A stretch of 64,000 nt of DNA, from contig CASDUK010000001.1 of the NCBI GenBank assembly GCA_949283975.1, forward strand, positions 26,764 through 90,763, written 5' to 3'. The translations under genes were made by a program, and so were the position numbers. Positions within the stretch are counted from its first letter, which is position 1, and each line of letters opens with the position of its first letter. Below, one piece after another: positions 1 to 64,000 of this stretch. Source of the stretch: an uncultured Bacillota bacterium. GTDB taxonomy: Bacteria > Bacillota > Clostridia > Christensenellales > UBA1242. Under the pieces are notes generated by a model that was not told the origin of the DNA, did no database searches, and saw only the letters and a list, made by a program, of their open reading frames with translations.

Positions 1-403
1 TAGAAATCAAATCGCTTCCAAGTTTGTTGCAATCAACAATTACTCCCTCTTTCAAAAATTTCCAAGCATCGGTATATTCAATTACAACCGTTGTTAAAGG
101 AGGAAGAGAGGCAAGACAGTTTGAAAGGTTTTGCTTGTCGCCCTCAGAAATCTTTGTTACATTTTTAATTAAAACAAACTTTCTGTCGTTGCCAATTGGA
201 AGCATTTCACAAGCTTCTAAAACCTTTTCTGCGCTGAAATTTTCATCCGTTATAATTGTTTTGTTAAAGTCGCTCATCTCATTTCCGCAGGCGTTTGAAA
301 TGTGCTTAATTGCGCTTTTAACAACAAAATTGTCCTCGCCTTTAATTATGTAAAGGTTTAGAACTTGCTCTTTTAAAGTTTGTGGGAGATCAATGAATTT
401 CAT
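1..403 (-). CDS. holA: DNA polymerase III delta subunit, N-terminal part (gene runs off window start)
   Basis: Absent from ORF track (no stop in window). My minus-strand translation from ATG at 403..401 gives MKFIDLPQTLKEQVLNLYIIKGEDNFVVKSAIKHI...GNDRKFVLIKNV. This fits the HolA N-terminal pattern and the conserved comEC-holA gene order. Confidence 0.6.
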   Translation of the reverse strand, partial: MKFIDLPQTLKEQVLNLYIIKGEDNFVVKSAIKHISNACGNEMSDFNKTIITDENFSAEKVLEACEMLPIGNDRKFVLIKNVTKISEGDKQNLSNCLASLPPLTTVVIEYTDAWKFLKEGVIVDCNKLGSDLIS

Positions 404-415
404 AGTTATATTATA
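404..415 (-). promoter_or_regulatory. TATAAT-N6-ATG arrangement in front of holA (possible internal leaderless promoter)
   Basis: Minus strand reads aagaggTATAATataactATG. The GAGG 13 nt upstream could instead be a distant SD. Confidence 0.3.
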
Positions 416-429
416 CCTCTTTTAAAAAT

Positions 430-1971
430 TTAAACAATAGAAACCAAGCCAAACACAAGACAAGTTGCAAGTGTTAGGCCAGATGACGCCAAAAGTTTTG
501 TTTTTTTATCAATTAAAACAAGCCTGCTTGAAACAAACATCAAAGCAAGGAAACAAACAAAAGCTGCAAAAACAAGTTTAAAATTTGGGATTATCGACCA
601 AGTTTGGTTTGCAACGAAGTTTGCAATTTTTCCAATGCCTTCCAAAAGCAAGCTTGAAAACCAAAGAACATTCCCCATAAAACCGAAAATAAAAATTAGT
701 GGGGTAGAAATAAAAATTAAAACAAACGCAAGGTTAAAAATTGGAATTACAACTAAATTAATTAAAACCGAAAGGAAAGAAACGCCGTCGAAAATTGAAA
801 TTAAAACCGGCAAAATTAGAAATTGAGCGGCAATTGTTGTTGCAAGGGGTTTTGCAAGAAAATCTGGAAGAACAAATTTTCCAATTTTCTTTTTTAAAAC
901 TTTGTAAACGCTTCTGTAAAAAATTGCAATTCCAATAACACAACCAAAACTCAGTTGAAATCCAACATCAAAGGCGTAGAGAGGTTTAAACAAAAGAAGA
1001 AAAAGGCCGGCAAGGCCAATTGCGCTTAGGCTGTCATATCGTTTCCCAAAAGTTGTTGCAACCAAAAGACAGCTGCTCATAACAATTGATCTAACAACGC
1101 AAGGGGCAAAACCGCAAAGATAGCCATAAAAAATTAAAACGGGAACAATAATTACAACGCACAGCCAATTTTTTGCCTTTAACTTTTTTAAAATCCAGTA
1201 AATAAAGGCAACAACAATTCCAAAATGCAAACCAGAAACGGAAAGAACATGAACAATTCCGCTTACGCGGTAGTCATATTTTGTTTGTGAGTCAACGTCA
1301 GATTGATCGCCAAAAAGCATTGCAAAGGCAAGGTTTGCATTTTCTTCTGTCATGTTTTGTAAAAGTTTTTCTTTTACGGCGTTTTGAATTTTGTCTGATA
1401 AACTTGGCTCACTTCCAACAACAACAATTCCTTCGGCATTTGAAGAGTAGTAATAGCAGTTGTTTTTGTAGTAGGAGGCTTGAACGCTCATGTTTTCATC
1501 AAAAGCGGAAATTGGGGTTAATGTTGCCGTTAGAAGAACCTTGTCGCCCGCGCTTAAAAATGGCGCACCATAGACAACTAGATAGACGTTTTGAGAAATT
1601 TCTTCTCCTTCAACAGAAACATCTTCTAAAATTATATATTGACTGTTTCCATAGGTTGCGCTTCCGCTTCCAACGCGTCCTGAAACAAGAGTTTCTTCTG
1701 GGAAATATTTTGGGCTGAACGCGTTAATTTCAACCGCGTAACTAAAAATTCCCAAAACAATGAAAAGAAGAACGCAAATTGTGCTTTTAAAAGCCTTTCT
1801 CAAAATTCCAATTGTTGTTATTGTTCCAACCAATATTACAAACAGGGCTATTACAAGCCAGTTGCTGAGAAAAATATATTTTGCAAACAAAATCGCGCCA
1901 AACAGTGCGATAAAACAATAAAATAACGGTCTAAAATTTACAATTTTCTTCATTTGCATTAATTTTTTCAC
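430..1971 (-). CDS. comEC: ComEC/Rec2-family competence membrane protein (short form, no C-terminal metallo-beta-lactamase domain)
   Basis: 513 aa polytopic membrane protein with an LSVSGLHFGIV motif, located directly upstream of holA. GTG start at 1971; alternative ATG at 1959. Confidence 0.75.
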   Translation of the reverse strand: MKKLMQMKKIVNFRPLFYCFIALFGAILFAKYIFLSNWLVIALFVILVGTITTIGILRKAFKSTICVLLFIVLGIFSYAVEINAFSPKYFPEETLVSGRVGSGSATYGNSQYIILEDVSVEGEEISQNVYLVVYGAPFLSAGDKVLLTATLTPISAFDENMSVQASYYKNNCYYYSSNAEGIVVVGSEPSLSDKIQNAVKEKLLQNMTEENANLAFAMLFGDQSDVDSQTKYDYRVSGIVHVLSVSGLHFGIVVAFIYWILKKLKAKNWLCVVIIVPVLIFYGYLCGFAPCVVRSIVMSSCLLVATTFGKRYDSLSAIGLAGLFLLLFKPLYAFDVGFQLSFGCVIGIAIFYRSVYKVLKKKIGKFVLPDFLAKPLATTIAAQFLILPVLISIFDGVSFLSVLINLVVIPIFNLAFVLIFISTPLIFIFGFMGNVLWFSSLLLEGIGKIANFVANQTWSIIPNFKLVFAAFVCFLALMFVSSRLVLIDKKTKLLASSGLTLATCLVFGLVSIV

Positions 1972-2034
1972 AAAAAGGTATTGTATTTTTTTTAATGTTG
2001 TGTTAAAATACTAAAAGTAAAAGGAAGGGATTTT

Positions 2035-2295
2035 ATGATTAATAAATTTATGTTGGCCGCAGTTGATTTTACAAACTTTGTTGCTAGAATTCAAAAACCT
2101 CATGTTATTGTTGGCTTAATTTTGGCTGTTTTGGGTTTTGCAACAATTCTTTTGGCAAGGCGAATTGCAAGCGTTGCAAGAAGGGAGGAGAACAAGGACA
2201 AGCCAGTTGAAAACGACAACAAAGTTTACATCCTTTTAAAAGCTGTTGGCTTGGTTATGCTTCTAGTTGCTTTAATTATACTTGTTTTTGAATAG
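2035..2295 (+). CDS. small membrane protein, unknown function
   Basis: 86 aa with two hydrophobic segments. SD aaggaaggg lies upstream and a terminator follows. Confidence 0.5.
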   Translation: MINKFMLAAVDFTNFVARIQKPHVIVGLILAVLGFATILLARRIASVARREENKDKPVENDNKVYILLKAVGLVMLLVALIILVFE

Positions 2296-2320
2296 AATTC
2301 AAAGAAAATTTGCTTTAAAT

Positions 2321-2350
2321 GGCGCGCAGAATTTGCGTGCCTTTATTTTT
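2321..2350 (+). terminator. intrinsic terminator
   Basis: ggcgcgca-gaatt-tgcgtgcc hairpin followed by tttattttt. Confidence 0.65.
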
Positions 2351-2369
2351 GAAAAGTTCGCAAAAAACC

Positions 2370-2398
2370 TTGACAAATAAATTAAATTGGGCTATATT
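2370..2398 (+). promoter_or_regulatory. sigma-A type promoter for rplM-rpsI
   Basis: TTGACA, 17-nt spacer, TATATT. Leaves a ~140-nt untranslated leader before rplM. Confidence 0.6.
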
Positions 2399-2542
2399 AT
2401 TCAATGTCTAATTGCTTGGGCAATATTTTTCTTTGCATTGCTAGCCCCAACTGCAAAAAATGTTGCAACAAAATTTGGAAAGTTTTGAAACTTGCGCGAA
2501 CATTTTTCAAAGCGATAAGAATTTTTTAAGGAGAAATAATCA

Positions 2543-2986
2543 ATGAAAACCTATATGGCAAAACCAGAAACTGCCCAAAAAGAATGGTTCGTTGTTGATG
2601 CAGATGGTGTTCCATTTGGAAGGCTTGCAAGCCAAGTTGCCCACATTTTGCGCGGGAAACACAAGCCAACGTTTACTCCTAATGTTGACACTGGGGATTA
2701 CGTAATCGTCATCAATTCGGACAAGGCAGTTTTAACCGGAAAGAAATTAACTCAAAAATATTTTAAAACATATTCTGGCTATCAAGGCGGGCTTAAAGAA
2801 ACCCAATTTAAAAAGATGATGGAAGAAAAATCAGATGTTGCACTTCTTCGCGCAATTAAAGGAATGCTTCCAAAAAACGCTCTTGGAAGGGCAATGGCAA
2901 AAAAAGTTAAAATCTATAAAGGTGCAACCCACCCACACGAGGCGCAACACCCAACGCCAATAAAAGTTAAGGGAGGAAGAGAGTAA
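2543..2986 (+). CDS. rplM: 50S ribosomal protein L13
   Basis: 147 aa, [20 protein letters not shown]... SD aaggag upstream. TAATG overlap with rpsI. Confidence 0.95.
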
Positions 2987-3420
2987 TGGCAGAAGCTAAA
3001 AAAGCGGCAAAACCAAGCGTTAAGGTAAAAGCAAACGCATATTGGGCAACCGGAAGAAGAAAAAAAGCAATTGCAAGAGTTCGCCTTGTTCCAAACGGGA
3101 GGGGAGTAATTACAATTAACAAGAAGGACATAGACGAATATTTTGATCATGAAACTCTTAAATACATCGTTCGTCAACCACTTGAACTAACGGAGAATCA
3201 AACAAAATTTGATGTTTTCGTAAACGTTGACGGAGGAGGATACACTGGCCAAGCCGGCGCTATTCGCCTTGGAATTGCAAGGGCGCTTGTTCTTTTTGAG
3301 GAAAATCTTAAACCAGAGCTTAAAAAAGCAGGCTTTTTAACAAGAGATTCCAGAATGAAAGAAAGAAAGAAATATGGGCTTAAAAAGGCAAGAAAAGCTC
3401 CACAGTTTAGTAAGAGATAA
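2986..3420 (+). CDS. rpsI: 30S ribosomal protein S9
   Basis: 144 aa with C-terminal ...[12 protein letters not shown], typical of S9. Confidence 0.95.
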
Positions 3421-3423
3421 AAA

Positions 3424-3445
3424 AAGCGGGTTTCCCGCTTTTTTT
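3424..3445 (+). terminator. intrinsic terminator after rpsI
   Basis: agcggg-ttt-cccgct hairpin followed by a T7 run. Confidence 0.8.
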
Positions 3446-3603
3446 GTAAATTAATTCCTCAGCTAATTTGGGCTTAAGTTTGCCGGTTAATTGGTTTCGA
3501 TATGTTGAGTTTGAGGAGGCTTTTGCTTTAATTGTAAAATGAAGAAAACATTCTAAGCAAACGAAACAGATTGTTGCATGCAACTTAGAGCTGTGTTATA
3601 TTT

Positions 3604-3630
3604 AAAAAAATCTCTTGAAAATCAAGAGAT
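3604..3630 (-). terminator. intrinsic terminator of the 3631..3822 gene
   Basis: tctcttga-aaa-tcaagaga hairpin flanked by an A7 run on plus (T-run on minus). Confidence 0.7.
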
Positions 3631-3822
3631 TTATAAATCCATTTCCTGGCCGCCGTTTTGCTTTGAAAAGGCGTTTTCTTTTGCAACAGAGTAGTTGTGG
3701 TATGCGGCAATTGCTCTTTTTGGATTTCTGTTAAGCGTTTCTTTGACAAAGTTATTCCAACCCTCTCTTGCAGCGGGAGTAATGTTATATGGCATTTCTT
3801 GCGGGCTTTTATAACTTTGCAT
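3631..3822 (-). CDS. small soluble protein, unknown function (63 aa)
   Basis: I start at the internal ATG (MQSYKSPQEM...) because GGAGG lies 5 nt upstream. It has a strong promoter and its own terminator. Confidence 0.6.
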   Translation of the reverse strand: MQSYKSPQEMPYNITPAAREGWNNFVKETLNRNPKRAIAAYHNYSVAKENAFSKQNGGQEMDL

Positions 3823-3872
3823 GTTGACCTCCAATTTGCCTCAATAACTTTATCCTATGTTTTCACACTAAT

Positions 3873-3901
3873 ATTATACATTTTGGAAGTAGATTTGTAA
3901 A
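3873..3901 (-). promoter_or_regulatory. sigma-A type promoter for the 63-aa protein gene
   Basis: Minus strand reads TTTACA, 17-nt spacer, TATAAT. Confidence 0.6.
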
Positions 3902-4001
3902 TAGAAAATGGCAATTTTTTTGGAATTTCAAAATCTTTGTAATCTTTAACCAAAGTTTGTTATTTTGTTAATTTACATTACAAACAAGGCTTCTCTTAAT
4001 A

Positions 4002-4982
4002 TTATATGCACTTAACTGTTAAAACTGCCAACGCAACGCTTGCACCAACAATTGGGTTGTTTCCCATTCCAATAAAGCCCATCATTTCAACATGGGCAGG
4101 AACGGAGCTGCTTCCGGCAAATTGGGCGTCGCAGTGCATTCTTCCCATGGTGTCCGTAAGGCCATAACTTGCTGGGCCGGCTTTGACATTGTCTGGGTGG
4201 AGCGTTCTTCCCGTTCCCCCTCCAGATGCAACGGAGAAATATTTCTTTCCGTTTTCCATGCACCATTTTTTGTATGTTCCAGCAACAGGGTGTTGAAATC
4301 TAACTGGGTTAGTTGAATTTCCGGTTATTGAAACATCAACACTTTCATGTTTCATAATTGCAACGCCTTCGTTGACATCATAAGCGCCATAGATTTTAAC
4401 ATTTACGCTTGTTCCGTTTGAGAAGCGCTTTTCGCCAACAATTTTAAGTTGGTCTGTTTCTTGATTATATTGCGTTTCAACAAATGTAAACCCGTTTATT
4501 CTTGCAATTATATATGCTGCGTCCTTTCCAAGGCCGTTTAAAATTACTTTTAGTGGAGTTTTTCTAACCTCATTGGCTCTTCTTGCAATTCCCATTGCGC
4601 CCTCTGCCGCGGCAAAGCTTTCGTGGCCAGCTAAAAAGCAAAAACACTTTGTTTCCTCGGAAAGAAGCATTTTTGCAAGCGCTCCGTGGCCAATTCCAAT
4701 TTTTCGTTGGTCTGCAACAGAACCTGGAACGCAAAATGCTTGAAGACCCTCTCCAATTGAATCACAGACGGATTCAATTGATTTTTTGCCCTTAACAATT
4801 GCAATTGCAACTCCAAGGGTATAGGCCCAAACAGCGTTGTCGAAGGCAATTGGTTGAATTCCTTTAACAACCGCTGCAACATCAATTCCCTTTGAATTGC
4901 AAATTTCTTTTGCCTTTTCCAAACTTTCTATTCCATATTTCTTTAAACAAACATCTATTGCCGGTTTTCTTTTATTGTTCAT
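4002..4982 (-). CDS. GGGtGRT family protein (conserved, function unknown)
   Basis: 326 aa containing the family-defining motif SGGGTGRTLHPDN. SD ggagg upstream. Confidence 0.8.
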   Translation of the reverse strand: MNNKRKPAIDVCLKKYGIESLEKAKEICNSKGIDVAAVVKGIQPIAFDNAVWAYTLGVAIAIVKGKKSIESVCDSIGEGLQAFCVPGSVADQRKIGIGHGALAKMLLSEETKCFCFLAGHESFAAAEGAMGIARRANEVRKTPLKVILNGLGKDAAYIIARINGFTFVETQYNQETDQLKIVGEKRFSNGTSVNVKIYGAYDVNEGVAIMKHESVDVSITGNSTNPVRFQHPVAGTYKKWCMENGKKYFSVASGGGTGRTLHPDNVKAGPASYGLTDTMGRMHCDAQFAGSSSVPAHVEMMGFIGMGNNPIVGASVALAVLTVKCI

Positions 4983-4995
4983 AATTTTTCCTCCA

Positions 4996-5673
4996 CTATT
5001 GTTTCCTTGGGTTGATTACTTTAACTGCATCGCTAAATCTTCCATATGTTTTAGTGCTTTTAGAAATTGCTTCTTCAATTTCAGTTCCGTTTTGAAGGTT
5101 CATCATTAGCGTTCCAAGCGAAATATATTCATACCCAATAATCTCTCCGTTTTCGTCCAAGCCCTGTTTTGTTATATATCCTTCTGCCAAATTTAAATAT
5201 CTTGTTCCAATTTTGTCGTTTGAATAAACCGTTCCAACTTGGCTGGATTTTGTTTTTCCAAGGTCTTCTCTTGCCGCGCCAATTTCAAGCCCTCCTTCGC
5301 TGAAAGCAGATTGGCTTCGTCCATAGACAAGTTGAAGGAAAACCTGTTTCATTGCAACGTTTATTGCATCGCAAACAAGGTCGGTGTTTAGAGCCTCTAA
5401 AAGAGTTTTCCCAATTAAAATTTCGGCAGCCATTGCCGCAGAGTGGGTCATTCCGCTGCAACCAATTGTTTCAACAAGCGCCTCTTTAATTATTCCGTTT
5501 TTAACATTAATTGTTAGTTTACAAGCGCCCTGTTGAGGAGCGCAAGTTCCAACCCCGTGGGAAAAGCCGCTTATGTCCTCAATTTTTTTTGCGCTAACAA
5601 ACTTTCCTTCCTCCGGAATTGGCGAAGGGCCAAAAGAATTTAAATTTTTTACTTTGCAAAAATTTTCTTCCAT
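4996..5673 (-). CDS. NifU/IscU-like Fe-S cluster scaffold domain protein
   Basis: 225 aa. The N-terminal half has the IscU-like three-Cys pattern (GVGTCAPQQGAC...ETIGCSGMTHSAAMAAE). SD aaggag upstream. 13 nt upstream of the GGGtGRT gene. Confidence 0.7.
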   Translation of the reverse strand: MEENFCKVKNLNSFGPSPIPEEGKFVSAKKIEDISGFSHGVGTCAPQQGACKLTINVKNGIIKEALVETIGCSGMTHSAAMAAEILIGKTLLEALNTDLVCDAINVAMKQVFLQLVYGRSQSAFSEGGLEIGAAREDLGKTKSSQVGTVYSNDKIGTRYLNLAEGYITKQGLDENGEIIGYEYISLGTLMMNLQNGTEIEEAISKSTKTYGRFSDAVKVINPRKQ

Positions 5674-5817
5674 ATTTTTCTCCTTATTTAATATCTTACC
5701 AAAAAATTAAAAAAAAACATAACTTATTAGTCAAAATTAAAAAAAAAGAAAATTTATTAGAAAAATTTAAAAGTTTTTTAACAAATTTTGGTTAAGAAAT
5801 ATTGCGCATTTTTGTTG

Positions 5818-5846
5818 TTGACGGCAGGGTAAAAATATTTTATAAT
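5818..5846 (+). promoter_or_regulatory. sigma-A type promoter (distal, upstream of truA)
   Basis: TTGACG, 17-nt spacer, TATAAT. Confidence 0.5.
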
Positions 5847-5916
5847 GTTTTTAATTGCGAGAGATCAAAAAAAAATAAAAATTAACGGTTTTCCGACAAT
5901 TAATTTTTAAAATTTA

Positions 5917-5931
5917 TGGTAAAATGGAACT
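5917..5931 (+). promoter_or_regulatory. extended -10 (TGgTAAAAT) placed 6 nt before the truA ATG; candidate leaderless promoter
   Basis: tatGGTAAAATggaactATG, with no SD. Confidence 0.5.
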
Positions 5932-6705
5932 ATGAAAATATTACTTACAATTAGTTATAAAGGAACCGGCTATGTTGGCTGGCAGAATCAAAAGAACGGA
6001 AAAAGCGTTCAAAAAACAATTGAAAAGGCAATTTCAAAATTGCTTAGACAAGATGTTGAACTCGATGGAAGTGGAAGAACAGACGCTGGGGTTCATGCCT
6101 TTGGCCAAACGGCAACTTTTGAGGCAACTTCAAATTCATTCTTTTCTAATTTCACAAGCAAAGGTTCAAAAAAAATTTGCCTAAATTCAGCAAGGTTTGT
6201 TCGCGCAATTAACGCCTATCTTCCGTCAGACATCTATGTAACTTCTGCAAAAGAGGTTTCTGAAAACTTCCATGCAAGATATTCCGCAAAGGAAAAGGTT
6301 TATGAATATCATCTTCAAGTTGGGAAAAATCCAATTTTAGGTGGGCTTGTTGGCGAATTTAATCAGATGCCAAACTTGGAGCTTATCAAAGAAGCTGCGC
6401 AAATTCTTGTTGGAACTCACGATTTTTCCTCCTTTTGCAGCGCAAAGGCGGAGGTTTCCGACTATGTAAGAACAATTAACTACATTAAAATTTATATGAC
6501 AAAAGCAGACCAAATTATCTTCGAAATTTCTGGAAACGGCTTTTTGTATAACATGGTTAGAATAATTGTTGGAACGCTTTATGATGTTGGAATTGGAAAG
6601 ATAAAACCAGAAGAAGTTAAAGAAATTCTTTCCGCAAAGGATAGAACCAAGGCGGGAAAAACTGCGCCAGCCTCTGGGCTTTACCTAAAAAAAGTTAAAT
6701 ATTAA
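5932..6705 (+). CDS. truA: tRNA pseudouridine(38-40) synthase
   Basis: 257 aa with the GSGRTDAGVHA catalytic motif. Confidence 0.9.
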   Translation: MKILLTISYKGTGYVGWQNQKNGKSVQKTIEKAISKLLRQDVELDGSGRTDAGVHAFGQTATFEATSNSFFSNFTSKGSKKICLNSARFVRAINAYLPSDIYVTSAKEVSENFHARYSAKEKVYEYHLQVGKNPILGGLVGEFNQMPNLELIKEAAQILVGTHDFSSFCSAKAEVSDYVRTINYIKIYMTKADQIIFEISGNGFLYNMVRIIVGTLYDVGIGKIKPEEVKEILSAKDRTKAGKTAPASGLYLKKVKY

Positions 6706-6729
6706 AACCCTTCTTGGGTTTTTTATTTT
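6705..6729 (+). terminator. intrinsic terminator after truA
   Basis: aaaccc-ttctt-gggttt hairpin followed by a T-run. Confidence 0.65.
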
Positions 6730-6733
6730 ATTG

Positions 6734-6748
6734 TGGTAAAATATATCT
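6734..6748 (+). promoter_or_regulatory. extended -10 (TGgTAAAAT) placed 6 nt before the recO ATG; candidate leaderless promoter
   Basis: ttgTGGTAAAATatatctATG directly after the truA terminator, with no SD. Confidence 0.55.
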
Positions 6749-7468
6749 ATGAGCGAAATTAGAGTTAACGGAATTGTTATTGGCGCAAAAGACTTTAAAG
6801 AAGCTGATAAAATCATAACAATTTATACTCTTGAAAAGGGAATTGTTTATGCAAAGCTTGCTGGCGTTAAAAAACCAAATGCAAAGCTAAAGGCGGCAAA
6901 GGAGCTTTTTTGTTTCGCCCAGTTTGATTTGGCTTGTAAAGGAGATTTTTTTTCTGTTACAGGTGCAAATATAATTGAATCCTTTTTCTGCCTTTCCCAA
7001 GACCTTGAAAAATTTTATGGCGCGTGTAATATTTTGGAAGTTTTAAAAGTTGTTGGGCGCGAAAATGAAAACAACCAAATTTTGTTTTTAGAAGCGTTAA
7101 AGGCGCTTGACTCAATTGGTTTTAAAGGCTCGGATTCAAAACTTGTTTTAATTAAATTTTTAATTAAAATTTTTGAGGCGCTTGGATATGACCTTTCGCT
7201 AAATAGGTGCGGAAAGTGTTCAATGCCTTTTAGCGGAAAGCGCTTTTTTTCGCCGCAAGACGGCGTTGTTACTTGCTTTGCTTGCAAGGGCGTTGGGGCG
7301 GTTGAAATTTCGCCGCAGGTTCACAGCGCAATGCGGCTTTGCCAAATTACAAATTTTGACAAGCTTTCATCGCTAAAACTCCCGGCGGGGGCGGCGGAGG
7401 AAGCTCTTTCAATTTTAATCAAAAATTTTGAAGATAAGTTTGACAGAAAGATAAACATAACCCACTAA
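6749..7468 (+). CDS. recO: DNA repair protein RecO
   Basis: 239 aa with an N-terminal OB-like region and a Cys cluster (CGKCS...CFAC). Confidence 0.8.
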   Translation: MSEIRVNGIVIGAKDFKEADKIITIYTLEKGIVYAKLAGVKKPNAKLKAAKELFCFAQFDLACKGDFFSVTGANIIESFFCLSQDLEKFYGACNILEVLKVVGRENENNQILFLEALKALDSIGFKGSDSKLVLIKFLIKIFEALGYDLSLNRCGKCSMPFSGKRFFSPQDGVVTCFACKGVGAVEISPQVHSAMRLCQITNFDKLSSLKLPAGAAEEALSILIKNFEDKFDRKINITH

Positions 7469-7487
7469 AGCGGGTTATATTTTTTTT
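7459..7487 (+). terminator. probable terminator after recO
   Basis: aaccc-(8 nt)-gggtt hairpin, then ata and a T8 run. Confidence 0.45.
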
Positions 7488-7645
7488 ATCTTTAAATATC
7501 AATAGATTAAGAAGGCTTTTTGTTTGCGGCAAAAAGGGGGGAAAATGGAAGATTTGGCCGACTTTTTTGTTTTTATTGCTACTTTTGCAAAAGGCAAAAC
7601 CTGGGGAAGAAAATGGGATAGAATCTAGGCAAAGGAGGAGCTTTT

Positions 7646-9112
7646 ATGAAGCTTGGAGATTTGCTTTTTGAAATAGATTTTGAAGGAGACGCCAGCCTTG
7701 ATTTAGAGATTGAGGAAGTTTTTTATGACAGCAGGAAAGTTACATTAAAAAGCCTTTTTGTTTGCCTTGTTGGAGAGAACACAGACGGCCACAACTATGT
7801 TAAAGACGCCCAAACAAGAGGGGCGGCGGCAATTGTTTGCCAAAGAAAAACGGAGGGAATTACAATTCCACAAATCGTTGTTAAAAATTCGCGCGCGGCC
7901 TATTCAAAAATTTGCGCAAATCTATATTCAAATCCCCAAAACAAGCTTAAAATGATTGCAATCACCGGGACAAACGGAAAGACAACAACTTCCTACCTTC
8001 TCTCGTCAATAATTTCAAATGCGGGTTTTAAGGTTGGGCTTATTGGAACAGAGGGAACATATATTGAGGATAGATTTTTAAAAACAGATTTAACAACGCC
8101 AGACCCCGAAACTTTGTTTAAAGTTTTGAGGGAAATGGCCGATTGTGGCGTTGAATATGTTGTTATGGAGGCAAGCGCACATGCGCTTTATTTGGACAAA
8201 CTAAGCCCAATTACGTTTGAAATTGGAATTTTTACAAATTTCACACAGGATCATTTAGACTATTTTCAAACAATGGAAAACTACAAGCAAGCAAAATTAA
8301 AGATTTTTTCAAAAGTTAGGGCGGCGGTTTTGAATGTTGACGACCCAGTTGGGCTAAACCTCAGTTCAACCCTTCAAATTCCAACAATTACATATGGCTT
8401 AAAATTGCCTTGCGATGTTTTTGCTGTTGACATCGTTAAAAAGCCAAACAAAACCGAATTTGTTGTAAATTTGTTGGACAACATCTTTAAAGCCAAAATA
8501 AACCTTTTGGGAGAATATAACATTTATAACGCTCTTGCGGCGGCGTCTGCTGCGGCGGCAATTGGAATTGGGGAAGAGCAAATTTGCCGCGGCCTTGCGG
8601 CGCTTAAATCTGTTCCAGGGAGGCTGAACAGTTTTTTATTGTGCAATGGAGCAGTTGCAATTGTTGATTTTGCCCACACGCCAGACGGAATTATTAAAGT
8701 TTTGTCAACCTTAAAACAAATGTCGTTTAAAAGAATTATAACCGTCTTTGGCTGTGGCGGGAACAGGGACAAGAAAAAACGCCCGCTAATGGGAAAGGCT
8801 GCGGAAAAGTTTAGCGATTTTGTTATTTTAACAAGCGACAATCCAAGATATGAAAACCCAGAGTTAATTTTGGACGACATTGAACATGGAATGAAAAAAA
8901 ATGGGCACACTAGAATTGTAAACAGAGAAATTGCCGTTTGCCATGCGCTAGATCTCTCTAAAGATGGCGATGTTGTTGCAATTTTGGGCAAGGGGGCAGA
9001 GGAATATCAAGATATAAACGGCGTTAAAGCGCCATATTCCGATTTAGACGTTGTCCATTTAAAAAACGAGGAAATGGCAGTTTTAAAAATTGTTGAGGGA
9101 GGGAAAATTTGA
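7646..9112 (+). CDS. murE: UDP-MurNAc-L-Ala-D-Glu:meso-DAP ligase
   Basis: 488 aa with GTNGKTT and the DNPR motif (LTSDNPR). SD aaaggagg upstream. Confidence 0.9.
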   Translation: MKLGDLLFEIDFEGDASLDLEIEEVFYDSRKVTLKSLFVCLVGENTDGHNYVKDAQTRGAAAIVCQRKTEGITIPQIVVKNSRAAYSKICANLYSNPQNKLKMIAITGTNGKTTTSYLLSSIISNAGFKVGLIGTEGTYIEDRFLKTDLTTPDPETLFKVLREMADCGVEYVVMEASAHALYLDKLSPITFEIGIFTNFTQDHLDYFQTMENYKQAKLKIFSKVRAAVLNVDDPVGLNLSSTLQIPTITYGLKLPCDVFAVDIVKKPNKTEFVVNLLDNIFKAKINLLGEYNIYNALAAASAAAAIGIGEEQICRGLAALKSVPGRLNSFLLCNGAVAIVDFAHTPDGIIKVLSTLKQMSFKRIITVFGCGGNRDKKKRPLMGKAAEKFSDFVILTSDNPRYENPELILDDIEHGMKKNGHTRIVNREIAVCHALDLSKDGDVVAILGKGAEEYQDINGVKAPYSDLDVVHLKNEEMAVLKIVEGGKI

Positions 9113-10107
9113 GATACTATCTTTTTTGTTTCATTGTTTGTTTGTTAATTTCGGTTGCCCTTTCGCCGCTTATTATTAAGGCTTCAAAAAAATTTAAAGC
9201 CTCTCAAACAATTTTAAACTATGTTGAAGCCCACAAGGGAAAGGAGGGAACGCCAACTATGGGCGGCCTCATCTTCATTTTAACCCTTTGCTTTTGCTTT
9301 TGCTTCTTTACAAAAAATTTCCAACTTGCAACAATTTCGCTTGCAGTAATGCTTTCCTATGGCGTTTTAGGCTTCTTGGACGACTTTATTAAAATTAAAT
9401 TTAAACAAAACCTTGGGCTAAGGCCATATCAAAAGATAATTGGCCAGTTTGGAATTGCAACAATTGTTGCCTTCTATTGCTATTATTCAAACCTTGTTTC
9501 AAGCAAAATTTTTGTTCCTTTTACAGATTTAACAATTAACCTTGGGTGGGCAATAATTCCGTTTATAATCTTTGTTTATTTGGCAGTTGTCAACAGTGTT
9601 AATTTAACGGACGGGCTGGACGGCCTTGCCGGAGGCGTTTCTTGCGCATATTTAATTGGGTTTATTGGAGTTCTTCTAATCTACCAGCAAGCGGCAATGA
9701 CGCCAGCAATTAGCGGAGAATTTGAAAACCTTTTAATTTTGTGTTTTTGCGCTCTTGGGGCTGTTTTGGGCTTTCTTTGCTTTAACGCTTTTCCGGCAAA
9801 AATTTTTATGGGCGACACCGGTTCGCTTGCGCTTGGCGGCCTTTTAACCTCCGTTGCCGTCTTTTCAAGAACAACTCTTTTAATTCCTTTAATTGGAATT
9901 ATGTTTGTTGCCTCCGCACTTTCTGTTTGTATTCAAGTTTTCCACTTTAAACGAACCAAAAAAAGAGTTTTTCTTATGGCTCCAATTCACCACCATTTTG
10001 AGAAAAAGGGCGTGCATGAAAACAGAATTACATTCGTATATATAGTTATAACAGTTGCCATGAGCGCGTTGGTAATTGCAATAACTCTATATGCGGGTGG
10101 GTTTTGA
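9109..10107 (+). CDS. mraY: phospho-N-acetylmuramoyl-pentapeptide transferase
   Basis: 332 aa polytopic protein with NLTDGLDGLA and MGDTGSLALGG motifs. TTG start overlaps the murE TGA (TTGA). Confidence 0.9.
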   Translation: MRYYLFCFIVCLLISVALSPLIIKASKKFKASQTILNYVEAHKGKEGTPTMGGLIFILTLCFCFCFFTKNFQLATISLAVMLSYGVLGFLDDFIKIKFKQNLGLRPYQKIIGQFGIATIVAFYCYYSNLVSSKIFVPFTDLTINLGWAIIPFIIFVYLAVVNSVNLTDGLDGLAGGVSCAYLIGFIGVLLIYQQAAMTPAISGEFENLLILCFCALGAVLGFLCFNAFPAKIFMGDTGSLALGGLLTSVAVFSRTTLLIPLIGIMFVASALSVCIQVFHFKRTKKRVFLMAPIHHHFEKKGVHENRITFVYIVITVAMSALVIAITLYAGGF

Positions 10108-11435
10108 GATTTTTTGCAAAAAATAATCCATATAAAGGGAAAAGAATTTTAATTTATGGCCTTGGAAGAAGCGGACTTTCGGCAAAGGCCTTTCTTTCGT
10201 CTTGCGGGGCAAAAGTTCAAACTTTTGTTGACGGAGAAAAGAACAAAAAAATTAATTTTGAAAAACTTTCAATGGCGGTTGTTAGCCCTGGCGTTAGTTT
10301 GGATTGTCAGTTGGTTTGTCAGCTTAAAAGAGCGGGCGTTCCAATTTTGGCCGAACTTGAACTTGGATATTTAAATGTTAACGGAAATTACATTGCAATT
10401 ACAGGAACAAACGGAAAGACAACAACAGTTTCGCTTGTTTACAAAATTTTAGAAGGGCAAAACACCTTTCTTGCGGGAAACATTGGAATTCCGCTTACAT
10501 CTCTCGCGGGGAAAACAGATTCGAGAAGCATAATTGTTTGTGAGGTTAGCTCCTATCAGCTTGAAACTTGCAAGCAGTTTAGGCCAAAGATTTCTGCAAT
10601 TTTAAACCTTGCGCCCGACCATTTGACAAGGCACAAAACATATCAAAACTATTGCAATTCCAAGGCAAAGATTTTTCAAAATCAAACGGAAAAGGACTAT
10701 TGTGTTTTAAACTATGATGAAGAAGAAGTTCTTGCTCTTTCAGAAAGGTGCGCGGCAAAAAAATATTATTTTTCCAAATTTAACCAGCTTTCAAATCCAA
10801 ACTTTAAGGGCGCATATCTTTGCGGCGAGGAAATTTATTTTAAAGAAAATTTTTATAATGTTTACATAATGAACAAGGCTCAAATTAAGCTAGTTGGAGA
10901 AAAAAACCTTGAGAATGTTCTTGCGGCAATAACAATTGCAAGTCTTTGTGGGCTTAGCGGCGAAAAAATTTCGTCTAAAGTTTCAAATTTTTTCCCGCTT
11001 CCAAACCGGCTTGAATTTGTTTTAAAAAAGGGAAATATAACTTGCATAAACGACAGCAAGGCAACAAACATTGCAAGCGCACTTTCCGACATATCTGCAA
11101 CTAGCGGCAACATTGTTGTTCTTCTTGGCGGAAGCGACAAAGGGGAGGACTTTAAAAGGCTTTTTTCGAATTTAAATGAAAGTGTTAAACACGCAATAAT
11201 CTATGGCGCTTCGTCCGAAAAAATGGTTTCCTCGGCGGGCGAAGTTGGTTTTAAAAATTTTTCTGTTGCAAAAAACCTAAAAGAGGCGGTTTCTCAAGGA
11301 ATTAAATTTTCAAGGGAGTTTGACGGCGAAATAAATCTTCTTCTTTCTCCTGCATGCGCAAGTTTTGATGAATTTAAAAATTTTGAGCATCGCGGACAAT
11401 ATTTTAAAAAATTGGTTGTGGAGGAATTAAAATGA
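10104..11435 (+). CDS. murD: UDP-MurNAc-L-Ala:D-Glu ligase
   Basis: 443 aa with GTNGKTT. TTG start overlaps the mraY TGA. Confidence 0.85.
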   Translation: MRFFAKNNPYKGKRILIYGLGRSGLSAKAFLSSCGAKVQTFVDGEKNKKINFEKLSMAVVSPGVSLDCQLVCQLKRAGVPILAELELGYLNVNGNYIAITGTNGKTTTVSLVYKILEGQNTFLAGNIGIPLTSLAGKTDSRSIIVCEVSSYQLETCKQFRPKISAILNLAPDHLTRHKTYQNYCNSKAKIFQNQTEKDYCVLNYDEEEVLALSERCAAKKYYFSKFNQLSNPNFKGAYLCGEEIYFKENFYNVYIMNKAQIKLVGEKNLENVLAAITIASLCGLSGEKISSKVSNFFPLPNRLEFVLKKGNITCINDSKATNIASALSDISATSGNIVVLLGGSDKGEDFKRLFSNLNESVKHAIIYGASSEKMVSSAGEVGFKNFSVAKNLKEAVSQGIKFSREFDGEINLLLSPACASFDEFKNFEHRGQYFKKLVVEELK

Positions 11436-12613
11436 AAAAAAACTCCATAAAATCAAAAAAATTGTTGTTAAATTTTAAAAAAAACATTAATTTTAAAGAA
11501 AATTCATTTATTTTTGAAAAAAAATTTAATAAAATTAATTTAGCAATTTTTTTAATAGTTATTGGCCTTGGAATATTTGGTTGTATAATGGTTTACAGTG
11601 CAAGCAGCTATGTTGCTCAATATCGCTACGGCAACCCATATTTCTATTTAACAAAACAAATTGTTGGCGTTGCGCTTGGCGCAATTTCAATGCTTGTCTT
11701 TTCAAAAATAAACTATCAAAAACTTAAAAAATTTAAATGGGCGGGAGTTATAATTTCAGTAATATTGCTTGCCCTTGTTTTCATTCCTGTTGTTGGCGTT
11801 GAAAATTATGGTGCAAGAAGGTGGATTAACCTTGGGTTTTTTACTGTTCAGCCAAGCGAATTTGCAAAGTTTGCCTTTGTTCTTTTTGCCGCGACCTATC
11901 TTTCAGAGAATTATCAAAAGGTTGGAAAGTTTAAAACGCTTCTTCCTGTTTTGGCGGTTGGAACACTCTTTTGCGTTTTGATTATCTTAGAGCCGAATAT
12001 GAGCATAACAATGTGCATGGGGCTAATAATGCTCTTCATGCTTTTTGTTGGCGGGGCAAGAATGAAACATTTCATGATTCTTGGCGTTCCCGCGGCGGCC
12101 GCTGTTCCCGTTTTGATTTTAATTGAGCCCTATCGAATTCAAAGATTCATGGCCTTTTTAAACCCGTGGGCAAATCCCCAAGGCGAAGGATTTCAGCTTA
12201 TCCAATCTCTTTATTCTCTTGGAAGCGGAAACCTCTTTGGAGTTGGGCTTTTTAACTCAAGGCAGAAATATATGTTTCTTCCATTTTCAGAAAGCGATTT
12301 TATTTTTTCCATAATTGGAGAAGAGTTTGGCTTTTTTGGGGCAACTATTTTAATTTTGGTTTTTGCAGTTTTAATCTTCCTTTTGGTTAAAGTTGCAAAA
12401 AACAGTCGCGACAGGTTTGGCGCGCTTTTGGCGCTTGGCGTTTCAAGCGTTATTGCAATTCAAGTTATAATCAACCTTTGTGTTGTAACCGGAATGATTC
12501 CTCCAACAGGTCTTCCGCTTCCGTTCATAAGCGCAGGAAGCACGTCCATAATTGTTTTTATGAGCGCAGTTGGGGTTTGCTTAAATATCAATAAAAACTC
12601 AAAAAAACAATAA
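11432..12613 (+). CDS. ftsW: SEDS-family cell division/sporulation protein FtsW/SpoVE
   Basis: 393 aa polytopic SEDS protein. ATGA overlap with murD. Confidence 0.8.
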   Translation: MKKNSIKSKKLLLNFKKNINFKENSFIFEKKFNKINLAIFLIVIGLGIFGCIMVYSASSYVAQYRYGNPYFYLTKQIVGVALGAISMLVFSKINYQKLKKFKWAGVIISVILLALVFIPVVGVENYGARRWINLGFFTVQPSEFAKFAFVLFAATYLSENYQKVGKFKTLLPVLAVGTLFCVLIILEPNMSITMCMGLIMLFMLFVGGARMKHFMILGVPAAAAVPVLILIEPYRIQRFMAFLNPWANPQGEGFQLIQSLYSLGSGNLFGVGLFNSRQKYMFLPFSESDFIFSIIGEEFGFFGATILILVFAVLIFLLVKVAKNSRDRFGALLALGVSSVIAIQVIINLCVVTGMIPPTGLPLPFISAGSTSIIVFMSAVGVCLNINKNSKKQ

Positions 12614-12640
12614 ATTTTAATAAAAAAAACAGTATTTTAA

Positions 12641-13693
12641 TTAATTTTTTGAATTTTTAACAATAATTTCAACAATTCTTTTATTTGGGTTTGACAAATT
12701 ATTTGAAATTATTTTATTTTTAATTTTTTCTTCGTCTTTTTCCAATATTTTTAATTTTTCAAATAAATTTTCGCAATTTAAATTTTCTTGCAACAAAACC
12801 TCGCACATTCCTTTTTCTTTAAAATAATTTGCGTTGTCAATTTGGTCGCCCCGGCTTTCGGCCTTTGAAAGAGGAATTAAAAGCATTGGCTTTTTAATTG
12901 CCAAAAGTTCAAAAATGCTGTTAGCGCCAGCACGGCAAACAACATAGTTTGCTGCATCAAAAAAATCTTCAATTTTATTTGTAAACTCTTGTTGGTGGTA
13001 GTTTGGCGCGGAAATTTGTTTTCCCTTTCCCTTTCCGGTTAGATGGAGGACATTGTATTTCCTAGATAATATTTCAACGTTGTCATAGACAAATTGGTTA
13101 ATTGCCTTTGCGCCAAGGCTTCCGCCAAAGAAGAGAACTGTTTTTTTGTTTGGGTTTAATTTAAACGAAAGATTTTCCTTTTTACCCGTATAAATTTGTT
13201 GTCTAACTGGGCTTCCAACATACAAAAAATTTTTTCTATTTTCTGCGGTTTTGCTAAAGGCGGTTAAGGTTAAAACGCTGTAGTGGGAAATTATTTTGTT
13301 TGCAAGGCCAAGCGAAAGGTCGGATTCGTGGGTTATAACGGGAATGTTAAGCTTTTTTGCCGCAATTGCAACGGGAATTGAAACATAGCCGCCCTTTGAA
13401 AAGACAACATTTGGTTTAATTTCCTTCAAAACTTTTTTTGCAGCCTTAATTGATTTTAAAAGCAAAAATGGAATTTTTAAGTTTTTTAAAGAAAGGCTTC
13501 TAACAAGTTTAACAGCGGGAATTTCTTTAAATTCAAGGCCAAAATCTTTAACAAGTTGTTTTTCCATTCCGCCGCTTCCAACATAGACAATTTTTTGAAA
13601 ATGCTTTTCAAGCTCTGGGCAAAGCGCAAGGTTTGGCGTTATGTGGCCGGCCGTTCCTCCGCCAGTTAGAACAATTGTTTTGCTTTGTTTCAT
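12641..13693 (-). CDS. murG: UDP-GlcNAc:lipid I N-acetylglucosaminyltransferase
   Basis: 350 aa, LTGGGTAGHITPNLAL N-terminus. SD gaagg upstream. Opposite strand to the rest of the dcw genes. Confidence 0.9.
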   Translation of the reverse strand: MKQSKTIVLTGGGTAGHITPNLALCPELEKHFQKIVYVGSGGMEKQLVKDFGLEFKEIPAVKLVRSLSLKNLKIPFLLLKSIKAAKKVLKEIKPNVVFSKGGYVSIPVAIAAKKLNIPVITHESDLSLGLANKIISHYSVLTLTAFSKTAENRKNFLYVGSPVRQQIYTGKKENLSFKLNPNKKTVLFFGGSLGAKAINQFVYDNVEILSRKYNVLHLTGKGKGKQISAPNYHQQEFTNKIEDFFDAANYVVCRAGANSIFELLAIKKPMLLIPLSKAESRGDQIDNANYFKEKGMCEVLLQENLNCENLFEKLKILEKDEEKIKNKIISNNLSNPNKRIVEIIVKNSKN

Positions 13694-13739
13694 TAATCCC
13701 TCTTCCTTCTATCTTGTGCAAAAATTGTTATTTTATAAA

Positions 13740-14150
13740 TTATTCAATTTTTTTATAACTATCAATTGATGGAAGGCTTTTTTTCTCCTCTTGCTTTGAG
13801 AAAAGAGAAAGAATTTGGCCAAGGTTTGAGCCTCCTGAAATCAAACTGGAAAGATTGGAATTCTTTCCAAAAATTAGGCCAAGAAGGGGAAGAAGTGAAG
13901 AGAGGTTTGAAAGAAGATTTTGGGAATTTAAATTGCCTCCATTTTGATTTTGCTCAAAATTTTGAAAATTTTGGGTTTGAGTGGGCCCGCTTGTTATGTC
14001 CTCTGGGAAATAACGAACAGAGGGAGTTTGCTCGGAAGAAGGCGGGGCGTTTTGGACGCCAGAAAAATTCTGGCCAGGTTGAGGGTTGTTTTGATTTGAA
14101 AGAAGATTTGACAAAGCCCCAAGGCTTGACAAAAGATTTTTAAAATCCAT
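13740..14150 (-). CDS. Q/N/S-rich low-complexity protein, unknown function
   Basis: I start at the internal ATG (MDFKNLLSSLG...) preceded by aaggaaa, giving 137 aa. Lies directly upstream of murG on the same strand. Confidence 0.45.
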   Translation of the reverse strand: MDFKNLLSSLGALSNLLSNQNNPQPGQNFSGVQNAPPSSEQTPSVRYFPEDITSGPTQTQNFQNFEQNQNGGNLNSQNLLSNLSSLLPLLGLIFGKNSNLSSLISGGSNLGQILSLFSKQEEKKSLPSIDSYKKIE

Positions 14151-14225
14151 ATGTATTTTCCTTATAACAATATATATATATGAATTCATATAATAATTTA
14201 GTTAAAAAAAGTTTTTGGAGGCAAA

Positions 14226-14495
14226 TTGGTGGGAAAGAGTTTGTTTGAATTTGCGGAAGAAAAAACAGAGGCGAAAACCCAAAATTCTCAAGAGGAATTA
14301 AAAAAAACATTTAACAGTTATTCAAAACTTTCTGAGGGGGAACTTATGAGCGAGCTTTTTAGCCAGGTTGAAAAACAAAAGCGAAGCGGAACTTTTAATT
14401 TTTCCGAACTTACCCAAAAATTTGAGGCAATTCGGCCAATGCTTTCCGACGAGCAGATTAAAAATTTGGATAAACTTTTAAACCAAATTAGATAA
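14226..14495 (+). CDS. small acidic helical protein, unknown function
   Basis: 89 aa with GGAGG upstream of a TTG/GTG start. 13 nt upstream of the S8 peptidase gene. Confidence 0.5.
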   Translation: MVGKSLFEFAEEKTEAKTQNSQEELKKTFNSYSKLSEGELMSELFSQVEKQKRSGTFNFSELTQKFEAIRPMLSDEQIKNLDKLLNQIR

Positions 14496-14508
14496 AAGAA
14501 GGTTACAT

Positions 14509-15630
14509 ATGAAAAACTATAAGTTAGATAAAAGTTTGTTGGAAGTTGTTTCAACATGTAGTAACAGAGAAGTTGAATGCATTGCATATGTTTCAAACAT
14601 TGAAAAAGCAAAACAGTTTTTTTCCAAAAGAGAGCTTGTTTGCGCCCTTCCATTTATTGGCGCAGTTGGGCTAAAAATTAAAACCGAAAAACTTTTTGAA
14701 TCAACAAAAAAAGCTTGGGTTAAAACAATAACAAAGCAATCCAGCGTTATGGCGCTTATGGACGTTGCAAGAAAAATTTTGGGCGCGGGAGAAAGGCTTG
14801 GAAGCGATGTTACAATTGCGTATATAGACACGGGAATTGCGCCCCACCTTGACTTTCTTCTTGGAAAGCCAAGAGTTTGCGCCTTTGTTGACCTTGTTTT
14901 GGGAAGGGAAAATTTTTATGACGACAACGGCCACGGAACTTTTGTTAGCGGGGTTGGAAGCGGAAACGGGGCGGCAAGCGGGAAAAAATTTATGGGAATT
15001 GCGCCCCAATCCAACATAATTTCAATTAAAGCTTTAAACGAAAAAGGCGAGGCTAACGCCGTTAGAATTTTGGAAGCAATGCAATGGATTTACGATAATC
15101 AAAAAAAATATAACATAAAAGTTGTTTGCATGAGCTTTGGAAGTGAACCGCTTGGCGCAAGCGACCCAATTATGAAGGGCGCAGAAGTTCTTTGGAACAG
15201 GGGAATAACAATGGTTGCCGCCGCGGGGAACAGCGGCCCAGAGTTTGAAACAATTAAAAGCCCGGGAATTAGCCCAAGATTGATAACTGTTGGCGGATTC
15301 AAAGATAACAGAGTTGGCGGCGAATTTAGCCCAAAACAATTTGAAATTGCGCCCTTTTCTTCGCGCGGCCCAGCGCTTAGAAGATTTAAACCAGATTTGG
15401 TTGCCCCAAGTGTTAACATAACTTCTTGTTCTAACAGCGCGGAAAATCTTTATACAACAATGAGTGGAACAAGCGTTGCAACGCCAATGGTTGCCGGCCT
15501 TGCCGCAATAATTTTGGAAAGCGAGCCAAACCTTTCGCCAGACCAAGTTAAGTTTAAGTTGATGTCGCTTGCAAGAGGAATAACATTTAATCGGAATTTG
15601 GAGGGAGTTGGCTATCCTCTTCTTTCATAA
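14509..15630 (+). CDS. subtilisin-like serine peptidase (S8 family), no signal peptide
   Basis: 373 aa with a D/H/S triad context: YIDTGI, HGTFVSG, GTSVATPMVAG. An I9-like propeptide region is at the N-terminus. Confidence 0.85.
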   Translation: MKNYKLDKSLLEVVSTCSNREVECIAYVSNIEKAKQFFSKRELVCALPFIGAVGLKIKTEKLFESTKKAWVKTITKQSSVMALMDVARKILGAGERLGSDVTIAYIDTGIAPHLDFLLGKPRVCAFVDLVLGRENFYDDNGHGTFVSGVGSGNGAASGKKFMGIAPQSNIISIKALNEKGEANAVRILEAMQWIYDNQKKYNIKVVCMSFGSEPLGASDPIMKGAEVLWNRGITMVAAAGNSGPEFETIKSPGISPRLITVGGFKDNRVGGEFSPKQFEIAPFSSRGPALRRFKPDLVAPSVNITSCSNSAENLYTTMSGTSVATPMVAGLAAIILESEPNLSPDQVKFKLMSLARGITFNRNLEGVGYPLLS

Positions 15631-16156
15631 AATATGAAAGCATCTTTGTTCCATATTTTTTTCTTGAAATAAGGCAAAAACCGGGAATTTCAAACTGGCT
15701 TTTTGCCTCATGTTCACATATGAGAATTCCACCATTTGAAAGGAGGTTGTTTTTTAAAATTAGGCTTGCCGCCTCTAAATAATAATTGCTTTTATATGGC
15801 GGGTCTAAAAAAATGAAATCAAATTCTTCTAAAAGCGTTTCAAGCGCGCGCTTAAAATCCGCATGAACAACCTCAAATTGACGGTTGCCCGTAATAGTGT
15901 TTGAAATGTTTTGTTTTATAATATTAATTGCAAGCGGGCTTTTGTCAACAAAAACAACTCTTAAAGCGCCGCGAGAAAGCGCCTCAATTCCAATTGCACC
16001 GCTTCCCGCAAAAAGATCTAAAAATCTTTTGCCAGAAATTTCAAATTGAAGTTTTGTAAAAAGCGCCTGACGAACCATGTTTGCCGTTGGCCTTAATTCT
16101 TCATTTGAAACAAACCGAAGGTTTTTCCCCTTAAATTCCCCAGATATAACTCTCAT
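15587..16156 (-). CDS. rsmD: 16S rRNA (guanine966-N2)-methyltransferase
   Basis: 189 aa, MRVISGEFKGKNL...RPT...LDLFAGSGAIGIEALSRGA...FLDPPY. Confidence 0.85.
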   Translation of the reverse strand: MRVISGEFKGKNLRFVSNEELRPTANMVRQALFTKLQFEISGKRFLDLFAGSGAIGIEALSRGALRVVFVDKSPLAINIIKQNISNTITGNRQFEVVHADFKRALETLLEEFDFIFLDPPYKSNYYLEAASLILKNNLLSNGGILICEHEAKSQFEIPGFCLISRKKYGTKMLSYFMKEEDSQLPPNSD

Positions 16157-16171
16157 GCTTTAATAATACCA
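16157..16171 (-). promoter_or_regulatory. extended -10 (TGgTATTAT) placed 6 nt before the rsmD ATG; candidate leaderless promoter
   Basis: Minus strand reads aaTGGTATTATtaaagcATG, with no SD. Confidence 0.5.
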
Positions 16172-16310
16172 TTTTTTTATATTTTTTTAAAAAAATTTTT
16201 AAAAAGCATGTAAAAAAACTTGACAGGGGGGAGGGGGGCTGATAGGATATATATAGGCTTGCGGGATAAAAATTTTTTAAAAAAGAAAAATAAAAAAAGG
16301 GGGGATAAAA

Positions 16311-17162
16311 ATGGGAACAAAATTAAAAATGCTTTGGGTTGGAGTTGCTTTGGTCTTTGCCCTTGTTCTAACGCTTGGGCTTTCGGCCTTCGTCTTTGCT
16401 GCGCCAAACGAAAGCTTTAATTTAAGCGGAAAGCTTTCCTATGAAGGCGGCCCTCAGGTTGTTAAATATTATTGGTCGGAGTTTGTTCCTGGCAGCTCGA
16501 CTGATGGCCTAGCAAGTCAAAATTTAAAACTTTTTGACGATGGAACACTGAAATATGAAATGGAAATGACCATGGGTTCGCAAACAATGGGAACGACCAT
16601 GGGCGCAACTTACACAAAGGGCGAAATTGCCTACCTTTTCCAACCGACGTCACTCTACAGTTATGCGGCAGTTGATGGAATAATTTCAGCTGAACTGGAA
16701 TGGAACGAAGAAGACGGAGAGAATGAGGTTTATAAAGAGGTTGAGAGCCTCATGGAGAATTTTCAAATTTACGAGCACGTTGCCCATTGCGGCGACTTTG
16801 GCTGGTTTTTTGAGGACGGCTATGTTCCTTCGGAAAAGGATCAACCTTTAAGCGGCTTTTTTGCTGATGATATAGATGCTAGATCATATTGTTTCGCTGG
16901 CCTTACCGGAACAGAAACTTTTGGAGAAATTCGTTCGAGCTTTTATAATAGAAGACTTACCTTTGCTTTGGACAAAACAGACCCAGATTATCAAAACATT
17001 CCGGAAGTTGTGCATGCTTACCCCTTTCAGCTTTTAAAGTTGGACGGCCAGGACGCAACGGACAACACGGTTGTTTCGCTTGGTTATCACACAGCGGAAG
17101 TTAGGTTTGAATATAATGGCCAAACATATACATTGTTGGTTGATTTTGTTACAACAGATTAA
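16311..17162 (+). CDS. secreted protein, unknown function
   Basis: 283 aa with an N-terminal signal-like segment (LWVGVALVFALVLTLGLSAFVFA). A G6 SD lies upstream. Confidence 0.6.
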   Translation: MGTKLKMLWVGVALVFALVLTLGLSAFVFAAPNESFNLSGKLSYEGGPQVVKYYWSEFVPGSSTDGLASQNLKLFDDGTLKYEMEMTMGSQTMGTTMGATYTKGEIAYLFQPTSLYSYAAVDGIISAELEWNEEDGENEVYKEVESLMENFQIYEHVAHCGDFGWFFEDGYVPSEKDQPLSGFFADDIDARSYCFAGLTGTETFGEIRSSFYNRRLTFALDKTDPDYQNIPEVVHAYPFQLLKLDGQDATDNTVVSLGYHTAEVRFEYNGQTYTLLVDFVTTD

Positions 17163-17175
17163 TTTTCTAAAATCG

Positions 17176-17204
17176 TTGACAACTTGGAATTTTTGTGCTA
17201 CAAT
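17176..17204 (+). promoter_or_regulatory. sigma-A type promoter of the str operon
   Basis: TTGACA, 17-nt spacer, TACAAT. Confidence 0.7.
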
Positions 17205-17345
17205 TGCGCCAGCAATTTGGCAAAAGTTTGCAAGTTGAACTGCGGAAATTATCCGTGGGAAGTCGAAAGACTTTGGGGTTTTAAGGTTGAGTCTTAGGAC
17301 TGGTTCAAATCTGAAATCCTAAAAGTAATTTTTTTGACGTTATTT

Positions 17346-17373
17346 GGCTTGCAAGATGCAAGCCATTTTTGTT
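17346..17373 (+). terminator. intrinsic terminator/attenuator inside the rpsL leader
   Basis: ggcttgca-aga-tgcaagcc hairpin followed by atttttgtt. It sits ~140 nt downstream of the promoter and 44 nt before the rpsL ATG. Confidence 0.6.
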
Positions 17374-17416
17374 GCCAAAAGGCGAGTTTGGGCTTTGCCC
17401 TTAAAAGGAGAGTGTT

Positions 17417-17788
17417 ATGCCAACAATTAACCAGCTTGTTAGAAAGGGAAGAAAGAGTTTTGACGACAAAAGCAAATCTCCGCTTCTAGACGAGTGTCCT
17501 CAAAAACGCGGCGTTTGCCTTTCGGTTAAAACAACTTCGCCAAAGAAACCTAACTCTGCGCTAAGAAAAATTGCAAGAGTAAGGCTTTCTAACAAAAGTG
17601 AAGCAACGGTTTACATTCCAGGAATTGGCCACAACCTTCAAGAACACAGTGTTGTTTTGGTTAGGGGTGGAAGAGTTAAAGACCTTCCAGGTGTTAGATA
17701 TCACATAGTTCGTGGAACACTTGACGCGGCAGGCGTTGCAAAAAGAAATCAAAGCCGCTCAAAATATGGCGCTAAACGCCCAAAATAA
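17417..17788 (+). CDS. rpsL: 30S ribosomal protein S12
   Basis: 123 aa, [12 protein letters not shown]... Confidence 0.97.
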
Positions 17789-17809
17789 ATTTATTAAAAG
17801 GAGAAAAAT

Positions 17810-18283
17810 ATGCCAAGAAGAAATAGTGCTGTCAAAAGAGATGTTCTTCCAGACCCAATGTATAACAGCAAACTTGTAACAAAACTTATTAACCAAGTTA
17901 TGTTAGATGGCAAGAAGGGCTTAGCGCAATCAATTGTTTATGGCGCATTTGACAGAGTTAAAGAAAAACTTGGTCTTGAACCGCTTGACGCTTTCAACCA
18001 AGCGCTTGAAAACACAAAACCTCTTCTTGAAACAAAGGGAAGAAGAGTTGGCGGTGCAACATACCAAGTTCCAATGGAAATTAGGCCAGAACGCCGCCAA
18101 ACCCTTGCAATTCGTTGGATTGTAACTTTTGCAAGAAAGCGCAACGGCGAAAGAACAATGGAGGAAAGGCTTGCTGGCGAATTAATTGATGCATACAACA
18201 ACACTGGCGCTGCTGTTAAAAGAAAGGAAGAGATGCATCGTATGGCTGAGGCTAACAAGGCTTTTGCTCACTACCGCTGGTAA
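17810..18283 (+). CDS. rpsG: 30S ribosomal protein S7
   Basis: 157 aa, [20 protein letters not shown]... Confidence 0.97.
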
Positions 18284-18288
18284 AACTT

Positions 18289-18800
18289 CCTTAAATTGGT
18301 TTATACTGTGTCGCTTCGGTTTTTTTGAACTCTCATGTATTATTCATACACTTCAGTCCAAAAAAACCTGTGCTCCTTGTCTAAACGCAATTTAAGAAAG
18401 TTTTAAAAAAGCTAAGGATTTCCTTAAATTGGTTTATACTAGCGCCCTTTCGGTTTTTTTGAACTCTCATGTATTATTCATACACTTCAGTCCAAAAAAC
18501 CCTGTGCTCCTTGTCTAAACACAATTTAAGAAAGTTTTAAAATCTAAGGACTCCTTAAATTGGTTTACACTGCGTCGCTTCGGTTTTTTGAACTCTCATG
18601 TAGCAGTCTACACATCAGTCCAAAAAAACCTGTGCTCCTTGTCTAAACACAATTTAAGAAAGTTTTAAAAAAGCTAAGGATTTCCTTAAATTGGTTTATA
18701 CTGTGTCGCCTCGTGTTTTTTGAACTCTCATGTAGCAGTCTACACATCAGTCCAAAAAACCCTGTGCTCCTTGTCTAAACACAATTTAAGAAAGTTTTAA
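18289..18800 (+). repeat. four tandem copies of a ~131-133 bp long-hairpin element (candidate structured RNA or REP/MITE-like unit)
   Basis: Copies start at 18289, 18422, 18553 and 18684. Each has inverted arms CTTAAATTGGTTTA/TAAACnCAATTTAAG, inner arms GG-T7-G/C-A7-CC, and an apical 5-bp stem. Compensatory differences occur between copies. Confidence 0.85.
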
Positions 18801-18909
18801 GTTTTTTTAAAAATAGTTCGAGTTTAGCTGAAATTAGCGGACAAAGATTTGATTTCTTCAAATTTTTAAGATAATTTCCAAGCTTTGGAAATTTAAGGAG
18901 GTTTTAAGT

Positions 18910-19206
18910 ATGTTTATTGAAAAATTGGAAAGAACAGACTTAGAAACTTTTGGCAAAGATTATTTAAATTTGGAAGTTGATGAGTTTGAAAAGCTTGACG
19001 AAAGCGTTTATGTTAGGTTTAGTCATAAAACTTTTGAAGATGTTTTCGAGTTTACATTTTCAGATTTTAATTGCCTTGGCCTAAACGATCTTTCAAAAGG
19101 AACAGAAAAAGGCGTTCAAATATTGTATAGGCGCTTTATGGCCGAGAAATTTGGAAATTATAGCAACCAAATAACAAATGATGCCGGAGGGCAACCAGAA
19201 TTTTAA
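18910..19206 (+). CDS. acidic 98-aa protein, unknown function, inserted between rpsG and fusA
   Basis: Strong SD (taaggagg, 8 nt before the ATG). Ends 25 nt before fusA. I recognise no motif. Confidence 0.6.
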   Translation: MFIEKLERTDLETFGKDYLNLEVDEFEKLDESVYVRFSHKTFEDVFEFTFSDFNCLGLNDLSKGTEKGVQILYRRFMAEKFGNYSNQITNDAGGQPEF

Positions 19207-19231
19207 AAATTAATTTATAAAGGAGAAAAAA

Positions 19232-21304
19232 ATGGCTGAAGATTTACGTTTGACCAGAAACGTTGGAATTATGGCACACATCGATGCGGGAAAGACAACA
19301 ACAACAGAAAGAATTCTTTTCTACACCGGAAAGAGCCACAAAATTGGTGAAGTTCATGACGGCCAAGCAACAATGGACTGGATGGCTCAAGAACAGGAAA
19401 GAGGAATTACAATTACTTCTGCCTGCACAACATGCCAATGGAATGGTCATAAAATCAACATCATCGACACCCCAGGCCACGTTGACTTTACAATTGAAGT
19501 TTTGCGTTCGTTAAAGGTTTTGGACGGGGCTGTTTTGGTTTTGAGCGCAAGAGATAAAGTTCAACCTCAAACAGAAACAGTTTGGCGCCAGGCAACAGAA
19601 TGTAAAGTTCCAGTTATCATCTATGTTAACAAAATGGATAGAGATGATGCATATTTCGACAAGTGTGTTGACAGCGTTAGAGAAAGGCTTCACACAACGC
19701 CGCTTCCTCTTCAAATGCCAATTGGAATGGCAGAAACATTTAAAGGCGTTATTGACCTTTTGAAGATGAAAGCATACATTCCAGAAGACGACCTTGGAAA
19801 GATTATTGACGAGGTTGAAATTCCAGAAGAATATAAAGCAGAGGCAGAAAAGAGAAGAAGCCAACTTATAGAAGCAATTGTTGAAACAGACGATGCTCTT
19901 TTGGAAAAATATTTTGAGGGAGAGGAAATTTCAATTCAAGAATTAAACAAAGCAATTCGCGCGGCAACAATTTCAAAGAAAGTAACGCCAATGCTTTGCG
20001 GCTCTTCCTATAAAAACAAAGGCGTTCAAAATCTTTTGGACGCAATGGTTGAATATCTTCCATCGCCTCTTGACATTGAGGCAATTAAGGGAATTAACCC
20101 AGAAACAGGAAAAGAAGAAAGCAGAGAAGCAGATGTTAAAGCGCCTTTTGCAGGCCTTGCATTTAAAATTGCAACAGACCCGTTTGTTGGCGGGTTAACT
20201 TTCTTCCGCGTTTACAGCGGTGTTTTAAAAGCAGGTTCATATGTTTACAACTCAATTACCGGAAAAACCGAAAGAGTTGGAAGGCTTATTAGAATGCACG
20301 CAAACAACAGAACAGAAATTCAGGAAGTTGGAGCGGGAGATATCGCAGCAATTGTTGGCCTTAAAGATACAATAACTGGCCACACGCTTTGCGATGAAAA
20401 ACACCCAATTCAACTTGAAAGCATGAATTTCCCAGAGCCAGTTATTCAACTTGCAATTGAGCCTAAAACAAAGGATATGCAGGAAAAAATGGCGCTTGCG
20501 CTTGCAAAGCTTTCCCGTGAAGACCCCTCTTTTAGGGTTTCAACAAACAGCGAAACAGGGCAAACTCTTATTGCCGGAATGGGTGAGCTCCACCTTGAAA
20601 TTATTGTTGATCGCTTGCTTCGCGAGTTTAAAGTTGAGGCAAATGTTGGCCAACCACAGGTTTCCTATCGTGAAACAATTACAAGGCCGGTTAAGGCAGA
20701 GGGTAAATATATCCGTCAGTCCGGCGGTAAAGGACAATATGGCCACTGCTTAATTGAAATGGAACCGCTTGAAAGAGGAGCGGGGTATGAGTTTGTTGAC
20801 AAAACAGTTGGCGGCTCAATTCCAAAAGAATATATCCAGCCAATCAACAACGGAATTAAAGAGGCAAAAATGTGCGGAGTTTTGGCAGGATATGAAACGG
20901 TTGACTTTAGAGTTACTGTTTATGACGGATCTTTCCACGAAGTTGACTCCTCAGAAATGGCCTTCAAAATTGCCGGCTCAATGGCATTTAAAGATGGCGC
21001 AACAAAAGCTGGCCCAGTTCTGCTTGAGCCAATTATGAAAGTTACTGTTGAAGTTCCAGATGAATATCTTGGAACGGTTATGGGAAACCTTACAAGCCGC
21101 CGAGGAATCCTTCTTGGAAACGACACAATTCCGGGCGTTCAAAGAATTAACGCAGAAGTTCCTCTTGCAGAAATGTTTGGTTATGCAACAGATTTGCGTT
21201 CTCAAACCCAGGGGCGCGGAACTTTTGTTATGGAGCCTCTTAAATATCAGGAAGTTCCAAAGTCAATTACCGACAAAATTGTTGGTGAAAGAGCTAAAAA
21301 ATAG
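19232..21304 (+). CDS. fusA: translation elongation factor G
   Basis: 690 aa with AHIDAGKTT and DTPGHVDF motifs. Confidence 0.97.
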
Positions 21305-21390
21305 GTTAAAATCGTTTGCAAAAATTTTTTAAATATGTTAACATGCAATCGTATTAACAAAATACAAAATATTAATAAGGAGAATTAAAA

Positions 21391-22593
21391 ATGGCAAAGG
21401 AAAAATTCGACAGGTCTTTAACCCACGTTAACATTGGAACAATTGGCCACGTTGACCACGGAAAGACCACACTTACGGCTGCTATCTGCCGTTACAGCAA
21501 CATGCTTGGTCTTGCTGATGCTATGAAATATGATGAAATTGATAAGGCACCAGAAGAAAAAGCAAGAGGTATTACCATCAATACTGCACACGTTGAATAC
21601 AAAACAAAAAAGCGCCACTATGCACACGTTGACTGCCCAGGACACGCAGACTATGTTAAAAACATGATTACTGGTGCTGCTCAAATGGACGGAGCTATTT
21701 TGGTTGTTTCAGCAGCTGATGGCCCAATGCCTCAAACAAGAGAGCACATCTTGCTCGCTCGTCAGGTTGGCGTTCCATACATTGTTGTATTTATGAACAA
21801 AGTTGACCAAGTTGACGACCCAGAACTTTTGGAACTTGTTGAAATGGAAATTCGTGATCTTTTAACAGCTTATGGATTCCCAGGAGACACAACTCCAATC
21901 ATTAAGGGTTCTGCATTAAAAGCAAACGAAGCTTGCGATGCAAACGACATCAACAGCGAATGGTTAAAGCCAATTCAAGAACTTCTTGACACAATTGACT
22001 CTTACATTCCAGACCCTGTTCGTGAAACAGACAAGCCTTTCTTGATGCCAGTTGAAGACGTCTTTACAATTACAGGACGTGGAACTGTTGCAACAGGAAG
22101 AGTTGAAAGAGGAGTTGTTAAAGTTGGTGACACAGTTGAAATTGTTGGCCTTGGTGCACAAAAACAAACTGTCGTTACAGGCGTTGAAATGTTTAGAAAA
22201 CTTCTTGATGAAGCTCAAGCAGGAGATAACATTGGTGTATTGCTTCGTGGTATCACTCGTCAAGAAATTGAAAGAGGACAAGTTCTCTGCAAACCAGGTT
22301 CAATCCACCCACACACAGAGTTTACAGCAGAAGTTTACGTCCTTAAGAAAGAAGAAGGCGGACGCCACACACCATTCTTCAATGGTTATAGGCCTCAGTT
22401 CTACTTCAGAACAACAGACGTTACAGGAACAATTGAACTTCCACAAGGAGTTGAGATGGTTATGCCTGGCGACAACGTTAGTATGACAATCAAATTGATC
22501 TCACCAATTGCTATCGAGCAAGGTCTTCGCTTTGCTATCCGTGAAGGCGGAAGAACTGTTGGAAGCGGTGTTGTTGCACAAATTATCAAATAA
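21391..22593 (+). CDS. tuf: translation elongation factor Tu
   Basis: 400 aa with [10 protein letters not shown] and DCPGHADY motifs. Confidence 0.97.
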
Positions 22594-22635
22594 TTATTTA
22601 AAATCTAACCCAAGCAGACCGAACGGCTTGGAAAC

Positions 22636-22669
22636 AAAAAAACCAGTTGACCGAACGACTGGTTTTTTT
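22636..22669 (+). terminator. intrinsic terminator after tuf
   Basis: accagt-(10 nt)-actggt hairpin with an A7/T7 extension. Preceded by a second hairpin, ccaagc...gcttgg, at 22609..22631. Confidence 0.8.
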
Positions 22670-22814
22670 AAAATTTAATTAATTTATTTGTTTTTTAAGA
22701 CAAAAATAGCAATTTTAATTATTTTTTTGAAATAAAAAAATTAATCTTTTTGCAAATTAAAATACATTAACAAACTTTAAAAATATATGTTACAATATGC
22801 TCAAGAGGAGATTT

Positions 22815-23282
22815 ATGAAAGTTTTATTGGTTGTTGACGTTCAAAATGGCTTTATGAAAAATGACAAATATAAAGAGCTTAGCAATAAAATAGATGAATA
22901 TATTGCAAAAAGCAATTATGATAAAATTATTTTCACAAAATTCATAAACGATAAATTAAAGAACCCACTTTATCAGGATAGAATGAGTTGGGGAAAACTA
23001 ACAACGGAAGCTCAGCAAGAATTTTCTGTCAAAGTGCCTTCAAATGCAATTGTTATGGAAAAATATGGATATGGTTTAACTAGGGAAAACTTGGATTACA
23101 TAGATTCTTTAAAGGTTAACGAAATTGATGTTTGTGGGTTGGAATCCGAGGCCTGCGTTTATGCGGTCGCTTTGCAATTGTGGGACATGGGAATTTATCC
23201 AAACATATTGGCCAAATATATAGAGGGGGATTTTGATATGAAGGAAATTTTTATTAAAAATTTTGGAAATATTACAATATAA
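22815..23282 (+). CDS. isochorismatase-family cysteine hydrolase
   Basis: I start at MKVLLVVDVQNGF (SD gaggag upstream). Motif VCGLESEACV near the C-terminus. Confidence 0.7.
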   Translation: MKVLLVVDVQNGFMKNDKYKELSNKIDEYIAKSNYDKIIFTKFINDKLKNPLYQDRMSWGKLTTEAQQEFSVKVPSNAIVMEKYGYGLTRENLDYIDSLKVNEIDVCGLESEACVYAVALQLWDMGIYPNILAKYIEGDFDMKEIFIKNFGNITI

Positions 23283-23340
23283 ATAGAAAAATATACAATT
23301 TTTTAAATTTAAGCAGCAAACAAAGTAATAATGCGAAAAA

Positions 23341-23370
23341 AGAAAATTCAGTGAATTTTCTTTTTGTTTT
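23341..23370 (+). terminator. intrinsic terminator
   Basis: agaaaattc-agt-gaattttct hairpin followed by ttttgtttt. Confidence 0.7.
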
Positions 23371-23427
23371 ATAAAAACATTAAATAAAGCTAGTTTTTAA
23401 CTATATGGATAGTTTGGGAAATGACAA

Positions 23428-24210
23428 TTATCTTTTCCAATATTTTTTCTTAAAATTTTGTTGTTTGCGCCAAATAGAAAGAAAAACGCCAGTTGGTATA
23501 ATTCTAGTTAAAAATGCCATAAATTTAGTTGTTATCCCATATAAAGAGAATCTTTTGCGTTTTTTAGCGCATTTTAAAGCATATTTAACGACTTTTTTAG
23601 GGTCATACATAACTTGATAGTAAGTTATAACATCGTTTTGTGTTGATTTTGCGCGGTTAAAAAACTGGGTTTTCGTCCAATATGGACAAACGCAAGTTAC
23701 GGAAATTTTTCTTGGAATTAGTTCTTCTCCAAGAGAGACGGAATAACTTTTTAAAAATGCTTTGGTTGCAGCATAGACATTGACATATGGAATTGGCGCA
23801 AATGCTGAGATTGAGGCAATTTGAACAATTCTTCCAAGCCTTGGAATGTATGGAAGGGTTAGTTCCGTCATCCTAACAGTTCCCTTGCAGTTTAAGTCTA
23901 TCATGTTAAGCGATTGCTCAAGAGGAATTTCGTCATACCTCCCAAACTTTCCAAAGCCGCTGCAGTTGATTAGCAAGCCAACTTCGGGCTTGTTTTCTTC
24001 AAGCATTTTTTGATAGGCTAAAAAACTTTCTTCCTTTGTTAAATCTAGCGCAAGAGGAACAACCTTTGTTTTCATTTCCTTACAAAGAGTCTCCAGCCCC
24101 TCCTTGTCGAGCGCAATTCCCCAAATTTCATCAAAGCCAAGCCCGTCTATTTGTTTGGCAAATTCCCTTCCAATTCCAGAAGATGCACCAGTTACAATTG
24201 CAATTTTCAT
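23428..24210 (-). CDS. short-chain dehydrogenase/reductase (SDR)
   Basis: I start at MKIAIVTGASSGIGREFA (SD ggggg upstream). The track N-terminal extension is AT-rich read-through. Confidence 0.8.
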   Translation of the reverse strand: MKIAIVTGASSGIGREFAKQIDGLGFDEIWGIALDKEGLETLCKEMKTKVVPLALDLTKEESFLAYQKMLEENKPEVGLLINCSGFGKFGRYDEIPLEQSLNMIDLNCKGTVRMTELTLPYIPRLGRIVQIASISAFAPIPYVNVYAATKAFLKSYSVSLGEELIPRKISVTCVCPYWTKTQFFNRAKSTQNDVITYYQVMYDPKKVVKYALKCAKKRKRFSLYGITTKFMAFLTRIIPTGVFLSIWRKQQNFKKKYWKR

Positions 24211-24381
24211 GTCTTTCCCCCTTAAAAGTAAATTAAACATAATTATTATAATAAAAAATTTAAAAATTAAAAAACAATTGTTAAAAATTTTTAGAATACT
24301 TGACATATTCGGTTATATTTAGTATTCTATATTTAAGTAAGTTTGCCGAGGCAAGTTTACTTTATTTTTAAGGAGAAAGAA

Positions 24382-25578
24382 ATGAAAATTTTAGTTATAA
24401 ACGCGGGAAGCAGTTCGCTTAAATATCAACTTTTTGATATGGAAAAAGAAACTGTTTTAGCAAAGGGAAATTGCCAAAAAATTGGAATAAAAGGGTCTTT
24501 TATAACCCACAAATATGGTTCAAATTCAACAAAGATTGAAATTGAGCTTAAAAACCACAACGAGGCAATGCAAAAAGTTTTAAGCTTGCTAACTGGCAGT
24601 GAGTTTGGGGTTATTAAATCGTTAAACGAAATTTCTGCTGTTGGCCACAGGGTTTTACATGGCGGCGAAATTTATAAAGATTCTGTTTTAGTAACAGACG
24701 AGGTTATGAAAAACCTTGAAGCATTAAAGCCGCTTGGCCCGCTTCACATGCCGGCAAACATTTCTGGAATTGTTGCCTGCCAAAAAATTCTTCCGTCTGC
24801 GCCCCAAGTTGCTGTTTTTGACACGGCTTTTCACGCAAACATGCCAAAAGAAGCGTTTTTATATGCAATTCCATATGAAGCATATGAGGATTGGAGAATT
24901 AGAAGATATGGCTTCCACGGAACAAGCCACAAGTTTGTTTCTGGCGAGGCTGCAAAACTTTTGGGAAAGAATTTAGAGGACGCAAAAATTATAACTGTCC
25001 ACCTTGGAAACGGCTCAAGCGTTGCAGCGGTTAGCGGCGGCCACAGCATTGACACTTCAATGGGTTTCACTCCGTTAGAGGGGTTAATTATGGGAACGCG
25101 AAGCGGCGATGTTGACGCCTCTGTTGTTTCCTTTATTGCGGAAAAGTTGGGCTTAAAAGGCGATGAAATTGCTCAATATTTCAACAAAAAATGTGGGGCT
25201 CTTGGAATTTCTGGCGTTTCAAGCGACATGATGGACATAAACGAAGCTTCTGAAAATGGAAATGAGCGCGCAAAACTTGTTGTTCCAATGATGGCTCACA
25301 GAATTAAAAAATACATCGGCGCATATGCAGCGCTTTTAAACGGCGTTGACGCAATTGTTTTCACTGGCGGAATTGGCGAAAATCAGGCAGATTTAAGAGA
25401 GCTAAGCCTTTCTAACATGGAATATCTTGGCGTTGAGTTCGACAAGGATAAAAACAACAACCTTCCAAGAGGAACGGTTGAGGAAATTTCAAAGCCAAAC
25501 TCGCGCGTTAAGGTTTTTAGAATTCCAACGGACGAAGAACTTGTTATTGCAAGAGACACGCTAAATTTAATAAAGTAA
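24382..25578 (+). CDS. ackA: acetate kinase
   Basis: I start at MKILVINAGSSSLKYQLF (SD aaggag upstream). Confidence 0.92.
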   Translation: MKILVINAGSSSLKYQLFDMEKETVLAKGNCQKIGIKGSFITHKYGSNSTKIEIELKNHNEAMQKVLSLLTGSEFGVIKSLNEISAVGHRVLHGGEIYKDSVLVTDEVMKNLEALKPLGPLHMPANISGIVACQKILPSAPQVAVFDTAFHANMPKEAFLYAIPYEAYEDWRIRRYGFHGTSHKFVSGEAAKLLGKNLEDAKIITVHLGNGSSVAAVSGGHSIDTSMGFTPLEGLIMGTRSGDVDASVVSFIAEKLGLKGDEIAQYFNKKCGALGISGVSSDMMDINEASENGNERAKLVVPMMAHRIKKYIGAYAALLNGVDAIVFTGGIGENQADLRELSLSNMEYLGVEFDKDKNNNLPRGTVEEISKPNSRVKVFRIPTDEELVIARDTLNLIK

Positions 25579-25588
25579 CAAAAAAAAG

Positions 25589-25616
25589 TTGACAAAAAGG
25601 TGTTATGTGATATAAT
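25589..25616 (+). promoter_or_regulatory. sigma-A type promoter for rpmF
   Basis: TTGACA, 16-nt spacer, TGaTATAAT (extended -10). Confidence 0.65.
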
Positions 25617-25657
25617 AGCCAAGCAAGATTTTAAAAAATATTTAGGAGGAAGAGAAG

Positions 25658-25855
25658 ATGGCAGTTCCAAAGGGTAAGGTTTCAAAAGCTAGAAGGAATT
25701 CAAGAAATTCGGCAAATTTTAAAGTTTCTGCGCCAACATTAGTTGAATGTCCAACTTGCCACGAACTTAAAGTTCCACACAAAGTTTGCAAAAAATGTGG
25801 AAGTTATGACGGCAAAAAAGTTATTGAAGATAAGAAAGAAAAAAAGGCCCAATAA
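25658..25855 (+). CDS. rpmF: 50S ribosomal protein L32 (zinc-ribbon form)
   Basis: 65 aa, MAVPKGKVSKARRNSR, with CPTC...CKKC. Confidence 0.92.
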   Translation: MAVPKGKVSKARRNSRNSANFKVSAPTLVECPTCHELKVPHKVCKKCGSYDGKKVIEDKKEKKAQ

Positions 25856-25872
25856 TTTGGCCTTTTATTTTT
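25842..25872 (+). terminator. intrinsic terminator after rpmF
   Basis: aaggcc...ggcctt imperfect hairpin followed by a T-run. Confidence 0.6.
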
Positions 25873-25882
25873 TATATTAATT

Positions 25883-26191
25883 TTATGCAATTCCAAAAAG
25901 TTTAACAAAGTCCGCAGGGAAAACGCTTGAGAAAATGTAGAAGAAAGCAATTGCAAGGAAAATTATTAGAAGAACAATTTTAACAATGCTTTTTCCAATT
26001 AAATTAACAATTACCATTGCGCCAACAATTGTTAGCGCTCCATAGTTTACAAGGTAGTCAACCAAGCCCTGTGCGTTTGCAATTACATCGTCCATAAAAT
26101 GGAGATGGTTGTTTAAAGATATCAAAAGCAAAGCAATTAAAAGCAAAAAGCCCGCAACAGAAACAACCCAGTTTAAAATTCTTCTTAACAT
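25883..26191 (-). CDS. small membrane protein, unknown function
   Basis: 102 aa with three hydrophobic segments. SD gggagg upstream. Confidence 0.55.
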   Translation of the reverse strand: MLRRILNWVVSVAGFLLLIALLLISLNNHLHFMDDVIANAQGLVDYLVNYGALTIVGAMVIVNLIGKSIVKIVLLIIFLAIAFFYIFSSVFPADFVKLFGIA

Positions 26192-26232
26192 AAAAGCCTC
26201 CCTAATACATTTATAACATATTTAAAAAAAGT

Positions 26233-26266
26233 TTGCAATATGTTTAAAAAATTATATAATTTTCAT
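26233..26266 (+). promoter_or_regulatory. promoter with its -10 placed 6 nt before the engB ATG; candidate leaderless promoter
   Basis: TTGCAA, 16-nt spacer, TATAAT, tttcat, ATG(26267). Confidence 0.5.
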
Positions 26267-26866
26267 ATGATAGTTAGCAGTTCGGAATTTGTTAAAAGTG
26301 TTTCAAAATTTGAAAATCTTTTAGATCTTGGTGCATATGAATTTGCTTTTGTTGGAAGGAGCAACTGTGGGAAAAGTTCGCTGATAAATATGTTAACTTC
26401 GCGGAAAAAACTTGCAAAAACATCTCAAACTCCTGGCCACACAAAACTTGTAAACTATTTTTTAATAAATAAAAACAAGCCAAACATGTTTGTTTTAGTT
26501 GACCTTCCGGGCTATGGTTTTTCCAGGGCAGGAAAGGAGCAGAGCGAAAATTGGAGTCCGCTTATTGAAGGATATTTGCTAAATGGAAAAAACTTAAAGC
26601 GCGTTTTTGTTTTGATTGATTGTCGCCACAAGCCAACAGAAAAGGATTTGCAACTTGTAAATTTCTTGTATTACAACCAAATTCCGTTTTGCGTTGTTTT
26701 AACCAAGGTTGACAAGCTTTCAAAGGCTCAGCTTTCAAAAAATCTTCCCGAAATTGTTGCAACGCTAAAACTCGGGAAGGAAAATTTAATTAAATCATCT
26801 TCTCAAACTGGTCAGGGCAGGGAAGAAATTTTGGAAATAATTGAGAGAGATTTAACCTCTATTTAG
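26267..26866 (+). CDS. engB: ribosome biogenesis GTPase EngB/YsxC
   Basis: MIVSSSEFVKSVS...GRSNCGKSSLINML. The track start at 26240 is a possible alternative. Confidence 0.85.
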   Translation: MIVSSSEFVKSVSKFENLLDLGAYEFAFVGRSNCGKSSLINMLTSRKKLAKTSQTPGHTKLVNYFLINKNKPNMFVLVDLPGYGFSRAGKEQSENWSPLIEGYLLNGKNLKRVFVLIDCRHKPTEKDLQLVNFLYYNQIPFCVVLTKVDKLSKAQLSKNLPEIVATLKLGKENLIKSSSQTGQGREEILEIIERDLTSI

Positions 26867-27665
26867 AAAAATCTGTTGTTTGTTCAACATTGTTATGTCC
26901 AGGCTTCGTTTGGGCTTTTTTAAAGTCAAACATATCTGAAATTGAGTATAACCCGGGTGACTTAAAAGCAATATATCTCGCACATTCAAGCGCGCCAAGC
27001 GCGAAAACCTTTTTATCTATAACCCTGTGTTTTATGCTTAAAATTTCCCCTTGGCTTGCAAAGGAAACTTCGTGCTCGCCAACAACTCCGCCAAGGCGCC
27101 TTGATGAAATTGAAAGATCGCCGCTTTGCCTTCCGTTTTCAAAGCTTGTAACTTGTTTTAAAGAGGGCGCAACCGACAAAATTGCATTTGCAATTGCAAG
27201 AGCTGTTCCGCTTGGGGCGTCTTTTTTTTGGGAGTGGTGGGTTTCTGATATGTCAATTTCATAGTTGTAATCCAAAAAATATTGCGCACCTTCCTTTGCA
27301 GAGTTAATTAAATATGCTGCGCCAACAGAGGTGTTTGGGCAGAGCATAATTGGGATTTCGTTTGCAGCGTTATGAATTAAAATTAAATCTTCCGTTGTTT
27401 GCCCGGTTGTTCCAATTACAAGCGGAGTTTTTGTTCTAACAGCATACTCCAAAAGCTCCTTTGTCATCTCTCTGTTTGAAAAATCAATTAAAACATTTGT
27501 TTTATAATTTATATCTTTTAATGTGTAAGACAAAAAAATTCCTTTAACAAGTTTTTCTGCGCGCTTGTCTATGCCAAGATTAACGGTGAAATCTCTTGAA
27601 CTTTTGGCGCACTCAAAAACCAAACTTCCCATTTTTCCCAATATTCCGCAAATTCCTAAAAACAT
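26859..27665 (-). CDS. dapB: 4-hydroxy-tetrahydrodipicolinate reductase
   Basis: 268 aa with the ETHHSQKKDAPSGTA signature. SD gggag upstream. Confidence 0.85.
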   Translation of the reverse strand: MFLGICGILGKMGSLVFECAKSSRDFTVNLGIDKRAEKLVKGIFLSYTLKDINYKTNVLIDFSNREMTKELLEYAVRTKTPLVIGTTGQTTEDLILIHNAANEIPIMLCPNTSVGAAYLINSAKEGAQYFLDYNYEIDISETHHSQKKDAPSGTALAIANAILSVAPSLKQVTSFENGRQSGDLSISSRRLGGVVGEHEVSFASQGEILSIKHRVIDKKVFALGALECARYIAFKSPGLYSISDMFDFKKAQTKPGHNNVEQTTDFSK

Positions 27666-27729
27666 AATAATCTCCCTAATTTGTTTTTGCGATATATTTA
27701 TATGAAGTTTTTTGTTGTTAATGTTAAAT

Positions 27730-27756
27730 AAAAAAAGTTCAGCCAGGTGCTGAACT
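27730..27756 (-). terminator. intrinsic terminator of the 27756..28712 gene
   Basis: agttcagc-(5 nt)-gctgaact hairpin flanked by an A7 run on plus (T-run on minus). Confidence 0.7.
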
Positions 27757-28712
27757 TAAACCTCTTGGCCTGGGCCTTGAGGGAGCTTTATCTTTCCGTT
27801 GTTTACATCGCGAACTAAATATAACATAGTTTTGGGGCAAATCAGTTCGCAAGGCTTATTCTTTTTCTTAATTTGATTGTTTTGCGCGTTTTGTAAACTT
27901 CTATAAACTTGCTCTTTAAAGGGAGAGCTTTTTTCAGACTTTAAAAAAACTTGAATTCGATGGCCAAGCTCATCGTTTAACTTTTCGCCAAATTTTTTTG
28001 AAGCTTCGTTAAATCTTTTTCTCTCTTCTCTTGCTTCGTTGGAATCAGCCGACCTTCGCGCAATATTAAGCTGGATTGTTGTAGAGGCAATTTCTTTATC
28101 TAGTGCAATTAAATATTCTCCAGTTTCTTTTTTGCGCTTTTTGGCGGAGGATAGAAAGCGCATGGCCTTTTCTTTTGACATTCCTTTTATTGGATATTTT
28201 CCTTCAACCCAAATTCTTCTCTCTTCTTGGCAAATATGAATACTGTTTACTCTAATTCGGTAGTTTGGATAAATTATAATTTCTCCCGTTAAGTTTTCAA
28301 CCTCTCCGTCGTTAATCATTCTGTTAATTGCGTCCTCCCGGCGGTAAAGGTCATCAACATGTTTTTCAATTATTTCCGCAAGATTATATCTATTATCATA
28401 GCTTAACATGTTAATGTAATCTTGAAAACAGCTAACTTCAAGGCTTTTTCTAATGCCATAGCTTATTTTTTGTTGCTTTTGCTCCTTTAATTCAGAAAGT
28501 TTTCTCTCAAGCATTTTTACTTTCCCATGTTTTGTTGAATGGTAAGCATTTAAATATTTTTTAAATTCCACTGCTGCCGCTGCAAGAGTTTTTGCAATTT
28601 CTGCCTCAGATGCATTATGCATTTCAAGCGCAATTTTCCTGGCTTCGTCAACATATTGCTTCTGTTCGCCTCGGCTCATGTGATAGAAGCTGTATGGGCT
28701 ATCATCATCCAT
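27756..28712 (-). CDS. Lys/Glu-rich coiled-coil-like protein, unknown function
   Basis: 318 aa with no TM segment and no motif I recognise. SD ggaggg upstream. Confidence 0.55.
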   Translation of the reverse strand: MDDDSPYSFYHMSRGEQKQYVDEARKIALEMHNASEAEIAKTLAAAAVEFKKYLNAYHSTKHGKVKMLERKLSELKEQKQQKISYGIRKSLEVSCFQDYINMLSYDNRYNLAEIIEKHVDDLYRREDAINRMINDGEVENLTGEIIIYPNYRIRVNSIHICQEERRIWVEGKYPIKGMSKEKAMRFLSSAKKRKKETGEYLIALDKEIASTTIQLNIARRSADSNEAREERKRFNEASKKFGEKLNDELGHRIQVFLKSEKSSPFKEQVYRSLQNAQNNQIKKKNKPCELICPKTMLYLVRDVNNGKIKLPQGPGQEV

Positions 28713-28779
28713 TTTATCCCTCCTAAGCGTTATTTTAACTCAAAAAAAGCAATAAATCAATAGTTTTTTATAATTTGGC

Positions 28780-28808
28780 TTGCTAAAAAGCTGGATTTGT
28801 GTTAACAT
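28780..28808 (+). promoter_or_regulatory. sigma-A type promoter for the 28833 gene
   Basis: TTGCTA, 17-nt spacer, TGtTAACAT. Confidence 0.5.
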
Positions 28809-28832
28809 ATATAACGATTAAAGGAGGTTTTA

Positions 28833-30776
28833 ATGAAAAAAGTTAATAGAGGGTTTTTAACATATTTTTTCATTTTTCTGGGAATTTTGCTTGCAGCCTT
28901 TTTAATTTGCGTTGTAATTTTAATTTTTAGCCCAGGGACAAGCATTTTTGGCTTGAAATATTTTAAACAAGATGTTTCAAAGTCATATCAAGCAACCGAT
29001 GTTTACGAATATAATTCAGACATTTCTTGGTTAGTAGAAAACGGAAGTTTCAACCCAACGGTTGTTAATTACACTTTAAAAAATGGCAAACAAGGCTCCT
29101 ACTTGTTTGTTGATCTAACTTATCAAAGTGGCGGCAGCCAAGTTGAAAACACAGCAAGATTTGTTGAACGTGAAGAGGAAAAGAACGTCTATCTTAACTC
29201 GACAAAAATTGAACTTTATTCTGAAGGTGCATTGATAAACGCGCCGGATGAAAGCTATACAATCACTGACAACAGAATTTCCTTCAATTCACCTGGAGAT
29301 TATTTCATATATTATGGTGAAGTTCTCGATAGAAATTACACAAGATTATATAGAGTAAACGAGGACTTAAGTTATAGTTATTACGAGTATGACGGAACAT
29401 GGATAACTGGTGCAGATGGAAGAACAAACGACGAACAACAAACAATCACGAGAATTGAAGTCCCAGGAGTTTATGTTCTTGAAAATGGAATTTTCTCTCC
29501 AATTGCAACAGGCGATTACTTTTTAGACGGAATAACTTCCGAGGGGGAACAGGGAACATATAAGATTATTTTAACAGATCACAGCCAGCAAGTTTTTAAA
29601 GCTGCCGCAGAGCCAACGGGAATAACAAATTTTGCAATTGAGGGAATTGTTGACACGGCTTCTGTTGCAACTTTAGCTGATGGAAAACTAACCTTCCTTT
29701 CTGCGGGAACATACACACTTAAAGCTCAAACAGAGTCTTCAACAACAACATATAGGGTTGAAGTTGGAACAGATTTAGCTGTTAAATACTATGTAGTCTC
29801 AGAAATCCCAAGATATGTTTTAAGCGTTACAACTGGTGGCCTAACTTTAAAGGCGGGATATTATTCATATGTTAACGACACCCAATTAACAGATTTGGAT
29901 ATTGAAACAGTTAAAGTTGTTTCAAACAGCCATTCAGTTCAAGTTATTAGAGCAACGCCAACAGACGAGAACAGCGGTTATATGAGGGTTTTTGTTGACA
30001 ACAAAACAACAGGTTTCACAACCGGCGATGTTGTAACATCTTCGATGAGCATTAAATATTATAGAGACACAAAAACTCTTGAAATTATAGCAAACATTCC
30101 AGAAGGGTTTTGGGTTACGTCAAACACAAGCAAAATTGTTGTTAGACTTCCAAACACCTCATTGCCTAACATGTTGAAAGATTTCAGTTATGACATTGAT
30201 GCAGGAAAGGGGTCTGTTTCAATTGGAGATGAATATAGCAGTTCTAATTTAACGCCAAGCTCCCTTGGAATTTCGGGGCTTACCGTTAAAACAACCGGTT
30301 CGCTTGGAATAACAAGCTATGTAACATTTGGCTCTAGCGATAGTTTGGTTAATTTGGAAGTTGGTTCGGCTTCAATTTCAACAACAATTAAGGCAAATTC
30401 CGTTAACATTAAGGCTAACGGAGGGTTGACGATTAACCCAGAAGGCGTTGCAATTGAATCTAAATCAAGTGTAACAATTGAAGCAGTGGATAGCTATTCA
30501 AGTTATGGAGACATTAAAATTTCAGATTTAAGCGCAAAACTTTATTTGAAAAACACTTATGGAGAGCAGAAATTCTCTTCTGTTGAGGGAGATGTTGAAA
30601 TTTCAAAAGATAGCAAAAATTGCGACTATTCATTTGAAACTATAAATGGAAACATAACCGCCGGAGTTGCAGCAACGGAAACAGAAGAAGAAATTAAAAT
30701 TAATTGCAACATAAAAATTGGAACGCTTATTGGAATTAATGATATCCACACAACGGGAACCGTTGAAATTGGTTAA
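28833..30776 (+). CDS. N-terminally membrane-anchored, beta-rich surface protein; C-terminal part resembles DUF4097-type putative adhesin repeats
   Basis: 647 aa with one N-terminal TM segment. Thr/Ser/Val-rich. Repetitive C-terminal G-x-V/I-x-I strands (VEGDVEISKDS..., INGNITAGV). Confidence 0.55.
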   Translation: MKKVNRGFLTYFFIFLGILLAAFLICVVILIFSPGTSIFGLKYFKQDVSKSYQATDVYEYNSDISWLVENGSFNPTVVNYTLKNGKQGSYLFVDLTYQSGGSQVENTARFVEREEEKNVYLNSTKIELYSEGALINAPDESYTITDNRISFNSPGDYFIYYGEVLDRNYTRLYRVNEDLSYSYYEYDGTWITGADGRTNDEQQTITRIEVPGVYVLENGIFSPIATGDYFLDGITSEGEQGTYKIILTDHSQQVFKAAAEPTGITNFAIEGIVDTASVATLADGKLTFLSAGTYTLKAQTESSTTTYRVEVGTDLAVKYYVVSEIPRYVLSVTTGGLTLKAGYYSYVNDTQLTDLDIETVKVVSNSHSVQVIRATPTDENSGYMRVFVDNKTTGFTTGDVVTSSMSIKYYRDTKTLEIIANIPEGFWVTSNTSKIVVRLPNTSLPNMLKDFSYDIDAGKGSVSIGDEYSSSNLTPSSLGISGLTVKTTGSLGITSYVTFGSSDSLVNLEVGSASISTTIKANSVNIKANGGLTINPEGVAIESKSSVTIEAVDSYSSYGDIKISDLSAKLYLKNTYGEQKFSSVEGDVEISKDSKNCDYSFETINGNITAGVAATETEEEIKINCNIKIGTLIGINDIHTTGTVEIG

Positions 30777-30794
30777 AAAAGCTTGTAATAATAT

Positions 30795-30828
30795 AAAAAA
30801 AAAGAGCAATAAAAATGCTCTTTTTTTT
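30795..30828. terminator. bidirectional terminator
   Basis: A9-agagca-(7 nt)-tgctct-T8 arrangement between the 647-aa gene and the tRNA 3' end. Confidence 0.7.
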
Positions 30829-30903
30829 GGTGACCCCGCCGGGACTCGAACCCAGAACAAAGCCTTAGGAGGGCTCCGTAATATCCGATTTTACTACGAG
30901 GTC
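30828..30903 (-). tRNA. tRNA-Arg (anticodon CCU), CCA encoded
   Basis: Hand fold of the minus strand gives acceptor GACCTCG/CGGGGTC, D arm GTAA..TTAC, anticodon stem GAGCC/GGCTT with loop CTCCTAA, and T arm CTGGG-TTCGAGT-CCCGG. Discriminator is A, followed by CCA. Confidence 0.85.
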
Positions 30904-30917
30904 GCTAACTATTTGTT

Positions 30918-30946
30918 AATATATCACAAAAAAAATTTAATGTCAA
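30918..30946 (-). promoter_or_regulatory. sigma-A type promoter for tRNA-Arg
   Basis: Minus strand reads TTGACA, 17-nt spacer, TGaTATATT. It sits 14 nt upstream of the tRNA 5' end. Confidence 0.65.
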
Positions 30947-31107
30947 ACACATTAATTTTATGCTTAGCGGACTTTGATTCATTTTGCCTAAAAATTTTAT
31001 TGAATTTTAAGGAAAAAACTTGCAAAACAAATTTATTAGTGATATATATATTTTTTGGTAACTGTAAATTTTTTTAATGAATATACTTATACTTTGGGAG
31101 AATAATT

Positions 31108-32856
31108 GTGTTTAAATTGTTAAAATATCTTACTAAAAGAGAATGGCTTTACTGCGCAATTAGCGTTGCCTTAATTGCGGGAACTGTTTACTTGGAACTA
31201 AGGCTTCCTTCTTACATGTCGGATATAACAACTCTTCTAACAACGGGCGGGGCGGTTAAGGAAATTGTTATAAAAGGGTTAATAATGCTTGCATGTGCGC
31301 TTGGAAGTGCAGCGCTTTCTGTTGTTATTGGCTTTTTTGTTGCAAAGGTTGCAGCAGGGCTTTCGGCAAGACTTAGGGCAATTATCTTTTCAAAGGTTCA
31401 GTCTTTTTCAAACGCTGAAATAAGAAAATTTTCAACAGCAAGTTTAATTACAAGAACAACAAACGATGTTACCCAAATTCAAAATTTGGTTTCATTTGGA
31501 ATGCAGTCGATGATTCGCGCGCCAATTATGGCTGTTTGGGCAATTGTTATTATCCTTGGAAAAAGCTGGGAGTGGAGCGTTCTTACGGCAAGCGCAGTTG
31601 GGCTTTTAATGGTTGTTATTTTAACTCTTGTTCTATTTGTAATGCCAAAATTTAAAAAACTTCAAACCCAAACGGACTCAATTAACAGAATTATGCGGGA
31701 AAATTTAACCGGAGTTAGAGTTGTTAGAGCATATAACGCAGAACAGTTTGAGGAGAAGCGATTTGGAGTGGCGAATGAGGATTTAACCAAAACCCATCTT
31801 TTTGCAAGCCGATTTATGGTTGTTTTAAATCCCTTTATGAACCTTATGATGTCTGGCCTTAGCCTTGGAATTTATTGGCTTGGGGCAATTATTATTCAAA
31901 ATTCAGATGTTTCGGTTAAGCTAACAGCGTTTAGCGACATGGTTGTTTTTATGTCCTATGCAATGCAGGTTGTTATGGCTTTCATATTGCTTACAATGAT
32001 TTTTATCATGCTTCCAAGAGCAACAGTTTCGGCAAGGCGAATTAACGAAATTATTGGAACAAAATCTGCAATTTTGGACGGAGAAGGGGCAGAGCCAATT
32101 TCAACGGGCGAAGTTGAATTTAAAAATGTTTCATTTAAATATCCAGATGCAGATGAATATGTTTTAAAGGATATAAGTTTTAAGGCAGAGAGGGGGCAAA
32201 CAGTTGCCTTCATTGGCTCAACAGGAAGCGGCAAAAGCACGCTTATTAACCTTGTTCCAAGAATTTATGACGCAACAGAGGGAGAAGTTTTGGTTGACGG
32301 CGTTAATGTTAAAGATTATAAACTTAGCCAACTTAACGACATTGTTGGATATGTTCCTCAAAAAGCTTTTCTTTTCAGCGGAACAATCAAATCCAACCTT
32401 CAATATGGCGAAATTAAAGGAGAAAAGGCAAGCGAAGAAAGTTATGTTCGCGCGGCAAAAATTGCCCAAGCAAGTTCCTTTATTGAGAAAAAAGAGGATA
32501 AATATAACAGCGAAATAACCCAAGGCGGAACAAATGTTTCAGGAGGCCAAAAGCAAAGGCTTGCAATTGCAAGGGCAATTGCAAGAAACCCAGAAATTAT
32601 GATTTTTGACGACAGTTTTTCTGCGCTTGATTTTAAAACGGACAAGCGCCTTAGGCAGGCAATTAAAAGAGAACTTAAAACAACAACAAATTTAATTGTT
32701 GCACAAAGGATTGGAACAATTAAAGATGCAGACTTAATAATTGTTTTAGATAATGGAAAAATGGTTGGAAAGGGCAAACATGAAGAGCTTATGAAAAAAT
32801 GTAGCATCTACCGCGAAATTGCAACCTCTCAACTTTCAAAGGAGGAGCTGGCATGA
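31108..32856 (+). CDS. ABC exporter, fused permease/ATPase subunit (heterodimer partner 1)
   Basis: 582 aa with six TM segments plus an NBD (GSTGSGKST, LSGGQKQRLAIARA). GTG start with SD gggag upstream. Confidence 0.85.
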   Translation: MFKLLKYLTKREWLYCAISVALIAGTVYLELRLPSYMSDITTLLTTGGAVKEIVIKGLIMLACALGSAALSVVIGFFVAKVAAGLSARLRAIIFSKVQSFSNAEIRKFSTASLITRTTNDVTQIQNLVSFGMQSMIRAPIMAVWAIVIILGKSWEWSVLTASAVGLLMVVILTLVLFVMPKFKKLQTQTDSINRIMRENLTGVRVVRAYNAEQFEEKRFGVANEDLTKTHLFASRFMVVLNPFMNLMMSGLSLGIYWLGAIIIQNSDVSVKLTAFSDMVVFMSYAMQVVMAFILLTMIFIMLPRATVSARRINEIIGTKSAILDGEGAEPISTGEVEFKNVSFKYPDADEYVLKDISFKAERGQTVAFIGSTGSGKSTLINLVPRIYDATEGEVLVDGVNVKDYKLSQLNDIVGYVPQKAFLFSGTIKSNLQYGEIKGEKASEESYVRAAKIAQASSFIEKKEDKYNSEITQGGTNVSGGQKQRLAIARAIARNPEIMIFDDSFSALDFKTDKRLRQAIKRELKTTTNLIVAQRIGTIKDADLIIVLDNGKMVGKGKHEELMKKCSIYREIATSQLSKEELA

Positions 32857-34661
32857 GAATGGGAGGACGAGGCCAAAGTTTTGATAGGGCAAAGGATTTT
32901 AAAAAATCAATTAAAAAATTAATTATATATTGCAAAAAATATGTTTGGGCAATTGTTGTTGCGCTTGTTTTAGCGCTTGCCGGAACAGTTCTTTCTTTAA
33001 TTGGGCCAAACAAAGTTGGCGACCTTTCAAACATAATTAAAGATGGAATGTTTGCCGAAACGGGAATTGACATGGCGGCAATAACCAAAATTGGCCTAAC
33101 GCTTGTTACAATTTATTGCTTGAGCGCAATTTTCTCTTATATAACATCATTTATAATGGCAACAATAACCCAAAAGGTTTCAAAGAGGCTAAGGGGAGAT
33201 ATTTGCCACAAAATTAACAAACTTCCGCTTAAATACCTAGACGGTCACAGCCACGGAGACATTCTAAGCCGAGTAACAAACGATGTTGACACAATTTCTC
33301 AAAGTTTAAACAACAGCGTTGCAAGCTTGGTTACCTCTCTTGCAATGCTTTTTGGCTGCACAATTATGATGTTTTTAACCAACTGGATTATGGCACTTTC
33401 TGCAATTGTTTCGGCGCTTATTGGTTTTAGCGTTATGGGCGTTATTATGATGAAATCTCAAAAATATTTTAAAGCTCAGCAAGATAGCCTTGGAGATTTA
33501 AACGGCCAAGTTGAAGAAAATTACACGGGTCACAACATTGTTAAAGCGTTTAATGGAGAAAAACAGGAGGAGCAAGCTTTTTCAAAGTTGAATAAAAAGC
33601 TTTACACAAACAGCTGGAAAAGCCAATTCTTTTCCGGAATTATGCAACCGCTTATGAGTTTTGTTGGAAACCTTAGTTTTGTTGTTGTCTGTGTTGTTGG
33701 CGCTGTTTTATGCTCAAACGAAATTATTGAGTTTGGTGTTATTGTTTCGTTCATGATTTACATTAGGTTGTTCACATCGCCTCTTTCCCAGCTTGCCCAA
33801 ATTGCAACAACGCTTCAATCAACGGCGGCGGCAAGCGAAAGGGTTTTTGAGTTCTTGGAAGAAAGAGAACTTGAAGATGAAAGCAACAAAACGCTTGTTT
33901 TGGAAAATGTTGTTGGGAAGGTTGAATTTAAAAATGTTGTGTTTGGCTATGATGAGGGCAAGACAATTATCCACAATTTTTCTGCAAAAGTTAAGCCGGG
34001 AGACAAAGTTGCAATTGTTGGGCCAACTGGGGCGGGGAAGACAACAATGGTTAACCTTCTAATGAGGTTTTATGAGATTGACAGCGGCGAAATTTTAATT
34101 GACGATGTTCCAATTTCAAGCTTGACAAGAGAAAACATTCACAAGCTTTTTGGAATGGTTCTTCAAGACACATGGCTTTTTGAAGGAACAATTAGAGATA
34201 ACATAAGATATAGCAAACTTGATGCAACAGACGAGGAAATTGAAAATGCCTGCAAGGTTGTTGGAATTGACCACTTTATCCGAACTCTTCCAGAGGGATA
34301 TAACACTGTGTTTAGCGACAACACTTCAATTTCTGTTGGGCAAAAACAACTTTTAACAATTGCGCGCGCAATGGTTGAAAACGCCCCAATGTTAATTTTG
34401 GACGAGGCAACAAGCTCTGTTGACACAAGAACAGAACAACTAATTCAAACCGCAATGGATAAGCTTACAAAGGGAAGGACAACTTTTGTTATTGCCCACA
34501 GGCTTTCAACAATTAAAAACGCCAACTTAATTTTGGTTATGAAAGACGGAAATATAATTGAAAAGGGAACTCACAGAACGCTTATGAAACAGGGCGGATT
34601 TTATAAAGAACTTTATGAAAGCCAGTTCACAAGCAAACACGCAGAAGTTATTGAAACTTAA
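32853..34661 (+). CDS. ABC exporter, fused permease/ATPase subunit (heterodimer partner 2)
   Basis: 602 aa with GPTGAGKTT, ISVGQKQLLTIARA and LILDEATSSVD motifs. ATGA overlap with partner 1. Confidence 0.85.
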   Translation: MRMGGRGQSFDRAKDFKKSIKKLIIYCKKYVWAIVVALVLALAGTVLSLIGPNKVGDLSNIIKDGMFAETGIDMAAITKIGLTLVTIYCLSAIFSYITSFIMATITQKVSKRLRGDICHKINKLPLKYLDGHSHGDILSRVTNDVDTISQSLNNSVASLVTSLAMLFGCTIMMFLTNWIMALSAIVSALIGFSVMGVIMMKSQKYFKAQQDSLGDLNGQVEENYTGHNIVKAFNGEKQEEQAFSKLNKKLYTNSWKSQFFSGIMQPLMSFVGNLSFVVVCVVGAVLCSNEIIEFGVIVSFMIYIRLFTSPLSQLAQIATTLQSTAAASERVFEFLEERELEDESNKTLVLENVVGKVEFKNVVFGYDEGKTIIHNFSAKVKPGDKVAIVGPTGAGKTTMVNLLMRFYEIDSGEILIDDVPISSLTRENIHKLFGMVLQDTWLFEGTIRDNIRYSKLDATDEEIENACKVVGIDHFIRTLPEGYNTVFSDNTSISVGQKQLLTIARAMVENAPMLILDEATSSVDTRTEQLIQTAMDKLTKGRTTFVIAHRLSTIKNANLILVMKDGNIIEKGTHRTLMKQGGFYKELYESQFTSKHAEVIET

Positions 34662-34669
34662 AAAATCAC

Positions 34670-34700
34670 GGCCAAAACTTAAAATTTTGGCCTTTTTTTT
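34670..34700 (+). terminator. intrinsic terminator after the ABC pair
   Basis: ggccaaaa-(7 nt)-ttttggcc hairpin followed by a T8 run. Confidence 0.8.
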
Positions 34701-34766
34701 ATCAAATTTGTTGAAATTTTTTTGAAAATAACTTTAATTTTGTTAAAATCTCAGTTGGAGTTTAAA

Positions 34767-36224
34767 ATGAAAAAATATGATTTAATAATTGTTGGGGCTG
34801 GCCCAAGCGGAATTTTTTGTGCGTATGAGTTAATTGTTAAGAACAAACTAAAAAATGTTTTAATAATTGAGCAGGGGAAGAGAATTGAGGACAGGTTCTG
34901 TCCAATTGAAAAGGCTGGAAAATGTTTACATTGCAAGCCCTTTTGCAGCATAACAAGCGGATTTTCAGGAGCTGGCGCATTTTCAGACGGAAAATTAAAT
35001 TCCTATCATCTCTCTCTTCACAACCAGGAGGGAGACCTATATCTTGGCGGAAATGGCGGAGGATATATAAAACAATATATGTCTTCCGAGGATATAAAAG
35101 ATTTGCTTGCCTACACAGACCAAATCTATCTTTCCTTTGGCGCAGACCCTCATCTTCATGGAGTTGACAACCGAGATGAAATTGTTCGCCTTCAAAAAAA
35201 GGCCAAGGAAAACGACCTTGTTTTAGTTGATTTTCCAATTAGGCATTTGGGAACAGAAAAATCCCACGAACTTTATTCTAAAATTGAAAAATTTTTGGAA
35301 GAAAACGGGGTTGAAATGATTTTTAACACTTCCGTTTCGGATTTAATAATTGAAGGCGGAGCGGTAAAAGGCGTTGTTGCATTTGATGTTTTAAACAAAA
35401 AATCCTTTGAAATTTTTGCAGATAAAATTGTTTTGGGAATTGGAAGGAAGGGCGCTGGTTGGCTGAGCGACATTTGTCAAAAACACAAAATAGAAACAGC
35501 CGTTGGTTCGGTTGACATTGGGGTTAGATATGAACTTCCAGATGATGTTATGAAGGAAATTAATACATATCTTTATGAGGGAAAGTTTATTGGCCGGCCA
35601 AAACCCTTTTGCGACAGGGTTAGAACCTTTTGCCAAAATCCAAGCGGATTTGTTTCGGCGGAAGTTTATGACAACAACCTAACTCTTGTTAACGGCCATT
35701 CATACAAGGACAGAAAGAGCGAAAACACAAACCTTTCAATTCTTGTTTCCCACAATTTTAACACGCCCTTTAACAAGCCAATTGAATATGGAGAAAATAT
35801 TGCAGAGAATGTAAACCGTCTTGCTGCGGGAAGTGTTTTGGTTCAGCGCTTTGGCGACATTTTAAATGGGAAACGAACATGGGAGAGGGAACTTTTAACA
35901 AACAGCGTAAAGCCAACTTTAAAAAGCGCCGTTGCCGGAGACATAACTTATGCAATTGGCTTTAGAACCATGACAGACATAATTAATTTCATAAAACAAG
36001 TTGACGGCGTTGTTCCGGGCTTTGCTGGGGAGGACAACTTGCTTTATGCTCCAGAGATAAAATTTTATTCAAACACAGTTGTTGTTGACAAAAATTTTCA
36101 AACAAGTGTTAAAAATTTGTTTTGCATTGGAGACGGGGGCGGGCTAACAACAGGGCTTATGATGGCAAGCGCAAGCGGGGTTAAAATGGCACGCAATTTA
36201 ATTTTAATGGAAGACAAAAATTAA
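34767..36224 (+). CDS. FAD-dependent oxidoreductase (uncharacterised FAD-dependent dehydrogenase type)
   Basis: I start at MKKYDLIIVGAGPSGIFCAYEL (Rossmann GxGxxG). SD ggag upstream. Confidence 0.7.
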   Translation: MKKYDLIIVGAGPSGIFCAYELIVKNKLKNVLIIEQGKRIEDRFCPIEKAGKCLHCKPFCSITSGFSGAGAFSDGKLNSYHLSLHNQEGDLYLGGNGGGYIKQYMSSEDIKDLLAYTDQIYLSFGADPHLHGVDNRDEIVRLQKKAKENDLVLVDFPIRHLGTEKSHELYSKIEKFLEENGVEMIFNTSVSDLIIEGGAVKGVVAFDVLNKKSFEIFADKIVLGIGRKGAGWLSDICQKHKIETAVGSVDIGVRYELPDDVMKEINTYLYEGKFIGRPKPFCDRVRTFCQNPSGFVSAEVYDNNLTLVNGHSYKDRKSENTNLSILVSHNFNTPFNKPIEYGENIAENVNRLAAGSVLVQRFGDILNGKRTWERELLTNSVKPTLKSAVAGDITYAIGFRTMTDIINFIKQVDGVVPGFAGEDNLLYAPEIKFYSNTVVVDKNFQTSVKNLFCIGDGGGLTTGLMMASASGVKMARNLILMEDKN

Positions 36225-36225
36225 T

Positions 36226-36259
36226 TTGAAATTGTTCGTTTAAGGTGTATACTAAAACT
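36226..36259 (+). promoter_or_regulatory. promoter with its -10 placed 6 nt before the dnaX ATG; candidate leaderless promoter
   Basis: TTGAAA, 16-nt spacer, TATACT, aaaact, ATG(36260). Confidence 0.5.
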
Positions 36260-37360
36260 ATGTATCAGGCGCTTTACAGAAAATATCGCCCAACAACTTT
36301 CGATGAGGTTGTTGGCCAAAAACACATAACAAAAACGCTTTCAAACCAGGTTAAGAAGGGCGAAATTTCCCATGCATATCTCTTTTCGGGAACAAGGGGA
36401 ACGGGGAAAACAAGCATTGCAAGAATTTTTGCGCGCGCAATAAACTGCCTTTCGCCGGTTGATGGCTCGCCATGCTATAAGTGTGAAGTTTGCAAAGCTC
36501 TTTCAGAGCAAAATTGCATGGACATTTTGGAAATTGACGCAGCCTCCAATAACAGAGTTGACGAAGTTAGAGAAATTAGAGAAAAGGTTAAGTTTCTTCC
36601 AACAAATGGAAAGTTTAAGGTTTATATCATAGACGAAGTTCACATGCTTACCGACAGCGCCTTCAACGCTCTTTTAAAAACGCTTGAAGAGCCGCCTTCC
36701 CACGTTGTTTTTATTCTTGGAACAACTGAGCCACACAAACTTCCACAAACAATTCTTTCAAGATGTTTAAGGTTTGATTTTAAACTTATTTCTCCAACAG
36801 AGTTAAAACAGCATTTAATTTCAATTTTTAACAAAGAAAACATAAACTATGAGGATTTGGCGGTTGATTTAATTGTTTCTGCCGCCCAGGGAAGCGTTAG
36901 AGACATGCTTTCAATTGCAGATGCTGTCGTTTCGCTTGGGGGAGGCGTTGCAAGTTATTTAAACGCGCTCAGCATTCTTGGCGCAACAAACCAGGAAAAA
37001 CTTTTTGCGTTTGCAGACCAAATTTTATCTGGAAATTTAGGCGGCGCATTTGAGGTTGTTGACGAAGCAATTAAAGGCGGAATTAACATCTCTGTTTTTG
37101 CAAAAGATTTAACAGTTCATTTTAGAAATCTTCTTGTTGCAAAAACATGTGAAAACTGTGAAGGAATTTTAAACCTTCCTGCCGATGTTGTTCAAAAGAT
37201 GAAAGATCAGGCGAAAGATGTAAGCGAAGAAGAGCTTATGTTTTTGATGAGAAATTTTAGCGAAATTGAACCAGAATTAAAATATTCTTTAAGTCCAAGA
37301 ACGCTTGTTGAAGTTGCTTGCGTTAAGGCAATTTCCGGCGAAGGCTCAAAAAAAAACTAA
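36260..37360 (+). CDS. dnaX: DNA polymerase III gamma/tau subunit, domains I-III (zero-frame product ends right after an A9 run)
   Basis: MYQALYRKYRPTTFDEVVGQ...GTRGTGKTS...Cys cluster. Stop TAA at 37358. Confidence 0.9.
   Translation: MYQALYRKYRPTTFDEVVGQKHITKTLSNQVKKGEISHAYLFSGTRGTGKTSIARIFARAINCLSPVDGSPCYKCEVCKALSEQNCMDILEIDAASNNRVDEVREIREKVKFLPTNGKFKVYIIDEVHMLTDSAFNALLKTLEEPPSHVVFILGTTEPHKLPQTILSRCLRFDFKLISPTELKQHLISIFNKENINYEDLAVDLIVSAAQGSVRDMLSIADAVVSLGGGVASYLNALSILGATNQEKLFAFADQILSGNLGGAFEVVDEAIKGGINISVFAKDLTVHFRNLLVAKTCENCEGILNLPADVVQKMKDQAKDVSEEELMFLMRNFSEIEPELKYSLSPRTLVEVACVKAISGEGSKKN
37348..37356 (+). promoter_or_regulatory. A9 slippery run (A_AAA_AAA) at the dnaX zero-frame terminus
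   Basis: GGC TCA AAA AAA AAC TAA. The -1 frame is open from 37327 through to 37689. Confidence 0.6.
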
Positions 37361-37374
37361 AAATTAAGGAAAAT

Positions 37375-37689
37375 TTGCCTCAACCAAAGCAAATTTGGGG
37401 AAAACTTTTAACAAGGCTTAGAGAAAGCGGAGAGGCGGCGCTTTTTGTTTCTTGCGGGGAAATTTTAGATGTTGCCCTTGAGGAAGGAGCGCTTGTTGCC
37501 AGGACAGACAAGGAATATATCTCAGATTTAATATCAACAAATGAAAACATTTTAACAATTAAACGCGCGCTAAGGTTTTTGGGTTTTAATTTAGATTTTA
37601 AAGTTGTTAAAACAGCTTCAAAAGATGCAGACGAAATTTCAGACATAAACTTTTTAAAGGAAAAATTTGATAATTTAATTGTTGAATAG
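37375..37689 (+). CDS. dnaX: DnaX (tau) C-terminal domain segment, in -1 frame relative to dnaX
   Basis: 104 aa, (M)PQPKQIWGKLLTRLRESGEAALFVSCGEI... This resembles the C-terminal domain of Firmicute DnaX. It also has its own SD-like aagga 5 nt before the TTG. Confidence 0.6.
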   Translation: MPQPKQIWGKLLTRLRESGEAALFVSCGEILDVALEEGALVARTDKEYISDLISTNENILTIKRALRFLGFNLDFKVVKTASKDADEISDINFLKEKFDNLIVE

Positions 37690-37749
37690 AAAATTTGTTG
37701 AAAAAAATTAAACATTATGTTAAATTTAATTTGATTAAAGGAGGCTTTT

Positions 37750-38082
37750 ATGGGCGGATATAGAAATTTTGGCGGAGGCTTTGGCGGCGGCTTTAACATG
37801 CAACAACTTATGAAACAGGCGCAAAAGATGCAAGAAGACATGGAAAAAGCAAAGCAGGAACTAAATGAAACAAGGTTTTCTGCTAAAGCTGGCGGCGGAA
37901 TGGTTGAGGCTGTTTTAACGGGAGACAAAAAAATTGTTTCTCTAACAATAAAAAAAGAAATTGTTGATCCCGATGATGTTGAAATGCTTCAAGATTTGGT
38001 TATTGCCGCGGTTAACGACTGTGTTAGTCAAATTGAAAAAGTTGAAAAGGAAAATGGGCCGGGCGCTCTTGGGCTTATGTAA
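37750..38082 (+). CDS. ybaB: nucleoid-associated protein YbaB/EbfC
   Basis: 110 aa with MQQLMKQAQKMQEDMEKAKQEL. Conserved dnaX-ybaB-recR order. Confidence 0.9.
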   Translation: MGGYRNFGGGFGGGFNMQQLMKQAQKMQEDMEKAKQELNETRFSAKAGGGMVEAVLTGDKKIVSLTIKKEIVDPDDVEMLQDLVIAAVNDCVSQIEKVEKENGPGALGLM

Positions 38083-38084
38083 AT

Positions 38085-38675
38085 ATGAATCAAATTAAAG
38101 CTTTGGAAAACCTTGTTGGATATTTTAGGGCTCTTCCAGGCGTTGGCCTAAAAACAGCCCAGAGGTATGCATATAAAATAATTAACTCCGAAAGTTCGTT
38201 TGCGGAGGGCTTTTCCAGCGCAATTTTAGATGCAAAGAAGAAAATTGGCTATTGCAAAGAGTGTGGGAATTTTACGGACAGGGAAGTTTGTGAAATTTGC
38301 AGTGAAAGAAACCCAAAAGTTATCTGTGTTGTTAAAGAACCAAAGGATGTTGTTGCAATTGAAAAGGCAAAAATTTTTAATGGTGTTTATCATGTTCTCC
38401 ATGGAACGATAAGCCCGCTTGAAAACAGAGGGCCAAACGACATTAGAATTAAGGAGCTTTTGGAAAGAATTTCAAAATTCCAAACCCAAGAGGTTATCAT
38501 GGCAACAAATCCCGATGTTGAGGGCGATGCAACTGCGCTTTATATTGCAAAACTTTTAAAACCGCTTGGTGTTAAGGTAACAAGGCTTGCTCAGGGCGTT
38601 TCAATGGGAAGCGAACTTGAATATGCAGACGAGGTAACGCTTGCCAGAGCAATTGAGGCAAGAAGAGAAATTTAG
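38085..38675 (+). CDS. recR: recombination protein RecR
   Basis: 196 aa with a zinc finger (CKECGNFTDREVCEIC) and a Toprim region. Confidence 0.92.
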   Translation: MNQIKALENLVGYFRALPGVGLKTAQRYAYKIINSESSFAEGFSSAILDAKKKIGYCKECGNFTDREVCEICSERNPKVICVVKEPKDVVAIEKAKIFNGVYHVLHGTISPLENRGPNDIRIKELLERISKFQTQEVIMATNPDVEGDATALYIAKLLKPLGVKVTRLAQGVSMGSELEYADEVTLARAIEARREI

Positions 38676-38685
38676 GGAACATATT

Positions 38686-40404
38686 ATGAAATTTTTGGAA
38701 GAAATTGAAAAGGTTTTAGAGGATGAAATTAAAAAACTTGACAGCAAGGCCGAAGTTGGCCTTTCTTTTTCCGACAGACCCGAACTTTCACATTTTCAAT
38801 CCAATGTTTGTTTTTCGCTTGCAAAAACGCTTAAAAGAGCGCCGCTTTCAATTGCAGAGGAAATTTCAAGCAAGATAGAAAGCCAGAAGTTTGAAGTTTT
38901 TGCCGTTGCACCTGGGTTTTTAAATGTTAAGTTAAAAAAGCAATATTTTTCAGAGATTTTTGAGAAATTTTTTAATGATAAACGGCTTGGAATTGAAAAA
39001 TCAAAAAGAAAAAAAGTTGTGTTTGACTATGGCGGCCCAAACATTGCAAAACCTCTTCATGTTGGCCATTTGCGAAGCGCAGTTATTGGCGAAACAATTA
39101 AAAGGCTTTCAAAGTTTATGGGGGACGAAGTTGTTTCCGATGTCCACCTTGGAGATTATGGCCTTCAAATGGGGCTTACAATTGCCCAAATTATGGACGA
39201 GATGGATTGCAGCTATTATTTCACAGGAAAGGGCAAAAAACTTGTTTTTACGGCCAATGAACTAGAAAAGTTCTATCCAAAAGCCGCGGCAAAGGCAAAG
39301 GAAGATGAAGACTTTAAAAAGCGCGCCCAAATGATTACAGTTAAACTTCAAAAAGGCGAGAGGGGCTATTTTGACATCTGGAAGGAAATTACAAAAATTT
39401 CTGTTGAAGATGTTAGAAAGGTTTATAAAACACTAAATGTCAGTTTTGACAAATGGTATGGAGAGAGCGACAGCCAGAAGTTTGTTCCAAAAGTTTTTGA
39501 AATTTTAAACGACAAAGGCCTAATTGAAAAAAGCAACGGAGCAGAGATTGTTAACGTTTCCGAGGAGACAGACGACAGCCCCATGCCGCCAGTTATCGTT
39601 AAAAGCAGCGCTGGGGCAGAGCTTTATGCAACAACCGAGCTTGCAACAATTGTTTCAAGGCTTGAGGAATTTGCGCCAGACGAAATTTGGTATTTAACAG
39701 ACAACAGGCAAGCGCTTCACTTCAAACAAGTTTTTAGAGTTTGCAAAAGAGCAAAAATTGGCGAAAATGTTAAATTTTTGCATTTTGGCTTTGGAACAGT
39801 AAATGGCTCAGACGGAAAACCCTTTAAAACGCGCGAAGGCGCAGCAATGAAACTAATTGATTTAATTGAAATTGTTAAAGAGGCTTGCAAGAAAAAGATT
39901 TTAGAAAGTGGAAAACTTTCGGAAAATGATGACATCAACGCTCTTGCAACAGCAATTGGCGTTTCCGCTTTAAAATTCGGGGATTTAATAAATTTTCCGC
40001 CGAAGGACTATGTTTTTGACCTTGAAAAATTTTGTAGTTTCGAAGGGAAAACTGGGCCATACATGCTTTATTCAATTGTTCGAATTAATTCAATTTTAAA
40101 TAAGGCAGGAAACTTTGAGCCATGTTTTGAAGTTGAAACAGACTTTGAAAAAGAAATTTTAATTTCGCTTTTAAAGTTTAAAGAAGATGTTGTCTTGGCG
40201 GCAAAAAACCACGCACCAAACATTTTTGTTCAAAGCGCATACAACCTTGCTTGTTCGTTTAGCGCGCTTTACACTTCAACAAAAATTTTAACCGAAACGA
40301 ACGAAAAAAGAAAGGCCTCTCTTCTATCTTTAATTAAAGTTGTTGGCCGTGCGCTTGAAATTTTTGCAAATCTTTTGGCAATTGATGTCCCCCAAAAAAT
40401 GTAA
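38686..40404 (+). CDS. argS: arginine--tRNA ligase
   Basis: I start at MKFLEEIEKV. Contains the HIGH-type motif PNIAKPLHVGHLRS. Confidence 0.85.
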   Translation: MKFLEEIEKVLEDEIKKLDSKAEVGLSFSDRPELSHFQSNVCFSLAKTLKRAPLSIAEEISSKIESQKFEVFAVAPGFLNVKLKKQYFSEIFEKFFNDKRLGIEKSKRKKVVFDYGGPNIAKPLHVGHLRSAVIGETIKRLSKFMGDEVVSDVHLGDYGLQMGLTIAQIMDEMDCSYYFTGKGKKLVFTANELEKFYPKAAAKAKEDEDFKKRAQMITVKLQKGERGYFDIWKEITKISVEDVRKVYKTLNVSFDKWYGESDSQKFVPKVFEILNDKGLIEKSNGAEIVNVSEETDDSPMPPVIVKSSAGAELYATTELATIVSRLEEFAPDEIWYLTDNRQALHFKQVFRVCKRAKIGENVKFLHFGFGTVNGSDGKPFKTREGAAMKLIDLIEIVKEACKKKILESGKLSENDDINALATAIGVSALKFGDLINFPPKDYVFDLEKFCSFEGKTGPYMLYSIVRINSILNKAGNFEPCFEVETDFEKEILISLLKFKEDVVLAAKNHAPNIFVQSAYNLACSFSALYTSTKILTETNEKRKASLLSLIKVVGRALEIFANLLAIDVPQKM

Positions 40405-40448
40405 AAAAAATTCTACATTTTTTGATAAAAAAATTTTTAAAAAAACTA

Positions 40449-40477
40449 TTTACAAAAGTAAAATTGTGTGTTATTAT
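40449..40477 (+). promoter_or_regulatory. sigma-A type promoter for the 86-aa protein gene
   Basis: TTTACA, 17-nt spacer, TGtTATTAT. Confidence 0.6.
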
Positions 40478-40501
40478 ATCCACGAGTAATGGAGGAGAAA
40501 C

Positions 40502-40762
40502 ATGAGTTTAGATTACGGATCAAAAAAGGCAAGAAAAGAAGTTAATTCATATCTTAGCGAATTTAGAGGGCTTACTGTGGCAACAATTCAAACTGGGGCA
40601 GGAAAATTTGACGCCAAAAAAATATACGAAGCTTCTGAAGAAAGGATTTCAGGGTTCTTTATTGGAAAGAATGAAGAAAAAGTTAAAGCAGGGCTTGTAA
40701 GGGCGGCAGCGGAATCTTCAAACAACGCAATTGATAACATTTCTAGCAGGGAATTTAATTAA
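40502..40762 (+). CDS. small soluble protein, unknown function (86 aa)
   Basis: SD ggaggag upstream, with its own promoter and terminator. Confidence 0.6.
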   Translation: MSLDYGSKKARKEVNSYLSEFRGLTVATIQTGAGKFDAKKIYEASEERISGFFIGKNEEKVKAGLVRAAAESSNNAIDNISSREFN

Positions 40763-40785
40763 TCCTAAAACATTATAAATTTAAA

Positions 40786-40823
40786 AGGGAACTTGGTAAA
40801 AACTTAAAGTTCTCTTTTATTTT
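40786..40823 (+). terminator. intrinsic terminator
   Basis: agggaactt-(12 nt)-aagttctct hairpin followed by ttttatttt. Confidence 0.6.
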
Positions 40824-41029
40824 AATTTAAAAATAATGAGCAAATGTTACAAAGTTTTGAAACTAGCAAAAAACAGTTGCTTAATTTTTACCGGTGTTTT
40901 TGTGTTAGTTTCAAAAAAAATTAACTAATTTGTCGTTTTTTATTTTAAAAGATTATTTTATTTTAAAATATTGGAATTAATTTTGCCTTTTTAATAAATT
41001 TTGATATATTATTTTTTGGAGGTTTTTTA

Positions 41030-42055
41030 ATGAAAGTTGTAATCGACACGCTTGGCGGAGATTATGCACCAACGGAAATTATAAAGGGCGCGGTTGACGC
41101 CCAAAAAAAACACCAAGATTTAACAATTATTCTTTGCGGAAAGCCCGATGAAATTGAGGGCGTTTTAAAAACGCTTAAATATGACAAGGCCAGAACAGAA
41201 ATTGTTTCCGCGCCAGACGAAATTACAAATGACGAAGTTCCAACAGTTGCAATTAAGGAAAAGAAAAATTCTTCGCTTGCCGTTGCCTTTGACATTTTAA
41301 GAAAAGATGAAGATGTTGTTGGCCTTGTTTCTGCCGGAAGCACGGGGGCAATTTTGGCCGGAGGATTTTTAAAAATTGGAAGAATTAAGGGCGTTTCGCG
41401 CCCTGCGCTTTGCCCATTTTTGCCAACGAAAACCGGCGGCTATGTTCTTGTTGCAGACTGCGGCGCAAACATGAATTGCAAGCCAATCAACTTGGCCCAT
41501 TTTGCGCTTATGGCAAATGAATATTACAAGGAGAGGTTTGGAAGCAAAAACCCAAGGGTTGCGCTTTTAAATGTTGGAACAGAGGCTCACAAAGGCGATG
41601 AGCTTTGCCACGATGTCTATCCAATTTTGGAAAGTTTGGGGTTAAACTTTGTTGGGAACATGGAAGCGCGGGACATCATGAGCGGAAAGTATGACGTTGT
41701 TATTGCGGACGGCTTTGCCGGGAACATTTTGTTAAAATCAACAGAAGGCGCTTTAAAACTTATGATGGGCGAAATTAAAAAGGCAATTAAATCAAGGTTT
41801 TTTGCAAAGCTTGGTTCTGTTTTTCTTCTTGGCGCGTTTAAGGGGCTTAAGAAAAAGTTTGATTTCAATTCCTATGGCGGAAGCCCGTTTTTGGGCTGTA
41901 AGAAACTAATTATCAAATCCCATGGATCTTCAAAGGCAAAGGCAATTGAAGTTTCAATTGATGAGATTATTACGCTTAAAAACAGAAATTTAAACGAGAG
42001 AATTGAACAGGCTATTGCAAACGCCAAAATTGACGCAGGCGAAGCCAAAATTTAA
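41030..42055 (+). CDS. plsX: phosphate acyltransferase PlsX
   Basis: 341 aa, MKVVIDTLGGDYAP...SAGSTGA. SD ggagg upstream. Confidence 0.9.
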   Translation: MKVVIDTLGGDYAPTEIIKGAVDAQKKHQDLTIILCGKPDEIEGVLKTLKYDKARTEIVSAPDEITNDEVPTVAIKEKKNSSLAVAFDILRKDEDVVGLVSAGSTGAILAGGFLKIGRIKGVSRPALCPFLPTKTGGYVLVADCGANMNCKPINLAHFALMANEYYKERFGSKNPRVALLNVGTEAHKGDELCHDVYPILESLGLNFVGNMEARDIMSGKYDVVIADGFAGNILLKSTEGALKLMMGEIKKAIKSRFFAKLGSVFLLGAFKGLKKKFDFNSYGGSPFLGCKKLIIKSHGSSKAKAIEVSIDEIITLKNRNLNERIEQAIANAKIDAGEAKI

Positions 42056-42093
42056 TCTTTTGCTTGCAATATAAATTGGTTTGTGATAAAATA

Positions 42094-42129
42094 AAATTTG
42101 CAGAGTAATTTGCAAATTTTTATTTTTTT
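42094..42129 (+). terminator. intrinsic terminator after plsX
   Basis: aaatttgca-(8 nt)-tgcaaattt hairpin followed by a T-rich run. Confidence 0.7.
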
Positions 42130-42155
42130 AATCAAATTGCGCTAAGGAATTATTA

Positions 42156-45100
42156 ATGAACTTTAAACAACTTGAACTTGCAGGATTTAAATCTTTTGCA
42201 GACAGAATTCAAATTAAATTTGACGATGGCGTAACGGCAATTGTTGGGCCAAACGGCTGCGGAAAGAGCAATGTTGCAGATGCAATTAGATGGGTTTTGG
42301 GAGAGCAAAGCAGCAAAACTTTGCGCGGCTCTTCCATGCAAGATGTTATCTTTAGCGGAACTGAAAAGAGAAAAAGCCTTTCCTATTGCGAAGTTACAAT
42401 GACGTTTGACAATTCCGACCGTTTTTTTAACTATGAATTTGACGAAATTGCAATTACAAGAAAGCTTTACAGAAGCGGCGAAAGCGAATATCTTTTAAAC
42501 AAAGCGCCTTGCCGCCTTAAAGACATAACAAACCTTCTCTATGATTCTGGCCTTGGAAAGGACGGCTATTCAATTATTGGCCAAGACCAGGTTGGAAAAA
42601 TTCTTTCCTCAAAGCCGGAGGATAGGCGCTCAATTTTCGAAGACGCTGCGGGAATTTCAAAATATAAATCCAGAAAGGTTGACGCTGAAAGGAAACTTGA
42701 GCGAACGAAGGACAATATTTTAAAACTCCAGCTTGTTATAGACGAAATTGAAAGGCAGCTTGGGCCGTTAAAAAAGCAGGCAGATGATGCAAAAAAATTC
42801 TTGGAACTTAAAGAAATTTTAAAGAATTTGGAAGTTAATGCATACATATATCAATTTGAAAATGCAAACGAAGTTAAGGCAAAAATTTCAAACAAGTTAA
42901 ACGCAATTTCCGAGGAACTTGAACTTAGGCAAGCAGAGCTTGAAGAAGTTAGCCAAAGCTATTCAAACAACATGGAAAGCATTGAAACAATTGACAAAAC
43001 AAACGAGCGCCTCCATGAAAGCATTTTAAATTTAACCGTTTCAATTGAAAAACAGGCCGGCGAAACAAACGTTGTTAGAGAAAGAATTAAGTTTTTAAAA
43101 GAGCAAAGCAAAAAGCTTGAGCTAGATTCTTTAAATTTTGACAATTTAATTTCTGCAATAAAGACCCAAATTGAAGACAGGGCTTCCCACCTTTCTCAAA
43201 CCAATGAAAAACTTGGCTTGTTAAAAGCAAATGAGGAAGATCTTTCAAGGCAATATTTAAAAATTGTTGACGAACTTAACCTAAGCGAAGATGAGGCAGA
43301 GAGCTCTCAAAAGGAAATGTTTGATGCGCTTGACAAACTGACATATATCAAATCTAATTCATCTCGCTTAGAGGCGGAAAGAGAAGCTTCTAAAACATCT
43401 CTTTCTGAAATTGAAGAGAGAATTTCTTCGCTAAAAGAAAAATTAAAACAGCAAAGTGAAATTAAAGATAAAATCCAACAGAATTTAGATGGCTTAAATT
43501 CAGAAAACAAAGAGCAACTTGACGTAATTTTGAAAGGAAAACTTGAAATCGGCGCAAAGCAAGATTGTTTTTCTGAGCTTCAAAAAGAAATTCAAAATTG
43601 CGGAACAAAAATTCAAGTTTATGAAAACAGAAAGAGAATTTTGGAGGAGATGCAGGCAGAACACGAAGGCTATGCTGGAAGTGTTAAGAAAATTTTAAAG
43701 GAAAGCGAGAGAAACGAAGAGTTTAGAAAGAGAATGGTTGGCGTTTTGGCTTCCTTAATTTCCGTTCCAGAAAAATTTGAAACGGCAATTGAAACCGCTC
43801 TTGGAAACGCCCTTCAAAACATTGTTACAAAGGACGAACAAGATGCAAAAGCATTAATAGAGTTCTTAAAGCGAGGGCAGTTTGGCCGAGCAACATTCCT
43901 TCCAATTTCTTCAATGAAAACAAGAAGTCTTTCAGAGCAAGACCAAAAGCTTTTAAAAACAGAGGGGTGTTTTGGCGTTGCTAAGGATTTAATTTCCTAT
44001 GGAAAGGAAATTGAAAGCGTAATTTCAAACTTGCTTGGAGCAACGGTTATTGTAAGTAATTTAGATGTTGCAATTAAACTTGCCCAAAGTTCGAAGTTTA
44101 GTTTTAAAATTGTAACCTTGGAGGGTGATGTTATAAACCCGCAAGGGTCAATGACGGGCGGAAGCAAAAAGAGCGAAGCAGTTAACCTAATTAGCCGAGA
44201 CCGCGAAATTAAAACTCTTGGTGCAGAAATTGAAAAATTAAAGCAATTTTTTGACGGAAGCGCGGATAAAATTAAAAATTCAAAGCAAGAAATTGAAAAT
44301 TTAACAAAACAACTTGAATTTTTATCTTCAAAACAAAAGGAGCTTGAGGTTGAAATTGCAAAGGAAAACGAAAAACTTTCTGCCGTTTTGGATTTGATTG
44401 GTTCATATAACCAAGAAATTGAGGCGTTGAACAACTCAAAAATAATCGTTTCTAACAAAATTGAAGTTATAACAAAAGAGCTTGAAAGCATTTCAACGCT
44501 TGAAAAAACTGTTGGAGAAAACAAAGAGGGCGCAAACGAAGCAATTGCAAAAAGGCAGGAAAGGTTTGCAAGTTTAAGAGAAAAGAGAGAAGAAATTAGC
44601 AAAAGCCTAACAGAGCTTAGAGTTGAAATTGCCTCTATTAAAAGCGAAATTATTGGAACAACCCAAGAGCTTGAAAGGTTGGACGGCCAACTTTCAGATT
44701 CGCTTGCCAAAAAGGAAGAAGCCGCGCAAGAGCTTGAAAAAAATGTTTTGGCAATTCAGCAGGCAGAAGAGCTTGTTGCATGGCAAATTGAAAACTCAAC
44801 AAGCTCCGAAACGCGAAACAAACTTGAAAGTTTGAAAGAAGAGCAACGAAAACTTGATGAAAACAAAACAAACTTGCAACGAGAACTTAAAGAACTTGAG
44901 GAAAAGAGAACCTTCTTGGTTGCAGAAGTTAACAAAATTAATGAAAAGAAAATCAACGAAGAGTTCAAAATTACAAAGGTTGACACGGACATTGACACCA
45001 TGCAAGACAGAATTTTGGAAGAATATCAGCTTGACTATGACGCTTGCTTAAAGTTGAGAGTTGAAGACTTTGATCTTTCCAGCGGCCTTAGCGAAATTAC

Positions 45101-45752
45101 AAAAATTAAAAGAGAAATTAACAAACTTGGCTACATAAATGTTGCCGCAATTGAAGATTCCAAAATTTTGGGCGAAAGATATGATGCTTTGGCCGTTCAG
45201 GTTGAAGATTTAAACAAAGCCCAAACGGAACTTGTTGAAATTATTTCAGAGCTTTCAACAGAAATGAAAACAAGGTTCACCGAAGAGTTTAACAAAATTA
45301 ACGAAAACTTTAAGATAACCTTTAGAGAGCTTTTTGGCGGCGGAAATGCAAAACTTGAACTTATTGGAAGCGAAAACATTTTAGAGGCGGGCGTTGAAAT
45401 TTTTGCAGAGCCACCGGGCAAGAAACTAACAAACAATTCGCTTTTAAGCGGAGGAGAAAAGGCGCTTACAGCAATTGCAATTTTGTTTGCAATTTTAAAG
45501 CTCAGGCCAATGCCGTTCTGTTTGTTAGATGAAATTGAGGCGGCGCTTGACGAGGCAAATGTTTACCGTTTTGCGCAATATTTGAGAAGGTTCTCAAAAG
45601 AAACTCAGTTTATTGTTATAACCCACAAGAAGCCAACCATGGAACTTGCAGATTCGCTCTATGGCGTTACAATGGAGGAAAAGGGCGTTTCAAAAATTGT
45701 TTCTGTTAAACTTTCAGACGCGGTTAAATTTGAACAAAAATCTGAAAATTAA
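42156..45752 (+). CDS. smc: chromosome segregation protein SMC
   Basis: 1198 aa with GPNGCGKSN Walker A, long coiled coils, a hinge, and C-terminal LSGGEK...LDEIEAALD. Confidence 0.95.
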   Translation: MNFKQLELAGFKSFADRIQIKFDDGVTAIVGPNGCGKSNVADAIRWVLGEQSSKTLRGSSMQDVIFSGTEKRKSLSYCEVTMTFDNSDRFFNYEFDEIAITRKLYRSGESEYLLNKAPCRLKDITNLLYDSGLGKDGYSIIGQDQVGKILSSKPEDRRSIFEDAAGISKYKSRKVDAERKLERTKDNILKLQLVIDEIERQLGPLKKQADDAKKFLELKEILKNLEVNAYIYQFENANEVKAKISNKLNAISEELELRQAELEEVSQSYSNNMESIETIDKTNERLHESILNLTVSIEKQAGETNVVRERIKFLKEQSKKLELDSLNFDNLISAIKTQIEDRASHLSQTNEKLGLLKANEEDLSRQYLKIVDELNLSEDEAESSQKEMFDALDKLTYIKSNSSRLEAEREASKTSLSEIEERISSLKEKLKQQSEIKDKIQQNLDGLNSENKEQLDVILKGKLEIGAKQDCFSELQKEIQNCGTKIQVYENRKRILEEMQAEHEGYAGSVKKILKESERNEEFRKRMVGVLASLISVPEKFETAIETALGNALQNIVTKDEQDAKALIEFLKRGQFGRATFLPISSMKTRSLSEQDQKLLKTEGCFGVAKDLISYGKEIESVISNLLGATVIVSNLDVAIKLAQSSKFSFKIVTLEGDVINPQGSMTGGSKKSEAVNLISRDREIKTLGAEIEKLKQFFDGSADKIKNSKQEIENLTKQLEFLSSKQKELEVEIAKENEKLSAVLDLIGSYNQEIEALNNSKIIVSNKIEVITKELESISTLEKTVGENKEGANEAIAKRQERFASLREKREEISKSLTELRVEIASIKSEIIGTTQELERLDGQLSDSLAKKEEAAQELEKNVLAIQQAEELVAWQIENSTSSETRNKLESLKEEQRKLDENKTNLQRELKELEEKRTFLVAEVNKINEKKINEEFKITKVDTDIDTMQDRILEEYQLDYDACLKLRVEDFDLSSGLSEITKIKREINKLGYINVAAIEDSKILGERYDALAVQVEDLNKAQTELVEIISELSTEMKTRFTEEFNKINENFKITFRELFGGGNAKLELIGSENILEAGVEIFAEPPGKKLTNNSLLSGGEKALTAIAILFAILKLRPMPFCLLDEIEAALDEANVYRFAQYLRRFSKETQFIVITHKKPTMELADSLYGVTMEEKGVSKIVSVKLSDAVKFEQKSEN

Positions 45753-45781
45753 AAAAATTGCAATTAATTTGCAATTTTTTT
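45751..45781. terminator. bidirectional terminator between smc and rmuC
   Basis: aaattgcaa-ttaat-ttgcaattt hairpin flanked by an A-run and a T-run. Confidence 0.75.
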
Positions 45782-45801
45782 ATAGTTTTAATTAATTATT
45801 T

Positions 45802-47019
45802 TTAATTTTCGTCTTCATCTTCATAATTTTCGTCTTCAATTTGGCTTGGCGTAAAGGGCGGGTCAATTTGAGGAGCTTGAGAAGTGAAGGCAAGAACATC
45901 AACTTTTCCAAGTTTGGTTTGAATGTTTCTTGTTTTGCTTTCGGCGTCCTTCATTGTGTTTGCAACCTCTTGAAGTTTTTTGTTTGTCTTTGCAAGAATA
46001 TCTCCAAACTTATTAAATTCAACTTTAACACCTGTTAAAATATTCCAAACTTCGCTTGTTTGTTTTTCAATTGCAAGCGCGTGGAATCCAAGTTGAAGTG
46101 TGTTTATAAATGCCGTTAGCGTTGTTGGGCCTGTTACTGCAACTTTGTAGTCGCGCTGCAAACTTTCGCAAAGCGAAGTGTTTCTTAAAACCTCGCAATA
46201 AAGGCTTTCAATTGGAAGGAACATAACGCCAAAATCTGTTGTGAGCGGAGGGTTGATATACTTGTCGCGTATGTCGGCGGCAAATCGCTTTATGCTTGCG
46301 GCAAGGCTTTTTCTTGCGCTTATGGCCATTGCGGAATCTCCGGCCTCTTCGGCTTGGAGAAGGCGGTTGTAATCTTCAACTGGATATTTGCTATCTATTG
46401 GAAGCATAACAAACTTATCGCCAACTTTGCTTGGAATTTTAATTGCGAATTCAACAAAATCTTTGCTTCTTGGCTTTAATTTAACATTTCTTTGATATTG
46501 ATCCGGCGTTAGATATTGCTCTAAAATATTTCCAAGGCGAATTTCGCCCCATGTTCCGCGAGTTTTAACATCGGAAAGAACTTTCTTTAAATCTCCAACT
46601 CCGTTTGCAAGCGTTTTCATTTCGCCAAGCCCTTGATAAACAGATTCAAGCCTGTCGCTTACAAGTTTAAAAGATTCGCCAAGGCGCTTTTCAAGCGTTG
46701 AATGAAGCTTTTCGTCAACCGTTTCGCGCATTTTTTCAAGTTTTTCGCCGTTTTCTCTTTGAATTGAGGTTAATTTTTCCTCAACCGATTGTCTAATTTT
46801 TTCAAGTTTGTCTTCGTTTATCCTAGAAAAATTGTCAACCCGATTGCCCAAAATGTTGTTTATCTCTTCCCTTGTTTCTTTTAGGCCTTCGCGAAACTCC
46901 GATTTTAATGAGTTTAAATTGCCGTCTAAATTTCCCTGTTTGTTTTTTATTGATAGAACAATTAAAATCATATTTAAAACAATTAAAAGGCAAATTAAAA
47001 CTATTATAATTGTGTCCAT
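45802..47019 (-). CDS. rmuC: DNA recombination protein RmuC
   Basis: I start at MDTIIIVLICLL (SD gggagg upstream). N-terminal TM segment, coiled coil and an RmuC-type C-terminal region. Confidence 0.75.
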   Translation of the reverse strand: MDTIIIVLICLLIVLNMILIVLSIKNKQGNLDGNLNSLKSEFREGLKETREEINNILGNRVDNFSRINEDKLEKIRQSVEEKLTSIQRENGEKLEKMRETVDEKLHSTLEKRLGESFKLVSDRLESVYQGLGEMKTLANGVGDLKKVLSDVKTRGTWGEIRLGNILEQYLTPDQYQRNVKLKPRSKDFVEFAIKIPSKVGDKFVMLPIDSKYPVEDYNRLLQAEEAGDSAMAISARKSLAASIKRFAADIRDKYINPPLTTDFGVMFLPIESLYCEVLRNTSLCESLQRDYKVAVTGPTTLTAFINTLQLGFHALAIEKQTSEVWNILTGVKVEFNKFGDILAKTNKKLQEVANTMKDAESKTRNIQTKLGKVDVLAFTSQAPQIDPPFTPSQIEDENYEDEDEN

Positions 47020-47125
47020 AATTTCCTCCCAAGAAAAATTATAGCATATTTTAGTTAAAAATAATATAATTTTAAGGTTGAAAAAGCGGGCTGAAATATG
47101 ATATAATATAAATTGGGAGGAGTTT

Positions 47126-47590
47126 ATGGGATTGTTCAGTCTTGCTCCAAAACAAGGCGTTATCATAAGCGGTTTTGCGGGGATTGGAAAAACAGGCCTT
47201 AAAGAGCATGTTCCACACTTTGACGGAAAGAAAATTTATGACCTTTCTTCTTCATATTTTAGAAAAAACCCGGGATGGGAAAAGGTTTATTGCGACCTTG
47301 CAATTAATCTCGCAAAGGAATATGACTATGTTTTTATTTCAACCCACAACGTGGTTATTGGCGAGCTTCTTTCAAGAGGAACAAATTTTTATATTGTCTA
47401 CCCAAAACAATATTGCAAAGATGAATATATTCAAAGATATATAAGGCGCGGAAGCTCAAAAGAATATGTGGAAAAATTTATTAAAAATTGGGATTTTTTC
47501 ATAAAGCTTTTAGATGATCTTCCAACGCAAAATAAAATAACGCTTAGAACGGGGCAATATCTTTCAGACGTAATTGGAAGGCTTAGATAA
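47126..47590 (+). CDS. small P-loop-like protein, unknown function
   Basis: 154 aa with SGFAGIGKTG (Walker-A-like). SD gggagg upstream. Confidence 0.5.
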   Translation: MGLFSLAPKQGVIISGFAGIGKTGLKEHVPHFDGKKIYDLSSSYFRKNPGWEKVYCDLAINLAKEYDYVFISTHNVVIGELLSRGTNFYIVYPKQYCKDEYIQRYIRRGSSKEYVEKFIKNWDFFIKLLDDLPTQNKITLRTGQYLSDVIGRLR

Positions 47591-47595
47591 TCGAC

Positions 47596-47625
47596 AAAAG
47601 GTTGCGAAAATTCGCCACCTTTTTT
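47596..47625 (+). terminator. intrinsic terminator
   Basis: aaaaggt(t)gcgaa..ttcgc(c)acctttt hairpin followed by a T-run. Confidence 0.6.
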
Positions 47626-47660
47626 CATTTTATTTCGTCCTAAAGTTACTCAATTAATAA

Positions 47661-47672
47661 TATAATTTAGCT
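47661..47672 (+). promoter_or_regulatory. TATAAT placed 6 nt before the spoIIGA GTG start, with poor -35
   Basis: aataaTATAATttagctGTG, with no SD. Spo0A-box-like TTCGCCA (47611) and TCGACA (47591) lie upstream. Confidence 0.4.
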
Positions 47673-48545
47673 GTGGAAATTGTTGTTGAATATGTTTTAA
47701 TTGATAATATTGTTATCAATTTTTTAATTCTAAACCTTTCCGCAATGCTTTTAAAAGTTAGAGAGAATTTTCTTTCGCTGCGCCTTGTTTCAAGCGCAGC
47801 GCTTGGCGCAGTTTGTTCGCTTATCTCTCCGCTTTTAAATCTTCCAAGCTATCTCCAAATTGTTTTCAAGCTTGTTTTGGGGCTTTTAATGGTTAGAATT
47901 GGCCTAAACCCAACGGGGCTTAAGAAAAACGCAGTTTCATATTTCGTCTTTCTTCTTCTAACCGCGGCAATGGGCGGGGTTTGCTTTGGAATTGTTTTTC
48001 TTCTCTCTGGCGAAATTGAAAGCGGCTTTGTTTTGGTTTACAACATGGAAATTCCCGTTGGGGCAATTATCCTTGTTGTTTGGCTTGTATATCTTGGAAT
48101 TGCAAAATTGTTTTGCGCCCATGAAAAAAGAAAGTTATTTGGAAAATTTGTTTTTAAAGCGGAAATTAAAAACAACGGAAAATCAATTGAATTTGATGTA
48201 TTTTTAGATTCCGGAAACACGCTAACAGATCCAATTTCGCTAAAACCGGTTATGATTGTTGATTACAGCGTGTTTAGAAAAATTTTTGACCTTCCACTTG
48301 AAAAAGTTCTTATGAAAAAAATTGGAAAACAAGACATTTTAAGCTCACATTACATCGACTTTGGAACGGTTGGAAACGGAGGGAAGATGCTTGTTTTTGA
48401 GGTTGAAAGCGTTGTTTTAAAAGCGGGGGAGAGGGAAACGGAAATAAAAAACCCCGCAATTGGTTTAACTTTTTCAAAGCTTCAAAAAAGCTTCAACTGC
48501 GAAGGGTTAATTGGAGTTGAATTTGCAAAGGAGTTTGTTCAATGA
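47673..48545 (+). CDS. spoIIGA: sigma-E processing peptidase SpoIIGA
   Basis: 290 aa with five N-terminal TM segments, LDSGN (aspartic protease motif), directly upstream of sigE. Confidence 0.85.
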
Positions 48546-49279
48546 AATTGTTTAGAAAATTAAGAGAATTTAAACTTTGGCTTTTAAAAAAGTTTGGGAA
48601 GAAAAATTTTTTTAACCCAAAGTTTCTTGTCTGTTACATTTGCGGGAACGAAGCGCTTCCGCTTCCGCTTGACGGCGAGGAGGAAAAAATTTTGTTGGAG
48701 GAGCTTTCAAACGGAAATCAAAGTGCAAAAGAAAAGCTTATTGAACACAATCTTAGGCTTGTTGTTTACATTGCAAAAAAGTTTGAAAACACGGGGCTTG
48801 AACTTGAAGATTTAATTTCAATTGGCGCAATTGGGCTGATCAAAGCTGTTCAAACATATAACTATGACAAACAAATAAAACTTGCAACATATGCAAGCAG
48901 ATGCATTGAGAACGAAATTTTGATGCAGCTTAGAAAAACTTCTAAAACAAAGAGCGAAATAAGTTTTGACGAGCCGCTGAATTTTGATCAGGACGGAAAC
49001 GAACTTTTGCTTTCGGACATTTTGTTTACGGAGGAAGATTCCGTTTCGAAAAGTTTGGATCAAAGCGTTGAAAAACAATTGCTTTGGGAAAGCATAAAAA
49101 AACTTGGCGCAAGAGAGCAGGAAATTATGATGTTAAGATTTGGCCTTGGAGGGCGAGAAGAAAAAACCCAAAAGGAAGTTGCAGACCTTATGGGAATTTC
49201 CCAAAGCTATATCTCCAGAATTGAAAAGAAAATTTTGGACAGGTTAAAAAAAGAACTGCTTAAGGTAAGCAGTTTCTAA
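48542..49279 (+). CDS. sigE: sporulation sigma factor SigE (pro-sigma-E)
   Basis: 245 aa with a pro-sequence then [25 protein letters not shown] and region 4. ATGA overlap with spoIIGA. Confidence 0.9.
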
Positions 49280-51162
49280 TATATCCCTGGGCTAAGCAGG
49301 GTGTTTGAAAGAACAAGGCGGAAGTTGTAATCTGTGTCTGGCGGATCGTTTGGCGTCTTAACAACATCTAAAACAATTTCAAAGAACGAACTGTTAATTT
49401 TCTTTTCGTTCAAAACAGTAATTCCGCCATAGCCGTTTTCGGAGGAAATAACTTTGTAAAGATCTTGAATTGCCTCAAATTCCGTAAGGGTAACTTCGCC
49501 GCCTTCCGCTCCAGCAACGGCGTCAAGAAGCGAGTCGTTGTTGAAGAAGCCAATGGTGTAATAGGTAACCTCATATCCAGTTGAATCCTTTTCTGTTATA
49601 ACAGCTTCTTGGGGAAGCTCGTCTGTTTCAATTGAAAGCTCAAAGTCGTTTTCCCAATATGTTCTTCCGTCTGGGTCAACGCCCTCATAGCCGTCATCAA
49701 AGTTAATTTGGTCGCAATCAAATTCAAAAAGCTTTCGATAGCCCGTTATTTCGTTGTAATATTGATATCTAACCTTAGCGTTAATTTTAAGATCTTTGTT
49801 ATAGCTCATAAAGTTAAAAACAAAGCCAGCCTCAAGCCTAATTCCACCTTCCAAAAGTGTTGTAATTGTTCTTGCCGGAACAACTAAAATTGATTGATAT
49901 TCACCAATTGGCTTGTTTGAAAATTGATAGTCAACATCGTCCTCCCCAAAAAGCGTTTCGCCCGGGAAATATCTAACATATGTTGCCGGCTTTGCAGCAA
50001 AGCTTGTTTCGCTAATAATTTCCCCGTATGCGTCTCTTCCCTCAAATGTAACGCTATAGTTCGTAATTGGTTCATAATCATAAACCCAAACATCCCCCGA
50101 ACCGTCATAGGTTAGGCCGTAAACAATTTTAACAATCGTGTCAACATAATTTCTGTAGTTGATTGGATTCTCCTTATTGATCTCCTCACGGATAAATTTA
50201 TTGTAATCCTCCGTAACAGCCGTCTCCCCAATAACTTCGTCCAAAATGTAATCAATTAATCTGTCTGCATTGTCCTTAGTAAACCCCGTGTAGCGCGTTT
50301 GGTTTTCATATTGAGCTTGAAGGGCGGAAGCGTAGTTTTCAAGTTTTTCCTCTTGAATAGGTGGGTCAGGAGGGGAAATCTCATCTAATTCTCCAGATAA
50401 AACATATCCGGACCAATTTAAAACTTCTGCGCTATTAGAAAATTCTACTTTAAAAGTATAAGTATATGCATTATCTTTGGTACCATAACTTACTGAAATT
50501 TCCGTTAAGTTGTCATAACCCAACATAATTTCATAAATTACAATCTGTAAAATATTTCGGAAAAGATAATTGTAGAGCAAGCTTGAGTAGGTGGCGCTTA
50601 AGTAATCAAAGGCCTCTGTAACTGCTCCAGACCATTCTTCTAATTTTTCAAAGCCATCATCATCATCGCTTAAATCATTTTGCAAACCTTCTACTGTTGG
50701 GGTCTCTTTAGGCGAAATAAACCAATTCCAGTGAACATCTTCAAAAGCAACTGTTTTATTTCCGTTTTCTGTTTTTTCATATGCATAAAATCTGATGCTA
50801 TCTGGGAAAACAATATCGCCAGCCAGTTTTGGATTCTCTGATGGCAAGGAATCTAAATTGCCATCGCCAAAATAAGCGCTTATTTGTTGAAGAAAATAAG
50901 TATTGAAATTTCGTGTTGACCAAGTTCTTGCTTCGCTGTCGTCAATTCCGCCATAGCCGGAAGTGTCGTTTGCAAAAACCGTGTTAAAACCGCCAACATA
51001 TCTTTCAAAGAAGGAGGGGGAGGCGGAAGGGTTTTCTGGGTCATAAAATTCGTCGTCTTCGTCGCAACCGGCAAAAACAAGCGCAACGCCAAGAAAAAGA
51101 ACAATTGCAAGCGCAATTGAAAGAACGCTTTTAAAAAAACTTTTCTTTGTCTTTTCCTTCAT
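49276..51162 (-). CDS. lipoprotein, unknown function
   Basis: 628 aa with a signal peptide and lipobox (LVFAGC). Acidic, Tyr/Asn-rich. Confidence 0.65.
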
Positions 51163-51197
51163 GGTTTTAGTATAATTGTTTTTTTTAATTTTAGCAA
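51163..51197 (-). promoter_or_regulatory. promoter with its -10 placed 6 nt before the lipoprotein ATG; candidate leaderless promoter
   Basis: Minus strand reads TTGCTA, 17-nt spacer, TATACT, aaaacc, ATG. Confidence 0.5.
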
Positions 51198-51218
51198 GCG
51201 TTTTAAAAAAATTTGGGG

Positions 51219-51247
51219 TTGACTTTTAGGCTTCGTTCATATATAAT
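51219..51247 (+). promoter_or_regulatory. sigma-A type promoter for the 51272 gene
   Basis: TTGACT, 17-nt spacer, TATAAT. Confidence 0.65.
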
Positions 51248-51271
51248 ATAACCAGAAAAGGAGAAAGATGT

Positions 51272-52486
51272 ATGGCGCTTTCAAAAGGGAAAAAGGTTTT
51301 AATTGCAATTGTTGGGGCGGTTGTTACAATTGGAGCAGTAATTGGAACTGTTTTTGCGGTTAAAAAAATAAAGGAAAATGTTGAAATGACGGACAGGCCA
51401 GGAATTACAACGCCGGTAAACCCAGGGCAAGGCGATGAAGGGCAAAAACCCGGGCAAGGCGATGAAGGGCAAAACCCTGGACAAGACGAAGGGCAAGAAC
51501 CTGGGCAGGGCGACGAAGGGCAGCAAGGCGGAGGCGATGAAGGTCAAAAACCCGGGGAAGGCGATGAAGGGCAAGACCCAGGACAAGGCGACGAAGAGCA
51601 CCCGGGCGGAGGCGATGAAGGGCAAGAACCTGGGGAAGGAGACGAAGGGCAGCAAGGCGGAGGCGATGAAGGAAGCGGCGATGAGACTCCAGGAATTTCA
51701 GAAGAAGAATATTATGAAAAGAATTTGGATTTAATAAAGGCTGCGCTTGTTGAAGAATATTCAAAAGATAATCCAAAGCGAACCTTAATTTTAGATGAAG
51801 ATAGTATTGTAATTAATGAAGCGCTTGGTGAGATTTATTTTGCTGGGCATACACAGGGAGGCTTAGGAGCCGTTAAGAATTTGTTTTTCACAGCGAAATT
51901 TGATAATAATATACTTTCGCATTCTCAAGAAAAAATATATGAAATACTAAACAGTAAAACTTATGACATAAACTTTACTAATATAAAGTCTATTCGAGGA
52001 AATTTATCAACAGAAGTTTACAACGAATTTTCAAACTATCTTTTAAAGCAAAAGTATGATTTTAATGGAAAAGGCCTTTCCTTTAGCAAAGAGGCAATAG
52101 TTTTAAATATTTCAGAATTCAAAGATGGAGATGCATTTGGAGGGCAGTATATTCAATTTCTAGTTATAGACGGAAATATGATTTACACGGCGCGCCTTGA
52201 AAACGCTATGCCAGCATCAATGGGAGATATTGCAATTAGTCAAATAATGGGCTATAGTAACAACGTTTTTAAGATTACTGCGGTTAACGATTTTGCGGAA
52301 TTTGGAGTTGACGGAGCAGAGCAAGGCGGAGGCGAAGCGGAGAATGCCGGATATGTTTTGGATTTATCGGAAGTTCCAATATCCAAAGCAGAGGCCGCGT
52401 CTTTGGCATTTGATATATGGTCATTAAACCCAGAGAAAGATATGGACGTTATACTTCCAGCGAATGATTCGGGTTTAGAGATGTAA
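51272..52486 (+). CDS. membrane-anchored protein with an acidic G/Q/D/E octapeptide-repeat linker, unknown function
   Basis: 404 aa with an N-terminal TM segment (VLIAIVGAVVTIGAVIGTVFAV), a repeat linker and a ~260-aa C-terminal globular part. SD aaaggag upstream. Confidence 0.65.
   Translation: MALSKGKKVLIAIVGAVVTIGAVIGTVFAVKKIKENVEMTDRPGITTPVNPGQGDEGQKPGQGDEGQNPGQDEGQEPGQGDEGQQGGGDEGQKPGEGDEGQDPGQGDEEHPGGGDEGQEPGEGDEGQQGGGDEGSGDETPGISEEEYYEKNLDLIKAALVEEYSKDNPKRTLILDEDSIVINEALGEIYFAGHTQGGLGAVKNLFFTAKFDNNILSHSQEKIYEILNSKTYDINFTNIKSIRGNLSTEVYNEFSNYLLKQKYDFNGKGLSFSKEAIVLNISEFKDGDAFGGQYIQFLVIDGNMIYTARLENAMPASMGDIAISQIMGYSNNVFKITAVNDFAEFGVDGAEQGGGEAENAGYVLDLSEVPISKAEAASLAFDIWSLNPEKDMDVILPANDSGLEM
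51421..51685 (+). repeat. degenerate 24-bp (8-codon) tandem repeat encoding (P)GQGDEGQx units
   Basis: About ten units of ggcgatgaagggcaaaaacccgggcaa-like sequence. Locally G+C-richer than the surroundings. Confidence 0.8.
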
Positions 52487-52491
52487 CAAAT

Positions 52492-52517
52492 AAAACCGGC
52501 AGTTGCCGGTTTTTTTA
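52492..52517. terminator. bidirectional terminator
   Basis: aaaaccggc-agtt-gccggtttt hairpin within the palindromic context caaataaaa...ttttatttg. Confidence 0.8.
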
Positions 52518-52560
52518 TTTGTTATAATTTGACGAATTTTGTCGAAAAAGCACGAAAATT

Positions 52561-53943
52561 TTAAACGAAAAGTTTTTTCTTGCGCTCAATCATTTCATCA
52601 AGGCGAGAGATGTATTCGCCAATAAACTTAACGTTTGGGCTGCGTTCAATTCTGTTTTCAACGGAGAAAACGCGCTTTGAAATTGCGTTTGCGCCGCACG
52701 CAATAACGCTTGTTGTTTCTTCCATGCTGTCAACATTGAACAAACAAATTTTCCCTTTTTGGGCGTATCCAACGTTTTCAAGGCCAAGGGGAGTGTTTTT
52801 TTGGCGGTAGAGATAGTATGGAACAAAGCCTTCTTTTAGAAGCTCTGCGTTGGCAAAGGAAATCATCTTCTCAACCTCTTTTGGAGGGGGAACTTCAAGG
52901 GAAATTGACTTGTTTTTTTGTTTTTGAATTGTAAGCGTGCTTCCGCGCTTTAGTGCAAGCGCGTGGACGGTTATGTTCGCCGGCGCCATTTCGATTGCCG
53001 CTTGAAGAGATTTTTTAAAGGTTTGGAAACTTTCGCCGGGAAGGCCGGCAATTAAATCCAAGTTCACGTCAAAACCAAATTCAACGGCAAGTTTGTAGGC
53101 GGAAAGAATTTCTTTAACGCCGTGGTTTCTTCCAATTGCCTTAAGCGTTCTTTCGCAAAAGGTTTGGGGGTTTACGCAAATTCGCGTTACGCCCATTTCC
53201 TTTAAAACGGAAAGTTTTTCGCGGGTTATTGTGTCCGGCCGGCCAGCTTCAACGGTTAGCTCTGTTGCTCGGAAATTGATTTCGGACAAAATTCTTTTCA
53301 AATCTTGGGCAGAGAGAACGGTTGGCGTTCCTCCGCCAACATAAACCGAGCGAACAATTAGATTCTTTTTTGCAATAATTTCCTTTGCCGCTTTAATTTC
53401 GCAAATTAGCGCTTCAACGTAGTTTTCAACCATGTCCTTAACTTCGCCAATTTCGCTTGAAATGAAGCTGCAATATTTACACCTTGACGGGCAAATTGGA
53501 ATGTTGACGAAAAAATCGACTAAATTGTCGTTTTTAATTATGCAATTTTGATTTGAAATTACATCTCTAACAAGCTTTGCCTTGTTTTCGGAAAGGTTGT
53601 AATCTCTAATCAATGTTTCCTTTAGAAGGTGTTTTTCCGTTCCGGTTGACAAAAGGTCGTAGGCGAGTTTTGTTGGCCTAACGCCAGTTAGCGAGCCCCA
53701 CTCAAAAGTTTTTCCAAGGGCGGAGGACAGGGCAAGATAGAGCGCGCGCTTTTCGTCGCTTTTTTCCTTTTTTAAATATTTTTTAATTCTAAAAATCTTT
53801 CCAAGGACGTCGATTACATATTCGTCATCTGTTTTTTCAAAGAAAATTTTTCCTTCCTGTTCCTCTTCAAAAGTTGGATAGAAAAGCCTTAAAACTTCGG
53901 TTAGTTCCTTTTCGTTTTCAACATTTTTGCAAATTAGTTCCAT
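52561..53943 (-). CDS. hemZ: radical SAM protein, HemZ/HemN-like (coproporphyrinogen dehydrogenase family)
   Basis: CPSRCKYCSF (CxxxCxxC). I start at the ATG at 53943 (MELICKN...) preceded by aggtga. The track TTG start at 53976 would overlap recJ. Confidence 0.7.
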   Translation of the reverse strand: MELICKNVENEKELTEVLRLFYPTFEEEQEGKIFFEKTDDEYVIDVLGKIFRIKKYLKKEKSDEKRALYLALSSALGKTFEWGSLTGVRPTKLAYDLLSTGTEKHLLKETLIRDYNLSENKAKLVRDVISNQNCIIKNDNLVDFFVNIPICPSRCKYCSFISSEIGEVKDMVENYVEALICEIKAAKEIIAKKNLIVRSVYVGGGTPTVLSAQDLKRILSEINFRATELTVEAGRPDTITREKLSVLKEMGVTRICVNPQTFCERTLKAIGRNHGVKEILSAYKLAVEFGFDVNLDLIAGLPGESFQTFKKSLQAAIEMAPANITVHALALKRGSTLTIQKQKNKSISLEVPPPKEVEKMISFANAELLKEGFVPYYLYRQKNTPLGLENVGYAQKGKICLFNVDSMEETTSVIACGANAISKRVFSVENRIERSPNVKFIGEYISRLDEMIERKKKLFV

Positions 53944-53947
53944 ATTT

Positions 53948-56320
53948 TCACCTAACAAGTTGTTTAATTGCGCCAAGCGCGTTAAAAATTTTTGAATTTG
54001 AAAGCTGGGATTTTTTGTTTGTTATTTCAAGCTCTATTAAACTTGTTTCGTCAAAGCTTATAATCCCAAGTTCTTTCAAGATTAAAACATATGCATAAAA
54101 ATTTACAAAGGAAATTTTAACCTTTTTGCAAATTAGGTTATACATATGTGAAAGATTTGAAAATTTTTGGCCAGAAAATTCTTTTAGTTTAACAAAGAAA
54201 TTTCCAATTTCTTGGCGGGATAGATTGAGCGCGGAAAAAAGTTTTTTGTTAAAACTTGAATTTTTTGGAAGGTAGATTTCTGCGCTTGAATATTTTTTAA
54301 TTTCTGAGAGATAGGAGGGATCTAAAACACCGTCTAAAAAGACAATTTTTTTGTAATTTTTGAAGATTTTTGGATTGGTTGGGTAAAGATAGAGCGCGTT
54401 GTAACCTGCGTCTGACGAGTTGTTGAAAACGAAGAGGTCGAAGATGTTTTCGCAGGAATATGTTTCAATAAATTTCCTATATGTTGAACTTTTTGTTGTT
54501 ACAAAAATTGTTCCAAACGCGCTGCTGTCACACTCCGCCAAAAGCCCAATTATGTCTTCTTCTTGATATGTTTTTGTTTGAACTTTCCAAGTGTTATTTA
54601 AATATTTTAGCTGTTCGAAGCAATATGCGTCCAAATTGTTTGAAAAACTTTTGTCAAGCTCAAACCCGCCGTTAAAGTTTTTTACAATTCCTTTAATATG
54701 CCCGTTTAGTTTGTTTTGAATTTCAAAGACAATGTTTTTTTGCTTTGCATATTTAAGCGAAAAATATCTGTCTAAACAGTTGAAATATACTAAATTTAGC
54801 TTGCCAATTGAAATATTGTAATGGCAGGGAAAGTTTTTAAGCGCGCCAACTTTTGCGCTTTGGGTTGAAATTTTTAAGAGTGGTTTTGCGTTTCCAAGGC
54901 CAAACGGCTCAAGTTTTTCAAGGTCTTTTAAAAATTTATCCGAAATTTGCTCCTGCTCAATGTCAAGGTCGTAATATGAAATTGGCAAAAACGCCTTTGG
55001 GCTAACCTTATTTAGAATGAAATTGTTAACGTTTTCTTTAAAAAGCGGAAAATGTTCAACTTTCAAACACATTCCTGCCGCCATTTTGTGGCCGCCGAAG
55101 GTTTCCAAAACATCTTTCATGCTGGACAAAATTTCGTGGACATTTATATCTGTCAAACTTCTTGCAGAGCCCTTTAAAAGCCCATTTTCTTCCGAAAACA
55201 AAAAAGCAGGGCGGTTGTATGTTTCAACAAGCCTTGCGCAAACAATTCCCAAAATTCCGCTGTCCCATTCCTTTGAAGAGAGAATTATTGCAGGCTTTAA
55301 AGCCATGTTTTGGGTTTCTAGCATTTTTACGCAGTCTTCAAAAACCTTCCCACAGGCTTTTTGCCTTTTTAAATTATATTCGTTTATCTTTGCAATTTGA
55401 GCTTTAATTTCCGCCGGATTTGTTGTTAGATAAAGTTTTAAACTATCGGACGCTTCGCCCATTCTTCCGCTTGAGTTGATTTTTGGCGCAATTTTGAAGG
55501 CAATGTCCGTTGAATTAATCATATTTAGCGGAATTTTATTGTCCTTTAAAAGCTCTTTGATTCCGGGCGGGAGAAATTTTTCGAAAAGTTTTAGCCCCTC
55601 GCTAACAATTGCGCGGTTTTCATCTGTTAGCGAAACAATGTCTGCAATTGTTGCAATTGCTGCAATTGGAAGAAATTCCTCACAATCGCTGTTTAAAATT
55701 GCTTGTGAAAGTTTAAGGGCAACGCCCGTTCCACAAAGCTCTTTAAAAGGGTATTCTTGCCCCTCGAGTTTTGGGTTTATAACAATTGTTTCTGGAATTT
55801 GTTCTGGAATTTCGTGGTGGTCGGTTACAATAACATCAATTCCAAGGCTTTTTGCATATTCAACCTCATCGTGGCAGGAGATTCCGCAATCAACAGTTAT
55901 AATTAAGTTTGGATTAAAATTTTTATTAATTTTGTCAATTGTTTCTTTGGTTAAGCCATAGCCGTCTATAAACCGATTTGGAAGATAGTAACTAACAAAA
56001 GCGCCAAGTTTTTCAAAAAGTTTAATCAAAATTGCCGTTGCGCTAACGCCGTCAACATCATAATCGCCAAAAACCAAAATTTTTTTCTTGTTTTCAACAG
56101 CCCAAAGAATTTTTTCTCTTGCTTCTTTAATTCCAAGAAGCAAAAACGGGTTGTTAAATTGGCTTTTGTTTGGGCTTAGAAAGGAAAGAATTTTTTCCCT
56201 TGTGTCAATTCCGCGCGAAAACAAAAGCTCAACAACTTTTTCGTCTAAGTTGAGTTGTTTTGCCATATCGCAAATTAGCGCAAAGTTGTCCTTTGCGTTA
56301 TAGAATTTTTGTTGTTTCAT
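53948..56320 (-). CDS. recJ: single-stranded-DNA-specific exonuclease RecJ
   Basis: 790 aa with DHH motifs (GDYDVDGVSA, VTDHH) and a DHHA1 region. Confidence 0.88.
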   Translation of the reverse strand: MKQQKFYNAKDNFALICDMAKQLNLDEKVVELLFSRGIDTREKILSFLSPNKSQFNNPFLLLGIKEAREKILWAVENKKKILVFGDYDVDGVSATAILIKLFEKLGAFVSYYLPNRFIDGYGLTKETIDKINKNFNPNLIITVDCGISCHDEVEYAKSLGIDVIVTDHHEIPEQIPETIVINPKLEGQEYPFKELCGTGVALKLSQAILNSDCEEFLPIAAIATIADIVSLTDENRAIVSEGLKLFEKFLPPGIKELLKDNKIPLNMINSTDIAFKIAPKINSSGRMGEASDSLKLYLTTNPAEIKAQIAKINEYNLKRQKACGKVFEDCVKMLETQNMALKPAIILSSKEWDSGILGIVCARLVETYNRPAFLFSEENGLLKGSARSLTDINVHEILSSMKDVLETFGGHKMAAGMCLKVEHFPLFKENVNNFILNKVSPKAFLPISYYDLDIEQEQISDKFLKDLEKLEPFGLGNAKPLLKISTQSAKVGALKNFPCHYNISIGKLNLVYFNCLDRYFSLKYAKQKNIVFEIQNKLNGHIKGIVKNFNGGFELDKSFSNNLDAYCFEQLKYLNNTWKVQTKTYQEEDIIGLLAECDSSAFGTIFVTTKSSTYRKFIETYSCENIFDLFVFNNSSDAGYNALYLYPTNPKIFKNYKKIVFLDGVLDPSYLSEIKKYSSAEIYLPKNSSFNKKLFSALNLSRQEIGNFFVKLKEFSGQKFSNLSHMYNLICKKVKISFVNFYAYVLILKELGIISFDETSLIELEITNKKSQLSNSKIFNALGAIKQLVR

Positions 56321-56381
56321 AGCTTGTTTTCGCCAAAGGCGAACCTTCTTTCAAAATTAGAATACCACAAAAACAAAAAAT

Positions 56382-56407
56382 AAAAAAGCGATTTTTTCAA
56401 ATCGCTT
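56382..56407 (-). terminator. intrinsic terminator of the 56406..56780 gene
   Basis: aagcgattt-tttc-aaatcgctt hairpin flanked by an A6 run on plus (T-run on minus). Confidence 0.7.
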
Positions 56408-56780
56408 AATTTGGCTCATCAAAGAATATGAACATGTTTGCAAGAGTTTGGCAGCAAACAATAAATTCTAAAAACCTTCGCTTTGCGTTTTGGGCAGTTA
56501 TTTCACCCAAAAGTTCTCCTTTGCTAACTCTAAAACGATAGTGATTTATTATGTCATTAATACATTGAATTACATCTTTGCTAGAAAGATTGTAGGTTGT
56601 GTTCATATAGCGAAGAGTGTTTTTATTGTCTGAAATATAAAATTTGTCATCAACTTTTTTTAAAAAAACACGAACGGGAAAAGACTTTTTAAATTCCAAA
56701 TTTGTTTTAATTTCAACAAAATTGTTATCTATTTTAATTATTTCAAAGTTTTTAGATATGTTTTCAATCAATTTTTCCAT
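56406..56780 (-). CDS. small protein, unknown function (possibly DUF1828-like)
   Basis: 124 aa with SD aaagga upstream. The family assignment is from memory only. Confidence 0.45.
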   Translation of the reverse strand: MEKLIENISKNFEIIKIDNNFVEIKTNLEFKKSFPVRVFLKKVDDKFYISDNKNTLRYMNTTYNLSSKDVIQCINDIINHYRFRVSKGELLGEITAQNAKRRFLEFIVCCQTLANMFIFFDEPN

Positions 56781-56854
56781 TTTTTTGATTCCTTTATCAA
56801 TTTCTAGTTTAGAATATTTTTTTTAAAAAGTCAATAGCAATTTGCTTTTTGTTG

Positions 56855-56869
56855 TGTTATAATATACAT
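56855..56869 (+). promoter_or_regulatory. extended -10 (TGtTATAAT) placed 6 nt before the ung ATG; candidate leaderless promoter
   Basis: gtTGTTATAATatacatATG, with no SD. Confidence 0.5.
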
Positions 56870-57529
56870 ATGTTTCCAATAACAAAAAATTGGTTTGAGC
56901 TGCTTAAAGACGAATTTGAAACTTTGGAATTTAAAAACTTGCAAAAGTTTTTAAATGAAGAGTATGCAACATATAAAATTTATCCAAAAGCACAAAATGT
57001 TTTTAATGCTTTAAACCTTGTTAAGTTTAAAGATGTTAAAGTTGTTATAATTGGTCAAGATCCATATCATCAACCCGGCCAAGCCCACGGCCTTTGCTTT
57101 TCCGTTGAAGACGGGGTTAAACTTCCGCCTTCGCTTGTTAATATATATAAAGAAATTGAAGCAGAAACGGGAAAAAAATCGCAAACAAATGGTAATTTAA
57201 CAAAGTGGGCTAAGCAGGGCGTTTTGCTTTTAAACAGCGTTTTAACTGTTAGAGAAGGCCAGCCAAACGCCCATAAGAACAAAGGCTGGGAAAGAATTAC
57301 TGGAAAAATCATCGAACTTTTAAACAAAAGAGAAGACCCCGTTATATTTCTTCTTTGGGGGGCAAACGCACAGGAGATTGGAAAGGGAATTGATAAAAGC
57401 CGTCACTTTGTTCTTTCTTGCGCCCATCCAAGTCCGCTTTCGGCGTTTAACGGATTTTTTGGCTGTGGGCATTTTTCAAAAGTTAATTCAATTTTAAAAG
57501 ACCTTGGGAAAAGCGAAATTATTTGGTAA
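56870..57529 (+). CDS. ung: uracil-DNA glycosylase
   Basis: I start at MFPITKNWFELL. Contains GQDPYH and HPSPLSA motifs. Confidence 0.92.
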   Translation: MFPITKNWFELLKDEFETLEFKNLQKFLNEEYATYKIYPKAQNVFNALNLVKFKDVKVVIIGQDPYHQPGQAHGLCFSVEDGVKLPPSLVNIYKEIEAETGKKSQTNGNLTKWAKQGVLLLNSVLTVREGQPNAHKNKGWERITGKIIELLNKREDPVIFLLWGANAQEIGKGIDKSRHFVLSCAHPSPLSAFNGFFGCGHFSKVNSILKDLGKSEIIW

Positions 57530-57544
57530 AAAGGAGGTTAAAAA

Positions 57545-58159
57545 ATGGGTTGGATTGTTGCACTTAGCGTTATTGGTGTTTTAATTGCAATGTTTATCTT
57601 TGGGCGCGCGCTTGTTATTTGGCGAAGAAAAAGGGCGGGAAAGGAAGTTAAACGCCCAAGAAAAATTAGGCTTAAAAGGAAAAAAGAAGAAAAACAATTG
57701 AGAAATCAAAATGGAAAGCTGGACACAAAAGGAAGCTATTGCGATGTTGTTGATAAATATCTTTTCAGAAAAGAACTTAAACTTTTTGTTTTAATAAGCA
57801 AAATTCTTCCAAAGAGTTACATTGTTTTTCCAAAAGTTGGAGTTGACACAATTTTAGAGCCGGTTGGAAGCCATACTCTGTATAATTCTATTAGAGACAG
57901 ATATGTTGATCTTGCAATTTTCGAGCTAGAAACAATGAGGCCAAGGATGGTTATAGACATTTTTGATGGAAGCATTGGCGATGAACAGCTTGAAACAGAA
58001 ACGCCAGAAGTTATTGAAGCGCTTAAAAGCGCAGAATTGCCGCTTATTTCAATTAAGGTTCAAACCGCTTATGACCCAGAAGAGCTGAAAGAGCAAATTA
58101 TGGCCGCTTTAGAACCAAAGCAAGACGAAGATGTTGAAGCGGAGAATATTAATTCATAA
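57545..58159 (+). CDS. membrane-anchored protein with a DUF2726-like (restriction-endonuclease-like fold) domain
   Basis: 204 aa with an N-terminal TM segment, a basic linker, then a YIVFPKVGVD...YVDLAIFE pattern. SD aaaggagg upstream. Confidence 0.5.
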   Translation: MGWIVALSVIGVLIAMFIFGRALVIWRRKRAGKEVKRPRKIRLKRKKEEKQLRNQNGKLDTKGSYCDVVDKYLFRKELKLFVLISKILPKSYIVFPKVGVDTILEPVGSHTLYNSIRDRYVDLAIFELETMRPRMVIDIFDGSIGDEQLETETPEVIEALKSAELPLISIKVQTAYDPEELKEQIMAALEPKQDEDVEAENINS

Positions 58160-58183
58160 AAATGAATAATTATGCAACTTTAT

Positions 58184-58214
58184 AAGAAGGGCTTTAACAA
58201 GCGCCTTCTTTTTT
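58184..58214 (+). terminator. intrinsic terminator
   Basis: aagaagg(g)c...gcgccttctt hairpin followed by a T-run. Confidence 0.6.
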
Positions 58215-58218
58215 ATCA

Positions 58219-58230
58219 TATACTGAATTT
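58219..58230 (+). promoter_or_regulatory. TATACT placed 6 nt before the alr GTG start
   Basis: tcaTATACTgaatttGTG directly after a terminator, with no SD. Confidence 0.4.
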
Positions 58231-59286
58231 GTGGATAGGTGTGGGAAAATTGTTGTTTCAAAGGGCGCGCTTTTAAACAATGTTTGGGAAGTTAGAAGGG
58301 TTTTGGGCAATAAAAAAATTTGCATAATGGTAAAGGCAAACGCTTATGGGCATGGAATTGAAAGAATATATAATTTAATACATAACTATGTTGATTTCTT
58401 CGGCGTTTCAAATGTAAATGAGGCAGAGCAGCTTTATAATCTCAATAAGAACCTAAAAATTTTAATAGTTGGAAAAACAAAAAATTTTAAATCTTGCGCA
58501 GAACATGGGTTTAGCTTTGTTGTTGAAGGGCGAAAGCATTTTGAAAATCTTTTGAAATTTTTAGAAGCAAATTCAAATCTTTCAAGTTGCATAAAAATTC
58601 ATCTAAAAGTTAATTGTGGAATGAACAGGCTTGGAATTTCGAGCCCAAAGGAATTTAAAAAAATCTATCTTAAAGCGCTAGAACTTGGAATTTTTGTTGA
58701 GGGCGTTGCCGCTCATTTTTCAACGGCAGATTCAGATTCTAAAACTTTTGATCAACAAAATAAAAGGCTTAATGAATTTATTTCGCAAATTCCAAAGCGG
58801 CAAAATCCAATTATAAGCGTTGGCGGCTCTGGAATTGTTTTTCAAAAACTTTTGGGAAAGCAAATTAATTTTAACATGGCTAGGCTTGGGCTTGTTCTCT
58901 ATGGCTATGGGTCAGAGCAATTGAATTTAAAACCTGCGTTAAGTGTTGTTTCACACCTGATTAAAGTTTACCGCGTTTCAAAGGGCGAATATGTTGGCTA
59001 TGGAAAGGGTTTTTTGGCGGAAAGGGACATGAAAATTGGAATTGTTCCGCTTGGCTATGGCGATGGAATTAGCAGGGGACTTTCAAACAAATTTTATGTT
59101 TGGATTGGAAAGAAAAGAGTAAAAAGCGTTGGCTATATTTGCATGGACATGTTTTTTGTTGATTTAACTGGAATCGATGCAAGGGAGGGCGACGAGGTTG
59201 TTGTTTTTAAAGACGCAAAAAAATGGGCTCAAATTTTGAGCACCATTGAATATGAAATTTTAACCAATTTAGCGTTAATTAGATAA
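58231..59286 (+). CDS. alr: alanine racemase
   Basis: 351 aa with VKANAYGHG (PLP lysine motif). Confidence 0.9.
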   Translation: MDRCGKIVVSKGALLNNVWEVRRVLGNKKICIMVKANAYGHGIERIYNLIHNYVDFFGVSNVNEAEQLYNLNKNLKILIVGKTKNFKSCAEHGFSFVVEGRKHFENLLKFLEANSNLSSCIKIHLKVNCGMNRLGISSPKEFKKIYLKALELGIFVEGVAAHFSTADSDSKTFDQQNKRLNEFISQIPKRQNPIISVGGSGIVFQKLLGKQINFNMARLGLVLYGYGSEQLNLKPALSVVSHLIKVYRVSKGEYVGYGKGFLAERDMKIGIVPLGYGDGISRGLSNKFYVWIGKKRVKSVGYICMDMFFVDLTGIDAREGDEVVVFKDAKKWAQILSTIEYEILTNLALIR

Positions 59287-60294
59287 CTAATTTGAACCAA
59301 CAAGTTTTAACATGTCAACGAGTTTGCACGTGTAGCCATATTCATTGTCATACCATGCAACAAGTTTAACAAATGTTGGGTTTAGCATAATTCCCGCTTT
59401 TATGTCAACAATGCAAGTTCTTGGGTCGCCAATAAAATCGCTTGAAACAAGCGGAAGATCGGTTGTTCCAACAATTCCTTTCATGCTTCCGTTTTCTGCT
59501 TTTTTAATTGCTTCTATAATTTCTTCATAGGTTGTTTCCTTTTCGAGTTTAACCGTTAAGTCAACAACCGAAACATCAAGCGTTGGAACGCGGAAGCTCA
59601 TTCCGGTTAGTTTTCCTTTTAATTCTGGAATGACCTTTGAAACGGCCTTTGCTGCGCCGGTTGAAGATGGAATTATGTTGTAGGAAGCCGCCCTTCCTCC
59701 GCGCCAATCCTTTTTAGAAACGCCGTCTGCTGCAAGTTGAGAGGGCGTTAGCGAATGGACGGTTGTCATAAGCCCTTCTTTAATTCCAAAGTTTTCGTGA
59801 ATAATTTTTGCAAGTGGAGCAAGGCAGTTTGTTGTGCAACTTGAATTTGAAACAACTTTCATAGACGGCTCATATAAATTCTCATTAACTCCCATAACAA
59901 ACATTGGACATTCTTTTCCGGCAGCGGTTATAACAACTTTTCTTGCCCCGCTTCCAATGTGTTTTTCAGCTTCGCTTGCAAGCGTGTATTTTCCGCTTGC
60001 TTCGGCAATTACATCTGGTTTTGTTTTTGTCCAATTAATGTGAGCGGGTTCATATTCACTGTAGAAGTCAATTTTCTTTCCGTTTACAATAAGTTTGTCG
60101 CCATCGGCCTCTGCCTTTCCTTTGAATTTTCCATGGACGGTGTCATATGTAAGCATGTATGCAGCATATTCTGCCGTTATAAATGGGTCGTTAATTGCAA
60201 CAACTTCAACGTCATCTCGCTCGCTTGCAATTCTTAAAATCAACCTTCCAATTCGGCCAAAACCATTGATTCCAATTTTAACTTTCTTTTTCAT
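59287..60294 (-). CDS. gap: glyceraldehyde-3-phosphate dehydrogenase
   Basis: 335 aa with [10 protein letters not shown] and SCTTNCLAP motifs. SD aggagg upstream. Confidence 0.95.
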
Positions 60295-60309
60295 TTTTCC
60301 TCCTAAGAT

Positions 60310-61419
60310 CTAAATTAAATTTTCTGGATTTAAGCATTTTAAGCTTTCCAAGACAAAATTGCCGTCTTTCCTAATTAAAACGTCGTCAAAATATATTTCT
60401 CCGCCGCCATGCTGTGGGAGCATTGATAGAACCATGTCCCAATGAATTGCAGAAATGTTTCCGTTTGGCGCTTCATATTCATAGCAGCTGCCCGGCGTGA
60501 AATGGATTGACCCCGCCATTTTTTCATCGAACAATATATCCTGAAACCCGCGTTTTATATATGGGTTGACGCCAATTGCAAATTCCCCGAAATATCTTGA
60601 ATTTTCGTCTGTGTCCAAAATGTCATTTAATTTTTGCTGGTTTGTTCCCGTTGCCTTAACAATCTTTCCGTTTTCAACTGTTAACGATATGTTTGAAAAT
60701 GAAATTCCGTTGTAGGTTGTGTCTAAATTATATGTGATTACACCGTTAACGCTTTCTCTAACTGGGGCAGTAAAAACCTCTCCATCTGGAATGTTCATCT
60801 TCCCCGCGCATTTAATTGCCGGAATCCCTTTAATTGAAAAACTTATGTCTGTGTTGGGCGCAACAAGCCTAACTTTGTCTGTTTTTTCCATAAGCTCAAC
60901 GAGACTGTCCATCGCCCTGTCCATCTTTGAATAATCCAAGTTACAAACATTGTAATAAAAGTCTTCATACTGTTCGGTGCTCATCTTTGCCGCCTGGGCA
61001 AGGCCAGGGCTTGGGGCAACCAAAATTGCCCATTTAGTGTTGTTTACGCGCTGTTTTCTAACTTCTTCTGTTAACTTCATGTGGGTTGCTGTTTGGTTGG
61101 AGGGAACATCTGAATTTTCAAAGGTGTTGGCTGCGCCTTTAATTGAAATGTAGGCGTCCATTTTTTTCATAAATTCAAGGTCGAATTTCGCCTTTAAATT
61201 TAACATATCTTCGTTTTCACCAAGTAAAAGAGCCCTTGAAATTTCTGCTGAATATAAATTTACAAAGGGATTTGCTCCAACCCTGTAAGCCTCTTCAACA
61301 AGCGCTTTAATTATGTTTGGGTTGCAATCTGTTGCTTCAATCAACAAATTTTCGCCCTTTTTAAGCGAAATTGAATAATTTATTATGTTTTTTGCAAGTT
61401 TTTTTGTTCTCTCGTCCAT
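60310..61419 (-). CDS. M29-family aminopeptidase (AmpS/PepS type)
   Basis: 369 aa with N-terminus MDERTKKLAKNIINYSISLKKGENLLIE and overall M29 features. Confidence 0.75.
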   Translation of the reverse strand: MDERTKKLAKNIINYSISLKKGENLLIEATDCNPNIIKALVEEAYRVGANPFVNLYSAEISRALLLGENEDMLNLKAKFDLEFMKKMDAYISIKGAANTFENSDVPSNQTATHMKLTEEVRKQRVNNTKWAILVAPSPGLAQAAKMSTEQYEDFYYNVCNLDYSKMDRAMDSLVELMEKTDKVRLVAPNTDISFSIKGIPAIKCAGKMNIPDGEVFTAPVRESVNGVITYNLDTTYNGISFSNISLTVENGKIVKATGTNQQKLNDILDTDENSRYFGEFAIGVNPYIKRGFQDILFDEKMAGSIHFTPGSCYEYEAPNGNISAIHWDMVLSMLPQHGGGEIYFDDVLIRKDGNFVLESLKCLNPENLI

Positions 61420-61445
61420 TTTTACCCCGCTATATATTATTTGCT

Positions 61446-62288
61446 CTATTCGTCAAAATTATCAATTATTTGAACAACTTCCGCCTGGGTTGTAAAAGAA
61501 ATTTCACCAAAGTGATAGTTGAAAAGCGCCCGGGAAAGAGTGTAAACACAAAGCCCTAAAAACGCAACCATTCCAACCACATAGGAGAACCAACCAAGGA
61601 AAGCCAAATTTATATCTAATGTTACGAATAAAATTAACCCAACAAGCATTGCAAGGAAAAACCCTGCCCAAATGCACGGGAAAAGGAAACATCTTTTAGA
61701 TTTTTTTTGCACAATTTTTTCTTGAAGAGGAATTGTTATAATTTTTGGCTCAACGCCAGCCCAACCATTAACTTTTGAAAGCAGGGCGCTTTTCCCCGTC
61801 ATCTCCGAAAGAGTTGAAACCAAAATTGAATCCAACAAAATTATGTCTGCTTCGCCAGGGTAGAGCTTTAGGCCAAAGAAAACCTTTGTGAAGAAACTTT
61901 TTATTGTTTCCCAACTTTTTGTAAGCCAATTTTCGCTTTTGTTTTGGCGAGAGACAACAACTTTTGCCCCGCGGCTGTTTTTTTCAATCATTCTATCTAC
62001 ATCTGAAAAGTTTATGTTTTTTGCGCTTTCTTTAAAGAGAACAACCGTTCCCAAGTTTTCGCTGTGAACCAAAGTTTCAAACATTTGTTCTGGCGTTGAG
62101 CTTTCTTTAAAGACGATTGTTTTAAAATTTGTGTGTCTAAATTCGTTTGATAAATTTTCTTTTTCAACATTTTTGTTTGTTAAAAAGACAACTTGATATG
62201 CCGGAGAGGGCAAACCAACTTTGGAAGTTAACTCTTCCAAAATTTTTCTTCTATTTCTTTCTCCAAGGAAAACAAAACTATAAACCAA
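61446..62288 (-). CDS. membrane protein, unknown function
   Basis: 280 aa with a soluble N-terminal part and two C-terminal TM segments. TTG start with SD aggagg upstream. Confidence 0.5.
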   Translation of the reverse strand: MVYSFVFLGERNRRKILEELTSKVGLPSPAYQVVFLTNKNVEKENLSNEFRHTNFKTIVFKESSTPEQMFETLVHSENLGTVVLFKESAKNINFSDVDRMIEKNSRGAKVVVSRQNKSENWLTKSWETIKSFFTKVFFGLKLYPGEADIILLDSILVSTLSEMTGKSALLSKVNGWAGVEPKIITIPLQEKIVQKKSKRCFLFPCIWAGFFLAMLVGLILFVTLDINLAFLGWFSYVVGMVAFLGLCVYTLSRALFNYHFGEISFTTQAEVVQIIDNFDE

Positions 62289-62300
62289 TTTGGCCTCCTT

Positions 62301-62723
62301 TTAGCCCAATTTTTTCAGGCGCTTAGCGTGCCTTCCGGCTTCAAATTGAGTTGTTAAAAATTCTTTAACAATTCTAATTGCTTTTCTTTTTCTTGTGTAT
62401 CTTCCCGCAAGGATTAAAACATTTGCGTTGTTGTGGCGTCTTGCAAGCGAAGCAATTGTTGTGTTCCAACAAAGGGCAGCGCGAATTTTTGAGTTTCTGT
62501 TTGCAACAATGCTCATTCCAACACCAGTTCCGCAAATGTAAATTCCAATGTTGTTCTCGCTTTCCAAAACCTTTGCGTTTCCAAGTTTTGCGAAATCTGG
62601 GTAGTCAACAGAATCGGTGCTGTATGTTCCAACATCAATTGTTGTTATGTTTTCGCGATTGAAGAATTTTTTAATTTCTTCTTTCAATGGATAGCCAGCA
62701 TGGTCACAGGCGAGAATAATCAT
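62301..62723 (-). CDS. rpiB: ribose-5-phosphate isomerase B
   Basis: 140 aa, MIILACDHAGYPLKEEI...ICGTGVGMSI. Confidence 0.9.
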   Translation of the reverse strand: MIILACDHAGYPLKEEIKKFFNRENITTIDVGTYSTDSVDYPDFAKLGNAKVLESENNIGIYICGTGVGMSIVANRNSKIRAALCWNTTIASLARRHNNANVLILAGRYTRKRKAIRIVKEFLTTQFEAGRHAKRLKKLG

Positions 62724-62860
62724 TTTAAACTCCTTACTATAAAGTTAGTTTAACACAATAATTCAAATTTTAAAAATTTTTTATGTTGTTTAATAAAAGA
62801 ATATTCTTAAAAATTTTAGTTGGCATATCTTATTTATAGACATAGTTAATTGGAAGGAAC

Positions 62861-64000
62861 ATGAAAATTTCCAAAAGAGAAAAATTTTATTATGGCGTTG
62901 GAAACCTTGGATATTCAACGGTTTCCTCAACTTTGTCAAACTTTATTATGTTTTTTGGAACAAGCGTTCTTGGCGTTAGCGGAACACTTGTTGGAATTGC
63001 TGTTTCAATTAGCGTTTTGTGGGACGCAATTTCAGACCCAATTATTGGTTATTATTCAGACAATTTAAACTCTTCAATTGGAAAACGCCACCCGTTCATG
63101 CTTGTTGGCGTTTTGGGAATGTGTGCAATAAACTTAATTGTTTGGCTTGTTCCTTCAAGCGCGCCGCAGAGCATTAAATTTGTTTGGATTTTGGTTTCGC
63201 TTCTTGCCGTTCAAACCTTTTGCACATGTTTTTCAACGCCACACCTTGCCCTTGGGCTTGAAATGAGCCAAGACCCCCACGAGCAAACCTCAATTCAATG
63301 TGTTAGAACAGTTTTTCAACTTATTGGAATGATGCTTCCAACAATTTTTATGTTCATTTTTATGCCAAATTCAGATGGTCAGGGGCAACTTCTAACAGAA
63401 GGTTATGTTAACACCGCCTATGCTTCTTCTGTTATCTGCTTGGTTTTTGGGCTTTTAACATTTTTTGGAACGCTAAAAAGACAGGTTTGTTGCCCAGCGC
63501 CCAAAACTTCTAAAAAGAAAGAAAACCTTCTTTCTGTCTTTAACGATTTCTTTAAAATTTTAAAGAAGAAACAATATCGAATTGTAATCTTTGGCTATGC
63601 AGTAAGTTTGATTGCTTCCTCAATTTTAACGGCTGCTGGAATGCACATGTTTACATATTGTTTCCATTTTGACTCCCGCCAAATTTCAGTTTGCATGGGC
63701 GCGCTGATTATATCTGCCGTTTTGGCTCAGTTTTTTTGGGAGAGAATTTCAAAAAAAATTGGAAAGAAAAAAACTCTTATTTTTGGACTTTCTGTTGGGA
63801 TTGTTGCAATATTTATAGTTTGGGCAATTTTTGTTCTGAGAGGTTTGATTCCAACAATCGTTCTTTTCTATCTAATTTTACCGCTAATTTTTGTAATTGG
63901 CTTTGGAACAGGTGTTTTATATTCCTTTCCAATGTCAATGTTTAGCGATGTTATGGCAAAGGACGAGGAGGCGGACGCAAAGGAGAAAGTTGGAGTTTAC
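62861..64000 (+). CDS. MFS transporter, glycoside-pentoside-hexuronide (GPH)-like, partial (runs off window end)
   Basis: Absent from ORF track. My translation from ATG 62861 (SD ggaagga) gives MKISKREKFYYGVGNLGYSTVSSTLSNFIMFFGTSVLGVS...WDAISDPIIGYYSDN. The frame stays open to 64000. Confidence 0.7.
   Translation, partial: MKISKREKFYYGVGNLGYSTVSSTLSNFIMFFGTSVLGVSGTLVGIAVSISVLWDAISDPIIGYYSDNLNSSIGKRHPFMLVGVLGMCAINLIVWLVPSSAPQSIKFVWILVSLLAVQTFCTCFSTPHLALGLEMSQDPHEQTSIQCVRTVFQLIGMMLPTIFMFIFMPNSDGQGQLLTEGYVNTAYASSVICLVFGLLTFFGTLKRQVCCPAPKTSKKKENLLSVFNDFFKILKKKQYRIVIFGYAVSLIASSILTAAGMHMFTYCFHFDSRQISVCMGALIISAVLAQFFWERISKKIGKKKTLIFGLSVGIVAIFIVWAIFVLRGLIPTIVLFYLILPLIFVIGFGTGVLYSFPMSMFSDVMAKDEEADAKEKVGVY

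Follow-up and report, generated by a model that had tools for sequence, protein, structure and literature searches.

A strain-variable tandem array of hairpin units in the str operon of uncultured gut Clostridia, a candidate cis-acting RNA

Directly downstream of rpsG, the str operon in the window (the whole 64-kb stretch of DNA analysed, to which all coordinates refer) carries four head-to-tail units of 131-133 bp, each consisting of an imperfect hairpin of ~107 nt and a linker of ~25 nt. Strains of this species, an uncultured member of the Christensenellales-like Clostridia of the human gut, hold one to four such units with three types of interior. Our tentative reading is that the four units arose by recent duplication of a structured RNA that is specific to this lineage and acts in cis in the str mRNA; it is plausible if not quite probable, and its real support comes from covariation in sister species, from alternative interiors that fold, and from stems that are poor in substitutions.

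In the output of Tandem Repeats Finder, a single array spanning 18287-18800 (period 132, 3.9 copies, 90% matches, score 819) clearly exceeds every other repeat of the 64-kb window in strength. Together with the arm coordinates, this confirmed the four head-to-tail units that an earlier note, made from the sequence alone, had described after rpsG. Each hairpin interval in Table 1 begins with the conserved 5' arm CTTAAATTGGTTTA and ends with the 3' arm TAAACnCAATTTAAG; in all window units, the arms CTTAAATTG-GTTTA and TAAAC-n-CAATTTAAG form the terminal inverted repeats of an imperfect palindrome, and the first core stem begins about 6-7 nt past the rpsG stop codon. The apical stems, the G-T6/A6-C state of unit 4 and the TAAGGA of the three linkers were likewise found in the sequence as described. 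The loop strand TGTGCTCCTTG is identical in all four units (18369, 18503, 18631, 18763), so that the invariant loop side proposed in the note holds within the window, but among strains several units have TGTGCTTCTTG. CRISPR arrays combine short repeats (about 24-48 bp) with unique spacers; here the whole period of 131-133 bp repeats at 90-94% identity without unique spacers, and a CRISPR array was ruled out.

Table 1. Coordinates of the array and its surroundings in the str operon of the window
Feature	Position	Strand	Remarks
str-operon promoter and structured rpsL leader	17176-17416	+	TTGACA 17176-17181, 17-nt spacer, TACAAT 17199-17204
rpsL (ribosomal protein S12)	17417-17788	+	TIGR00981, 218.9 bits
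rpsG (ribosomal protein S7)	17810-18283	+	TIGR01029, 229.5 bits; stop codon ends at 18283
Unit 1 hairpin, type A	18290-18396	+	apical TGTAT/ATACA; T7/A7 fully paired; fold -31.3 kcal/mol, z -4.69
Linker 1, AAAGTTTTAAAAAAGCTAAGGATTTC	18397-18422	+	belongs to the repeated unit; TAAGGA at 18413-18418
Unit 2 hairpin, type A	18423-18530	+	apical TGTAT/ATACA; 5' loop strand variant TAGCGCCCTTTCGG
Linker 2	18531-18553	+	TAAGGA at 18545-18550
Unit 3 hairpin, type A	18554-18658	+	apical TGTAG/CTACA; T6/A7
Linker 3	18659-18684	+	TAAGGA at 18675-18680
Unit 4 hairpin, type A	18685-18790	+	apical TGTAG/CTACA; G-T6/A6-C
Tail, array to ORF98 (119 bp)	18791-18909	+	U-rich stretch; perfect 9-bp hairpin 18873-18893; Shine-Dalgarno AAGGAGG 18895-18901
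ORF98 (98 aa)	18910-19206	+	strong Shine-Dalgarno; lineage-restricted orphan between array and fusA
fusA (EF-G)	19232-21304	+	TIGR00484, 1102.8 bits
tuf (EF-Tu)	21391-22593	+	EF-Tu models, about 740 bits

The identities assigned earlier to rpsG and the downstream fusA were verified with NCBIfam equivalogs, as were those of rpsL and tuf. Placing the array between rpsG and fusA proved correct at its upstream border, where it follows rpsG; downstream, the tail and ORF98 intervene before fusA begins at 19232. The array presumably belongs to the str-operon transcript (rpsL-rpsG-array-ORF98-fusA-tuf), given its location inside an operon with a strong predicted promoter and a structured leader upstream of rpsL, and with no predicted terminator from rpsG to ORF98. 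This leader folds with an MFE of -83.6 (z -4.66), includes a terminator-like hairpin at 17345-17365 and is 97-98% conserved between strains; the tail between array and ORF98 occurs in two alleles among strains.

Several functions were considered for the units and rejected. An intrinsic terminator or attenuator needs a G+C-rich stem and a U-tract; no terminator-like site was predicted in 17790-19400, and the unit stems are A+U-rich at the base, continue with AAAGUUUUAAAA and are not followed by a U-tract. The single 9-of-12 promoter match inside the units (18516-18543) is no more than expected from shuffled sequences. A 23-codon ATG frame in units 1 and 2 is not preceded by a Shine-Dalgarno sequence and is destroyed by TGTAG in units 3 and 4, and the TAAGGA-TTG frames of the linkers, which vary in length between units, were judged by eye to be non-coding.

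All four window units fold into one long imperfect hairpin, as the note had proposed, with plus-strand energies of -26.8 to -31.3 kcal/mol and z-scores of -2.5 to -4.7 against dinucleotide shuffles. Among the strains, the interior types A, B and C as well as a hybrid retain a plus-strand hairpin of -23 to -31 kcal/mol (minus strand -11 to -46), although types B and C are devoid of the type-A 3' loop strand. Substitutions in window-type units avoid the stems, with 6 of 64 paired columns being variable vs 22 of 44 unpaired ones (Fisher p = 3.5e-6). The structure-preserving compensatory changes that had been read from the four window copies fail to generalise, as double changes were found at 0 of the 32 consensus pairs in 20 distinct type-A strain units; likewise, the boundary pair of the T7/A7 helix, described as changing from T-A to G-C, is most commonly a mismatched T7 with A6C among strain units. 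A cis-acting RNA in the str transcript is a serious candidate, while the compensatory changes first offered in its favour are slender evidence. First units diverge between strains by 5.3% on average, compared to 2.5% and 9.7% at the four-fold sites of rpsG and fusA, respectively; as this is not below the value for rpsG and about half that for fusA, it does not demonstrate purifying selection on the whole unit.

Covariation was found in relatives with an EF-G 88-92% identical to that of the window species. These carry hairpins of ~125 nt, referred to as the R family, which start 1-7 nt past the stop codon of the upstream ribosomal-protein gene, after rpsG in most relatives and in the rpsL-rpsG spacer in the locus L031. 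RNAalifold, run on a MAFFT alignment of 8 R-family units, gave double compensatory changes at 19 of 32 pairs. Over 21 units, 22 of the 32 pairs covary and 94.9% of cells are paired, vs 26-44% with slid partners; the covariation score of 0.382 was attained by none of 500 shuffles (0.113) and compares to at most 0.088 for slid controls. Two paralogous units of one species, Ralpha and Rbeta, differ at nearly all helix positions and both stay paired. While the helices change, the loop strands YGCGUUUCUG, AGUCA, CUCCU and CGAGCCUYG stay constant (loop-strand elements GUUUCUG, AGUCA, CUCCU and GAGCCUUG), a pattern that is the usual signature of factor-binding RNA. Double changes combined with asymmetric invariant loops span at least four species-level lineages. 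As the invariant GUUU/GAGC segment pairs through G.U alone, it can pair only on the mRNA-sense strand; outside this helix, wobble counting for strand assignment gave 8 G.U vs 12 A.C and favoured neither strand. Judged by these comparisons, the R-family hairpins are previously undescribed structured RNA elements without an Rfam family.

In the rpsG-fusA slot, L031 and another relative (L027) carry diverged homologues of ORF98, for which no Pfam or NCBIfam family was matched and which is represented by only 6 clusters among 5.8 billion proteins. ORF98 was considered as a dsRNA-binding protein, as its AF2 model has the element order alpha-beta-beta-beta-alpha; its pLDDT is only 64, a Foldseek search of the model against the PDB gave a best E of 0.2 with TM <=0.42 and no dsRBD, and R-family hairpins are also present without any ORF98 homologue. 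The idea was rejected.

The window units share slot, size and architecture with the R family, and we infer that they are local, diverged members of one family of ~105-125-nt hairpins confined to the intercistronic str spacers of a clade of uncultured, Christensenellales-like Clostridia of the human gut. With filters off, a search of both strands of the 64 kb with the R2 model returned array units as its top three matches, each full-length, in register and in plus-strand orientation, with the fourth unit ranking seventh; the scores of 23.7, 23.1, 16.8 and 20.4 bits for units 1 to 4 (E 0.017-0.94) are weak next to the 96-135 bits of true R-family members. In strain loci, 12 of 13 R2 matches are type-A units. 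The R-family loop motifs were not recognisable in the window units, and the R2 scores could reflect generic long-hairpin similarity.

The copy number of one to four holds even between strains with identical RpsG. The units differ from each other at diagnostic positions. Mini-units with internal deletions, remnants (in the loci L011 and L022) and a chimera whose pairing is broken occur as well. No obvious direct duplications were seen by eye to flank single units in L004 and L011. Such copy-number variation, together with truncated and chimeric units, would be unusual for a regulatory operator. As a separate observation, the locus is a recurrent break point of short-read assemblies, several of which end at the array edge (L015-L017, L019, L020), so that the exact copy number is uncertain in any single short-read assembly.

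Much of this variation agrees with a neutral or selfish palindromic VNTR at a single locus, expanding and contracting through slippage or unequal recombination in a tolerant spot and without a regulatory role; its stems would owe their persistence to the youth of the copies, or to repair or conversion of each palindrome as a whole. The variable copy number, the defective units, the missing covariation of type-A units and a unit divergence similar to that of near-neutral sites all fit such a locus. The element is moreover dispensable, since close relatives with spacers of 50-90 bp do not carry it, and the rpsG-fusA slot of relatives has also taken up small, unrelated ORFs, a hint that the site is permissive. 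Neutral drift would, however, not produce the double changes and invariant asymmetric loops of the R family over at least four lineages, nor a Ralpha and Rbeta that differ at nearly every helix position and are both paired; the avoidance of stems by substitutions and the folding of three unrelated interiors speak against it as well. We consider a purely neutral array unlikely, though far from implausible.

The hairpins might instead punctuate the mRNA, as RNase III-type processing sites and/or exonuclease barriers that split rpsL-rpsG from ORF98-fusA-tuf, such that the segments decay and are translated independently and more copies would strengthen the barrier. Coaxial helices of ~40 bp with internal loops directly after a stop codon are in line with this, and tandem copies of varying number would be natural for barriers. 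Many lineages have structure in their expanded rpsG-fusA spacers (49% of 43 fold at z < -2, some with terminator-like hairpins), a wider pattern that suits a cis-acting RNA as well, and a perfect hairpin lies just 5' of the Shine-Dalgarno sequence of ORF98, as for a processed, stabilised 5' end. In L031, however, the rpsL-rpsG spacer is where the units are found, and punctuation makes little sense there because S12 and S7 are needed in equal amounts; the invariant asymmetric loops exceed the needs of a simple barrier, and neither a U-tract nor a terminator signature is present. Punctuation as the main role therefore appears rather improbable.

A product of the opposite strand, be it antisense small RNAs or DNA hairpins or cruciforms, is very improbable. 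Minus-strand folds of window type-A units are indeed the more stable ones (-37 to -41 kcal/mol), type-A units including those of strains reach -33 to -46 there vs -23 to -31 on the plus strand, and minus-strand MFE folds contain twice as many G.U pairs. Types B and C and unit U20 are, however, far worse on the minus strand (-11 to -19), no minus-strand promoter or terminator was found in the flanks, and R-family models reach 130 bits on the plus strand vs about 50 on the minus strand, with the GUUU/GAGC wobble pairs forming on the plus strand only.

The terminal inverted repeats, the length of ~107 nt, the imperfect palindrome and the transcribed intergenic site give the units an ERIC-like shape, and the earlier note had allowed for a REP/MITE-type repeat; that a dispersed mobile hairpin (MITE, REP/REPIN, ERIC or Correia-like) landed here several times is nevertheless a most remote prospect. 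No further unit copy was detected in the 64-kb window with nhmmer and blastn, and among 185,579 species genomes the exact termini pattern was seen in just one, at a single locus, unlike a dispersed REP/MITE. In about 0.4 Mb of DNA from relatives, covariance models matched str spacers only, and viral contigs, phage and plasmid collections held no match to the array. The non-palindromic linker is duplicated with the unit, which indicates tandem duplication, not insertion. The element also belongs to no known RNA family, in agreement with the note, which could not assign it to any: at the gathering threshold, Rfam 15 returned only a tRNA (30831-30903) in the window and no match in eight related loci, and relaxed scans of the array and the relatives' spacers gave only noise-level miRNA-hairpin matches far below gathering scores.

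An array created or enlarged by mis-assembly of repeats is a next to negligible prospect, for although a number of short assemblies stop at the edge of the array and the exact four-unit order of the window recurs in no independent contig, the units differ at diagnostic positions, arrays occupy the same site in 16 independent contigs, the array of the sister species behaves like that of the window species, and identical four-unit arrays in independent samples (L001 = L006, L008 = L009) show that arrays of four are real.

Under the reading as a cis-acting RNA, the hairpin would act on the str mRNA as a putative binding site for a trans-acting factor which, when bound, would set the translation of adjacent cistrons, their decay, or both; factor binding and regulatory effect are the inferred part of this account. 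With the str operator of E. coli as the analogue, the factor might be ribosomal protein uS7 in a feedback loop, an assignment we hold to be possible but doubtful. Units would be gained, lost, truncated and recombined through unequal recombination or slippage between repeats, which would leave strains with one to four copies. That the array as such serves as a tunable operator or sponge of variable copy number, for uS7 or another translation factor, in these abundant gut bacteria is unlikely on present evidence. A sponge of the CsrA type was considered as well: by eye, GGA is present in the window linkers and in some R-family apical loops, missing from L027 and altered in L036.

If the array did act as such a tunable operator or sponge, strains would tune the balance of ribosomal protein vs elongation factor by gaining and losing hairpins, and a VNTR-type regulatory RNA would reside within one of the most conserved operons of bacteria; a functional array would be a simple genetic dial for the stoichiometry of the translation machinery. 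Variation between one and four units among strains with identical S7 is unexpected for an RNA of a ribosomal operon, and the covariation and invariant loop strands of the sister lineages point to a specific ligand. In any case, the locus is usable as a natural VNTR marker of strains.

Among known systems, the repeats ERIC (a 127-bp imperfect palindrome), REP/BIME, Correia and RUP resemble the units in size, imperfect palindrome and conserved termini, in their transcribed intergenic sites after stop codons, in tandem clusters and in copy differences between strains, and can modulate mRNA stability. They differ in being scattered over tens to hundreds of loci in each genome, where the element described here is found in one operon, and from the R family in that its loops are conserved across species while its stems covary. 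REP/BIME stabilisers and the rplL-rpoB spacer of E. coli are examples of mRNA barrier elements. The RNase III processing hairpins of this spacer and of the early sites of phage T7 are similarly long and irregular, have internal loops, lie between genes of polycistronic transcripts and can recur along one transcript; they have no sequence relationship to the element, for which cleavage is purely hypothetical, and the site in L031, between equimolar ribosomal proteins, is a misfit for simple punctuation.

The str-operon RNAs of streptococci and Pelagibacter are, like the element, lineage-specific and structured, occupy alternative positions including the one directly upstream of fusA, and are presumed ribosomal-protein feedback elements whose ligand is not named. 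The streptococcal elements are terminator-type attenuators, unlike the hairpins here, which are devoid of a U-tract; the motif of Pelagibacter is built as a three-stem junction as opposed to a single long hairpin, and none of these RNAs is described as a tandem array.

The closest comparison is with the uS7 operator. Ribosomal protein uS7 represses the str operon via the structured rpsL-rpsG spacer, and how str operons are regulated outside Gammaproteobacteria is an acknowledged open question (PMC10931766, PMC3616713), which here gains a concrete candidate element, not in Rfam, in widespread uncultured bacteria of the human gut. The E. coli operator, which controls rpsG and the coupled fusA, has no sequence or Rfam-level similarity to the element, which in most of the present genomes follows rpsG instead of preceding it, is tandemly amplified and varies in copy number by strain. 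Sequence mimicry of the uS7 site in 16S rRNA was considered and discarded: once the central hairpin was taken out, the loop strands of the R family resembled 16S 1378-1399 (CGUUCCCGGGCCUUGUACAC), but against E. coli rrsH the resemblance is not significant (p = 0.16-0.97 vs shuffled queries), and 2 of 7 queries land at 1378-1399. Structural covariation, as for an operator of this type, is present in the R family (22/32) and absent in window-type units (0/32). What the two have in common is an intercistronic, hairpin-rich, structured element of about 100 nt in the str mRNA, located in the operon that encodes the candidate ligand: after rpsG in most genomes and, in L031, in units that fill exactly the rpsL-rpsG spacer, the very position of the operator.

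The array after rpsG, given by Tandem Repeats Finder as a single dominant repeat, is as the earlier note described it, which was confirmed by the sequence, the alignment of the four units and the exact positions of their motifs. On the plus strand, every unit folds into a single long imperfect hairpin (-26.8 to -31.3 kcal/mol, z -2.5 to -4.7), and the hairpins are separated by linkers of 23-26 nt containing TAAGGA. As the non-palindromic linker is part of the repeated unit, the array fits tandem duplication and not repeated insertion. Elsewhere in the window, a tandem repeat with a period of 27 nt (51418-51672, ~9 copies, 71-84% matches) lies within a 404-aa ORF (51272-52486) and is a repetitive coding segment rich in G/Q/D/E/K/P.

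Features of the str operon in the window
Feature	Position	Basis or remarks
str-operon promoter, strong, sigma-70-type	17176-17204	TTGACA 17176-17181, 17-nt spacer, TACAAT 17199-17204
Terminator-like hairpin in rpsL leader	17345-17365	
rpsL	17417-17788	NCBIfam equivalog
rpsG	17810-18283	NCBIfam equivalog
Tandem array	18287-18800	Tandem Repeats Finder: period 132, 3.9 copies, 90% matches, score 819
Conserved 5' arms CTTAAATTGGTTTA	starts 18290, 18423, 18554, 18685	exact motif positions
3' arms TAAACnCAATTTAAG	ends 18396, 18530, 18658, 18790	exact motif positions
ORF98, 98 aa	18910-19206	strong Shine-Dalgarno, no family match
EF-G (fusA)	19232-21304	NCBIfam equivalog
EF-Tu	21391-22593	NCBIfam equivalog

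The array is followed by a 119-bp tail and then by ORF98, a gene overlooked when the array was placed between rpsG and fusA. No terminator was predicted from rpsG to ORF98 and a strong promoter precedes rpsL, from which we infer that the array lies inside the transcribed operon. The ~210-nt rpsL leader is highly structured (MFE -83.6, z -4.66), has no Rfam match, and is 97-98% conserved among strains, compared with 76-92% for the neighbouring ORF283; the segment 17163-17416 looks like an rpsL-leader attenuator. In the region 18873-18901, a perfect 9-bp hairpin (AATTTCCAA-GCT-TTGGAAATT), kept by both tail alleles, ends one base 5' of the ORF98 Shine-Dalgarno sequence AAGGAGG and could stabilise a processed 5' end. 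ORF98 is lineage-restricted, with only 6 clusters among 5.8 billion proteins; in the relatives L031 and L027, the corresponding slot contains diverged homologues (104 aa with 38% identity and 116 aa with 27%, respectively), and its moderate AF2 model (pLDDT 64) matched no fold in the PDB. Within the species it forms two allele groups (83% vs 98-100% nucleotide identity), though rpsG is 98-99% identical.

Strain contigs were chosen by an identical RpsG protein or an identical ORF98, were drawn from many metagenomes, and form a clade ~91-95% identical across ordinary flanking genes. Their rpsG-ORF98 gap spans 256-638 bp and holds from 1 to 4 units; together the 16 loci yield 34 distinct ones. 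The units have their outer arms and a 5' strand, UACUGYGUCRCUUCG, in common, and the interiors are of three unrelated types plus a hybrid: type A is that of the window units, type B is mostly found in the final unit of its array, and type C in the only unit of one strain (L004). Plus-strand folds of all of them have -23 to -31 kcal/mol, and minus-strand folds -11 to -46 kcal/mol. The earlier note had argued from compensatory changes between copies; this argument is weak, as type-A units alone show covariation in 0 of 32 pairs and strain units most often have a mismatch at the T7/A7 boundary pair.

Relatives were sampled in two ways: through EF-G homologues 88-94% identical, of which one is called Christensenellales in its source, and through an unbiased set of 80 RpsG loci. 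The rpsG-fusA spacers are mostly compact in distant lineages (5-90 bp) and measure 50-710 bp in the near clade. Hairpins of ~125 nt, the R family, were found in four species-level lineages, namely an abundant sister species (L023-25, L109-126), L036, L027/28 and L031; they start 1-7 nt 3' of the stop of the upstream gene and have no Rfam family either. In L031, the units sit between rpsL and rpsG instead of 3' of rpsG. The loop strands YGCGUUUCUG, AGUCA, CUCCU and CGAGCCUYG are invariant, and the helices vary: for eight R units aligned with MAFFT, RNAalifold counted 19 of 32 pairs with double compensatory changes. In an alignment of 21 R units, which was fitted to the model and with which the independent MAFFT result agrees in direction, pairing holds in 94.9% of cells, a share of 26-44% when the partners are slid. 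Covariation is seen in 22 of the 32 pairs, with a score of 0.382; shuffles give 0.113 (0/500 reach 0.382), and slid controls do not exceed 0.088.

In spacer-length variation, the sister species resembles that of the window: among strains that share one EF-G protein, the spacer measures 237, about 320, 384-396 or 463-474 bp. Its building blocks are full units of two paralogous kinds (Ralpha, Rbeta), mini-units with internal deletions, and one chimera. In the arrays of L110, L112, L115, L117 and L126, the mini-units still have their outer stem and a GAGCCUYG strand; the chimera (L126, unit 1) has an Rbeta 5' half and an Ralpha 3' half, and its helix pairing is broken.

With R2, the covariance model of the R family, run with filters off over both strands of the whole window, ranks 1-3 were array units and the fourth unit took rank 7, these matches being full-length, in register and on the plus strand; at the strain loci, 12 of 13 matches were type-A units. 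Scores are low at 17-26 bits, and none of the R loop motifs can be recognised in the units of the window; of the window-type hairpin, L022, the closest outgroup, retains the outer arms only. Window units and R family have slot, size and architecture in common, and their common descent is plausible, if unproven.

The rpsG-fusA spacer seems to be a hot spot where small genes, as well as hairpins, are gained. Unrelated small ORFs fill it in L022 (56 aa, 2728-3000) and in L032/L033 (~52 aa). In L035, whose RpsG is 80% identical, an unrelated repeat of ~265 bp follows rpsG in 2.5 or more copies (1975-2675), and there is no fusA within 700 nt. Very long hairpins directly follow rpsG in the more distant L056 (1972-2206; arms of (AAATGAAAAATG)n plus complement), L100 (near-perfect 27-bp stem), L089 (~130 nt, irregular), L087 and L097, none of which the R model matches. 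Half of the expanded spacers in the sample have z < -2, some with terminator-like hairpins and others with long hairpins lacking a U-tract.

In E. coli, uS7 binds the structured rpsL-rpsG spacer and represses the str operon, with translational coupling carrying repression to fusA; for other phyla, such control is still to be worked out (PMC10931766, PMC3616713). We give close to an even chance to the array being amplified copies of a lineage-specific element that would act in cis on the str mRNA and be recognised by a trans factor. Feedback by uS7 would be the likeliest specific mechanism, itself rather doubtful. The invariant loops, the confinement to the str operon and the rpsL-rpsG position in L031 speak for this reading; against it count the failed test for 16S mimicry by the R loop strands, the dispensability of the element, the variable and partly broken copies, and the window-type units without covariation. 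The interpretation in the earlier note is partly supported, its structured cis-RNA mainly by the relatives and not by the four copies themselves.

One main rival, a neutral palindromic VNTR, is unlikely; substitutions keep away from stems, where 6 of the 64 columns vary compared with 22 of the 44 unpaired columns (p = 3.5e-6). Between strains, the first unit diverges by 5.3%, a value intermediate between four-fold sites of rpsG (2.5%) and fusA (9.7%) that speaks neither for nor against selection. The other main rival, a 'punctuation' element of RNA processing or stability, is quite unlikely. Minus-strand products are improbable: the invariant GUUU/GAGC segment of the R family pairs through G.U only, which favours the mRNA strand, the wobble count outside it being uninformative on strand. 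A dispersed mobile element, raised earlier as REP/MITE, is very improbable, as nhmmer and blastn found no extra copy of the unit in the 64-kb window, a scan for the conserved termini in one genome per species (185,579 species) gave a single locus, which belongs to an uncultured Clostridia MAG and has the same rpsG-ORF-fusA position, viral contigs, phage and plasmid records gave no match, and the linker is co-duplicated. An assembly artefact, to which the breaks of several short assemblies at the array would point, is scarcely credible; independent samples share identical four-unit arrays (L001 = L006, L008 = L009).

The element is absent from Rfam, where neither gathering nor relaxed thresholds gave a match, and no description of it was found in the literature. 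As a candidate cis-acting element of the str mRNA, it fits a known kind, the lineage-specific structured RNAs of ribosomal-protein operons; unlike the known ones, it is tandemly amplified, and its copy number varies between strains.

Follow-up and report, generated by a model that had tools for sequence, protein, structure and literature searches.

Does the dnaX gene in the 64-kb window (the whole stretch of 64,000 nucleotides analysed here) encode only a short, gamma-like clamp-loader subunit, or is a longer, tau-like protein also made from it by a change of reading frame at a run of adenines? The zero frame occupies 36260..37360 on the + strand. It begins at the ATG at 36260, which we preferred over an upstream GTG because relatives begin MYQALYRKYRP, and comprises 366 codons ending in GGC TCA AAA AAA AAC TAA, with the TAA at 37358-37360, so that the C-terminus of the product reads GSKKN. 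Read directly from the sequence, this bears out the earlier note on this DNA, which had described dnaX as split at an A9 run with a 366-aa zero-frame product stopping at 37358. Pfam identifies DNA_pol3_delta2, DNAX_ATPase_lid and DNA_pol3_gamma3 (gamma domain III) in the 366-aa part, a gamma-like product of domains I-III. The tract itself, the putative recoding site (37348..37356, + strand), consists of exactly nine A's and harbours two heptamers in phase, A_AAA_AAA (37348-37354) and A_AAA_AAC (37351-37357); it is followed by a C and the zero-frame stop (CTAA, 37357..37360, + strand), so that the gamma-like product ends one codon past the run. The end of the locus is marked by the pair ybaB and recR (37750-38082 and 38085-38675, together 37750..38675, + strand), which are the usual genes downstream of dnaX, and the order dnaX-ybaB-recR is also seen in related loci (Pfam YbaB_DNA_bd and RecR domains).

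A TAA at 37324-37326 closes the -1 frame, which is open from 37327 and passes through the A-run to a TAG at 37687-37689. If entered within the run, it would append an extension of 111 codons plus TAG (37354..37689, + strand, KLKIKENLPQPKQIWGK…LIVE) to the N-terminal part, giving a tau-like protein that we compute at 476 aa, as against the roughly 480 aa proposed earlier, with GSKKKLKIKENLPQPKQIWGK as the predicted junction peptide. Within the extension lies a conserved C-terminal domain of about 97 aa (37396..37686, + strand, WGK…CGEI…), of alpha/beta fold, which corresponds to the C-terminal domain that unsplit DnaX carries. By phmmer, the -1 ORF aligns with the extreme C-terminus (about 100 aa) of unsplit DnaX proteins of 480-590 aa, at E values from 2e-18 to 5e-5, and its dN/dS lies at 0.10-0.33 in informative pairs; judged by these ratios, the ORF is under purifying selection. 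Pfam finds nothing in the -1 part, and the C-terminal domain, searched as a profile against PDB sequences, returned no meaningful match. An AF2 model of the domain is confident, with a pLDDT of 84.6, and Foldseek gives weak fold matches to DnaA domain I, DciA and E. coli tau domain V (5fku_E, 2aya), which, at E values of 0.07-0.24, hint weakly at a link to tau domain V. The resemblance to a DnaX C-terminal domain that had been suggested for this segment is thus confirmed by the alignment to unsplit DnaX together with the weak fold matches. In E. coli, the C-terminal domain of tau tethers the polymerase to the clamp loader, and the 97-aa domain could have a similar polymerase-binding role here.

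Miscounting a single base is a classic error in a run of nine A's, and the earlier note had set a homopolymer sequencing error against recoding; one could accordingly suspect that the split reflects a sequencing or assembly error, or a gene decaying into a pseudogene. The same truncation, however, is found on about 80 contigs of the window's species cluster (NCBI, ENA and Logan), and the split recurs in more than 100 related clusters that stem from separate projects. Of the 120 protein clusters that matched best, at 57-97% identity, 118 could be classified, and 103 of these are split, with lengths of 365-390 aa and ends in …KKN, rarely KKH, KKK or QKN (the exact KKN ending is found in 71/103). 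Within the window, the dnaX run is the sole homopolymer of at least nine bases inside a long ORF, the four other A9 runs being intergenic, and the sole homopolymer of at least eight that divides two long frames of one gene; the other frame change at a run of this length (11435) is an ordinary gene start. Because five further 8-base runs sit within intact ORFs of the 64-kb window, a general homopolymer-error signature is absent from it, and no other ORF of the window is broken at a homopolymer. We reject both the sequencing error and the pseudogene, giving them next to no credence, on the grounds of the recurrence across assemblies, the intact other ORFs and the purifying selection on the -1 frame.

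The comparison with close relatives, which had been proposed as a check, shows that the split recurs in many lineages and assemblies, with its place and direction unchanged. At the DNA level we collected 27 distinct junctions from independent assemblies, 24 of them split, every one toward -1 and at the run; the metagenome search contributed 11 loci. The contrast between the run and its surroundings is clear in the 26 aligned junctions: its last seven A's never vary, and the two positions ahead of these hold an A in 23/26 and 25/26, while the flanks of the run hold 0-0.9 bits. After the run, position +1 is C in 24/26 and never G, and the heptamers are A_AAA_AAA or A_AAA_AAC, in contrast to the A_AAA_AAG of E. 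coli dnaX, which is not found here; position +2 is T in 23/26, and the stop adjoining the run in relatives is TAA, TGA or TAG. The linker between the junction and the domain ranges from some 10 codons to over 100 across lineages. By this measure the recoding site is conserved over a clade of uncultured Clostridia, known mostly from gut metagenomes. A scan of genome contigs by N-terminal alignment gave at least 80 loci, mostly distant unsplit dnaX, and among the matches listed the A-run split occurred in L001 only. The dnaX of one other locus, L020, is also split, yet without an A-run.

A conserved run could still act at the level of DNA, as a hypermutable tract in which replication slippage produces A10 cells that supply tau. 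One species-level group does hold both states, the in-frame P0027/P0028 (A10, L087/L088) and the split P0060/P0092, the N-terminal parts of the former being about 99-100% identical to those of the latter, and in-frame A10/A11 alleles occur in at least three further lineages. The split state nevertheless dominates, both among clusters (103 versus 8 in frame) and within the species group of P0027/P0028 (31 member sequences versus 2), and in the window's own 90% cluster, of 33 member sequences, every listed full-length member is 366 aa. The tau subunit is essential in E. coli, and if an essential component of the replisome were switched heritably, most cells would be deprived of tau. We consider it extremely unlikely that length variation of the DNA accounts for the supply of tau.

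The C-terminal domain might instead be translated on its own, giving two polypeptides in place of a fusion, and the window does contain what such an arrangement would use: an AAGGA (37366-37370) followed after 4 nt by a TTG at 37375 in the -1 frame (37366..37377, + strand), a possible minor internal start. Gene callers also report stand-alone ORFs of 92-134 aa in some relatives. As the earlier note had stated, then, the signals for separate translation are present in this window, but they are lineage-specific. In L109, which is 80% identical to the window, the TTG is missing; no in-frame ATG, GTG or TTG is present from the preceding -1 stop up to the domain in L081/L095, L089, L093/L094, L101 and L109, and the SD is missing in most other split lineages. 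With no start in frame in L109 and several further lineages, separate translation is not the general mechanism. A free domain would, moreover, link nothing to the clamp loader, if E. coli tau is taken as a guide, and the invariant A-run with its C and stop would be left without explanation. Two independent polypeptides are thus a highly unlikely outcome of this locus.

On this comparative evidence, the A9 tract is very probably a site of programmed recoding, transcriptional or ribosomal, because the site is conserved, the -1 ORF is homologous to the DnaX C-terminus and selected, and a start codon is absent in several lineages. The recurrent split and the C-terminal homology likewise support the original suggestion that either the ribosome shifts to -1 or the mRNA gains an A. 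What we infer from the sequence, including the production of tau and the level and efficiency of the shift, can be pictured as follows. Standard transcription and translation would yield the 366-aa gamma-like clamp-loader subunit, terminated one codon past the run, while a part of expression would shift to -1 inside the run and yield the 476-aa tau-like protein with its extra domain of about 97 aa. The main route would be slippage of RNA polymerase on the run, by which the A9 of the DNA becomes A10 in the mRNA; directly 5' of the run, a GC-richer hairpin may assist the slippage, and -1 ribosomal frameshifting on A_AAA_AAA or A_AAA_AAC is a possible contributor.

Our leaning towards the polymerase as the principal agent, which we regard as probable though by a modest degree of confidence, comes from several features of the run. 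Run lengths across lineages are 9, 10, 11 or 7, with A9, A10 or A11 in 23/26 junctions and no run of 8 among the lineages read. The residue preceding KK lacks an xxA codon in 0/103 split clusters, compared with 31% at neighbouring positions. In the in-frame alleles (A10 or A11) of three lineages (L087, L110, L111) the run is kept, and both other frames stop 1-3 codons later. Polymerase slippage is favoured because the run has at least nine A's in most lineages, lacks a downstream stimulator, is preceded in the window by a predicted stable 5' hairpin and has a precedent in IS1447 (see below); because the pre-KK residue never lacks an xxA codon and no 8-A run occurs; and because the in-frame alleles of the three lineages retain the run and its flanking stops. 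Against it stand the constant -1 direction, given that polymerase slippage could in principle serve a +1 layout too, the retention of the heptamer, a requirement of ribosomal frameshifting, in the seven-A lineages (L093/L094, L106), and the heterogeneity of the upstream structure, about half of the lineages being without it.

The same observations invite the reading that the ribosome is the main agent, by -1 frameshifting on A_AAA_AAC or A_AAA_AAA, perhaps aided by the adjacent stop or by GGCGAAGG, a weak SD-like segment 4-11 nt before the run in the window. The shift is always toward -1, and an in-phase X_XXY_YYZ heptamer (A_AAA_AAC or A_AAA_AAA) is found in every split junction, including those of the three split lineages with seven A's. 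A_AAA_AAC is, furthermore, a proven bacterial -1 site in IS1, with no known stimulator (PMC4066793). Across relatives, G or GA is enriched at -20, -17 and -16 in 15-18/26 junctions, and 15-18/26 junctions have a purine-rich GGNGA(A/T)G 10-14 nt before the run, at the SD spacing of E. coli dnaX; this segment might stimulate ribosomal frameshifting in the manner of a weak SD. It is a poor match to an SD, however, and is missing in about one third of the lineages, and a conserved downstream stem-loop is absent. In the IS1 literature, A_AAA_AAC without a stimulator is a low-efficiency site (PMC4066793), and a ribosome needs only seven A's, whereas the run is held at nine or more. A search of the site against Rfam did not match the DnaX frameshift element, its PreQ1 match on the A-run being at noise level. 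A chiefly ribosomal shift is in our judgement unlikely.

Polymerase slippage would be consistent with the way in which RNA structure is distributed around the site. Upstream, a stem-loop is predicted at 37303..37345 (+ strand), ending 2 nt before the A-run, which makes it a candidate nascent-RNA stimulator of slippage. At -15.6 kcal/mol (z = -1.8 versus shuffles) it is the most stable 45-nt window of dnaX, also when only windows of matched GC content are compared. Across lineages, the 45 nt upstream of the run, compared with other windows of the same gene, have a median percentile of 0.15, and those of the window rank first; after GC matching, 9/18 lineages lie at or below the 15th percentile, leaving about half without the structure. 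The effect is partly one of composition, because the mean z versus dinucleotide shuffles is only -0.34, and the lineages compared share ancestry. Downstream, no excess of structure over other windows of dnaX was found at 23 junctions (median percentile 0.44, KS p = 0.99), and the mean z versus shuffles is -0.5. The 8-bp inverted repeat AAATTTGC / GCAAATTT (37371-37378 / 37389-37396, + strand), which the earlier note had singled out as a hairpin downstream of the heptamer, is present in the sequence, but as a stimulator it is unsupported: it lies outside the MFE structure, the region folds no better than its shuffles (z = 0.10 and -0.08), and the repeat is absent from relatives.

How does this site compare with those already described? 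In E. coli, dnaX undergoes -1 ribosomal frameshifting at A_AAA_AAG, with an upstream SD and a downstream stem-loop, and is represented in Rfam by the DnaX element. The window shares with it the gene, the domain boundary, a slippery heptamer of lysine codons, the -1 direction and a stop just past the site, and differs in that the heptamer ends in C or A, that a conserved downstream stem-loop is absent, that the upstream SD-like segment is weak and confined to a part of the lineages, and that the shifted product is the long one. In Thermus thermophilus, dnaX is subject to transcriptional slippage (Larsen et al. 2000, as summarised in PMC1088944 and PMC5009743), and the A9 run yields about 50% slipped product (PMC1088944). 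Here the likeness is in the nine A's at the gamma/tau boundary, the lack of a downstream RNA stimulator and the stops that lie near the run in the non-tau frames. In Thermus, however, the zero frame encodes tau and slippage gives gamma, whereas in the window the unslipped mRNA would give gamma and an added A would be needed for tau; the Thermus layout is seen only in the sister alleles L087, L110 and L111. The earlier note was thus right that recoding here would make the long product, the opposite of E. coli and Thermus, though this reversed layout has been published: two-ORF dnaX genes that need recoding for tau were reported from the Chlorobi and the Bacteroidetes by Antonov et al. 2013 (NAR 41:6514, PMC3711429) and restated by Atkins et al. 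2016 (PMC5009743). The published examples are from Chlorobium, Chloroherpeton, Prosthecochloris, Flavobacterium, Cytophaga, Capnocytophaga and Coraliomargarita, and in most of them the run is A10 with a G behind it (PMC3711429); in this published set we found no named member from the Clostridia or Firmicutes. As in these genes, the N-terminal ORF, for domains I-III, breaks off at a poly-A tract, with the C-terminal part of tau encoded by the -1 frame of the DNA and the gamma stop directly behind the shift site, and position and direction are conserved across genera; in both cases, too, the genes carry no recoding annotation. The present clade differs from them in a run of A9-10 that has a C behind it and next to that a TAA, TGA or TAG stop, in its short extension of about 110 aa and in the coexistence of split and in-frame alleles.

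For the proposed mechanism, two further precedents are informative. In IS1447 of Clostridium thermocellum, which together with the IS630 of Roseiflexus represents transcriptional slippage assisted by a stem-loop, an A9 run follows a stem-loop, and A10 was found in 8/52 (15%) and A8 in 9/52 (17%) of the cDNA clones, compared with 0/30 for genomic DNA; seven A's were sufficient for slippage (PMC6211511). It resembles the window in its Clostridial polymerase, its A9 with a stem-loop directly 5' and its two fused ORFs, while differing in that it encodes a transposase, for which one A has to be lost (a +1 change of frame), whereas dnaX is a replisome gene that needs the gain of one. In Shigella mxiE, one non-templated nucleotide at a homopolymer joins two overlapping ORFs into a longer functional product (PMC1088944); the arrangement is alike in being a cellular gene of two overlapping ORFs with a longer product obtained through an inserted nucleotide, although the protein is unrelated and the run another one.

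The side-by-side occurrence of split and in-frame alleles allows us to speculate further. In a large clade of gut Clostridia, tau might depend entirely on RNA polymerase erring at a bare A-run, with lineages, and even strains, flipping between A9, where tau needs the slip, and A10 or A11, where gamma needs it, neither product being lost. We put this forward as a tentative idea, and on balance a doubtful one. Were it true, slippage would operate near balanced efficiency and the two layouts would be interchangeable, and the clade would offer a natural series (A7, A9, A10 and A11, with or without the 5' hairpin) by which to gauge the influence of run length and nascent-RNA structure on slippage rates in Firmicutes polymerases.

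The class of mechanism is already known, so that no new category is opened; what the dnaX of the window adds to the class is the uncultured gut Clostridia. The reversed layout is thereby extended to a third major lineage, the Bacillota, with split and unsplit alleles shown next to each other around a conserved A-run. The finding also supports the view that the making of both gamma and tau is selected far outside the Proteobacteria and Thermus, whatever the level at which slippage is available. In current annotation a 'hypothetical protein' stands behind a short 'gamma/tau' protein at such a locus, or the gene is possibly flagged as truncated; recognising the recoding site restores the complete tau and avoids counting these genes as pseudogenes or assembly errors in MAG quality checks. 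Among 50%-identity representatives, the split clade stands as long proteins, so that lengths at that level are uninformative.

The zero-frame dnaX ORF of the window occupies positions 36260-37360 of the forward strand (stop 37358-37360) and encodes a 366-aa product, ending GGC TCA AAA AAA AAC TAA, within which Pfam recognizes the clamp-loader ATPase module, the lid and gamma domain III. Because relatives begin MYQALYRKYRP, we place its start at the ATG at 36260 and not at the upstream GTG. The A-run (37348-37356, forward strand) comprises exactly nine A's, and the -1 frame, closed by the TAA at 37324-37326, is then open through the run up to the TAG at 37687-37689, which confirms the split that the earlier note had described. 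A -1 shift within the run would give a predicted 476-aa protein with the junction …GSKKKLKIKENLPQPKQIWGK…; past gamma domain III, Pfam finds no domain in the dnaX region. ybaB and recR follow downstream, the usual order for dnaX. In the close relatives L081/L082, a gene for an MFS transporter (3935-5419) lies between the dnaX C-terminal piece and ybaB, and in the relative L109 a 200-aa ORF (2985-3587) is inserted there, so the dnaX-ybaB junction is not fixed in this dnaX family.

A homopolymer sequencing error at the A9 run, the other possibility raised from the sequence, is rejected by comparison with relatives. Querying a large protein collection with the fused 476-aa protein, we could classify 118 of the 120 best-matching clusters, and 103 of these show the same split: the proteins, of 365-390 aa, span just 75-80% of the query and terminate in …KKN (uncommonly KKH, KKK or QKN), with the stop exactly after KKN in 71 of the 103. 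The cluster of the window's own species holds 33 member sequences, of which every listed full-length one is 366 aa, and its sequences are found on ~80 contigs (NCBI, ENA, Logan). Within the window, no other ORF is interrupted at a homopolymer, five 8-base runs lie inside intact ORFs, and the remaining four A9 runs are all intergenic.

At the DNA level, 27 distinct junctions were available from independent assemblies; 24 are split, and the continuation is in the -1 frame in all 24. When 26 junctions are aligned by the 3' ends of their runs, the final seven A's never vary, A occupies position -8 in 23/26 and -9 in 25/26, and the next base is C in 24/26, then T in 23/26, then A or G, so that a TAA, TGA or TAG stop directly abuts AAC. 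The flanks carry 0-0.9 bits of information, and the linker between run and domain varies from ~10 to >100 codons. Most lineages have nine A's; runs of 10, 11 (L107) and 7 (L093/L094 and L106) also occur, and none of 8 was seen among the junctions. A residue lacking an xxA codon precedes KK in none of 103 clusters, compared with 31% at neighbouring positions; an xxA-capable residue thus always stands there, so the run is maintained at 9 or more.

Judged by sequence, the -1 ORF encodes the C-terminal domain of DnaX: it aligns with the C-terminal ~100 residues of unsplit DnaX (480-590 aa; phmmer, E 2e-18 to 5e-5), a profile built from it hits unsplit dnaX of GTDB genomes at the C-terminal end, and dN/dS between diverged pairs is 0.10-0.33. 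The AlphaFold model is a confident small alpha/beta domain (pLDDT 84.6), for which Foldseek returns weak matches only (E at least 0.015), led by DnaA domain I (TM 0.54-0.75) and also including E. coli tau domain V (5fku_E, 2aya) and DciA. These three are described as sharing one common KH-like fold. Separate translation from a TTG at 37375 behind an AAGGA had also been suggested; the earlier note located these elements and an inverted repeat correctly, but this TTG is absent from L109, a relative with 80% identity. In several split lineages, the -1 frame offers no ATG, GTG or TTG from the upstream stop to the domain, and most others have no SD ahead of it; independent initiation is therefore not the general route. 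From the reading frames, expression of the domain is predicted to require a frame change in the run, and programmed recoding is supported by the junctions, the homology, the dN/dS values and the missing starts together.

We consider it probable that polymerase slippage is the main route, in which RNA polymerase would slip on the A-run and add one A, giving the tau-like frame; polymerase and ribosome may both contribute. In its favour, the run stays at 9 A's or longer, whereas the ribosome could do with a heptamer. That -1 ribosomal frameshifting in the run is the main route seems unlikely, the run being longer than the heptamer needed, although no split junction, even among those with seven A's (CA[A_AAA_AAC] in L093, TC[A_AAA_AAA] in L106), lacks an in-phase X_XXY_YYZ heptamer, the shift is uniformly -1, 15-18 of 26 junctions have a purine-rich GGNGA(A/T)G 10-14 nt upstream, and A_AAA_AAC is the proven site of IS1, without a stimulator (PMC4066793). 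Downstream RNA structure, a further point against the ribosome, shows no excess (mean z -0.5 versus shuffles; median percentile 0.44, KS p 0.99 versus same-gene windows), and the 8-bp hairpin proposed there in the window is absent from the minimum-energy fold, itself no better than shuffles.

Polymerase slippage is further favoured by the 45 nt directly 5' of the run, which fold better than other same-gene windows (median percentile 0.15; 9/18 lineages at or below the 15th percentile when GC-matched); in our window a predicted stem-loop at 37303-37345 (forward strand, -15.6 kcal/mol) stops 2 nt short of the run and is the gene's most stable window. This signal is missing in about half of the lineages, which are mutually related, and its mean z versus shuffles is only -0.34, so composition contributes to it. 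In Roseiflexus IS630, the known stimulator of slippage by the polymerase is a stem-loop directly 5' of the motif (PMC5009743). The A9 run of Clostridium thermocellum IS1447 is preceded by a stem-loop; 8/52 cDNA clones had A10 and 9/52 had A8, as against 0/30 from genomic DNA, and seven A's sufficed (PMC6211511).

Eight of the 118 classifiable clusters (best 120) read straight through a KKK[L] junction. The in-frame alleles of L087 and L111 (A10) and of L110 (A11) keep the run, with stops in both other frames 1-3 codons past it, which also speaks for polymerase slippage. Over the N-terminal 345 aa, the in-frame clusters P0027 and P0028 (A10 in L087/L088) match the split P0060 and P0092 at ~99-100% identity; both states therefore occur within one species-level group (31 split versus 2 in-frame member sequences), while P0036, P0062, P0065 and P0106 are separate in-frame lineages. 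The A9/A10 pair points to a tract whose length is polymorphic within one species, or else to rare differences between assemblies, and we leave DNA-level tract variation a small place. Such coexistence agrees with a point made in the Atkins review: at ~50% efficiency, changing one nucleotide can switch which of the dnaX products depends on recoding (PMC5009743).

Antonov et al. reported 17 two-ORF dnaX genes in 12 genera that are -1 at the DNA level, nine with A10 runs and three more with shorter poly-A, naming Chlorobi, Bacteroidetes and one verrucomicrobium and proposing transcriptional realignment (PMC3711429); neither there nor by full-text literature search did we find a case from Clostridia or Firmicutes. 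The window dnaX is of the same kind, but its clade is set apart by a distinct motif (A9-10, then C and a stop), by the shortness of the extension and by in-frame alleles alongside split ones. Unlike the E. coli element, it has no G-ending heptamer and no downstream stem-loop, and its shifted product is the long one rather than the short. In Thermus dnaX the short product comes from slippage on A9, at about 50% (PMC1088944), and the templated product is not the one templated here; the in-frame L087, L110 and L111 share the Thermus layout. The recoding principle is itself already published; in gut Clostridia the site is widespread and conserved but not annotated, and it offers a good natural system for studying slippage.

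A split dnaX without an A-run is found in L020 (~3600-4064; GTDB MAG 'Clostridia bacterium RGIG1719', contig JAFQDL010000009.1), where the zero frame ends …GAG TGC CCC TAA (…SGECP*) and the +1 frame carries on into the C-terminal domain (…PKLNKLKT…). This would be consistent with tRNA-Pro shifting +1 on CCC while a stop occupies the A site, and cluster P0177 (382 aa) ends similarly, in …INSVLP; alternatively, the split may be an error confined to this one MAG. Elsewhere in the window, four tandem copies of a ~131-nt unit (18281-18860), each with an internal inverted repeat (GGTTTTTTTGAACTCTCATGTAT / ATACACTTCAGTCCAAAAAAACC) and matching no Rfam family at threshold, are flanked by a probable rpsG (17810-18283) on one side and, on the other, by a 98-aa ORF and a probable fusA of 690 aa (19232-21304), both gene names being guesses from ORF lengths and order only. 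Three A9 runs, two sharing a preceding AAAATT, fall within 170 nt (5709-5875) in the divergent intergenic region of the ORFs at 4996-5673 (reverse strand) and 5932-6705 (forward strand), and three G6 runs with several A7/T7 runs cluster at 16226-16304, just upstream of the ORF at 16311-17162.
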